A stretch of 58,432 bases of DNA, the filler included, from Platydemus manokwari (lineage: Eukaryota): assembly GCA_037951405.1 (NCBI GenBank). It is 5 parts of 5 records of this genome, joined end to end, with 100 filler letters (N's around TTAATTAATTAA, not from the genome) between each part and the next. Parts side by side here need not be neighbours in the genome. Positions count along the whole stretch, not along the records: positions 32,481 to 43,866 come from JBBMOY010709984.1; 4 more parts are not named here. One strand, written 5' to 3'. A program made the position numbers and the translations under genes. This document shows positions 1-58,432 of the stretch, piece by piece (position 1 is the stretch's first letter; the number at the start of each line of letters is the position of its first letter). Under the pieces are notes generated by a model that did no database searches, was not told the origin of the DNA, and worked only from the letters and a program-made list of their open reading frames with translations.

Positions 1-13039: not shown

Positions 13040-13990
13040 AAACATTTAACCTGGAATTGGTAGGCTTAAGTTAAGAAAAAGGGTCCTTGAGTGTAATGAA
13101 TTTACCTCAAATTTATATGTAATCATAATTTAACGAAATTCTTACATAAATTTCAACTTTATATCAAAAAGAAAGAACATCTAAATTATATTATCAAAAC
13201 AGTCCCATGCTGATAACCGAGACCTTGAAGATGGTTGTGCATATGACGGATCCTGGTTTCTCCCATCTACAATTAAATAAAAAGTATCATTGTAAAAATA
13301 ATATTTTTGTATATTGCGTGGTTATTGCTTCTAGAGTTGCTGCACTCCGGTGGCAAACTGAAAATAAGAATCAATTCCAATTCATACATCTTTCCAGTCC
13401 TTCAACGACCCAAAATCCAGATTTTCAACTTCCGGGATTATACAAATTCTGTTCGTTAACACGTCTATAACCGTCAATTTCGAACTCCATTTGTTCCCAC
13501 TATCCGTCAATGTGTTAATAAATTATTTTAAATATTTAGTTTTATTTTATTACAAATTATTATCATCTTATGATTGTGGGCATGCTTACAGAGGTCATTC
13601 AGTAGCATTTTGTGTGGTCTTCGTATATCACAAATAACTGATATTTAGAATGTCGAAAAGAGACAAGGGTGATTGTTGAACGGAGTACCTATTCCAATTC
13701 CAAAACTTCTTTTGTATTTGTGGCATCTCCGACGGTATGATTTACTTAATTTTGGTGAAATCTTGCCACATCGACAGATTTTGGATCTACGTATCCGATC
13801 TAGAATTCTACCTAGATACTTCAATAAAAAATTCAAAATATTTTCAAAGAATAACTAAACGATATAGACTTTTGCAATACACTACACAAATTTAAAATTA
13901 TATTCTGGGAATCCTTTTTTAACTTTATCCGATTCATAATTAGAGCTATAAGGCCCCAACTTAAAGATTATAGCGAAATCTTCATCTTTT
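13040..13990 (-). mobile_element. Merlin (IS1016/ISXO2-like) DNA transposon remnant, copy 1
   Basis: Zn-ribbon-like ICRCG...RRCHKYKRSFGIGIGTPFN. DDE-region fragments YNPG..SGFWVVEGLER, FLFSVCHRSAATLEAI and KPGSVICT. Nucleotide similarity to 18610-19790. Confidence 0.7.
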
Positions 13991-14104
13991 AGTAATTTTC
14001 AAGTTCCAAAGAATAAGAAATACATGATTAATATTTACTACGAATAGAAAAAAATAAAATTGCACACGTTTATTAAATATAAAATTAACAACAATCATTC
14101 CACA

Positions 14105-16516
14105 TTATACACAATTAAGAGCTTTACGAATAACTTTAAGATTCGTAACTGATTCAGGATTAGTTTTTAAAATTAAATTAGTCAAATTAGCCATGACTTT
14201 TTCAGATAGATTCTGTTCATCATTGGAAGGTTGAAGTTGATAATTTGATAATCGTTGATAGTTAAATGCTTTCAGCTTAACCAAATCTTTCCAACTGTCA
14301 TTCAATAAAATTTGCAAATTTGATAATTCTTTTGTTTTTTCATTATCTTCGATATAGATTTTACCTAAATTAAATTAAAAAATATACAAGATAACACTAA
14401 AAACACTTAACCTGATGTTGATTGGTTCATAGTTATTGATTCTTCTGATCGAAATGATTTCATAATATCTCTTGTTAACGTATTCATTAAATAAAGACTA
14501 AAATCATCACCGAAAGTGACGTCAGGAATTATTTCATTTAAATCTTCGTATTGACATTCTTCTAAACTATTATCCCCATAAGCCCTAATAAGCAAATCAC
14601 TAGTTTCCTTTGAACAATATGCATTTCCTGAATCATAAGATGGACCGAACGAAAAGTTCGATCCATAATCTAGATATGAAAGGACAGTGACTTTATTTCT
14701 CCTATCTTCTTTATACCCTAATAGATTTTGAGTGCCTGATTTTAATTTACCTATTTGATCGCCAATCGTAATAATTCTTTCATTTTCATTGATTTTTCCT
14801 TTGTTGTATGGATTTAAAATATTAAGATAAGTGGCTCTGTCATCAGAATGGATTTTCGAATCATTCGATAAGGAACATTGTGTCGAATCATTTGTTATCA
14901 AAATTTTTGCACCAGAATACAATTTATTTTTAAAACCTTGTATATTCACCAAAGTTGTCTGATAAAGTTTTGCAGCCTCATTCCAGCCTATTGATTTTTC
15001 ATTGAAACAATGAATACCATTGGAGTATAATAACAGAAGATCATTCTCGAGATTATCTAAACTATTCGAATAATAGCCACCCTTCAATCGTCGTTTGATG
15101 ACTTGCATATCAATCTGTTCAGTTAACTAAATGATTGACAGAAACTGTAAAATGTATTCGAAATATTGCTTATAATTACTTGAAATGAAAACGGAGCAAA
15201 ATGATCGACTAATGGATATTGAAAATAGTCTGCCGGATCGTAAGTGATCAATAAATTAATTAAATCCTCTGAAAATTTCTCCAAAGAAAATTTAATATCC
15301 AATGGTAAAAGTGGCACTTTAAAATGGCTTAAATCGGGGATGGGTTTAAATTTTTTAATTTGCGTGCCTGTCACAAAATTACCGACATTTTCTAGACTTT
15401 TATTACTACAATTTCCTTTAACACTGAAATGTTTCGAACTATTGACATTCTGAATGGTGGCAGAAACACCTTGTGACAACTGTCCAAATGATGAACGACG
15501 CTTAGGAACCTTAGTTAATAGATGCGATGAAGAATCTAAGTTGAAAATAACTTTTCAAAATGTTCATCATCACAATAATTTACCTTGATTAGATTTCTTG
15601 CTTGGTGAAGACTCAATTTTCTCTACTACACTTTCCATCAATTTACGTTTTAACTGATCTCGAGGTAAACCAACAAGAAAATATTTATCATTTTCATTTG
15701 ATCTTGATTTATTGGGGCGTTTACTTTTATTCCGATTGCCTAATGTAATACATTCATAAATATAATTATTTTATTTACGCTATAAGAAATAAAATATTCA
15801 TGTTTAAATACCGTAATCATAAAATCAATATATTTGCTTTCATATAGTTATTGTTAAGATTGAGATTATACCAAACTTAAAATTATACAAAAATTACTAT
15901 CGATGATGTAATATTAAAAGCGTTACACAATACATTAATTTTAATAACTTCAAATATTAATTAATTCATTAATTAAGTATTTACTCATAAGATTCACATT
16001 TGCTGTTGAATTTGGCATAGCAAACAAAAACCATATTTTCAAAACAAAATTTATCTTTAAAAAATAAAATATAATTTGCAATTCAAAATCAAAAAAATAT
16101 CCCAAAATACGTCAAAATGTTTATTTAAAAATTAGATTGAAATTTTATTTCTGAAGAATTATTGTTTTGGGTTTTTTGAATTTATCTAAATTTATTGACG
16201 AAATTGGAGAAGTTTCGTCAAAAACAATTGAATGAATAGGTGATTAATAAAGGCAAATGAATATAAGAAACTTAATACTAATTATTTGAAAACCAACTAG
16301 ATTATATGATTTAATTTCAAAACACATTGTACACGTACCATAATTCTGAATATTAATCTTGCATTCCCTATTCCGAGACTCATTAAGGTTTTCATATTGG
16401 GATATTATATCAGAATCAAGTTTATCGCAACCTTCTGTTTCGGTTTCAGATCTTTCTTCATTTTCTTCAGTTGATTCTGATCTATCTAAATTCTTGAAAT
16501 TACTTTTAAACCTCAT
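14105..16516 (-). CDS. BRD7: Bromodomain-containing protein 7/9-like (SWI/SNF subunit), 5 exons, about 554 aa
   Basis: Phase-consistent GT-AG exons: 16516-16339, 15739-15584, 15535-15180, 15126-14412, 14364-14105 (1665 nt). Bromodomain DPADYFQYPLVDHFAP...IDMQVIKRRL..YY...DLLLLYSN..CFN. BRD7/9-specific region GYKEDRRNKVTVLSYLDYG..SFGPSYDS...SKETSDLLIRAYGD. Exon 1 is inferred from phase only, and BRD7 versus BRD9 is not resolvable by eye. Confidence 0.85.
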
Positions 16517-17099
16517 TTAACGTAATCAAAAATATTTTATAAATATTTAACAAATATAGATAATTTGAAATCATTAGAATTGCTTAATAGCTGTGCATTA
16601 ATTCTTACATTATCATCGTCCATATATTGGTAATTGAAATAAATAACACAGAAAAACAATTTTTCATTTTGGAAATAAAGTTAAAATCAAAAATACTAGT
16701 ATATAATGAAACAGTTTAAAATTAATAATAGATATTTATTTCAATTATTTCTATTATTAATTAAAATATTTAAATAAGTTATGAAGAAAAATATTTTAGA
16801 TCTAATAAAACTTCATGCTAATATTAAGAGACTCATTTTTAACACCAACTTTAACATCGCGAATGCTCAATTACGTGGATATCCAAATGTAAATCTGTTT
16901 TTAAAATTATATTATTTTCCCTTGAATTCGGTGAATCCAGTAAATACCCTAAAACAATCATAAAATAAAAATTTTGATTTAAGTAGACCTCAATATCAGT
17001 TTTTGACTGTATACCCTCAATTTATTTAATTACGTATTTAATTATTTTTCCTGATACGTAGTCGCCAGCTGTACAGCTAAACTCCTGATGAATTTTTTT

Positions 17100-17560
17100 T
17101 ATCATGAATTGGTCGTCAAACTGTTTACATCTATCTAAGAAATGTTTTTCGTTTCCCGAAGTGATAAATCCAAGAATTCAGGATTGTCTCAAAATGTACT
17201 TCTCATTCTATCTATAATATTCATTCTATCTTATTAAATTTATCTATGATAACAAATAAGTACACTTGAACAATATCAATTACGAGTTGCTCAAGGAATT
17301 TTGAATTGTGTCGAGGAAGTAAGAATTCTTTTGTTATGCTTTGGTCAATTTTCCTTTTTGCACAGGGCACATATTCCTCTAAAACTTTCTTTATGGTTAC
17401 ACACATGTTAAACCAATAAAATTGTTTTGAATATACGAGAATATCTTATTGTCTACAAAATCGTGTAGTTCTTCATGTAAAAATTTGATAAACTGCCTGA
17501 CAAAATCTCTTGGAATTATCATAGTAGCTCAAGTCCCTTTTCCTATTAACAGTACATCAT
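17100..17560 (-). pseudogene. Retroviral-type (Gypsy-like) integrase remnant
   Basis: IIPRDFVRQFIKFLHEELH...FYWFNM...CAKRK...FLEQLVIDI..YLFVIIDKF: HHCC region plus the start of the catalytic core. Confidence 0.6.
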
Positions 17561-17720
17561 AAGTTACTTTCAAAAAAACTTTAATTTTCTTTGATATTTG
17601 AATAGTTATGTCTTATTTATTCAGCTGTATCGGTCATCCTTACTTCATGGAATTTTATCATTTCAGATTCTGTCAAAATTTTTTAATATCTTATTGTTGG
17701 GGATTCATTGGAATCAATAT

Positions 17721-17874
17721 CTGAAATCATAAATACATAATTAATGAAATATTAAATTCAAAATTTCTTACTTAGTTTATTGACAATCCTGAAATCGTAA
17801 ATACATAATTAATGAGATATTAAATTTAAAAATTTGTACTTAGTTTGCTGACAATTCTGAAGTCAAAACATATG
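17721..17874 (+). repeat. 68-bp tandem repeat (about 2.3 copies, runs into the scaffold end)
   Basis: CTGAAATC.TAAATACATAATTAATGA.ATATTAAATT...TACTTAGTTT..TGACAAT starts at 17721, 17789 and 17857. Confidence 0.85.
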
Positions 17875-17974
17875 NNNNNNNNNNNNNNNNNNNNNNNNNN
17901 NNNNNNNNNNNNNNNNNNTTAATTAATTAANNNNNNNNNNNNNNNNNNNNNNNNNNNNNNNNNNNNNNNNNNNN
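17875..17974. other. Artificial scaffold-joining spacer
   Basis: 44 N + TTAATTAATTAA + 44 N. Confidence 0.97.
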
Positions 17975-18609
17975 GAAATGTATCGAATCCAATGGGCTTT
18001 ATTTTGATTAATAAACTTATTTTTTAAGCGAGTTATAGTCTTTTAAAGTTGATGTTAGATAACGGCCATTATTTTTGCACCAACCTAATATATATTTATT
18101 AGTAATACGAACTGTGAGATGGCCTGTGAAGATTTGAATGACAGCGAAGACTAAATCTTGGAATCTTAATCACTGTCAAATTATAATTTTATTAAGATCA
18201 TCAATAAACGACTGGAAAAATTTATTTGATGAATATACTGTAAATAGTTTCATATTTAGAACTAAACCACCGACATTCACAATATAGTTCATTCTACTCA
18301 TCAGTATTTTAAAGAACTCTGAACCCACCTTTTCATAAAATAGGCCTTCTGTAGATTTTGTCTGCATGGAATATGAACCATTTGCAAAATGGGATCCTAC
18401 ATGCAACAACAATAGACTGCATAGACTGCAAAGATATCAGACATCAACACAATAATAGAGTTTGTAGAGTTTTGACCGATTTAAGAGTGTTCGTACAGTT
18501 ATCATTTGAACCAATAGATAAGTTCTGTCCGATCAGAACTTAATTAAATTTAATAAATTAAATAAAGTTAATTTAAATTTTAATTTTCTAAACACATTAT
18601 CAAAATTTT

Positions 18610-19790
18610 TGTTTAACTCCAGAAAATGCGGGTAAAGTTAAGAAAAAGTGATTTTGACCCAATTTTAATTATAATGTATTTCCGTGCATAATTTAATATA
18701 AAAAATTTGTTTTTAATCATAATTTAATGAAATTTTGATTAAAATTCAATTTTAGATGAAATTGGAGAGAAAAGCTCTAACAATCCTTATATATTATAGA
18801 TCATGGTTTCACAAACATACAATAAAATAAGATTATCATTTTAAATATAAAATTTCTTTATAACTTGTATTTATTGCTTTTAAATTCGATGCGCTTCGAC
18901 TGCGGACTGGAAATAATAAGCAATTCTTCTTCTTGTATCTTTCCAGTCCTCAATCGATCAAAATTCCAGATCTTTGAGGTCCTCGATTATATTTCTCCCT
19001 CCAAAATAGGCCTCATCAATTTTCACGACTTTATTTTTGCCACCGATAATTTTTCTGTGCCGCACTTTTTGTTCAAAAGCCTGGAATCAACAAATTTTGT
19101 AAGTAAATAAATTATATTAAATTCTAAGCTTTATTTTATTAAAAATTATTACCATTACGTAATCGTTGGCTTGCTTACGGAGGTCATTTGATAACACGCT
19201 TTTGTGTGGCTCCTGTGCATCACAAACAACTAATATTGAGAAAGTCGAATTGTTGAACCAAGTCCGTTATTCGAATTTCAATACTCCTTTTGCATTCGTG
19301 TCATCTCCAACTATATGATTTACTTGATTTAGATGAAATCTTCATTGTATTTCACATTGACAGATTTTTCATCTATGTATCCAATCTATTAAATAAACAT
19401 TTATGCACTTATTTTGAGTTAAAATATAATTGAATCGCATCTTTGAATAATTTCTATATCACTTTTTTATAAAATGATTGCATAAATGTTGGATATCGTT
19501 CCATTTGCTTCTAATCTAAAATAAGGGGTCCTCGGTAATTTTCAAATTATTACTTTTTCATCTACTTTGACCCATTTTTTAAATAATTTATTTCTCAGTG
19601 GATTTTAAAACTCCTGTGTATATAATATTCGATCGTAAACAACAAAAATTCTTCTCAAGTACTTAACTAAAAAATTCAAAATTTTTTTAAAGAATTTAAT
19701 TAAATAATCTATATATATTTTTGGCACTCACTCCACAAATTAAAAATTTTATTTTAGCACGCTTTATTAACTTTAGCCAAAAATTCTACT
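18610..19790 (-). mobile_element. Merlin (IS1016/ISXO2-like) DNA transposon remnant, copy 2, with introns
   Basis: IIGGKNKVVKIDEAYFGG[RK]YNRG...GLER...LLFPVRSRSASNLKAI...FVKP*SIIYKDC is the Merlin IGG..VEIDE..FG.RKY.RG signature. Zn-ribbon exon lies upstream. Apparent GT-AG intron at 19152-19081. Confidence 0.8.
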
Positions 19791-21499
19791 CAATTTATGC
19801 AGTTACTGATAAACAAATATAATGTCGACCGATCCGAGAACAAGTGTCTGAACAGCTTTAAGTTATTTAGTAGATTTTAATATACGATTTCAAATTCACA
19901 ATTCGACAACAAACTCTTTATCAAGAATAACATTTTAACGATTCCACAAATAATTCATCCCAATATATTCTATCAAAAGCTTCTCCACAAAAACTATTCT
20001 CAGTAGGTTTCTTGTAAAAGAGCTTCTCGAAGATATTTTTGCAATTTTCTAACTGAATTAGTTCAATATTTATATTATTTTCATAGTGCTCAATTATATT
20101 TGGTTCATTCAATTATTTATCATTTTCATTTTCTAAGCTTAAATTCTTTAACATTATTGGCCCTTATGTTGACTTTAGTGGTTTCTATTTTATAATTTTT
20201 TATACATAATTTTTTTTATACATACATAACCACGATATGATTCAAATAGTTGTTTACGTATTTGTCGCTTAAATTTGAAAGTTGACGACTTTTAAAATTA
20301 ATCAATTTAAACAATTTATAATTTTAAAGGTAAATTCGTTTATATTAAATTATTTTACTATTTTGTATCGTTTCAAATGTAATCTCTACTGATATCATGA
20401 TATAATTTATATTATTGAGTATGTTATTATTTAATTTTATAAATAATTATTATGTCATTTTATTATTTAATTACATTTCGAAAAACAGAGGCAATTTAGA
20501 ATTAATTTCAAAGACTTGAAAGTTCAAAAATTTCCTCAAAACCAATTGATGCTTCTTCAGGACTTTTCTAGCATGTTTTACGCAGATATTCACCTCTGCT
20601 CCGCATATAGGTCAAGAGTTAGTATAATTATAACTTGGTTTGGGACTTTAACGCTAAAGAGTTGCCAGGTTCTCTCAAAACATTCATTGCTCATTGTTAT
20701 TTTAAAGATTTTAAATTTATTTTTGCTTGCACAATTGTTGATGTTTCATAAATTGGCTATTTATTAGCAATGCACGGTTTTAAATATCAGTTGACTTTGT
20801 ATATTTATCAGGTTTTGGTTTTGTTTTACTTATAGGTTTCCATATTAGACAGGTTTGTAATTTTGATATTTTTTTTGCAGGTTCATGTTTATTAACCAGC
20901 AAGTTAATAATCGAAAATGATTTGATAAATATTTGTGCAGGTGATTCAATCAAAAGTGAGAAATTTAAAATAATGTAACAGTTGCCACAGCAGTTCTATA
21001 AGACAATTTTAATTTTAAAAAGTAGGTCTCATTCTAATATGAGTTCTAAAATAAATTTGTGGATGTTACAGCAATCAACGCGACAATTATTTTAAATGGT
21101 TGTACTCTTATTAGTAAGAAAAATATGAATTCACTAATTATAAATTAATTAATTAATTAAATATATAATAAATAATTCCAAAATGTGATTACCAAGCGAA
21201 GTTTTCTGAAATAATTATTAATTCCGAATAACAAATCGGCCATATTTAGTAATTCTAACTTGAAAACAAGATGAATAATCACTTCATCGTGGTAACCGGG
21301 CTTGATGAGGCGGTGATACAGAGAAGTGATTAAAAATTAATTATAAAGTAATAATATTGACCTGGAAGTAACCAATAAAACTCTATCCAATTAAAATTAA
21401 AAGACAGAAAAGAATCCCTTTATATAAATTAGTGAAAATCAGGGAAGAGACAAAGAAAAAGGGTTCAAAAATTGTATCTGCAAATAATGTGTATTCTTG

Positions 21500-23800
21500 G
21501 AATCTATGTTGTGTGTGTTGTTGAGAGCCAGCATGATTAAACCATCATTGATTCTGGTTTATACAATCGTACCATTAAAACATTTTCCACTTCACGGTAC
21601 CTTATTTATGTTACAAGTCAGATAATGTTGGGATTTGATCACACTTTCTATTAAACTTTAACAAACTTCCATTAAATATTTTACAAGTTTGATGGGTTGT
21701 AAGTTTTGTTGATGATTGATGAACTCACACTCAATTAATAATCAATTCAAGGCAATGATTATCGAAGCTTTCTGATCTCTGATAATTCCAGAATTAACTG
21801 TTATTATTTTCTTTGACTTGCACTGGCAATTGCTCACTTTTCATAGCATCTAATGATTTATTCAACTTCAACAGATCTACCAAATCACCGCTAAATATAA
21901 ATCCAAGGTACTAATATGAATATGATGACGAATAATGTTATCTATGTAATTATGAGAATAAAGTTATTATGGAAATTCTGAAATAAGTTGAAGGTTTATT
22001 GCTAGCCTTTATTGTCACCACTATTTATATTAATCCATCATTTCTTGGTGATGTGATAAATTCGAAACACTACAGAAACAGTAATTATATTAGAAATGAT
22101 ATCAAATGATCAAATTTGATTAAACCAAATTTTTCTTTATCGCAATGGGTTATGCAAATCGAATTCAAAGCAATTTCATTGTTAGTTATCATGTTAAGAA
22201 ATTTTTATGACATTAACCATTGTAAAATCATACATGTAGTTACTTATTAAGATAACTTATACAAATTTAAAGGAAAGAGGATTTGAGAAAACAAATCAGC
22301 GCGGAAACTGGAAAACACCTAATTCATCTTTATTGCATAAAATCCACAATTAAAATAAAGAATTGCTTCAAGATAGGGGAATAAACATTCATGCATAAAT
22401 TGTCAGCCATATAAATCTGATGATTGGTACAAGCCAAAACTTGTTTAATGATAGTTTGAGTTATTAGTGTTTTGTGTTATCAATTTGAAGATATATTGTA
22501 AACATTGTCATCGTTGAGCTAAATTATATTCCTTATTAACCAAAATAATACCAAATTTTGAGGAAAAATAATAGCCTGTGATTTTTCGCGGTAATGTTAA
22601 TTGAAACTTTGATAATTATGAGGGCTATGATGGTTTGATGATTGGGCCTTTGGTTGATCACCAATAATGATGACTACTGCTCAGTCATCAGTATTAGATA
22701 GAACCTCGAATACATTGTATTATAGTTCACCCAGTGTATTTAAAATTTAAACCATTCCAATATCTTGTACTCTATTCTGGGTTTCTTATGATCTATTTCA
22801 ATTGTTTAATTTGACATTGACCTGCTTAATTCGAAAGGTGCTCATTGCTTTCTCTAGTTGATTAATTTTCTGTAATCAATAATTTTGTAATATCAGGTTT
22901 GGTCGTAAATTTAAATTCTTTGTAAAGTCATTTGTTGAATAATAATTCTTACAATTATTTATTATGGAATAATTATAGTATCATTATATTCTTCTAAGTC
23001 ACATCTCCATTTCCAGTAATGGCATAAAATCAAACAAATTTTACAATCCCAGAGTTATGTCAAACGTTGCTAAAGTTTGGCAAGGTGCAATCCATTTTAA
23101 TTTTAATTCGAAATTTATAATTAATATCTTTCCAGATCTATCCAACCAATTATGATGATCATTGAACTTTGTTCCTCATTAGAGATCAAGTGAATGTTAT
23201 GGATTGTTGGGTCACCAAGAACCCGAGAATAAACATTAAATAAGGACTTTAATTTTCTTCTGAATACATAAAATTCTTTTAAAAAATCTGAACTAAATAT
23301 TCTAATATTTTCCTCTAATTTTTATATAATAATTTCCTTAATAACTCGATTGATTAGTGATTTGATTTTTATAATTGAAGTAGATAAAAATAAAATTTTA
23401 AAAAATAATATTTATTACACATAATCAAGTTCTTCTTGAGGCTGTGGGAAATCCCACAGTACTGTTTGATTTGATAATATTATTTTGTTTTTCGCTTTTA
23501 TTCTTAGTCATGGTTTGGAAATGCTTCTACAACCCATGGTTGGCGGCAGCACTGAATGTTGGAACTTGCCATTGATATTTTTGGTTTTTTGAATTTTTTG
23601 TTGAAGAGAGTTGATGAAATAGACTGTTAGTAGAGGTTCGATTGCGAATATATTAGACCAATTTACTGATATTGATAAATTGTGAGTTTGTGTTGGAGGT
23701 ACTTCATTGATTGTTATTTGTTGAGTATTGAACGCAGAGTTCGTAGAGTAATCCATCACTTGGCCATAGATAATTGAATTGAATAGAATATATCAGAGAT
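21500..23800 (-). pseudogene. Possible very decayed non-LTR retrotransposon (LINE)
   Basis: Only fragments: YLGFIFSGD (about 21900, RT YLG motif) and VLGDPTIH (about 23210, cf. APE GDFN). No long ORF. Confidence 0.3.
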
Positions 23801-26299
23801 CTATAGACCTCTGGTGACAGTCTGATCAGTCAGGCTTGAGCATCTGGAAAAGGAGAAGGAGGGTTCCATTACTGAAGGGTGATCTTCTTATTCCGGTGAG
23901 CCCACTTTTGCTATATTCAATTTCCAAAGCTCAATGTTCAGGTTCAGATTGCTGTCAGAAGATGTAGTGCTTTGTTTGAGTGTGTGTGAATTTAAATCGG
24001 TATCTAGGGATCTTTTTCTCAGATAGGTATTGGTGGGACGTCATCGATTGGCAAGTTTTTGGATGTGGTTGATGTATTCGAATTCATGTCATTTGAGTTT
24101 TGGTGGATTGTTTTATTGTTTTTTTATACGTTTTACCAATATATTATATTCCACATAAATTTTAATAGAAACTTATAGTAAATGCGGGAAAGAAGAAAAA
24201 TTAAAGTGAAAATTTTCATTTTGTCAGATAGTTTAAACACAAAATAAAAAATTCTCCATCAAAATAACTTTTCATTGATTTTTCGATGTTTGGCCTATCT
24301 GAAATGTTTATATATTAATGAATCTCGAGTATTCTAAACTGTTTCTGACCAGTTTCACTTATTTCATTTATTTGAAATGTTGGCCCATGCGTCATATTTT
24401 AATAAAATATTTTCGTTAAATATAAATTTTTGAAATCAAAAATAAACGATCAACTGGCATTGAAATTTTATTTGGTGAACGAATCATTGAAAGATTTTGC
24501 AAAATATTTTGTCATTATTAAAAAGCATTATTGAGAAAAGAGATAATTTACATAATAGTATAGATTCAAATGATATGGATTCCTCTTAATCTATCGCCAG
24601 TCAGTCTTTGTAAATAATCACCGTAACTTGTATTCAAAATATTCATAATCAATCCATTCTCAAAGTCTACAAATAATTCTTGAGTAAACAAGCGGCTATC
24701 AATGATTCAGATAAGTGATGAGCTTAAAAATTATAATTATCATTTTTATTTATAAGAATTCGAAGAGCAATTTTCCATTTATCATAATAGATTACTAATA
24801 TAAATTCGCTGTGATTTCATTCGAAGGACAAGCGGCATATAAAACTGTAGAAAAAATAATAATGACCAAATGTGAAGTAAAGAGAAATACTTGTGAATGA
24901 ATAATTTCAGTAAATAAATGGATACTATAATAGAATAGTTGAGTGTAACAAAAAAGGAAAAAAAAATAGAGATTGAGAACTGTTAACAACGACAAGATTA
25001 ATGCTCTACTTCAATAGCAAAATAGAGGAGAATGAAAAGATGCTCAGAGCTTTTAGTTCATTTGATCAATGGAAGATATAGAATTCCGAATCGGAATCGT
25101 CAAGACATCCAACTATAACTAAAAAATACAGCCTAACAGATAATCAAAGTAATAAGGAGAAAATGGCTTTTGAAACGTGGCAGCCTTGCAGTAAGTTTTT
25201 AAAAAAAGATCGAAAGAAGCTGAAAAAGGAAAAGTGGCTAAAGTCAAGGGCTTCGCAGAAGCTGGAAAACATCGATTTGGGTTTTGATGTCTGCCAAATC
25301 AAAAGGAGTTTCATATCTCGATTCAATTGCTCAAATCCAAAGGAACAAAGACTATCTGGCTATTCATTTGACTTTATTGTCAATGGTATTCGATTATATT
25401 TTTGTATAGTTCTGATTATTTCTGGAAGTTGTGATAATTTTTTGAAAATACCTGTTTATTATTTGTATGAAAGGAATAAAATTTAATAAATTAACAATAA
25501 TTTGAAAGGGGATAAAAGAAATAATATCAATAAATTGGAGTGAATAAGGTATAGCAGGCCAAAAATACAACCTGAATAATGTTACGGTGCCCGAAAAATT
25601 GAATAAAATTTTGTAATGTTTGAATTATTCGTCGAGTACCAAGTATCCAAGCTGAATTGATTTTAAAAATGCGAGCGAAAATAAGAATATCGCTCATTAA
25701 TTACTGTTAAAAGAATATTTAATAATATTCAGTCGTCAATCGCTGTAATTAGCACGAGGAAATAAAGAATAATTAGCAGGAAAACCTAACAATGAAATTA
25801 AATAATTACTAAATAATCTTCCTTTTAAAACTTATTAATTAGCAAAAGGAAGAAAGAATTATTTCGCTTTATATTCAAGTTTTCTAAATAATTGTGGTTT
25901 ATTTCGAATCGATAATTTGCGCTAATTGCCAAATTTAGACTTTATTCTAACTGTCGTTTTATCGGTTTTTCAACTAGGCGAAATTTTGATTTTAGCGTTG
26001 GTTTAAATAGTAATTTCATTTATGTACTTTGACCCGATGATTAATAACAATTTTATGCGTTATTTATTTTTCGGTGCCTTGTACCATTAATCATATTTTT
26101 GTACAATCATATTTTTTAATCGTTTTTCACTCATTTTAATTATTACATTGGCTTTATTTTTTTCTAAATAACTTATTTTATAAATAATAAATATATTTTA
26201 CAAAAATTTTATATATAATTTTGAAAAATAATCGATTTATAAGATATACTACAAATGCGACTTCAATGTAAATCATTATTGTAGAAATTGTACTCAATT

Positions 26300-27310
26300 A
26301 TCAAAGAGTCTGACGAAAATGATTTTTTCAATCGAATACCTAGATAACAACTTGATTGTATTTATATTGGGATTTGAATTTGAATTAAAAAGATTGGAAC
26401 TTAGACATCAAGATCCAGTCTCTATTTTTTCTACCTTTTATTACTCTTTATCCGCTCGATGTCTCTATTATTTTCAGCTAATTTCAACGATTATTCAGTG
26501 CACTCCACTGTTGGTAGTGTTATAAGCAATTTTTCTTTGTCGCTTTTCTTCTATGTTAGCATATATTTATTAGATATTGTGACATATATTGCCGATTATG
26601 TTTCGGTATTTCTTTATTTCTACTGTTCGTATGAACTAATGCAGTTATAGGCATCTTTTCATTATCTGATTCACTTTCCCGGTATAAGAGAATTTTGACA
26701 AGTATTAATTCTTCCCACCCTTTTGGATTTTTATTTCTTGATTCCTCTAAAATAAACACAAGCCAAGTTCTATACACCTAAAATCAGTAAGGCGGACCAA
26801 TTATTTCTTGAGATCTCAACAAGGTAACTCCAAATGTGGTTTCATAAAATCTAATCTCGTTTCAGTTAATTTGTACGACTACTTGCTGTAAACTAAAATA
26901 TAATACAACAAATTTTTATAAATTATTATGTTGGTTTTTGGGGAAAATAAAATGAAAGAAATTAGATTTCATTAACTAACACATTTATTTTCATCAAGAA
27001 CTCACGATGTTGAGAATAAAGGATAATTTAACATCAGAAACACAACAAATTTATCAAAATATTGTAAAATAAATTAATATAAATTTCAATTTCCCGCTTC
27101 TTGTTTTGAAGGTATTACAAAGAACAAGTGCCAATAACAACTCAGTGAAAACATTTAGAACTTCATTTCTAATTTCATTATTTTGACCAAAGAGTAATTA
27201 GCGTGCTGAGTTTAAGATTCAGTTGTATAATTTAAAACTTTCCTCGACTTCAATAGTTTGATTCTGGTTGAGTGCCCATTTTACAGGGGTGCGATCAATC
27301 TGAACAAATT
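26300..27310 (-). pseudogene. Decayed Gypsy RNase H/integrase remnant
   Basis: FVQIDRTPVKW (cf. TDHxPLKW), EIRNEVLNVF (cf. HHCC helix), PKGWEELI...YRE...P..LV (integrase C-terminal part). Confidence 0.4.
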
Positions 27311-30300
27311 CTATTTTTATCAGTTTTTACTTTTTATGATGTAAAATTAATTTTCAAAAAGATAATAATATGTTGGGGTTCGAAGACTGTTTAATCTAAA
27401 ACAAACCATTAAAGACAGCAACAAGTTGGATCATCAACAATTGTTCTGTATTGATATATAAAATTATCGAATGAATTAGTGTAAAAATTCGGGTACATTA
27501 TAATATAATATTTTATTACATCATAATATTTTATTTCTACATAATATTTATGAAATAGTTTTGCAAATTTCAGAAAGAAAACTCAATGGAAATATACTTT
27601 TTCATTAAAACAAATCCCAACATTAAAATTCCCTATAAAAACTTGCACATAAAAACAAACTCCAATAAAATGCAGGCTAATAAATCGCTACTTATCTATT
27701 ATCGCGTTCAATAAACAGCTTTATAATAAAATAATCACGTGAAATATATTCAGTCGTATAATAAAAATAAGCATGCATTTAAATGATATATTTTCGGTTG
27801 TGATACATGTTTATTTGATATCCCTAACAACTAAACAGTGTCAGCCCCATTATGTTTACATTTATTAAGATTAATTATCACAAAACTACAGCACACAGTA
27901 GATTTTATAATGTTTATTTATTGATAACAAATAGTTACACGCAGTTTAACTCGCAATAGAATTTTACATTAAACAAATTGGTGTAGTTATCTTGCTGTGA
28001 TCGCAAGAACTTGAATACAGATCCTTAACAATTATAAAGTTTATAATATGTGCAACCAAAAGATCTGATCATTTCGAGTGTTTTGTCGCGATTTCAAAAT
28101 TATAAAATTTACCAATTTATTAATGTTTTTGCCTTAATTATCTTCTTTACTCTTGTGATCTTTTTCTCTTTTCAAGGTTTTGTCTTGGTCAAAGGTTCAC
28201 ATATTTATCCGAGATTTACTTCACTCTAAGTTTTTTAACTTTCGAATTGCGATGAAAATGCATCTTCTAATTCAGTTGCTGAAGTTCGGTATTTTGTACC
28301 TACTATTTTTCCGGCACTATCATAAATTTTGCGGCATTTTTATTATTTTGGACCTTATTATTCATGGTTTTTAAAGTTCTCCAACCTTAAAATTCATAAA
28401 TTTTCAGTGAAATTATAAACTTTATGATATAATTTATTAACCTTTAAAAATAATGATTTAATTTTCTTTTATTCTTACTCATTTTATTTGATTAAATTGT
28501 CTAATTTCTTAAAAATATTATTTGGATTTAATTTATCTCATACTTTATATAAATAAATATATCTTTTGTGCAAAATTAAGGCAAAATGACAAATAAATAA
28601 TTGTTCAAAAAATAATTATAATAAAAAAGAGTCAAAAATGATTATCAAAAATGTTTAAAGAGTTGAAATCACAAGTCAAATATAAAAAAATATTTTGATG
28701 GTTAACGAATATTGAGATTTGCTTGTGATTGTTGACGAATAATGGGATTTGCAAATTTTAATCGAATGAATGAATGTTGATTTTTGTGACCAGTTTGATC
28801 GAAGAAGTGCCACTAATTTACCACTGACTCCTAAGCGTCTATATCCACGATCCATATGTCTGCATCTTCTTCCCCCATGTTTTCCATTGGCGGTTGGTTA
28901 TGTGGGTCACTATCGGCTTTTCGGATTCTTAAGTATTGCCTCTACTGTTTGAGAAGCATGTATTTTTGGGGTTTAACTGTTGGCTGCAGAAGTTTAACTT
29001 CGGCTACTTTATTCTTCCATGCCCCTTATGAACTAATGGTGATGAGAATCTATTCATCTTCGCTCCTCTCACTATCTGAGTAGAGCACTAGTTGGTCTAT
29101 GGTTTATCAATATATAGAACAAATTTAATTGTTGAGAATTTCTCTCTGCTATAGTAAATTTAATTGTAGATCATATTTCTCTCTATTTATAAATCGATAC
29201 CTACAAAACGCATATGTTAGACATTAAACAAATATCCGTTTTGGATCCATTTATACTGGATTCATGAGTCTAGCTTCCCGTTCTTTGGTACTTCATTTTA
29301 TTAATAAAAACGACATATACCGCATTTCCTAGCGGAGAAAGAAAAGCTTAAACAATCAAAATGATATTTGAAGTACTCAAATAAAAACATTTCTGTAAAA
29401 ATATAAGATGTATTATAAACAGTTTTAAAATAATCTTAAATCCGGAAACATAAATCAAATATATTAAATAATATCTTATTTGCAGCAATAACACGTAACA
29501 AATTTCGAAATTCCATTTACTTCTGATGATGCTTAAAATATGAATATCAGTTCAATGTTCATAAATGATAGTTCAGAATATTTTTGCATTCACGAAATTT
29601 AGTAATAAATAACAATAATATTAAACCAGATAACTATTCCATTATTGTATTAATTTGATCGATAATTACAATTGATATATCAGTCAATCATTTAATCTTG
29701 ATTATTCTGTGAAATTCTTTTAATTATTTCAGAGATAGTTCAAGTCAGCAGCATGAAACAATGGTTCACAATAAATGTCAATGGTATTTTAAAAACAAAT
29801 GATGACATTCTGTCAACACAATTATTAGTAATTCTGATTGTATTTTAAATTTCGCTGAAAAAAATTAATTTCCTTTCTGTTTAAAGATCTTAATAGCAAA
29901 TTACTTAATATTAAATTACCCATTTCGAATTCAATAAATGCAACATATTTGAATTTATAAATGATATACCACATAACACAGTTACATAAATGGATATTAT
30001 GTTACAAAAACATCCGCCAAAAATGCAGGATTTTAATTTTTATTAACGATCTTAATCTATATATGTTGAATGCTTCAGTTATTGTAAAATTCATAAAAAA
30101 TAGCACGATTTGTTATAACATAGACATATGAGTACTTTAAAACGTCGGTATTTTATTTAAAACATCTATACATTGATTTAATTCTACCACTACTCATGCA
30201 TCATATATTATGAATTGGAAAAAATATTAAACATAAAATACACACCGTGGCAAAGTTTTATCGAATAACTTCATTTAGATGATTTTTACAAGAAAATGAG

Positions 30301-30613
30301 CCATTTTAAAACAAAAAATTTTCTTCACTCCGAAGTCCATGAGAGTTTGAAAAAAATATTAATAGTAAAAATTGAAAAATCTAAACACAGTTATTATAAT
30401 AAAAGAGAATAAAACATAATTTATACACATCGACACGGTTTTCCAAACTGAGAATTGAATTTTATTAAATTATTATTATCGAAAAAATTGTATAGTTTGA
30501 TAGTGTGAAAGCCTTAAAAAATAAAACACAAGTAAAATTGAAATTAATACACAAAACAATTTTTCACTCTTCATTGATAAAAAAAATCATAAAATGAAGA
30601 TGATATCGACGTG

Positions 30614-30932
30614 TTATGAATATAATATTTCATCTCCTTTAGCACTGTTTTTATCAACAGGTGTGGTTGCAGTAACCGCTTCAGGAGTAATTTGGTCACA
30701 GGAAAATTCCTTCTCAAATTTAGGAAGATCAAATTCAAAGAACTGTTTGAGTCTGTCTGCATATTCCGTATACATTTCGATATCGTTATGACCGGCCCCA
30801 TCAATCCACGCTGGTTCTACTGGATAATTAAGCCGTTCGTGAAGTTGTCTACCGTGATTTATGTCTATAATTTCATCGTCTGTACCGTGTATGATTAAAG
30901 TGGGGCTTTTGATCCTAGCTACTTTGTCGATG
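30614..30932 (-). CDS. ABHD17: Last coding exon of an alpha/beta-hydrolase ABHD17 (protein depalmitoylase) gene
   Basis: After acceptor TTGCAG|C: [65 protein letters not shown]...EILYS*. Catalytic Asp (HGTDDE) and His (GAGHND) are intact. Not in the ORF track. Upstream exons were not found before the scaffold end. Confidence 0.92.
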
Positions 30933-32380
30933 CTGCAATATGATTTATATCAATTTTGTGTTACAAAAATCATTTGTGTTTTATTAAGTCAAATGATTAA
31001 CATTTGTTACCAATAAATCGTTATCAGGTGAAAGAAGAAAACCAAATACACATCCACGCATATAATCAAGCACTACATTTTATTACAAATACTAGTTTAT
31101 CAATGTTTCACAAAAATAACTTCAATCAATATAAATTTGGTATCGTTTTAGAAATTAGATTAAATCAGTTTAAATTCGCTGTACAACTGACTCCCTATAA
31201 ATTTCCTTATGGTGCCGTAAATGTCACAAAATCTACTTATTATCATTATATAGTTCACAAATTGATGGTCACCCAGAGAGAATAAACAACTTATCTAAAT
31301 GATGTAAATCAATAAAAGACAAAAATTATTGTATTGAATTGATGGAAAATGAAATACTGTAAATTAATTTACAAAATCGAATGTGATGTCAACAACTTAG
31401 AGATTAAATTCGTTGATGTTTATTATAATCAATTATTGGAATTGACTTCGTATTTCACCATCGTCTTTTTAGCATTAGCTCATTTTCAAAAACGTTATTT
31501 TAGTCAAAAATATTACGACCTAGCTTTTTCAGAAGACTATCTAAATTGATTTGAAATCATTCATTAGATTTCATTAGTTTCGTTAGTTTCAATTAATTAG
31601 GTAGTTATAATCTCATAAAGTTTGTATTTTATACCTGATGCAAAATAATATAAACATAACGAATTGATGAAAATTAGACTTTGAGTTTATGATTAAGGAA
31701 TTGAAATTCGTTGCACATAGTTCATACAAAGTCTGTAAAAGAAACACAAATTAGTGTCATGAAATCCGAACACACTAATTCAAAAAAATGCAAAATAAAT
31801 CGCATTAATGGAGTTGTTAAAGTCAATATTGTATTTCGTTAAATAACAATACCGTATTTTCAAAATAAACGAATATTGTTTAAATATGATTTCATGATGT
31901 ATGTTCGATTATTGATATCGTTAGAAATCTAAACTGAGATATTTATAGTCCAATTAAGAGTACAGACGTCCTTAATTTGGATATTTTGCCTTTACTATGC
32001 AATTGAAATTGTAAATAATAGATTGATTTCATGCTAGTAACAAATAAAAACTTTAATGAACATTCTTCATAAACGGATTCCAGTTTTTGATTTATTTATG
32101 CGTTATACATAAGCTTTTGGATAAAATGCTGTCTTATAAAGCAAAGTAAATAAAAATGGCTTATCTAAAACAAAAACATTTTTTCAATATTATAAAGCTT
32201 TTAAACAGCCATTAATTGATACACTACAAGTTATTTCGTAAATTATCGAAAGCTATGGTTCATCTATTTTACAGGTCTTTTTCACACATATCTATTTCTA
32301 TTTTCGTTAAATAAATTGGTTTAGATTTCGCATCTCAAGTAATACAATAAAGTTTCCTGGATAATCAAATATATATAGTA

Positions 32381-32480
32381 NNNNNNNNNNNNNNNNNNNN
32401 NNNNNNNNNNNNNNNNNNNNNNNNTTAATTAATTAANNNNNNNNNNNNNNNNNNNNNNNNNNNNNNNNNNNNNNNNNNNN
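32381..32480. other. Artificial scaffold-joining spacer
   Basis: 44 N + TTAATTAATTAA + 44 N. Confidence 0.97.
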
Positions 32481-35122
32481 GATGGTTTTGATTTTGATTA
32501 GTTATTTATTTTAAGCTATGTAATTTGTTGATTCTGTGATTTTAATGGTTTGATGGAATTTAGTGGTGATGATTTGAACTTCATAATTTCGAATAGTTAG
32601 GATCTGATAATTAACATTAAAAAGTTGCATGTAAATATTCGAGCAAATATGAACAATAACAATCAAACGAAATAATTGTAATCAATAATACAGATTATTG
32701 AATGTGTTAAGCGATAGTTTAAAAGTAAGGAAGTGTAGTAACCTGAAAATGCTAACAATCGATGGATAGAACTTGATGGCTTTCAACTTTGATATGAAAA
32801 TAAGTAAATAATTTTAGAGTTCGTGGAAGCTTAATTTAATGCATTATAACGAATCTCTTCGGATATTGATACAATTTGAATAACAAAAATAATTTGCCAT
32901 GTTGCAAATTGAATCGTTTGGAAAAAATAAATTGAATTGAAAATATAATTCGATGCGTAATGATTGAAGTCCACGTTTAATAGTTATGAGACAATTAAGT
33001 ATGAAATTTTCTGTGAAAATTTATGAATTTTACACCGTTTTATAGTTTCGGATTTGTGGATTTTGTTAGTCATTTTCAATAAAATTGCAAGTTGTTATGG
33101 TTATTTACTACGATGTCATGGTGATGTGTATTTGAATTTAAAAATCTATGGTTTCCTATTAAGTTGTCTGGCAACGGAATGAGTAATAATAAATTTTTGA
33201 AAAATCGGAATTTTATGTTTTAATTATTAACGACCACAGTCAAATCGCAATCAATTGTGTTTCATATACAACAGTATGCATCATTTGGATTTTATAAATA
33301 TTTGAAATAGATCTTTTAAATTCTTTTAGATGAAAGAACCATTTAAAATTATTATTATTTAAATGAAAAAAATTGCAATTTACGCACATAAGCTAAAAAT
33401 ATTTTTATAATTCAGTTAAACACTAATAAATATATTTAACACACTTTAGCATGATTAATCGTTCTGTTTCAATAAATACGTGTTCAATTTAAATATCGCA
33501 GATGATAATGTTATCCATTTATTTCTGAGAGTTATTCATGATCGATAATTAGATTTTGTTAAAATTATCACGGACATCGCGAATTGTGATCATATTTTCA
33601 ATGATTTTCAACGTATTACTACATTTTTCGTTAAGATGTATGTTTTTTCGATTATCTATCATAATTTACTTTTAAAGTCAGTATCAAATAGAATTTTTGT
33701 TTTACTATCAAGTAAGCAACACATTATTCATATCATTGGTATCCCATATTTTGTTATACCAGATTGTCAAAATAGTATAAACGGTAAAATATTGTTATAA
33801 AAATTTGTATGTACTTAGTTTATTTTGAGTACATATTTTATTTTTTGCATGATTTCTAATTTTTTCTATTTACATTTAAAGATGATGATATTAATATAAT
33901 TTTAGTTTCCAACATGGACTGGGTCATTGTAAAGGTTTAGATATCATACAATAATATAAAGTGCTGAACTTAATATTTCATCGATGGTCTTGTAAAGTTA
34001 CTTTTTCAAATCTTCAATGAAATCTACTTATCATTTATCTTATGATAAAAATCCATAATTCTTTTCAAACTTGAAGCAGCGGATGTTTAAAAATTTAATT
34101 TGATTCTATAAATGGTTCTATGAAATCAAGTTATGGACTTAAGTATTTTAAAATACTTCAAAGATTATTTAATATAAAATTACCTTATTGTTTGGAATTC
34201 CACCCATACATTTTGTAATGTATTCATTAATACTTTCTTGAAATGATATGAGCTTCATAGTGCTTTGTAATTGCAGTTGATTATTAACGCTTTCAAATAA
34301 AATCTACTGTATCATAATTGCAGTGGACATAACAGGTGTTTCCTTGCCTTTTCAATATGTATGGAGAATATGATCAATTTTTTCATGGCATTTATTACTT
34401 GAAACTATTCTGTTAAGTCTTTGTCAATTCTTGTTTTTTGAGTTGCAGTTGTTCTCCAATTTGAACATCGGCTTGAAAAAGTTTCAATTTCCTTTGTATG
34501 TTTAGAAGTCAAACGTTATCAGTTCACATGTTATTTTCATGTTTGACTCTCTCAGTCCAAATATGTGAATAGAAATATTTATGTTGAGATGATTGGGTTT
34601 TATTGATGTTATGGTCCAACTGTTAAGGAATATTTCTTATTGTGATGATAAAAATAAATAAATAAAATAGAAATTAAGTATTTATCACTGTTGCATGATG
34701 CAGATCGATAGAAAGAAGACTGATAATTAGGGTTAGATTTGATTGAAAACTGAAATAGGTTTACAGAATGCAGGACCTACACAAGTGGAAAAGAACAATG
34801 CGATGTGAATATTTATCAAATAAAATATTTTTTGACTTACTTGAGAAAATCGATAATTTTACCAATTAGGGATTTCTCTAATTCTTCATTAATTTCTAAT
34901 AACTAAGTTAATTATTAATATAATTAATTGCCCAAAAAATTTAGTGTTATTGGGATTTTAGTAAAATGTAATCGATTAATTTTTTTTTAATTGCCATCGC
35001 TTATCGACCTTTATAGTAGTTAAAAATACAAGTTTTCGAATCAGTGGCTTTTTGAGTCACTTTGAATTTTAAATTATTTGTTTTAAGATTTGTGATTTTC
35101 ATTGTTTGTCTTATCATTATGA

Positions 35123-35711
35123 TTAACTACTGACGTTTAATTTTTTCGCAAGCACACAACATTCGAGAATAGCACCCTTGCATTGAGAAGTATACATCCA
35201 AGGATAATAATTAGAAGCAATCAACACAGGCATACGATGAAATTTGACTTTGGGTTGGTTTTTAATGGAAATTTTAAGATTTTGAGATCCTTCCATGAGC
35301 AGGTTAAAGTAATTGGCCATGGTATTGTTCTCAAATATTATTTCATCTCCAATAGCGAGGTCTGCATTTTCCAGATCATCTAAAGCAAATTCGGATTTGA
35401 AATTTAAAATATTAAAATTTCCTATTTTAGAGTATGTTGAGGCGAGAATTTGCACGAATAAAGATTTCCCTGAGCTAGGGGGTCCGACGAATATAATTCC
35501 GTTGGTTTTTCCCGACTGCATACTGAGTACCAAACCCATCGAAATAATTTTTTTTATCGAAATCAGTGAATATATGATTGTCCTCCATATAATGTTTCTC
35601 GATATAAATATTAATTGAGTCAGTAATATTAGAATTATAGATGAAATTAGCGTTATTAACAAATTCATAGCTAAATCTCGTAATTTCATTACTGACTTCA
35701 GCAGTGTTCAT
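35123..35711 (-). pseudogene. Stand-alone superfamily-3 helicase, papillomavirus E1 / parvovirus NS1-like (frameshifted)
   Basis: Walker A GPPSSGKS, FALDDL, Walker B AIGDE, B' LMEG...ISIKNQ, motif C PVLIASN. The likely N-terminus MNTAEVSN...DFDKKNYF (from 35711) is in another frame, implying a frameshift near 35540. Confidence 0.85.
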
Positions 35712-35845
35712 TTACTTTGAATCTTACATTGTTTATGATATTAAAACAAATTTTACACAGAATAAAATATATTTTTTTAAACTAAAACATCAATAACCAT
35801 GGTAACATCGATAACAAGTTATAACATTTAATATTCAATTAACAT

Positions 35846-36010
35846 TCAATAACTATACATTTTTTTACGAGTTTTATCAGCAGCTTTAATTTCATACTCG
35901 CAATTGACACAATAAGAATAATAAAATGCATAACAAGTTTGTTTATGTAGCACACTAGGATCAGGACGACCACAATAACATTTACCCAAGTCACCAACAA
36001 TACTATTCAT
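35846..36010 (-). CDS. 54-aa Cys/His-rich ORF (possible zinc-binding protein)
   Basis: MNSIVGDLGKCYCGRPDPSVLHKQTCYAFYYSYCVNCEYEIKAADKTRKKMYSY*. Its ATG (36010-36008) overlaps the Rep stop TGA (36009-36007) as ATGA. Confidence 0.45.
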   Translation of the reverse strand: MNSIVGDLGKCYCGRPDPSVLHKQTCYAFYYSYCVNCEYEIKAADKTRKKMYSY

Positions 36011-37114
36011 TCCTTCGTAGAATCCCCTTTCTTCTGCGGAACATCCATTTGGGCAAGGCGGTAATTCAATGCTAGCTTTGCATAAACACTTAAGGTCGGG
36101 GTGCGGTTCGGCTGAATATCAAGATCAACATCTTCATCATATAATTTTTTATTAAATTTATGAATTTTAATCCGTCTACTAATGGCATCTAATACTTCTA
36201 CACTGCATTTTAGGATAAAAATATCCCAAATCATTTAAGCATATAATTCTAGGCATTTGCGCAGGTATATAACCAGTAAAATATTTAATATTAATATTAT
36301 GCTCAAAAGCACAATCTACCATATTCAAAACATCATGACACGGTAATTTAGATATATTAATATCATCAATTACGATGCCATCAATAATATTCGGATTATC
36401 ACTAATTCTGCCAAAATTTTGAATACTAGTTATATGAACCGGACTGCGAAAATGTGCTAGTGCAAAGTTGGTTTCACCAATATTCGTAGGCCCAATAAAT
36501 ATATGAGTTAAATTGTCATAAACATCAATAAATTTGATATTAAATTTCGTATGATGAGCTTAGGTAACACATCCAAATTCAGCATCAAAAGTTTCAGATA
36601 TAACTCTTCTTTTACAACAATAAGTCTCAGGACGTAAACGTTTTATTACAGACATAGCTTGATGCCAAACATTGATAGGCGGACCAGATAATATAGTATT
36701 AACATCTTTACTTGCTTCGCCATAAGTAACAACTTCTGTGCCAGGTATACGAGTTTCAAGTTTGCAACTATATAATATTGCTTTTCTTTTGTTTTGTGGA
36801 CTAACTGGTGTAACGAATTTTACACCTTATAATTCGCAAGCTTTCCTGAAATTTACAGCATGTTTAAATTCGACATTAGCTTGAACATGACGATAACCAT
36901 TATCAGAAACTAATAATTATTATTAAATAAATTTAAATAATAAATAAAGTAAACCTTCTTTTTGAAATATCATATATTTTGTATTAGTTTTCCATAAATG
37001 TTCATAATGATTTTGATTACATTCATAATTACTCAAGGGGAAATTAAAGGAGTAGTTTCGGTGTCTTGATCCTGTTCCGTTATCGATGGCATTATGGTGA
37101 CTTAGTAATTCCAT
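36007..37114 (-). pseudogene. rep: CRESS-DNA-virus type rolling-circle Rep (HUH endonuclease + SF3 helicase), intron-containing and disabled
   Basis: Motif I RNYSFNF; KYMIFQKE|V across intron 36954-36910; motif II GYRHVQANVEF; motif III YSCKLETRIPGTEVVTYG; Walker A GPTNIGET; Walker B GIVIDD; INIKY...IPAQMPRIICLN (motif C); Arg finger DAISRR. In-frame stops at 36827-36829 and 36560-36562, and a frameshift near 36210. Confidence 0.88.
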
Positions 37115-40100
37115 GTTTAGATCTCAACTAATATTTTGTACATTTTTTATAAGAATATTTTATCTTAATATTCTCTAATATTAATCTAATTTAATTTATC
37201 ATAACTTTTTATGGGTGTATTTTGATCATATTTGTATGAAAACAATTATAAATATCAAGAAAACTATCTTACTATGACACAACCAGGGCAAAATACGTCT
37301 AGCTTATCTATTTTCATGCATTTATTCAAATAATATGATTGTTGATCGTTCCGGTGGGAAGACTTTCCAGTGCTGGAATTGTTCATTATCCGAATTTTTA
37401 TGCTAAGATAAAATAATTATTCAAAACAAAATTTAATATTAAAACTGGAACAAGCGATGACTTGGAATGTTTTATACAACGAAAGACACGGAACACTCAA
37501 CGAGATGTTGAGAAGCCAGTTGGAAATACGAACATGTCAGTCATAAAATTCTGAAATACAATTCATAACAACTTCGATGCTCATATAAGAGCATATGAGG
37601 AAGAAATGATGGTCAGTGAAACAATCGTAAAGATGCAGCTAAAAAAGTATAAAAATAATGTGGAAGTAATATACAAGTTATGGTACAGTGAGAGGAGAAT
37701 AAAGAAATGATTTAAATTAATTGGCATTTTGATAATTATTTAATAATTCGTCAATGGCATTAGAATGTTTATTTGAAATTATTTAGATTTATTGGCAAAG
37801 ATCAAAATTTTTGTAATTAATCAAAAGCTATAAATAATTAACATAATAGCCATTTCAAATTGTTACCAAAGGAGGCATAAAATATCACGAAATGTATGCA
37901 TATAGTCTGGAGAGTAGATAAATTTTAAATAATACATGGTCATAATTAAATCAAATAATATAATCTAAATGGATAATATATAAAAGACTGATTTAAAAGC
38001 CAAATAAATAGAACGGGTAATTTAATCAATAAAATAAATTTTATTCTATTAATAATAAATGAAAATAATTATTTAAAATTACAATTTCACAGGATAATGT
38101 CTCGTTATACATAATAAAGACATTTGTTTAATAAAGACGATTATATACTTTCCATTTATTTACAACAATTAAACCTTACCGGGAATAAAGATGTTTAAGC
38201 TTACCAAAAATAAATTTTTTTTACTCATTCACAATTCATAAAATTATTTCAAAAAATCGGACATCCTTATCCGTACTATTATTACTATTCTTATTATTGT
38301 TAGATGTCAATATTTTCAATGATTTTAACCCATTAATAAGAATATTTTTTCATAATTGTATAAAATTAGGTCATTAGAATCTTATACCTAATTCTCATCT
38401 CTTGAATTTACGATCAAACTAATGACCGCAAATTACCTTACAATTTTCTGTTTAAATAAATTTAAATTAACATCTTTTGTAATTCACAAATTATTATGAA
38501 AGTTAATTTCATAAAACACATTACCCAAGATACCAGCTCACATATCATTTATTGATCCAAGCTCGGAATTATAGGCCATTTCTGGAATCTCAGAGTTCGA
38601 TTTGAAGGTGGGATCCTATTAAATTTTTGCTACACTGAATCAAAATTCCACAAATTAAATTTTTAGCTTTCAATAGAGCATGAGAAATATTCTTCAGAAG
38701 AATCAAGTGATAAAAACTTGGAATAACTTTTTAAGTTAACCAAATAGCTGACAATCAAATATTTTTCTCGTGTTAATTTTCATATAAAAAATAATTGAAT
38801 TACTGATGAAGAATTAGTTTTTAAATGAAACCAAAAGGATACTAAAACTTTAAAATGCTATATAATATTATTACCGATGATTAAATCAATAAATCATATA
38901 CTTAGTAAATCATATACTTCCCGATGTGTAAGATTCGGGATGATTATTAAGAATGAAATGTTAAGAGAAAGAAAACGAATCACGTTTAAACGGATTATTA
39001 ACACCAACAATATTTAAATTACCATTATTATGTTACCCTTTTAGTGACTTAAAAGAAATGAAACCTATTTTAAAGGAAAAGCCAGAAGCTATAATTGGGT
39101 TTGAAAGATTTGTTTGAAAGAACTTATTGCATTACTAAAATCAGCTAAAATATATTACTAATTATTTTGTAATTATAATTACTAATATTTAGAGTTCATT
39201 CATGAATTATTTTTCACTCAAATTTACATCAGATCACATCGATCTTGTTCATTACACAAATAATTGATCATAAAGTCAGGTTTTGATTCGTTAATTTTTC
39301 ACATAACAATAATAAATATTATTCCTTATTATTATTATTCATTATTAAAATTTCTTGGAGTAACAGCTTTTCCAAACATTACTAATTGAAATTTTTTTTT
39401 CTACATTACAAATTTTAAAGTCATGACATTTAATAAGGCATAATAAACCAAAAGTTCAATAAAGTAAATGTTGAGGATTTTTGGATAAATTTCAAGAGAC
39501 GGGAGATATATAAAATAAAGACAAATATAAAAAATACGATTTTTGCACTCTAAAACCCTTTTTTTTTACATTTTACAAATATGCATGATTACACAACAGC
39601 CAAAGTATGGTATCCAGGTAATCAAATATTTAAATTGAAGATTCCAATTTGGTTAAAGAACATGATTACATAACATCAGAAAAGGATTGACTAATCCCGA
39701 TCATAGAAAACCAATGGACATAATTGGGATTGTGGAAATAACATATCAAAATAAAAGGTAACACAAAAATACACGAAGTTTCAAGTATAAATAACGATGC
39801 AAAGATGGCTTATTGCCACTTGAAAGACGCTATTCGAGTCTATTGTTGTAGAATGTAGTTGAATTTGTTTATGATTATTTTATGTGAACTTAAGTAGCAC
39901 GGTTTTCTTGTGAAAATAATTTGCAACTTTTATTTCATTTTAATAAATCCAACAGGTACATGTTGCAGGTCTGCATTGGAAATTAGTAAAATTGTCCTAG
40001 CAAAGCAGGAATCATTGTCATAATCGAAGGTATATTTAAAGTAACTATTTTGTTTTACTAACTTAGCAGTTCGTCAGTATTATCTATGATATAGTAAAAG

Positions 40101-40415
40101 TATAATTTATGCAGTTATTTATAAAGGTGCTTCAGTCTATCAATGGGATTGTGTCAAAGGGATACTATGTCATGTAGAATCTAGTAGGTAGAATCAAATT
40201 TGTACAAGGATCTTATAATCATTTTGACTTACTGATATTTGTGGTTTGTTATAAAATTATAAATTTTAAACAAAGAACCAAATTATCAGTGTTATAGTAA
40301 ATAAACGGAGTTAGTTTTAAATGATTAGTTGAGTTCGCTGTAGTACCAGACTTAACAACATTAGTAATTATATTATTAAATAAAATTTATGTTTGAAGGT
40401 TAAGGTTAAATGTTT

Positions 40416-41021
40416 TGGTTCGCAGGGGCTTCAGTAACTGGTATGAGGACAAGATTACTGGAAAAGTAGTTAATGTAATAAAAGGTCTTTTGCACAGAGG
40501 AACTGATGATGCTCTGGACCTGAAATGATTGAATTGTGAATTATCAAGAAGTCCCACTGAGTGCAATAAATAATATTTATTTAGGAAAAATACAAAAATA
40601 GCAATTAGTTAATTATGAATGAACACAAAAGAAATAAGTTTATTTATTTTAGCTATGTGCATTTCTTTATGTCTGATATTTACAATTCCTCTTACTTATT
40701 TAGATATCTTTTATTGATTAATTATTTCATAAATTAATAATTTCTCAGTGTCGATAACCATTTCCCACATTTGCATCTTTTACTCTGCTTTTTATATAAA
40801 CAGATTACATTATTAAAATATAATTAAGCACGATAATTTAATAGATTTATTAAATATTTTATTGGGTGGTCGATTGAGTTTAAATATTGCTGGTTCCTAG
40901 GGGCTTCAGTAACCGGTATGAAGTCCAAATTACTGGTAAAATTATGAATTTAGACTGAAGATCTGTGCGCAGAGGAACGGATGTTGCTCTGAGACTGAAA
41001 TGATGAAAAATCGTAAATCTC
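40416..41021 (+). repeat. Two ~130-bp direct repeats (period 475) ending in hammerhead-ribozyme-like cores; Penelope pLTR-like
   Basis: TGGTTC..AGGGGCTTCAGTAAC.GGTATGA...CAGAGGAAC.GATG.TGCTCTG...CTGAAATGAT at 40416 and 40891. CTGATGA-N12-GAAA at 40503-40525 and degenerate CGGATGT-N12-GAAA at 40978-41000. Confidence 0.55.
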
Positions 41022-43866
41022 GAATGAAATCGAGTTGATTTATAATGACGTGGCGAATTTAATAGATTTTAAAAATTATTTCCTTTGCGGTTAAGAATGC
41101 AATTGATATCCCTTGAACTAATCGTAACTTAGACAAAATGCGTGATACGAAAATTCTTTATTTATATTGAATAGAAACAAAACAATTATTATCAAAGAAA
41201 ACAATAAAGGTTTTTTTTGAAAAATAATCAGTACCTTGTCTGAGCGATTAACCTGTAAATTCGTAAGACGGACGAAGCAGGTGATTATTAAAGATGGAAG
41301 ATATTAGTTACCGACTCTCCACAATGTAAAATATTATTATCGTTACGAAATGTTATAAGAATGTTCAAATATTATTGAAATTATACAATGTTATGAACGG
41401 GATATGGTTACTTAATAAGCGTTTAAATGTTTGCAAAAACGACGATGAGAAACAAATCAAAACGAAAGGCTTACTATTAACTGTAAGATTGATCACAAGT
41501 TTCCTGTCCAATACAACGTTATTCCTCAATGTTCCTGCCTGAACTGGTCGAGAAATTCGATATATAACCGTGAATTAAGTCTACGATATATCCGTTCGCG
41601 ATGAGAGTTCTTGTGAAATGACAATCACCTGCTTCAAGGGAAAATGTTGGGTATCCGAATGAAATTGTCTATGGTATTTATAGTCGATGTTTTCTCCGCC
41701 TACGTCTATCTTGTTCTACGATTTAATTATTTATGCTGATTATTCTATTCATTTTCTTAATTTACATTTTCTTATTTCTTAATAATTATTATCTATCTTA
41801 TTTTGTAATTTCTAATAATTGTCTTAATTTATTGTTTTTCTAATATTTATTATCTATATTATTTTATTCTATTATCTACTTATCTATTTATTTCTATTAT
41901 TTATTATTTACCTATCTTTTGACTTAATATCCCTTTATATATATTTTTATTAGTTTATCATTTCCTATTACTTTCTCCCGCGTCGGCACTCGTCTCCCAC
42001 CTTCACCATCTACTCTGCACTTGTACATAAACATTCATAATGATCACAATAATATATGAATTGTCAATACATCAATTGTTTATTATAAGAGCATATAAAA
42101 TAAAAAATAGTTGTTTATTAACAATTCAAGCAATATATAGATAGTTGAAACACAACAATTAACTGATTATCAAGCATTTATGAAATAAAAGCAGTTTGAA
42201 TATTGTTGACATTGTTGGGTTTGACTTCGTTTGATGTTCTGTTTCTCGTGACACTGCTGGGCATCACTTCGTTCGACGCTGTTTCTCGGTTTGGCAGTCC
42301 ACAATCAATGTATACACTATCTTAGAATTTTATCATACGGTGGGACTGTATGTGCTTTTGAGTTTTAGAGTTATGTACACTATGACTGGTATCCAACAGA
42401 TTATTGATTATACAGTGAAATAACTAAAGTCACATTAAAAAGCTACATCACAAAATCTACACAAAATCATAATTATTGTCAAAGTGTATATACACAAAAG
42501 GCACAATATCATTGTTATATTGTTATTTGTTAGAATGATCACCATGGAATTATTGTTTCGTGTTGAGTAATGATGGTTTGATCTATGTTGCTGTCATTTT
42601 TTGCTCGGATATCCATAATCAAGGTGTTGTTTATCTTATTGGATTGGTATTTCCATTATCTATGTACAAAAGTTGGGCTTGATGATGTCTAATGACGATA
42701 TGCACGGGGTTTTGTAATTGTACACAGGGTTTTGTAACCGTAAGTAACTATACACTGTTAATTGCACTGTTAATACACTGGGACTGAGTATAATTGTAGA
42801 GTACTTTTTTGGCTGGGTAATCGTAATGTATTTCGTAGTGGCTGGTACCTTCAACAATATATTTAATTAATTTCGATGCTTTTTTTTGATATTTTTTAAT
42901 ACTCTGTACTCATCAATTTTTATAAAAATTGATTATTTATATCCCATCGATAATTGCACACAAATGATAATTTGCATTCAGTCTATATTTAGTTTACTAT
43001 TGTATAAACTTGTTCGAATTTTTACAGTGGATGAATTTTTATGTTTTATTGCTATCTAATCTTCAATTATCTCCTGATTGTCTTATGGTTCAAAGTTTTC
43101 AACAGGAATACCTAGTGAAAGTTATAATTACTAAACTATATTCTCTAAACTATATTCTCTTAGTCTCTTATTTGCATTTAAATCTTTAATTATTTTTCGA
43201 AACGTAATCTTTTTAATACTGACTTATAGTCTCGTTTAACACGGTTTTACATAACATGGATTTTTCTATGAAACTGCTACAATATTGTAGAAGGGACATC
43301 CGGAGAGACATTGTTTTAGACAAGGTGCATAAAAATAATTGGTTTAAATTAAAATATAATATAATGTATTGGTTTTCTAATTAAATTAGGGCTCTTCCTC
43401 AATCGCATTTAATAATCATAGATTTGAAAATGAAGCAAGTCACTTAGATATTTTTAATAACAAAATTAAAAACAAAAGTAAAATTTTCTCGAAACAGACC
43501 AAATTTTTCCACCCACATATTGTTAGATTTTTTAAAATGATTGAAAAAGTATTTTTATATTAAAAAATTATGAGAAAATGATCAAGTTTTTGTTAGTAAA
43601 ATTTTTTATAAATGTATATAAACTTTCAAAATGAAGCATCAGTATTCAAGAAATGAGATAGATTTCAAAGAAATATCGATTGCCATATTTTATTAATTAT
43701 TATTTTATTGCAATATATGGCTTATTTTCTTATCGGGATAAGCTTAAATGATTAAAAATGTGTAATCCTGTTTTCACTATATATTCAAATATTTATGGTT
43801 TTAGTATTTAGGGTCGGTATATTGAATCTTTTTGATTGGCATCTTAAATCCATAATTACTTTAATC

Positions 43867-43966
43867 NNNNNNNNNNNNNNNNNNNNNNNNNNNNNNNNNN
43901 NNNNNNNNNNTTAATTAATTAANNNNNNNNNNNNNNNNNNNNNNNNNNNNNNNNNNNNNNNNNNNN
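43867..43966. other. Artificial scaffold-joining spacer
   Basis: 44 N + TTAATTAATTAA + 44 N. Confidence 0.97.
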
Positions 43967-46536
43967 ATAATAATAAAATAATTAATCCATTGAATAAATC
44001 GATGGCAAAACGTGATGGCAAATTTTTATTTACAATTTTGTCCACGAACTTTATTTACAACCTAATAAAAACTAATTACGATTATTTGAGTTCGAGTCGA
44101 TAACCTTAAACAGTAGTCAATTAACTCATAAAAATTAACTCACGTAACAATTTAAACGTAATAAATTAAACTGCATTATTGTATATCAGTCAATTGGGTT
44201 GAGGAGATTGATTGACAAATTTAATATTAGTGTTGGGAATCATCAAGAAGGACTAAGTCATCAACTGATTTAAACCTTTAGATAATACTAATCTTTAATT
44301 TACCTTAGCGAAGTCTTCATACCCGTTATCGAAGCCCTTAATAACCAGTTAAAATACAGAACCAAAATTTTATTTTCAAAAACATTATTGTAAACTACAA
44401 AATTATACCAATATAAAAATTACAAATACGATATTCGACAAATCCTATGACATATAATTTAACAAATTCAAGAATAAGAGATGGTTGATAAACTCCACAC
44501 TCTTGGAGCAAAACCTTTTACCGAAAGATATTTGAGACAGCTCAATAATAGGAAATTACAGAAAATATAATATTGATCAGTGGTTTACAAAATTGAAAGC
44601 TTACTCACCTTTATAGGTTTACTGACAATAGTCCGTGAATTCGTAGGGCATAAATAAATTATCTTAGATATTGTATAGCTAGTGGTTTTTCGTAACCTAA
44701 TGGGGATAGACCACAGATTCTTCTCCTATTTATACGATTGCTCCATGTAGGTATTTTATCACTTTAATTATTTTAAATGTAGCTATTTTATTTTAAATTC
44801 CCAAGTGTTCTCCAAAATAAATCGTTGCAATCTTCATTCCTATAATGGAGATATTATTTTTATCTCATCTCAATGTTACTTTTATGTTATTTTTGAAATA
44901 TTATTTTAATTTTATAACCGTCGATTATTTACTAAAATATCAAAATAGAAGTGGAAAACTAGACAATATCTGTCAAAAGAATTCTTTATTTATGGCTATT
45001 TCATATTATATATTATTTATTTTATATTTATATTATTTATATTATATTATATTTTAAAATATAATATTTTGTTTACTTTCTTAACAACTTTTGATTTTTA
45101 CTTTATAAACTGCAACAGTTGATCATCGATTAATTATAATTATATGATTAGGTTGAGACGACAAAATCAACTATGCCAATTTGACTCGGGATACCCATTT
45201 GAAATCACTCTAGGTTTAGGTACTATCTTAGTTCGCAATTTAGCATTATTAAACGAGATTAATGCATTTGATGGTATAAAACTATTGTAAGAAATTCAAA
45301 GAAGCAACAAAACAAAAATATAAAAACTCAAAATGTCAAAACACCGGCAGTACTTTTATTCACAAGGATAAGAAGATTTTCAATTGTTACTTTAAAATCG
45401 ATTAACATGAAACTATCAATAATTCACATAGATTTGCAAAAAGAAATACGTATAATGACAGATTCTACTTCAAAGTAACGAGTATTAGCTCGAATACGTA
45501 TTTGAAAGAAAAAATGAGTTTCAAATTATACTACCTTTAGTTCGAAAAAGATAATTTAATGAAAAGTTGAGGTCATGAAAAAAGAAAATTATAATAAATG
45601 GCGTTTGCACTTTCTTTTTTGGTAAATGTTGAATCAAATGGAACTTTCCTAAACCCCCAGTAAATACCATTTTTTTCACATTGAACTTTGATGTACACAG
45701 CAAAAAACTTGGCTTCCAACTGGAAGTTCGCCATCTTTACGTCGATATTTATATTCGAGATATGCATGTAATTTTTTGTGTCGTGTTGTATCACATTTTG
45801 ATTTGATCTTTGCTTTTCCGTGTTCCTGGTTGGCTTTTGAGTTTCTGCATGAGTGGGATTGGCTAATCCCAGTGTGTCTGATGTTATGTAGCTTTTCCCC
45901 TTTTTCTAATTGTCCTTTACCATCTAAATTCACTATTATTGGTTAGTTGTCATAACAATATGGTTGTATATGCTTGAAAATGTTTGACGTGCTTAAATCA
46001 TGTGTTCTAACGTGCAAAAGTTGTTCTTCCTTTGCAGAATTTCATCTCACTCTACAATATATATCTTATTACTATTTATATTTTAAATATTATTCGTTAA
46101 TATTCGGGGATTGATTCACATCAACAATCTTTGTTTGTTGGAGTCAAGATGAGTTAAAGATTCCTAAAAAATCTCATGATACACAAATTTTAACATTTTT
46201 AACACTTTATGAGTATTGTTATATTATATTCATTTTAGAATACGTTCTGCAATTTTATTTTTCTATTTATATGGACTTGGATTTCTTTGTTTTTCTTTTT
46301 TTCTTTTAATATATTTTAAAAACTATGTTTAGGTTAAAAAAATTTTATCTGCTATTTTTATACTATTTGAGTTATTTGTTCAATTTATATTTTTTATTTA
46401 ATTTGATTTTAAAATATCCGTTTTTATTTCTATCTACTTTTAGATGTAAAGAATTTTGCGTGTTACTTATTAAAAAACTATTATCAATGGAGTGGAATTC
46501 TGTACCCAACACATATGAGATGATAATAGTTTAGTG

Positions 46537-47063
46537 CAGGGGTCTCCAAATTACGGCCTGCCAAGCTTACTATGAAACACATGAACATTATGACAAAATT
46601 AAGTGATACACATATTTATGATAATCGCTGTATTTTTAATGATGTTTCTTCACGTTTTTAGATATGTTCCATAGCGCCTAGAGTTACGAAAATTATATAG
46701 ATTATTCCATTTTCCGTTATCTTTCTAACAAAAAATAAACGGCATCGAAATACTATAATTATTTTTCAAGATATATGATAAAATGCAATCACATTTTTTT
46801 AAACAAAAAAAACTGACGTCGAGATTAAAAATAGATTTTTAAATGTAACGATAATTTAATTATTGATTTTGCACTTTTTCTCAATTGAAGTTTACCAAAT
46901 CTTGCTACAGGTCACGGTTGTCTGATGAACATTTAAATAACTTATTAATGATTTCAACTACTCATTTTGAACCACAATTTTTGTAAACCTATTATAGTTT
47001 TAGCCCTCCAAATTTTAAAAAATCAGCAATGTGGCCCTTTGCTGAAAAAGTTTGGAGACCCTG
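46537..47063. mobile_element. Non-autonomous hAT (Buster/Charlie-type) MITE
   Basis: TIRs CAGGGGTCTCCAAA (46537) and TTTGGAGACCCTG (ends 47063), with subterminal GGCC motifs. Flanking 8-mers GTTTAGTG and GATTATAT both have the Buster central TA but have otherwise diverged. Confidence 0.72.
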
Positions 47064-49248
47064 GATTATATGATTTATATTTTATTACACTTTAAATTAT
47101 CTTATTTTGGATATCATGTAAATAAACTTGATAATTCCGCAATGGAATAACTACTTTTCGACAAACAAACATCTGGACTTGAATATTTATTGACGAACAT
47201 TTATAAAGATTATAAATTATTTGTTTCTAATTCAAGCTTGGAGTATATTAATCAAAACATTCGTGTGTTCAATTATTTGTGATATCACTATAGTTCATTG
47301 ATAACAGATAAAAATGACTTTTCTATTTGATCAAAGAAGGAGTGGTAACTATTGTGATAAAGCTAATTCCCCATATTTGCCAGTAGCATATGTCACTCTG
47401 TTAATCAATTCATGGTGGAAATATATTCGCTAATATTATCGGCTTTATTCGTTGGTTAAATGGGAAAATAGTCAAAATATATTTAAAAAATAAAATTAAA
47501 AGAAAAAAAATCAGAAGTATACTTCTAAACATATCACATAGTCTTATAGTTAGGCTAATACAGAAAATCAATTCATGAACACGTGACGATGAGTTTCGTT
47601 TAAAATTCAACATCAGATTAGAAAACGTGATGCAGTGATATTACGTATTCGTCAATTTCTACATTAATCATTTTTATTTTCATTTATTTCAATTCAATTT
47701 ATTACTGTTAACATTATAATTAAAATAAATTTCATTTAAAGAAATTATCAAAGTCCTCAAACGGCTATATAAAAATATTAATTTATATTCGTTACTAATA
47801 AAACCTTTTACTAAAAGCTTAAATTTATACTTTTATATATTAGTTAGGTTAAATTAAAAGTAAAGTGGAAAAATTATCGCAATAATCATTGAAATAATTA
47901 TGATAAAATTTTCGAAAAACTCTTATTTAAATATTTGTGATGCAGAGGAGTCACAATTAAATCTAATTCAATAATACAAGTTATGACGCGGATTAGATTG
48001 TCTAAAGTAAGATTTTATAAATTCATGATGTTTCATTGCTTTATTTAGGTTTTGAAATTAGATTAGGCGACCTGTGAGACATTAATTTTCATTTAATGTA
48101 AATTTTTAATCACGTTTACAGAATAAAATCGAGACCAGTTAAATTAATCATTAGTATCAGAAATTTGGATATCAAATAGTTAAAATATCAAACATTCTTT
48201 TATTCCTTTCTAAACTTCCAATAGCAAAGATATTAAAAATAAAAGTTCTTGTCTTGTTTAAAGTTCAGAGAAATACTACACCTTGGTTAAAAGCTTCTAT
48301 TTAAGAAAATATCTCTATTGGGTACTTACAGTGCAGTGTTTTTTAATAGTAATTTAAAATTAAATTAATAGTAATTTTTTATTGAAACACGTTAATTTTA
48401 ACTTAATTATTTTGTCAATCAGATTCGGTGGTTTAAATTATGTATGGAAGCCAAGATTTAATAAACTCCATCTATTAATAAAAATATGTTGACAAAAATT
48501 ATTTCTAAGTCTATCAAATTTGATTCTTGCAAAACATTAAAAAAGGTTTTAAACTTGTAATATTAAAATGTTGATTGATATAATATTGCATGAAACAATA
48601 ATTTTGATACATAGAGAATAATAATAATACAATAAAGTTAGTATTGCAGCAGATTTTATTATTTTTTTCGCTTTGTTTAACAAACTGTGAGAGTTTCTGA
48701 ACTGCAACCTTTTTTCATTTTTCGGGAAAAGAAATTTTTTCGTACTGTTCTGGAAAAACATAGAGAGTTTTGAGCTATTATTTAAATAGAAATAAAGTAC
48801 AAAGTTCCTTGGTCAAAAAACCGTCTTTTAATAAAGAAATTATGAAAAACAATGAAATATCAATCACTATAGGAAAAGATAATTATTAGTTTAACATTGA
48901 TTTTAAAAAACCTAATATCTCTAAATATGAACTTTCACTTTGAATTTATTGATAATTAAAAAATTCAGTTCATTAAGAAATGTTGATTAATTGTTGATAA
49001 TATACCTAGATCGATCGTTTCAAATGTGCTGTTCCATTATATTAGTAAAAGTTAAATTCTTCCATTAATCCTTGATGTTTATTATTGATTTTGATCTTAT
49101 TGTTTCACAATTTCAAAATTTAATAATTCTTTATGAGATGAATATTTGATTTCCTCATATTAAATTTAGATTGTTAACTGAAATTTAAAATAGTTTTAAT
49201 ATATTTGTATTATAGAACTTTGGCTTACTAATAATTTTATTATTTTAG

Positions 49249-49399
49249 TAACTTGGAATATTTTCTTCAACAGTCAAATCCGACAGCATATCTTCTAATG
49301 CTCTGGGAAGCTCAAAATCGAGAAGAAACTGCATTAGTCGACTTGAAAAGCACTTTAAAAATTATTGGTTTACTTGATATTGCGAATGTATTTAAATGA
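49249..49399 (+). CDS. unc5: Last coding exon (death-domain C-terminus) of an UNC-5 netrin receptor
   Basis: After acceptor TTTTAG|T (phase 2): NLEYFLQQSNPTAYLLMLWEAQNREETALVDLKSTLKIIGLLDIANVFK*. This matches the UNC5 pattern YF...SPT..IL.LWEA......L..L...L..MG. Not in the ORF track. Confidence 0.8.
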
Positions 49400-50699
49400 C
49401 ATTAAATTTATTTATCAATGATACTACTTATTATTGAGAGTATTATATAACACCAGAAATTTTAATAAATACTGATCTCAACATTTTAACTTAATAAAAT
49501 GATAAAATAAAGTTGTATGAATAAAGAAACTCTTTTTGTTGTGAAAATGATCAGTTATATTAAAAAAATATTTGGAATTTTATATTCACGGAAATTTATG
49601 TATATTACTTAATAAACTTGACTAAATTGTTTCAAACCAAGAATTTCAAAATGAGATGGCTGATGTTAAACTTAATTTAAATTAAATATATTTTCATAAT
49701 TTTATGAAAGTAGTGCTACATTATGTCGGCATCTATAAAAGAGAAATGAAGATAACACTTAGAAACTTAAAATAAATCTAGATACAAGTATATCAGAACA
49801 ATATTTTAATCTGTTTAATGAAATTCGTTACACGTGTATTTTTAATAATTATCTCTAATAATATATATTAAATTTAGATGAGGTTAGTCACCATGACAAA
49901 ATTGATATAACTATATGTACATTTATCCACCAAATTCAAATATTTCTTTAAATTGTCAAATACTTATATTCTCGATACATTCTATTTTACACAAACGATT
50001 CATATTGATTAATAAAAACAAATTATGTAAAATTTCCGATAACTTTGAAGGCAATGGTGAAGAGAAATTAATAACCCTTGCAAGGAATAAGTGTTTTAAT
50101 TTAATTTAGTTTAATTTTCATTTTAGGTTTCTTGTAGGAGAATTTTGTGATTTTAAAATAAATGCTAAGGCAAATCCCAAAACAAGATTTTAAATTAAAA
50201 ATATTTTCAAAAGTCAATAATTGTCAACTGATAACTCATAAATTGCTAAATAACAATTTTTTTTAAAAAAAACCGTTATAAATTCGTTGATTTGTGGAAA
50301 CGGCCAAATAAAATTCATCATAAATCTTTCCATGTACCATCCACTGGATTTTCATTTCTCAAAAATATGTACGCAATTAGAGTCATGAATTATAACATAA
50401 TATATTATTAAATAATTATATTAATTACTATATGACTAGATATTCAGAAATGACAATGATTCCGTTGAAAAAGAAGAGACATGCTTTGGCATTCAAAATT
50501 ATGACGTAAGCAGTAACTCTGATGAAACATCTCAGAAGCAAAATTCAGTTTCACTGAATTATAAAATTTTAAGATATTGCGGAGTATTAGATAAAATGAA
50601 CCAAAAAATCTTGATCAAACCATTTTAACAGCTTTAAAATAGGTTAACTAAAAATTTATTTAGCATAAAATTGGTCTTCACGAGGTGGTGGGAAATCCA

Positions 50700-53600
50700 C
50701 TCACCTCGACTTTGATAAACTTTTGTATGTCTTGTAAAGTGGTATCTTCCTTAATTGAGCTTGCAGTGGCACCAAATCTGAGTTTCGGGAGCATCAAATC
50801 TTTTCTTTTTATTTTTGCGCTTTGAATTGAATTTGTTGAGATAGATACCAAGAGTTCTGAGTTCTAAGGAATATGGAATGTGACAGATGGCTAGTTGATT
50901 TTTTTGTTTTGTCTTGTAGCTTGGAAGTGTTAGCAGTAGGTAGTAGCAACATAGGTTGTAACGAAGAGTTAGTTGGTTGATTGCAGTACTGTTTGTTAGC
51001 TTGAAACAGATCATCAGATATGTATCGTATAATTGGATAATTGAAATGTTTAGGGAGTCGTGTTCACTGGGCTAGGAGTAAGAAGTCGTAGCATTCGAGA
51101 AGCTGGGTGTGAGATCCTATTTGGACAGAGCAGGAGAGTATATTTAAGTTATTAATAACTTTCTTTTAAAAAGTGAATGAATAAATTATATTTGGATGAT
51201 AATTTTAAAATTTTAGATTTAATGAAAGTGATTCGTATATAGTTAAGCAGTGTGAAAATTTTAAAATTATGTAAATTTGGAGGTCTGTTAATTAATATGA
51301 AAAGTTCTAATATGTGAATTAATTTAATATGAATTTGATATCAAAGATGATGAAAATTGATAAGTATTTAAATTGGGTGAAACAAGAAATGATTAAAGGT
51401 GATGAATGACAAAAAAATAATCAAGGAGCAATATTAATCTATTACTGTGTGAGGGGGTGTGATAAATTTGGCCTACCTTTATTTGTGTGGGCAGTATATG
51501 TGGCGTAAGCATCTCTTAACAGTGCTGTGATTATTAGTGAGAGAAGAAAATTAGTTATTGTGTTGTCGAGTTCTATTAACTTTAAGATTTTATCATTATG
51601 TGGGTCTCATGATTCTAATACACCTATGTTAAGGACATCTAATGTTGTTTGGTGCCTATTAGTGATAGCTATTTATTTTGTTATGGATTTGTACTTATCG
51701 TAGTTCAGTGATCTATATAGGCCAAAGTTAGTGTCCATATTATATGGTATTTTAAGATATATAATGTACTTGTATTTTTTTTTGCATTATTATGTATAAT
51801 TAGACCAGGTCTAAGCTTTGTGTTGATCTCAGCTGGTGCTAAATTTATATCAGCGTCTATCTCAAGGGACTGAAGGTATTTTTCTATGATGTCAAGAATC
51901 TTGGCGTGTCGTTTATTGCTTTTTCCGGGTATGGCAGGGCAATGTATGAAAACATGTGCAGCAATTTCATGTTCTGTGTTAGATCTTCTACATAGCAGGG
52001 GCTTATGAAACTTAATGAAGTATAGAGAGTAATTAAAGATGAGGAAGTTATTCCGGGCCCAGTGGGTGAAAATTCAGACTTCAGGAGAAAGATGACAATT
52101 ATATAGGGGTTTTTGGGAACGTGGTGAAGCAGAAAAACAGTGAACCAGACAACCTTGTTTTTGGAGGGTCTTCCACTGATTATAATGGAATATTTGGACG
52201 GGGTCATGGGGTATATCTGAGAGTTTGTTCCTGTTATCGACTGAAAAGAAATATGTGAGGTTTTTTCTGATGCGAATTTCGGATACATTGTATAAGAATT
52301 CAATGTTGATGTTGTATTTTCGTAATTTTTTAACTGAGGAACGGATTTGTGTCCACCAAGTTGAGATGGGGTATTTAGATGAGAGGATATTATCGCTTAG
52401 CCATGATAGTGTAGTGTGTATGGTGTTTGGGTGAGATGGGTCGAGTCTTTTACCAACAATGTATAGCAAGTGTGATACAATAAATTCACGGATCTTGTGC
52501 ATCGAGGTCGATTAGTGATTTATTAAAGGATTGTGGAGGTGATACGAAGTTATGAGTGCTCGAATCTTTTGAAACATTAAAGTTGAAATTATTTGGACAT
52601 ATATTATAATTACGTAAAAGTGGGGAAATTTTTCAACGTTAAAAAATATTAATAAAGAAAGAACATATAATAAGATATCTGCATTTGAATTCGAAGTGAT
52701 AAATCTGGTAGTAGATAATCTAGAAGGGTGAACAAGATTATAGTTAAAATTATTATTTTGATAAGAATTCATAGGTTTATGTTGCCGTCTAATTCGATTT
52801 TTTAGTTTGATTTGGATTGTTGTGGTATTGAGTTAGTGGTGCGAGGTCAGAATAGTTATGAAGTGGTTTGAATCTGTTGACTGAGTGAAATCTGTTGATC
52901 GGGTTCGGAGCATAGGCTGTTGGGGACGTGAATAACTGTTTGCTGTGATCGGGCAGTCGGTGTGGGGAGTAGAGCGCGTCCGGTTGTAGTTTTCGGGATT
53001 AGTTGGTGTCGGAATTGACCAGCAATGTGACAAGCATTGTGATTTGTGAATTGAGGTTTCGGAGAAGCGGTATCTCTGGTTAAATCAACATAATACCAGG
53101 AAATATTATCATTTACAGGTCTAAATGAAGAAGGATAAGTGTGAAAATCATTAACAAGAAAGTTTTGTAATCGGTCTCTGGTGCGGGTTCCGTTACCATG
53201 GAGATCTGAGAGAATTCGACCAGTAAGGAAGCCAGTAAGGGATGAGATGATGGACCTTGGAAGAGAATTCATGTTATGAACATGATTTAATTTACGGTCA
53301 CCGGATTGGCTTCTCGGTCTAGATTTCCGTCTCTGGATTCTAGATAAATATCATAATTATTTTCATTGAAGAGAGTATATGGCCGGGCAGAGTAAAATCC
53401 ATGTAATTAAGGACGGGTGTTCTCCATAGTATGACGAGAGGGGTTCTCGTATTGATTTCCATTTGGATTCCGCCGGGGATAGGCAAAGATATCTCCATTT
53501 TCACCAGAAAATGAAAAAATTCTGCGATCAACACGATGATGTAATCTTCTACAATGTAGACAAAAAAAATAATTACACCAGGGATTTGTGATTTGTATGT
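50700..53600 (-). mobile_element. Decayed non-LTR retrotransposon (LINE)
   Basis: Less AT-rich block with ORF fragments. RT-like pieces in order: PAEIN..PG (about 51820), SVQIGS (cf. GVPQGS, about 51120), YISDDL (about 51015), IPYSLELRTLGIYLN (cf. KYLGV, about 50850). Confidence 0.45.
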
Positions 53601-56062
53601 ATTATGCATTTTTTTATGTCGAAACGATATTCAGTCCAAACATGCTAGCACAACAGATATTCAAAGGCCACCAAATCAATACTTTCTGATTATATAATGA
53701 TCTTAGATTGCATACACACACAGATTACTGCGTACACTAGAATGAACCAATGACATTAGAGATTGAAAGAAATCTGCTAATAAAAACCTTGACCATGTTT
53801 TTAAATGATTCTATAAAATAAAATAAAATTTTAAGCAACGGGTAAACACACAAAATATTGCCTATATTGTTGACTCGGGAAACACGGTTAATCTTTAATC
53901 ATGGACATTTTTAATTAAATAAAATCACTATTGTATAAAATTGAAGATGAATTTTTTCATTATTGTTGTAATTAAAGTTATAATTAATTTAGCATTGCAC
54001 CACAACTATATTACTTTATACTATTATAATTACCGTAGATATAAGACGATATAAGACACTAAAGTGTTCAGACTAAAGACTTCTGTAATTTACGTAAACT
54101 AATTTGAACTTAAGATTCACATATTTAATAAGTATTTTCTAATCAATAATTTAAATTAATAAGTATTGATACAGCTCATTAAGGATTTTAAGTGAGTTAT
54201 TATTTTTAAACTAAATTATTTAAATAATACTTTAATATGATCATGTGTTAAGCTGAACTGTTAATTTATAAAATTTAAAAATTCAGTAGGAAATGTTTGA
54301 TTAAAGACATTTGTAGCGGCTACCTTCGAAATTTATAATTTCCTATCCGAAAGTTTATATATAATAAATCTGGGAAAATTATTTATGTTGAAATGAACTG
54401 GGATAACACTGATGTTAATACCATCGATGTTACAACAATAAATAAAAAAATTTAGTTGTTTACCTAAACCTTACAAATAAATTATAAATAAGAACAATAA
54501 TATTGACTATTATAAAACAGCATCACTGATCTTAATAAATATTTTATATTTTTTTATTTATATTTTTATATTTATATTTATTAAATTAATATTCTAGGCA
54601 TCATTAAAAATCATATTTTATTTTAAATATAATTATCGTATAAAATGAAACATTTATTTGATAAAGATGCATTATACCTTTAATTAAAATGTTTGGAAGA
54701 ACAATATCTTTATCTAAATTTTAATATTTAAACCTTGATGTATTTTTTACGCTTATTGTGTATCAATTTTCTAGTCAAATGTAATTGTTTTCAAGGAGTA
54801 TTATATTCAGTAAGTAGCATTTATATATCTTATTAAGTCAAATAAAGAACGTAAGAATTGATTAAATGTGCAACTATTGTCAGTATTTAATATTCATGTA
54901 AGTGAAACTACGTTATGGTTAATTTCGACTGGATTTAATAAATGTTTATTTCGTGATCATTTATTACCATTATTTTGTGGTTATCAATGATTCAATGGTT
55001 ACAAAAGTTGAAAGAAAATTCCAGAGAACTTCTAGCTTAGTTTGATGACAAGAAATGCAGTAAAGTAAGATAAGTGATAAACTGAGAAATTCCCGATGTA
55101 CAATTGCTGTGTCAAATGATTGTAGTATTTTTTATAGACACTTTAGATCAAATTTCGAGATTCCACAATAATTTAAAATTAAATAATTTACATGATCTGA
55201 CACTAATTTCTTTTCAAATTTATTAATACTGATAGAATCGTAATAAAATGGCCAATTGTTATTAAGTATCAGCTTATTTATTCCGCTTTTCTTATTATTT
55301 ATGATTGCCAATTACAGAAAAATATGGATTTCTTTCTTTTCTTGAATGCATAGAAAGACTTCAAGATAATTATGTTTTAATTGGAATTAAAAGAGACTTC
55401 GTATTAATTCATATTTTACCAATTCCAACATTTATAAAATTAATTTTTTATAATTTTTAGAAATGTATGTAACTTTAATGATATAATAGTTAACTTGTAT
55501 ATGATAATTATCAAAACTGAATGAAAAAATTCAATTATTCATAACATATGGCTAAATCTTGTTCAATCCTTGTTATGAAAACCCAGTGTGAAATTAATAA
55601 TAAGCTTAGAAACAGATTAGTTTAGTAACAAATTAATTCATTAATTTATTTTGTATTTTAGTTAAATTTCATAACATACAAACCTTCCTTGATAATTTAA
55701 GATCTTATGTTTTGTATCTTCTTATGTTTTATCGCAAGAAATGTTTCACCAGTTATCAAAGAACCGTAACCACATAAAATACTAAAAATCACTTTTATTT
55801 AAAGCAAAGAATTTAATTAGCTAATTTTAAATTTATCTCCAAGGAAATTTCTTCAACCAAAAGCCAGATTAATCCTAAAATTTGAACAACGAAATTAACA
55901 TTAGAATATGGTTCAAGAGAAAAAGGCTATTTTTCAATACATGATCAGTTTTCATTTTGTGTCGATTATATATAGGTGTTTTATCATTTATTTTTATTTT
56001 ACTTGTGAAGGAAAAATTAATAATTTCTTAACAAGTTCCTAAACAGTGCAGATTTCAAACAA

Positions 56063-56380
56063 ATGCGACGAAAACGCAAGAGTATATTAAAAAATTGTTC
56101 ATCAAAACTAAAAAAATCCAGGAATTCAAGAAAAAGAATTAAAGCCGTATCATTCTCAAAGTTTCTTCAGATCTTTCCAATTCCTGGAAATTCAACTATG
56201 AACAAAAGATCGAAGAAATTAAGCACGAATGGATCAAATAATTTTTCATGGAAATTACAATTTTTCGAAACCCCATTCTTAAATTATGTCAACTCGAAAA
56301 CGAAAAACCAAGCATATTTGATGTCTGAACAGAATGTTTTACGTTATTTTGAAAATTTATATAATTCGTTTAATTCATGA
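56063..56380 (+). CDS. Candidate small PP1-interacting protein (SILK and RVxF motifs), possibly a terminal exon
   Basis: 105-aa open frame in AT-rich DNA with KSILK and KAVSF motifs, then WKLQF..P...Y...QNV. AATAAA lies about 50 nt after the stop. Confidence 0.45.
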   Translation: MRRKRKSILKNCSSKLKKSRNSRKRIKAVSFSKFLQIFPIPGNSTMNKRSKKLSTNGSNNFSWKLQFFETPFLNYVNSKTKNQAYLMSEQNVLRYFENLYNSFNS

Positions 56381-56899
56381 ATATTGATCATATTGCTTTA
56401 TTTGTTGAACTGTAATATTAATTTGATTCTTAATAAAAAAACAGTGGAATTGATATAAAAGATATTTTATTTTGAAATTACATTTTGAATTGAAAATTTT
56501 GTAAAAGATTTCAATATATTTGATACAAAAATGTGTTTTATCATCCTGAGGCGACTATTGCATTTAAAACAATAAAAATTGTAATCTCAATAAAATGTGA
56601 CTCATTAAACAAATAACAACATCCAATTGATAGTTTTATTAAATTTTAATTTAATATTAATTTTTAAATTGAAACATAAAATTAGAACTACATGAAAATA
56701 TTTTTGTTTTTCCGTCTATTTTATTACAAAAAACTTAATAAAATAACATAATGTTAACTAATTATAATTCAAGAACATTAACTAAAGTATAATAATACAA
56801 GTAGTAAAGACAACATGATGTCTTAATTTTATTAATTGAAAAACTGATTCTGAAGATTCATAAACATCTTAGGCATTTTCTAAATCGACTGCCATTATT

Positions 56900-57800
56900 T
56901 TATGAAGTTTTCCCCATATGTTTAATTGTTTTAGGCTTGGATTGTACTTAGCAATCATGAAACTCCTGAATGAAGACCTTTAAAATAATATCCGTTCTTT
57001 TTAATCTTTTGTGATACCTTCTTCACTTATCCTTCCTTCCGCAGAAAATTTGACTACCTTTTCTTTGAGCAAAGATTCTTCTTAAGTATATGCTCACTGA
57101 TGTGAACTAGTTTTCCGTATTGGATGATCTGGTCATGATGACTTAGTTCATATAGCCGCAACTCATACTTATAAAGTTGTCTTGGAAATAAAATATCGAG
57201 GGGTGATACCGAATAGAACATTAATATGTTTCAAATGACAAATAATATGGCGGGAATGAGTTTATCTCAAGGCAGAATATTTGTTGTCATCGTTGCCATG
57301 AACATACCTATAACTGTTCTGATCATTTTTTCGACTAAACCAAAGCTTAGTGTTGATTGTGAGGTGAATAAATTGATGTTTTAATCCAGTTCATATACTT
57401 AATTCTTTCATCTTTTTACCTTAAAAGCTTTTCCACGATCGTTGAATATCGATTTTGTGACATCGAACATATAAATTAAACCATCGATAATTGAATCAGA
57501 AATGCTTGTCTTGTATTGTTCAGTATGTAATATTAAACTTACCAATTTGCTGAATATATCAACAATAAGTAGCAGATACTTGGTTCTGATTCTGAAGGAC
57601 CTAATCTTAGAATTATAATTTTTTTGTTCAGCCAGTATAAGACTTAAGTTTTATACCAATATCGTATTTCCGAACTTTACGCTTTTTTGAGGTAATAGTA
57701 AATATTTAATATAACCAACCAATTTCTTGCTTTTGATGTGACATAACTCTTAATTAAGGTATTTAATTAATTTTTGTGACTGATTCTGTTACAACAATTC
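56900..57800 (-). pseudogene. Retroviral-type integrase remnant (Gypsy or Ginger-like)
   Basis: TKYLLLIVDIFSKLV...IYMFDVTKSIFNDRGKAF carries the first two D of DDE. Frameshifted and degraded. Confidence 0.55.
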
Positions 57801-58432
57801 GTTTTTTTCCATTGTCATAATACAGCATAGCTTCTTGAAACATCAAAGTTTCAAAAATATTTACATTTCGTGGTTGACAAGTTGACTCCAGTTTCAAAAT
57901 TTTTGTAACCATTTTTAAATAGAATCGATAACGGTATAAGACTGTTCGATATTTCTTAATCCATCGTTACTAGAATTTGATGTCCAGTAATTCACACACT
58001 GATCAAAGCAGGAATTAAAACTTTAGCGAATTCTTGTTTTATTTTAATACTAAGTCAAACCAGATGTATTATCAAAATTTTATGTTATAATTTTTGTGAA
58101 ATTAATAATTAGTGCATATTATAAATTATTATGTTTATTTTATTTTATATAAAATCACTAATAGAAATGTTCTTCAATAAATTTTTATTGCGAATAAAAA
58201 CAATATTTATAATTAATATTTAAAATCTGGAGGAGTAATATCAATACCAATGCAGATTTGGAAGTAATTTTATTTACAAAAAATTTGCATTGGGTTTAAT
58301 TTTTATAATATTAACAAAGCAATTATAAAGATTTCATTACCTAAACATAATTGGAAATTTCCAAAATAATTAATTTAAAATATTTTTAATCAGTTTCATT
58401 TCAATTTACTAATTATAAATAATTACTTTTTA

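What the first reader, a model, noticed from the sequence alone, without database searches (positions are those of the whole stretch)
35123..37200. Chromosomal fossil of a two-helicase virus-like element (PEVE-like): HUH Rep + Cys-rich microprotein + separate E1/NS1-like SF3 helicase
Seen: three co-oriented, compact ORFs on the minus strand. They are a ~350-codon CRESS Rep with RCR motifs I-III and a complete SF3 motif set, a 54-aa Cys-rich ORF, and a second, different SF3 helicase (GPPSSGKS) with no endonuclease domain. Established: typical CRESS viruses, parvoviruses and papillomaviruses each carry one SF3 helicase. The planarian extrachromosomal virus-like element PEVE (Girardia tigrina) was described as encoding a circovirus-like Rep plus a papillomavirus E1-like helicase. 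Inference: this is a degraded, integrated member of that little-studied lineage. Stops, frameshifts and a Walker A K>E change, inside a scaffold with host transposon debris, suggest germline integration of a family known as extrachromosomal. No capsid gene is recognisable.
Basis: partly seen in the sequence, partly recalled or inferred. Interest (0 to 1): 0.88.

Follow-up and report, generated by a model that had tools for sequence, protein, structure and literature searches.

The report
Dead two-helicase planarian-virus relative in chromosome
This 2-kb stretch holds broken copies of two different viral helicase genes whose nearest named relatives both belong to one obscure flatworm DNA element (PEVE), so it is most likely a chromosomal fossil of that little-studied family, of which one integrated member was already reported.

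Summary
On the minus strand lie a broken CRESS-type Rep (37114-36007), a 54-codon Cys-rich ORF and a broken stand-alone NS1/E1-type SF3 helicase (35711-35123). Both helicases point to PEVE. PEVE's small-segment helicase ranks 5th among 1.84 billion proteins and is the only named one of ten looked up. PEVE's Rep groups with the window Rep at 99/99. Closer unnamed relatives exist (Rep 44-58%, helicase 69-83%), and two Rep/helicase pairs share exact contig lengths, an indirect sign of linkage. One contig at flank-like depth spans the element and both flanks, but its run may be the assembly's source. Integration is not new: PIVE of Schmidtea carries both genes (PMC3198968). New here: a divergent sublineage, and a predicted 45-nt intron in the nuclease domain that explains three of five stops; PEVE's Rep likely has a nearby intron too. 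Against: the second-helicase tree is unresolved, no inverted repeats, origin or capsid were found, and the host phylum is undetermined. I infer that the second helicase was a packaging motor; this is untested. The scan had not noted this family before.

The parts
36955..37114 (-). Rep, predicted exon 1: start codon and RCR motif I region
   Evidence: aligns with P0002 from its residue 70 and, by eye, without gaps with the upstream frame of PEVE Rep
36910..36954 (-). Predicted 45-nt GT..AG intron just before motif II, holding three in-frame stops
   Evidence: 93% AT, canonical ends; P0002 has an unrelated insert at the same place, P0158 begins there, P0159 and PEVE have no insert; no RNA evidence
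36209..36909 (-). Rep main part: motifs II and III, central domain, SF3 Walker A (Lys position holds Glu), Walker B, motif C; stops at 36829 and 36562
   Evidence: 44-58% identity to five Logan/ENA proteins, 28% over 246 aa to PEVE Rep
36007..36210 (-). Rep C-terminal tail in a different frame, with the arginine-finger motif AISRR
   Evidence: tblastn of four relatives continues in this frame; alignment
35846..36118 (-). Cys-rich frame: 54 aa from the ATG at 36010, open for 90 codons, overlapping the Rep tail; no family found
   Evidence: no significant match in Pfam (6), Atlas (36), PEVE's Cys-rich ORF (68) or a fold search on a low-confidence model (101, 108)
35550..35711 (-). Second helicase, N-terminal piece (about 53 codons)
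   Evidence: 43% over 47 aa to P0009, E 2.6e-12 in a local comparison
35123..35554 (-). Second helicase, NS1/E1-type SF3 domain (GPPSSGKS near 35485-35462), in a different frame from its N-terminal piece; arginine finger lost; ends about 30 residues short of P0007
37375..37710 (+). Decayed divergent frame upstream of Rep, two internal stops; may be viral or host debris
   Evidence: no family, no match to PEVE ORFs
33133..38142 (.). Stretch covered by one contig of run X1, holding the element and both flanks
   Evidence: 5010 nt, 0 differences, depth 13.1 against 9.8-16 for neighbouring exact contigs

Best explanation
This is a broken pair of viral helicase genes related to those of the planarian element PEVE, most likely a single dead insertion into an animal chromosome, from a parent element that is predicted to have used a spliced CRESS-type Rep to start copying its DNA and likely used the separate nuclease-less helicase as a packaging motor. 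Shown: both genes, their breaks, their kinship to PEVE's two helicases, and one contig joining them to both flanks. Inferred: (1) integration in the germ line, from depth, flanks and decay; (2) one insertion and not two, from shared orientation, tight packing and paired relatives; (3) splicing of the Rep; (4) in the parent, Rep nicks an origin with its HUH domain and unwinds with its own SF3 domain, as established for CRESS Reps; since PEVE's segments end in 180-nt inverted repeats, the origin may be a terminal repeat and not a nonamer stem-loop; (5) the second helicase is a parvovirus-NS1-like motor that lost its nuclease and was kept for pushing single-stranded DNA into particles, by analogy with AAV Rep40/Rep52 (recalled knowledge, no call). 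I put steps 1-2 at about 0.85, step 3 at 0.8, step 4 at 0.7 and step 5 at 0.4. The window copy cannot work: both motors have lost a catalytic residue and both frames are broken.
For: Helicase 2: PEVE NP_476522.1 is hit 5 of 173 (E 8.9e-17, 40%) among 1.84 billion proteins and top of 19 IMG/VR loci for the family alignment, which includes it. Rep: a profile of the window Rep and four relatives, without PEVE, scores PEVE Rep at 170 bits against 122 for the next IMG/VR ORF and 78-82 for the two distant database hits; tree of 34 Reps: window, five relatives and PEVE on one side of a branch at 99/99. Pairing: 2 of 15 Rep x close-helicase pairs share an exact contig length (2762, 4342) against 2 of 931 other pairs, P about 5e-4; the window's nearest Rep (P0003) and nearest helicase (P0009) are the 2762 pair. 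Control: 0 of 28 other CRESS contigs with a related Rep carry the second helicase. Integration; host genes BRD7/9-like and ABHD17-like in the window. Precedent: PIVE (PMC3198968).
Against: The second-helicase clade with PEVE has support 96 in FastTree but is unresolved in IQ-TREE (23 of 300 bootstrap trees; AU p 0.379, not rejected); N-terminal similarity is only weak. PEVE's Rep is a long branch, and the tree tool warned of that. Linkage in relatives rests on contig lengths, not DNA; two equal lengths also arose outside the tested pairs, one surely by chance (different sources). No inverted repeats, origin hairpin or capsid were found, and no capsid could be shown in PEVE either, which weakens the packaging idea. 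Only one run holds the DNA and it may be the assembly's source. No empty site or target duplication was identified. The host phylum is not known.
Confidence: 0.8

Rival explanations
1. The parent was a capsid-less, virus-derived mobile element (PIVE-like) that spreads within genomes, and the second helicase serves replication or copy-in, not packaging.
For: No capsid found here or in PEVE; PIVE is catalogued as an integrated repeat with numerous copies (PMC3198968); P0009 ends early, as a decayed copy would.
Against: No other long copy at 80% or more in run X1; no terminal repeats; PEVE has long unassigned ORFs (626, 277, 265, 169 codons) that could hide a divergent capsid.
Confidence: 0.25
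2. Two unrelated viral insertions, one CRESS Rep and one parvovirus-like helicase, landed next to each other.
For: The two helicases come from different SF3 lineages; the helicase-2 tree does not resolve a PEVE clade; linkage in relatives is indirect.
Against: Both genes have the same nearest named relative; same strand, an ATGA overlap and a 134-nt gap; congruent contig-length pairs.
Confidence: 0.05
3. The stretch is an episome or contaminant wrongly joined into the scaffold.
For: Only one run, possibly the assembly's own source, holds it; PEVE itself is extrachromosomal.
Against: One unbranched contig carries the element plus 2 kb and 1 kb of AT-rich flank at flank-like depth, and repeat-rich sequence continues beyond it; both helicases are inactivated, which a self-copying episome would not tolerate.
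Confidence: 0.06

Closest known systems
[quoted passage not shown]
   Same: CRESS-type Rep (28% over 246 aa, same tree group) plus a separate ~225-aa NS1/E1-type helicase without nuclease (35-40%); a ~90-codon Cys-rich ORF; Rep likely spliced in the nuclease domain.
   Different: PEVE has the two helicases on different segments (5699 and 1911 nt) bounded by 180-nt inverted repeats, with other long ORFs. Here they are 300 nt apart with the Cys-rich ORF between, no repeats, both broken. The Cys-rich ORFs show no similarity and the candidate introns lie 14 codons apart.
[quoted passage not shown]
   Same: Integrated; PIVE_3p is listed beside PEVE's Reps and PIVE_1p beside PEVE's small-segment helicase in Fig. 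S7.
   Different: Described as numerous copies; this one appears single-copy. PIVE's sequence and gene order could not be seen (Repbase entry and Fig. 5B not available), so its layout may already match this one.
Unclassified CRESS viruses with a GKTxFALxHF Rep (28 IMG/VR contigs, P0159, P0160)
   Same: Homologous Rep helicase domain.
   Different: Outside the PEVE group in the tree; 0 of 28 contigs carry a second helicase.
Parvovirus NS1 / AAV Rep40-52 and papillomavirus E1 helicases
   Same: SF3 domain: best solved-structure matches are a parvoviral NS1 (9kbj, E 1e-4) and E1 (1tue, E 5.7e-4).
   Different: NS1 and E1 carry an origin-binding or nuclease domain in the same chain; AAV's nuclease-less forms come from the same gene as its nuclease (recalled). 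The window helicase lies outside the 18-row E1-like group.

Membership tests
PEVE/PIVE-like elements | CRESS-type Rep of the PEVE lineage | tested here: met
   Profile 170 bits against 122 next; tree 99/99 with a long-branch warning
PEVE/PIVE-like elements | Separate nuclease-less NS1/E1-type helicase related to PEVE's | tested here: met
   Rank 5 of 173 hits, nearest named relative; about 196 codons, no nuclease
PEVE/PIVE-like elements | Second helicase forms one clade with PEVE's | tested here: inconclusive
   FastTree 96; IQ-TREE 23 of 300 bootstraps; AU p 0.379
PEVE/PIVE-like elements | Unique regions bounded by long inverted repeats | tested here: inconclusive
   None found around the element; a decayed or partial insertion need not keep them
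PEVE/PIVE-like elements | Homologues of PEVE's other ORFs | tested here: not met
   No tblastn or tblastx match in the window; so it is filed as a relative, not as a PEVE
PEVE/PIVE-like elements | Flatworm host | tested here: inconclusive
   27% GC eukaryote; the BRD7/9-like fragment's nearest Atlas clusters are arthropod and nematode at 0.82-0.83, leads only
PEVE/PIVE-like elements | Extrachromosomal forms | not testable with these tools
   Only contigs of one run were available
Cressdnaviricota (typical CRESS virus) | HUH + SF3 Rep with motifs I-III, Walker A/B, C | tested here: met
   intact relative P0002 hits Gemini_AL1_M above and Viral_Rep just below cut-off
Cressdnaviricota (typical CRESS virus) | Nonamer in a stem-loop origin | tested here: not met
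   The only TAATATTAC (35631) is inside the second helicase gene; z 0.25; four spacer stretches z -0.43 to 0.73
Cressdnaviricota (typical CRESS virus) | Jelly-roll capsid gene | tested here: not met
   None recognised in the window
Parvoviridae / Papillomaviridae | SF3 helicase fused to an N-terminal nuclease or origin-binding domain | tested here: not met
   Only about 75 codons precede Walker A; close relatives are 222 aa or shorter

The most novel reading that the evidence does not exclude
PEVE is one member of an unrecognised, widespread family of invertebrate DNA viruses that are chimeras: a parvovirus-like, repeat-ended genome whose nuclease was replaced by a spliced CRESS Rep while the old NS1 helicase stayed on as a separate packaging motor. 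This window and at least two unnamed contigs would define a second, compact genome type with Rep, Cys-rich ORF and helicase in a row, and the family would mark a further, independent gain of a Rep intron, with two positions inside the nuclease domain.
Probability: 0.35. Interest if true: 0.75.

Novelty: new member of a known kind. Interest (0 to 1): 0.5.

Why it matters
PEVE has stood almost alone since 2002: nine full-text searches found it only as a citation or tree tip, with one paper (PMC3198968) discussing it and PIVE. This locus gives probes for a deeply divergent branch, points to at least five more Reps and three close second helicases in unnamed assemblies, and suggests that the Rep of the family, PEVE included, is spliced in a place not described in the passages read of a Rep-intron survey (10.1101/687855). 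That makes an old question testable: why one small DNA element keeps two SF3 motors, and whether it has a capsid. The copy itself is dead and integration has a precedent, which caps the interest.

Tried and rejected
No whole genome is held for this window. The PEVE paper is not held; PEVE's layout was read from its two segments instead. Searches with no hit: longer forms of helicase 2 (0 of 277 candidates, weak evidence); close relatives in IMG/VR. The one metagenome scan returned only a bacterial PilT-like chance hit, L001, so no DNA context of the close relatives was obtained. No RNA holder listed. Second laying on 34700-37700: 47 contigs laid, the listed pieces 43-56 nt and AT-rich; the 5010-nt contig was not listed in that call; contigs show presence, not absence. 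Cys-rich ORF: Pfam, Atlas (best 0.82, recognition below threshold), PEVE comparison, AlphaFold (pLDDT 56.7) and Foldseek (best E 1.7) gave nothing. A capsid in PEVE: ORFs L003:207-1040 and L002:230-739 looked to me like parvovirus capsid halves (recalled motifs), but Pfam, PDB sequence search and a single-sequence fold (pLDDT 31.5) gave no support. Terminal repeats and origin hairpins: none above chance. Upstream ABHD17 exons around the element, which would have placed it in a host intron: not found with short recalled motifs. A 31-nt alternative PEVE intron was rejected because it does not join the two frames. Rows left out of trees: partial Reps of L028-L031 and the second piece of L004; 1 of 169 helicases without a profile hit; the careful helicase tree used 45 rows that I chose after seeing the quick tree.
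Full report
Setting. The window is a gapped eukaryotic scaffold of 27% GC with a BRD7/9-like exon at 14407-15126, the last exon of an ABHD17-like hydrolase at 30614-30949 (family name from my reading of the motif; Pfam gives Hydrolase_4) and retrotransposon debris. No whole genome is held. The host phylum was not determined: the Atlas puts the bromodomain fragment near arthropod and nematode clusters at 0.82-0.83, which it calls a lead only.

The observation. The Rep runs from 37114 in one frame to about 36209 and continues in another to 36007. Motifs I, II, III, Walker A, Walker B, C and the arginine finger are all present; the Walker A lysine position holds Glu, unlike all five close relatives. 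Of five stops, three lie in a 45-nt, 93% AT stretch with GT..AG ends. Relative P0002 has an unrelated 17-residue insert at the same place, P0158 was called from that point, and PEVE and P0159 have no insert there, so I read it as an intron; no RNA was available to test this. The Cys-rich ORF starts on the Rep stop (ATGA) and its frame is open for 90 codons; such frames arose in 0.7% and 0.1% of 20,000 resamples. It has no relative that I could find. The second helicase begins at 35711, changes frame near 35551, passes three Pfam cut-offs (PPV_E1_C, DUF5906, Parvo_NS1), has lost its arginine finger and ends at 35123.

Relatives of the second helicase. An exhaustive search of 1.84 billion representatives gave 173 hits at E 0.001 or better. 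The top three are 69, 70 and 83% identical; the fifth (E 8.9e-17, 40%) is the PEVE small-segment helicase NP_476522.1, the only named protein among the ten that I looked up. With it I retrieved both PEVE segments from IMG/VR (L002, L003). In a FastTree of 168 helicase domains the window, its three close relatives, PEVE and six other short proteins form a group with support 96, apart from 18 E1-like proteins (these 18 come from 7.0-8.3-kb contigs that I take to be papillomaviruses, no call names them). An IQ-TREE of 45 rows did not resolve that group: it appears in 23 of 300 bootstrap trees and is not rejected (AU p 0.379). The part before Walker A gives weak extra support: a PEVE-side profile ranks P0009 first and P0007 third among non-members, and the reverse profile ranks PEVE third.

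Relatives of the Rep. The word-indexed search found 4 of 123 candidates (44-58%) and, with a profile, 7 of 4787, adding P0158 and two distant proteins. That profile, built without PEVE, scores PEVE's Rep at 170 bits, against 122 for the next IMG/VR ORF. In a tree of 34 Reps the window, five relatives and PEVE lie on one side of a branch at 99/99, with a long-branch warning for PEVE. None of the 28 other CRESS contigs (2.0-5.2 kb, some partial) carries the second helicase. PEVE's own Rep sits in two frames that line up with the window Rep without gaps if a 56-nt GT..AG stretch (L003 4028-4083) is an intron, 14 codons upstream of the window's (alignment by eye).

Do the two genes travel together? 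I could not fetch the DNA of the close relatives. But P0003 (Rep) and P0009 (helicase) both come from contigs of 2762 nt, and P0158 and P0007 from contigs of 4342 nt. That is 2 of 15 tested pairs against 2 of 931 other pairs, P about 5e-4. The sources agree within each pair, and the window's nearest Rep and nearest helicase are the 2762 pair. This is good but indirect evidence.

Is it integrated? One run (X1, kind not on record) holds the DNA. One of its contigs covers 33133-38142 with no difference at depth 13.1, beside exact contigs at 9.8-16, and repeat-rich sequence follows at 38181 and 40000-42400. No other long copy at 80% or more was listed. The run may be the assembly's source, so this rules out a scaffolding join inside the element but is not independent. 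No terminal repeats, origin hairpin or capsid were found.

How it most likely worked. The window copy is dead. In the parent, Rep would nick and unwind as CRESS Reps do (established), perhaps at terminal repeats like PEVE's 180-nt ones (inferred). For the second motor I favour packaging, by analogy with the nuclease-less Rep40/Rep52 of AAV (recalled), at about 0.4; a role in replication of a capsid-less element is the main rival. The packaging idea needs a capsid, and my tests on PEVE's ORFs found none, though single-sequence tests are weak.

What is known. PMC3198968 (section 8 read whole, other passages, supplement file 1 searched and part 13 of 14 read; figures not visible) reports PIVE, an integrated element of Schmidtea mediterranea; the text of its Fig. 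S7 lists PIVE_3p beside PEVE's Reps and PIVE_1p beside PEVE's second helicase. Integration of this family is therefore known, and PIVE's gene order, which I could not see, may match this one. The PEVE paper itself was not held; I saw only its citation. 10.1101/687855 (passages; its supplements are closed) describes Rep introns in geminiviruses, genomoviruses and some circoviruses and does not contain the word planaria. 10.1101/551184, PMC6186406, PMC9241645 and PMC10269781 (passages) only cite PEVE. Nine full-text searches (listings and abstract starts) showed no other description of this family or of its splicing; most subscription journals are not covered. The scan's own notes hold nothing on it.

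Verdict. A real, dead, probably integrated relative of PEVE and PIVE from a divergent branch: a new member of a known but barely studied kind. Interest 0.5. The most novel reading, a widespread chimeric two-motor virus family with a compact genome type and its own Rep intron, has a probability near 0.35 and would deserve 0.75.

Noticed in passing
L003:3548-4944 (PEVE large segment): PEVE's Rep lies in two frames that join in register if a 56-nt GT..AG stretch (4028-4083) is an intron; motif I is in the upstream frame.
   Followed up: partly
L003:207-1040(-) and L002:230-739(+): Two PEVE ORFs beside the inverted repeats looked like the two halves of a parvovirus-type capsid (recalled motifs); Pfam, PDB and single-sequence folding gave no support.
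   Followed up: partly
proteins P0144 and P0161 (JGI contigs of 1935 and 2543 nt): Closer relatives of the PEVE helicase itself (P0161: 227 aa, 61% identity) occur in environmental assemblies.
   Followed up: no
proteins P0008 and P0024: Two different second-type helicases both come from Logan contigs of 2369 nt; chance or one contig with two such genes.
   Followed up: no
window 37375-37710 (+): Decayed frame divergent from the Rep, where PEVE has a 626-codon ORF; no similarity found.
   Followed up: partly
window 14407-15554 (-): BRD7/9-like gene: bromodomain plus DUF3512.
   Followed up: no
window 30614-30949 (-): Last exon of an alpha/beta hydrolase, ABHD17-like by my reading; its other exons were not found near the element.
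   Followed up: partly
window 51700-53600 (-) and 9217-9507 (+): Decayed non-LTR retrotransposon with a weak zf-RVT match (E 0.006) and a retrotransposon RNase H-like fragment.
   Followed up: no
window 9032-9131, 17875-17974, 32381-32480, 43867-43966: Four 100-nt scaffold spacers of N runs around TTAATTAATTAA; they account for the longest apparent inverted repeats.
   Followed up: yes
window 39800-42700: High-copy host repeats, summed contig depth up to 760.
   Followed up: no

Follow-up and report, generated by a model that had tools for sequence, protein, structure and literature searches.

The window, by which we mean the whole 58,432-nt stretch of Platydemus manokwari DNA analysed here, carries on its minus strand a decayed CRESS-type Rep gene with a putative intron, a Cys-rich reading frame and the remnant of a second helicase gene. 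These features, together with three host introns that served for comparison, are located as follows.

36955..37114, minus strand: Rep exon 1, with the ATG at 37114, the motif I region at about 37054-37040 and a strand ending in QxE (alignment and profile match)
36910..36954, minus strand: putative phase-1 intron, GT..AG, with three in-frame TAA (sequence, and a site shared with homologues P0001, P0003 and P0005)
36007..36909, minus strand: Rep exon 2, decayed, with motif II at 36889-36881, motif III at 36772-36761 and the SF3 helicase (alignment)
35846..36118, minus strand: 90-codon Cys-rich frame overlapping the 3′ end of Rep, without an ATG near its start and stop-free despite the decay of Rep
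35123..35711, minus strand: second SF3 helicase remnant, parvovirus NS1/papillomavirus E1-like (Pfam PPV_E1_C, 5e-08; Parvo_NS1, 2.6e-06)
15536..15583, minus strand: comparison intron of 48 nt in a BRD7/9-like gene (sequence)
15127..15179, minus strand: comparison intron of 53 nt in the same gene, joining the bromodomain halves across a frame change
14365..14411, minus strand: comparison intron of 47 nt in the same gene (sequence)

A search with the Rep frame, in which stops were written as X, returned 550 proteins at E ≤ 0.001 among 1.84 billion representatives. The profile of the best homologues matched the Rep endonuclease of FBNYV and PCV2 (E 3e-10), an Atlas search with a homologue yielded mostly Cressdnaviricota Reps, and the model of a homologue resembled Rep nuclease domains with target-normalised TM scores of 0.77 (6h8o) and 0.75 (5xor). 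The gene shows the architecture of a CRESS Rep, namely an HUH endonuclease with motifs I, II and III and an SF3 helicase. Its motif II reads HxQ, and the profile matches place the endonuclease nearer to the nano/circovirus type. In exon 2, TAA stops interrupt the frame at 36829 and 36562, and a frameshift occurs near 36210; in addition, there is a gap of roughly 9-12 codons near 36660, and the Walker A motif (36493-36470) is degenerate. Given these stops, the frameshift and the Walker A defect, the window copy is not an intact, functional Rep; it is a decayed fossil, and the intron has become immaterial to it. A preliminary description of this DNA had missed that the gene is otherwise broken; its suggestion that splicing gates the production of active Rep fails for this copy on account of that damage and because the unspliced reading is not conserved among relatives. 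In run X1, one 5010-nt contig covers 33133-38142 without a difference and at a depth of 13, like its neighbours. Neither a join skipping the 45 nt nor a second Rep copy at 80% identity or above was found in this single run, which is possibly the window's own source and in which one search pass missed even the spanning contig.

All five in-frame stops of the Rep gene are TAA, and a reading of TAA as Gln was considered for this reason. It was rejected because the host uses CAA/CAG: host exons contained 23 Gln among 557 codons, all CAA or CAG, in stretches that were picked stop-free, so that the count of zero TAA is partly one of construction. The ABHD17-like frame, moreover, terminates with TAA, and no code accounts for the frame change in homologue P0003 (see below). 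The host is an AT-rich eukaryote (G+C about 26%) with the standard code.

The insert measures exactly 45 nt (36954..36910, minus strand) and sits directly after the QKE codons of the Rep frame, at the end of the QxE-bearing strand and ahead of motif II. It starts with GTTTAC, ends with TTATTAG and is preceded by the exon end AAGAAG, thus displaying the GT donor and YAG acceptor of a major (U2) intron. Its G+C content is 3/45 (6.7%), whereas the Rep pieces on its two sides have 30% and 31%, in agreement with the earlier statement that it is almost pure A/T; that account had given one in-frame TAA, where there are three (36925, 36922 and 36919). Bounds of this kind are rare, with 439 of 114,368 45-mers in the window (0.38%) beginning with GT and ending with AG. 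Two GT..AG pairs of 30-120 nt would remove the stops and keep the frame, one of which (75 nt) also deletes motif II. The donor GTTTAC departs strongly from the textbook GTAAGT. One host donor reads GTTAAG, and splice-site hexamers showed no window-wide enrichment, hence no host consensus could be derived. From the conserved Glu of QxE to the His of motif II, the window copy has a distance of 23 codons and P0001 one of 25. This spacing was scored in 111 of 165 sequences, the other 54 not being scorable, and ranged from 6 to 10 in 109 of them, with 8 in 69. Subtraction of the 15 codons of the insert restores the modal 8, as the preliminary description had proposed, and the 25 codons of P0001 are likewise brought to 8.

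The BRD7/9-like gene, which matches Pfam Bromodomain and DUF3512, provides the host introns for comparison. They look real, and the sizes previously given for them (47, 48 and 53 nt) were confirmed. Their G+C content is 17-25%, compared with 7% in the 45-nt insert, and the spacer sizes inferred for the Rep clade (45, 51 and 55 nt) are comparable to theirs, based on n = 3 host introns. Several other elements were observed in the window. The BRD7/9-like gene is flanked by a decayed element in two diverged copies (70-83%; 13109-13852 and 18703-19695) separated by about 5.6 kb, decayed LTR-retrotransposon pol pieces (RT_RNaseH) lie at 9217-10287 (plus strand), and a probable decayed non-LTR retroelement occupies 51445-53350 (minus strand). 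Weak matches to Hemopexin and Death domains were seen as well and, together with the small introns, suggest an invertebrate host; an Atlas search with one host exon yielded no lineage. Blocks of 44 N + TTAATTAATTAA + 44 N at 9032-9131, 17875-17974, 32381-32480 and 43867-43966 were taken for scaffold gaps; one of them separates the viral locus from the ABHD17-like gene.

The closest homologues of the window Rep are P0001, P0002, P0003 and P0005 (47-59% identity). P0002 starts after motif II and is hence uninformative on the spacer. The three with a visible N-terminus (P0001, P0003 and P0005, 47-51% identical) are all interrupted at the same codon as the window copy, and the comparison of intron position that had been recommended earlier thus revealed a shared site. 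In P0001, 17 unrelated residues (51 nt, open frame) occupy this site. The N-terminus of P0003 matches the +1 frame of window exon 1 (12/16 identical, score 56, 0/3000 shuffles), from which a frame-shifting spacer of 55 nt (3n+1) is deduced ahead of exon 2, while the ORF of P0005 begins within the spacer and is truncated there. These ORFs were apparently called without a splicing model. The homologue spacers were deduced from protein translations, so that their GT/AG ends are compatible rather than observed: donors would read GT-AAR-T (P0001) and GTN-AAY (P0003), and acceptors TTY-ATA-G or TTY-TCA-G, an acceptor test that 48% of random residues pass. Across window and homologues, the spacer interiors are mutually unrelated and the ends splice-compatible. 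At the level of protein translations, the site is therefore conserved, with interior length and sequence free to vary. The spacer-bearing homologues are stop-free over 296-449 residues, retain motif III, have an undamaged Walker A, and stem from contigs of 2.8-4.3 kb, one of them also from an ENA source. A structural model of P0001 placed the spacer as an unstructured segment between strands 100-106 and 131-142, a result that is not independent because the alignment has no depth there.

These homologues bear directly on the supposition that the insert arose by AT-rich insertion or slippage after integration and is unique to the window copy, which the preliminary description had named as the case that would overturn an intron. 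The copy is decayed, and low-complexity stretches like the insert occur at many other places of the genome, as this supposition would have it. However, the interruption falls at the same codon in three homologues of 47-51% identity, and GT..AG bounds are rarely met by chance, as calculated above. Unless the interruptions in the homologues are assembly artefacts, a post-integration origin is already refuted, and we give it hardly any credence. It is also very improbable that the clade ancestor acquired a coding loop that later decayed in some members. The 17 residues of P0001 are indeed open and translatable as a loop, the site falls in a hairpin at the surface that links two strands, and a looser motif scan detected a few distant Reps with loops of 11-15 residues here; yet the spacer of P0003 is 3n+1 within an otherwise intact gene, the interiors share no amino-acid similarity, and the insert of the window is 93% A/T.

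Phylogenetic analysis pointed to a single gain. A maximum-likelihood tree from which exon 1 and the spacer had been left out (22 rows, selected from 165) united the window with P0001, P0002, P0003 and P0005 in one clade (100/99), and a quick 45-row tree agreed with this grouping. Twelve outgroup Reps lack the spacer, and a single change separates the 4 spacer-bearing from the 12 spacer-free rows, a value reached by 1 of 500 shuffles. A JGI scan revealed 9 distant loci (27-42%), five of which (L001, L002, L003, L004 and L007) possess the site but no spacer; the remaining loci lack the site or are diverged there. No relative was found in IMG/VR with the clade alignment (75 candidates), P0002 (24) or the second helicase (29), nor among 80 candidates in GTDB, and 5 candidates included no ORF consisting of exon 1 only. 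Missing N-termini are common in the calls: P0004, P0015, P0008, P0020, P0049 and P0002 are affected, like most Reps nearest the clade, and P0004 and P0015 share a start residue just past motif II. Such Reps may hide the same or another intron.

A 45/48-nt GT..AG look-alike upstream of motif I in L003/L001 was examined as a possible intron and rejected, since its frame is conserved as protein, with 12 synonymous versus 3 non-synonymous changes in 23 codons, followed by TAA TAA ATG. The corresponding regions (L001 1719-1991 and L003 1-130) contain a conserved unknown ORF ending in TAA TAA directly 5′ of the Rep ATG. L001 (491-4594) holds a Rep without intron that looks intact (1995-2867); it has an Ulp1/N-terminal part on one side and a zf-RVT C-terminal part on the other. 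These surroundings look like a non-LTR retroelement, and this Rep probably represents a further integration, in a soil eukaryote.

Downstream of the window Rep, the second SF3 helicase follows after 300 nt on the same strand. It also matched B19V NS1 (6e-05), is probably frameshifted near 35550 and, judging from its adjacency, may belong to the same element as Rep. The Cys-rich frame between them matched no Pfam family above the cut-off. A TTCAG acceptor at 36112 is in phase with the Rep donor, a phase shared by 2 of 5 nearby AG; alternative splicing from this donor to 36112, opening the putative Cys-rich frame, would be allowed by the phase. One could accordingly imagine an undescribed lineage of invertebrate two-helicase ssDNA elements in which exon 1 serves as a shared leader, its donor being joined in one case to the near acceptor, giving full Rep, and in the other to 36112, giving the ATG-less Cys-rich frame, in the manner of the alternatively spliced early genes of polyomaviruses and with an intron gained independently between motifs I and II; we regard this scheme as improbable. 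Among the frames scanned, no capsid gene was recognised with Pfam, ANTATTAC occurred at chance level and not at all upstream of Rep within 37114-38270, and no clear origin hairpin emerged, all of which decay may hide. Terminal inverted repeats flanking the locus were absent from the longest 25 of 114 pairs.

The surroundings of the gene also raise the question whether the intron, though real, arose in endogenous, transposon-like or host-kept Rep elements instead of a free virus. The window copy is embedded in AT-rich DNA without a detected capsid gene or origin stem-loop, relatives did not turn up in IMG/VR, and the distant L001 lies between pieces of an Ulp1-bearing retroelement. Against such an origin, the homologues, at about 50% identity and on contigs of 2.8-4.3 kb, have no stops and keep their catalytic motifs intact, the single run X1 held no second copy at 80% or above, which speaks against an active transposon here, and the longest 25 of 114 pairs contained no terminal inverted repeats. 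We consider an endogenous origin rather unlikely.

Taken as a whole, the 45 nt likely represent a short spliceosomal intron of the major GT-AG class. The ancestor of the clade probably acquired it in a single event, and it would be constitutively removed, the window copy being a decayed fossil; this assignment is drawn from sequence comparison. An inherited spliceosomal intron would be expected to show a conserved site, ends that are kept, interiors without resemblance and a free length, here including one not divisible by three. Neither a coding loop nor a one-off insertion predicts this pattern, and both are disfavoured for that reason. According to the proposed course of events, the clade ancestor would have replicated in nuclei of a host with AT-rich DNA and small introns. 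There, a short intron in phase 1 would have arisen next to an exon ending in AG, to be removed constitutively by the host spliceosome. With motifs II and III as well as the helicase encoded by exon 2, any spacer that contains a stop or changes the frame would make splicing obligatory. What stands of the earlier proposal that the element was adapted to the spliceosome of this host is the probable spliceosomal nature and the size class of the intron, which belongs to the clade as such and therefore was not fitted to this host following its integration.

It is a separate matter whether the intron would be retained in a regulated manner, such that splicing efficiency times the production of active Rep and unspliced RNA yields a short product or none. 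Every catalytic part past motif I needs removal of the intron, the donor looks weak, and a stop (window) or frameshift (P0003) prevents read-through. Regulated gating nevertheless seems quite unlikely. The unspliced reading gives a stop after about 10 codons in the window, a 17-residue read-through in P0001, which lacks any block, and a frameshift in P0003, unlike the RepA/Rep pair, and the window copy yields no active Rep whichever way it is spliced. Since the unspliced reading varies between clade members, a RepA-like second product is not expected, and the intron does not demonstrate a working switch in the Platydemus manokwari genome.

An inherited intron at this site would add a clade-wide, probably independent gain to the evolution of CRESS Reps, and production of the metal-binding motif II, of the catalytic tyrosine and of the helicase would alike depend on one splice. 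The integrated copy ties the clade to a small-intron, AT-rich eukaryote, and intron size may therefore be usable as a host marker for metagenomic relatives. Gene callers blind to splicing mis-annotate such Reps by read-through, in the wrong frame or with a truncated start.

Introns of the genomovirus/mastrevirus type lie after the endonuclease domain of Rep, and the unspliced RNA encodes RepA. The window clade resembles this group in having a probable spliceosomal intron in a CRESS Rep, at a position inherited by the clade, with splicing predicted to be needed for the full Rep. It differs in that its intron lies between motifs I and II, ahead of motif II, and in that no unspliced product is conserved, the unspliced reading of the window copy ending inside the intron. 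In porcine circovirus, unspliced RNA encodes the full Rep and the spliced form Rep′ has a replaced C-terminus. As proposed here for the window clade, the host spliceosome processes the Rep transcript of an animal ssDNA virus; full Rep would be the spliced form in the window clade and is the unspliced form in porcine circovirus.

A genealogy of Rep introns names two origins, a single one for the gemini/genomovirus intron (Genomoviridae, Mastrevirus, Becurtovirus, Capulavirus and Grablovirus) and a second, independent one for porcine circovirus (10.1101/687855). Cyclo- and cruciviruses contribute additional putative introns here and there. A putative 56-nt intron is placed inside the endonuclease domain of cyclovirus CN9E (PMC8622408), a putative 100-nt Rep intron is given for mongoose cyclovirus isolates (PMC8471302), and cruciviruses are assigned putative introns within the endonuclease domain (PMC5822885) as well as 36 spliced Reps (PMC7468197). 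Unclassified viruses with one or two Rep introns comprise capybara group 7 (PMC6723397), two-intron tortoise-associated Reps (PMC7077246) and those of PMC6186406. The preliminary description was right that spliced Reps occur in mastreviruses and genomoviruses with the intron downstream of motif III, but its framing was too narrow in view of the endonuclease-domain introns of cruciviruses (PMC5822885) and a cyclovirus (PMC8622408). The intron of CN9E would follow motif II, as its downstream ORF lacks motifs I and II (PMC8622408), and that of crucivirus CRUV-38-B/39-B splits motifs I-II from III, whereas the window intron splits I from II and leaves motif II in exon 2. In the literature search, no Rep intron was encountered that separates motif I from motif II, in a field where positions are often stated solely in figures, supplements or GenBank records, and the accessible parts of PMC10288648, PMC10269781 and 10.1101/341131 contain nothing on an intron at this site. 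This kind of intron is thus already known in several CRESS groups, and its position between motifs I and II appears to be new, with priority not established. Unlike the cyclo- and cruciviruses, the window Reps form an unclassified clade, but the introns are alike in being short, GT..AG, located in a CRESS Rep and predicted from sequence.

For planarians, virus-like elements termed PEVE/PIVE have been described, in an account whose available part does not mention an intron (PMC3198968). The window locus differs from them in that no inverted terminal repeats were detected among the longest 25 of 114 pairs. It recalls the two-helicase layout of PEVE in that a Rep-like gene and a second NS1/E1-like SF3 helicase, possibly parts of one element, lie side by side in an AT-rich, invertebrate-like genome.
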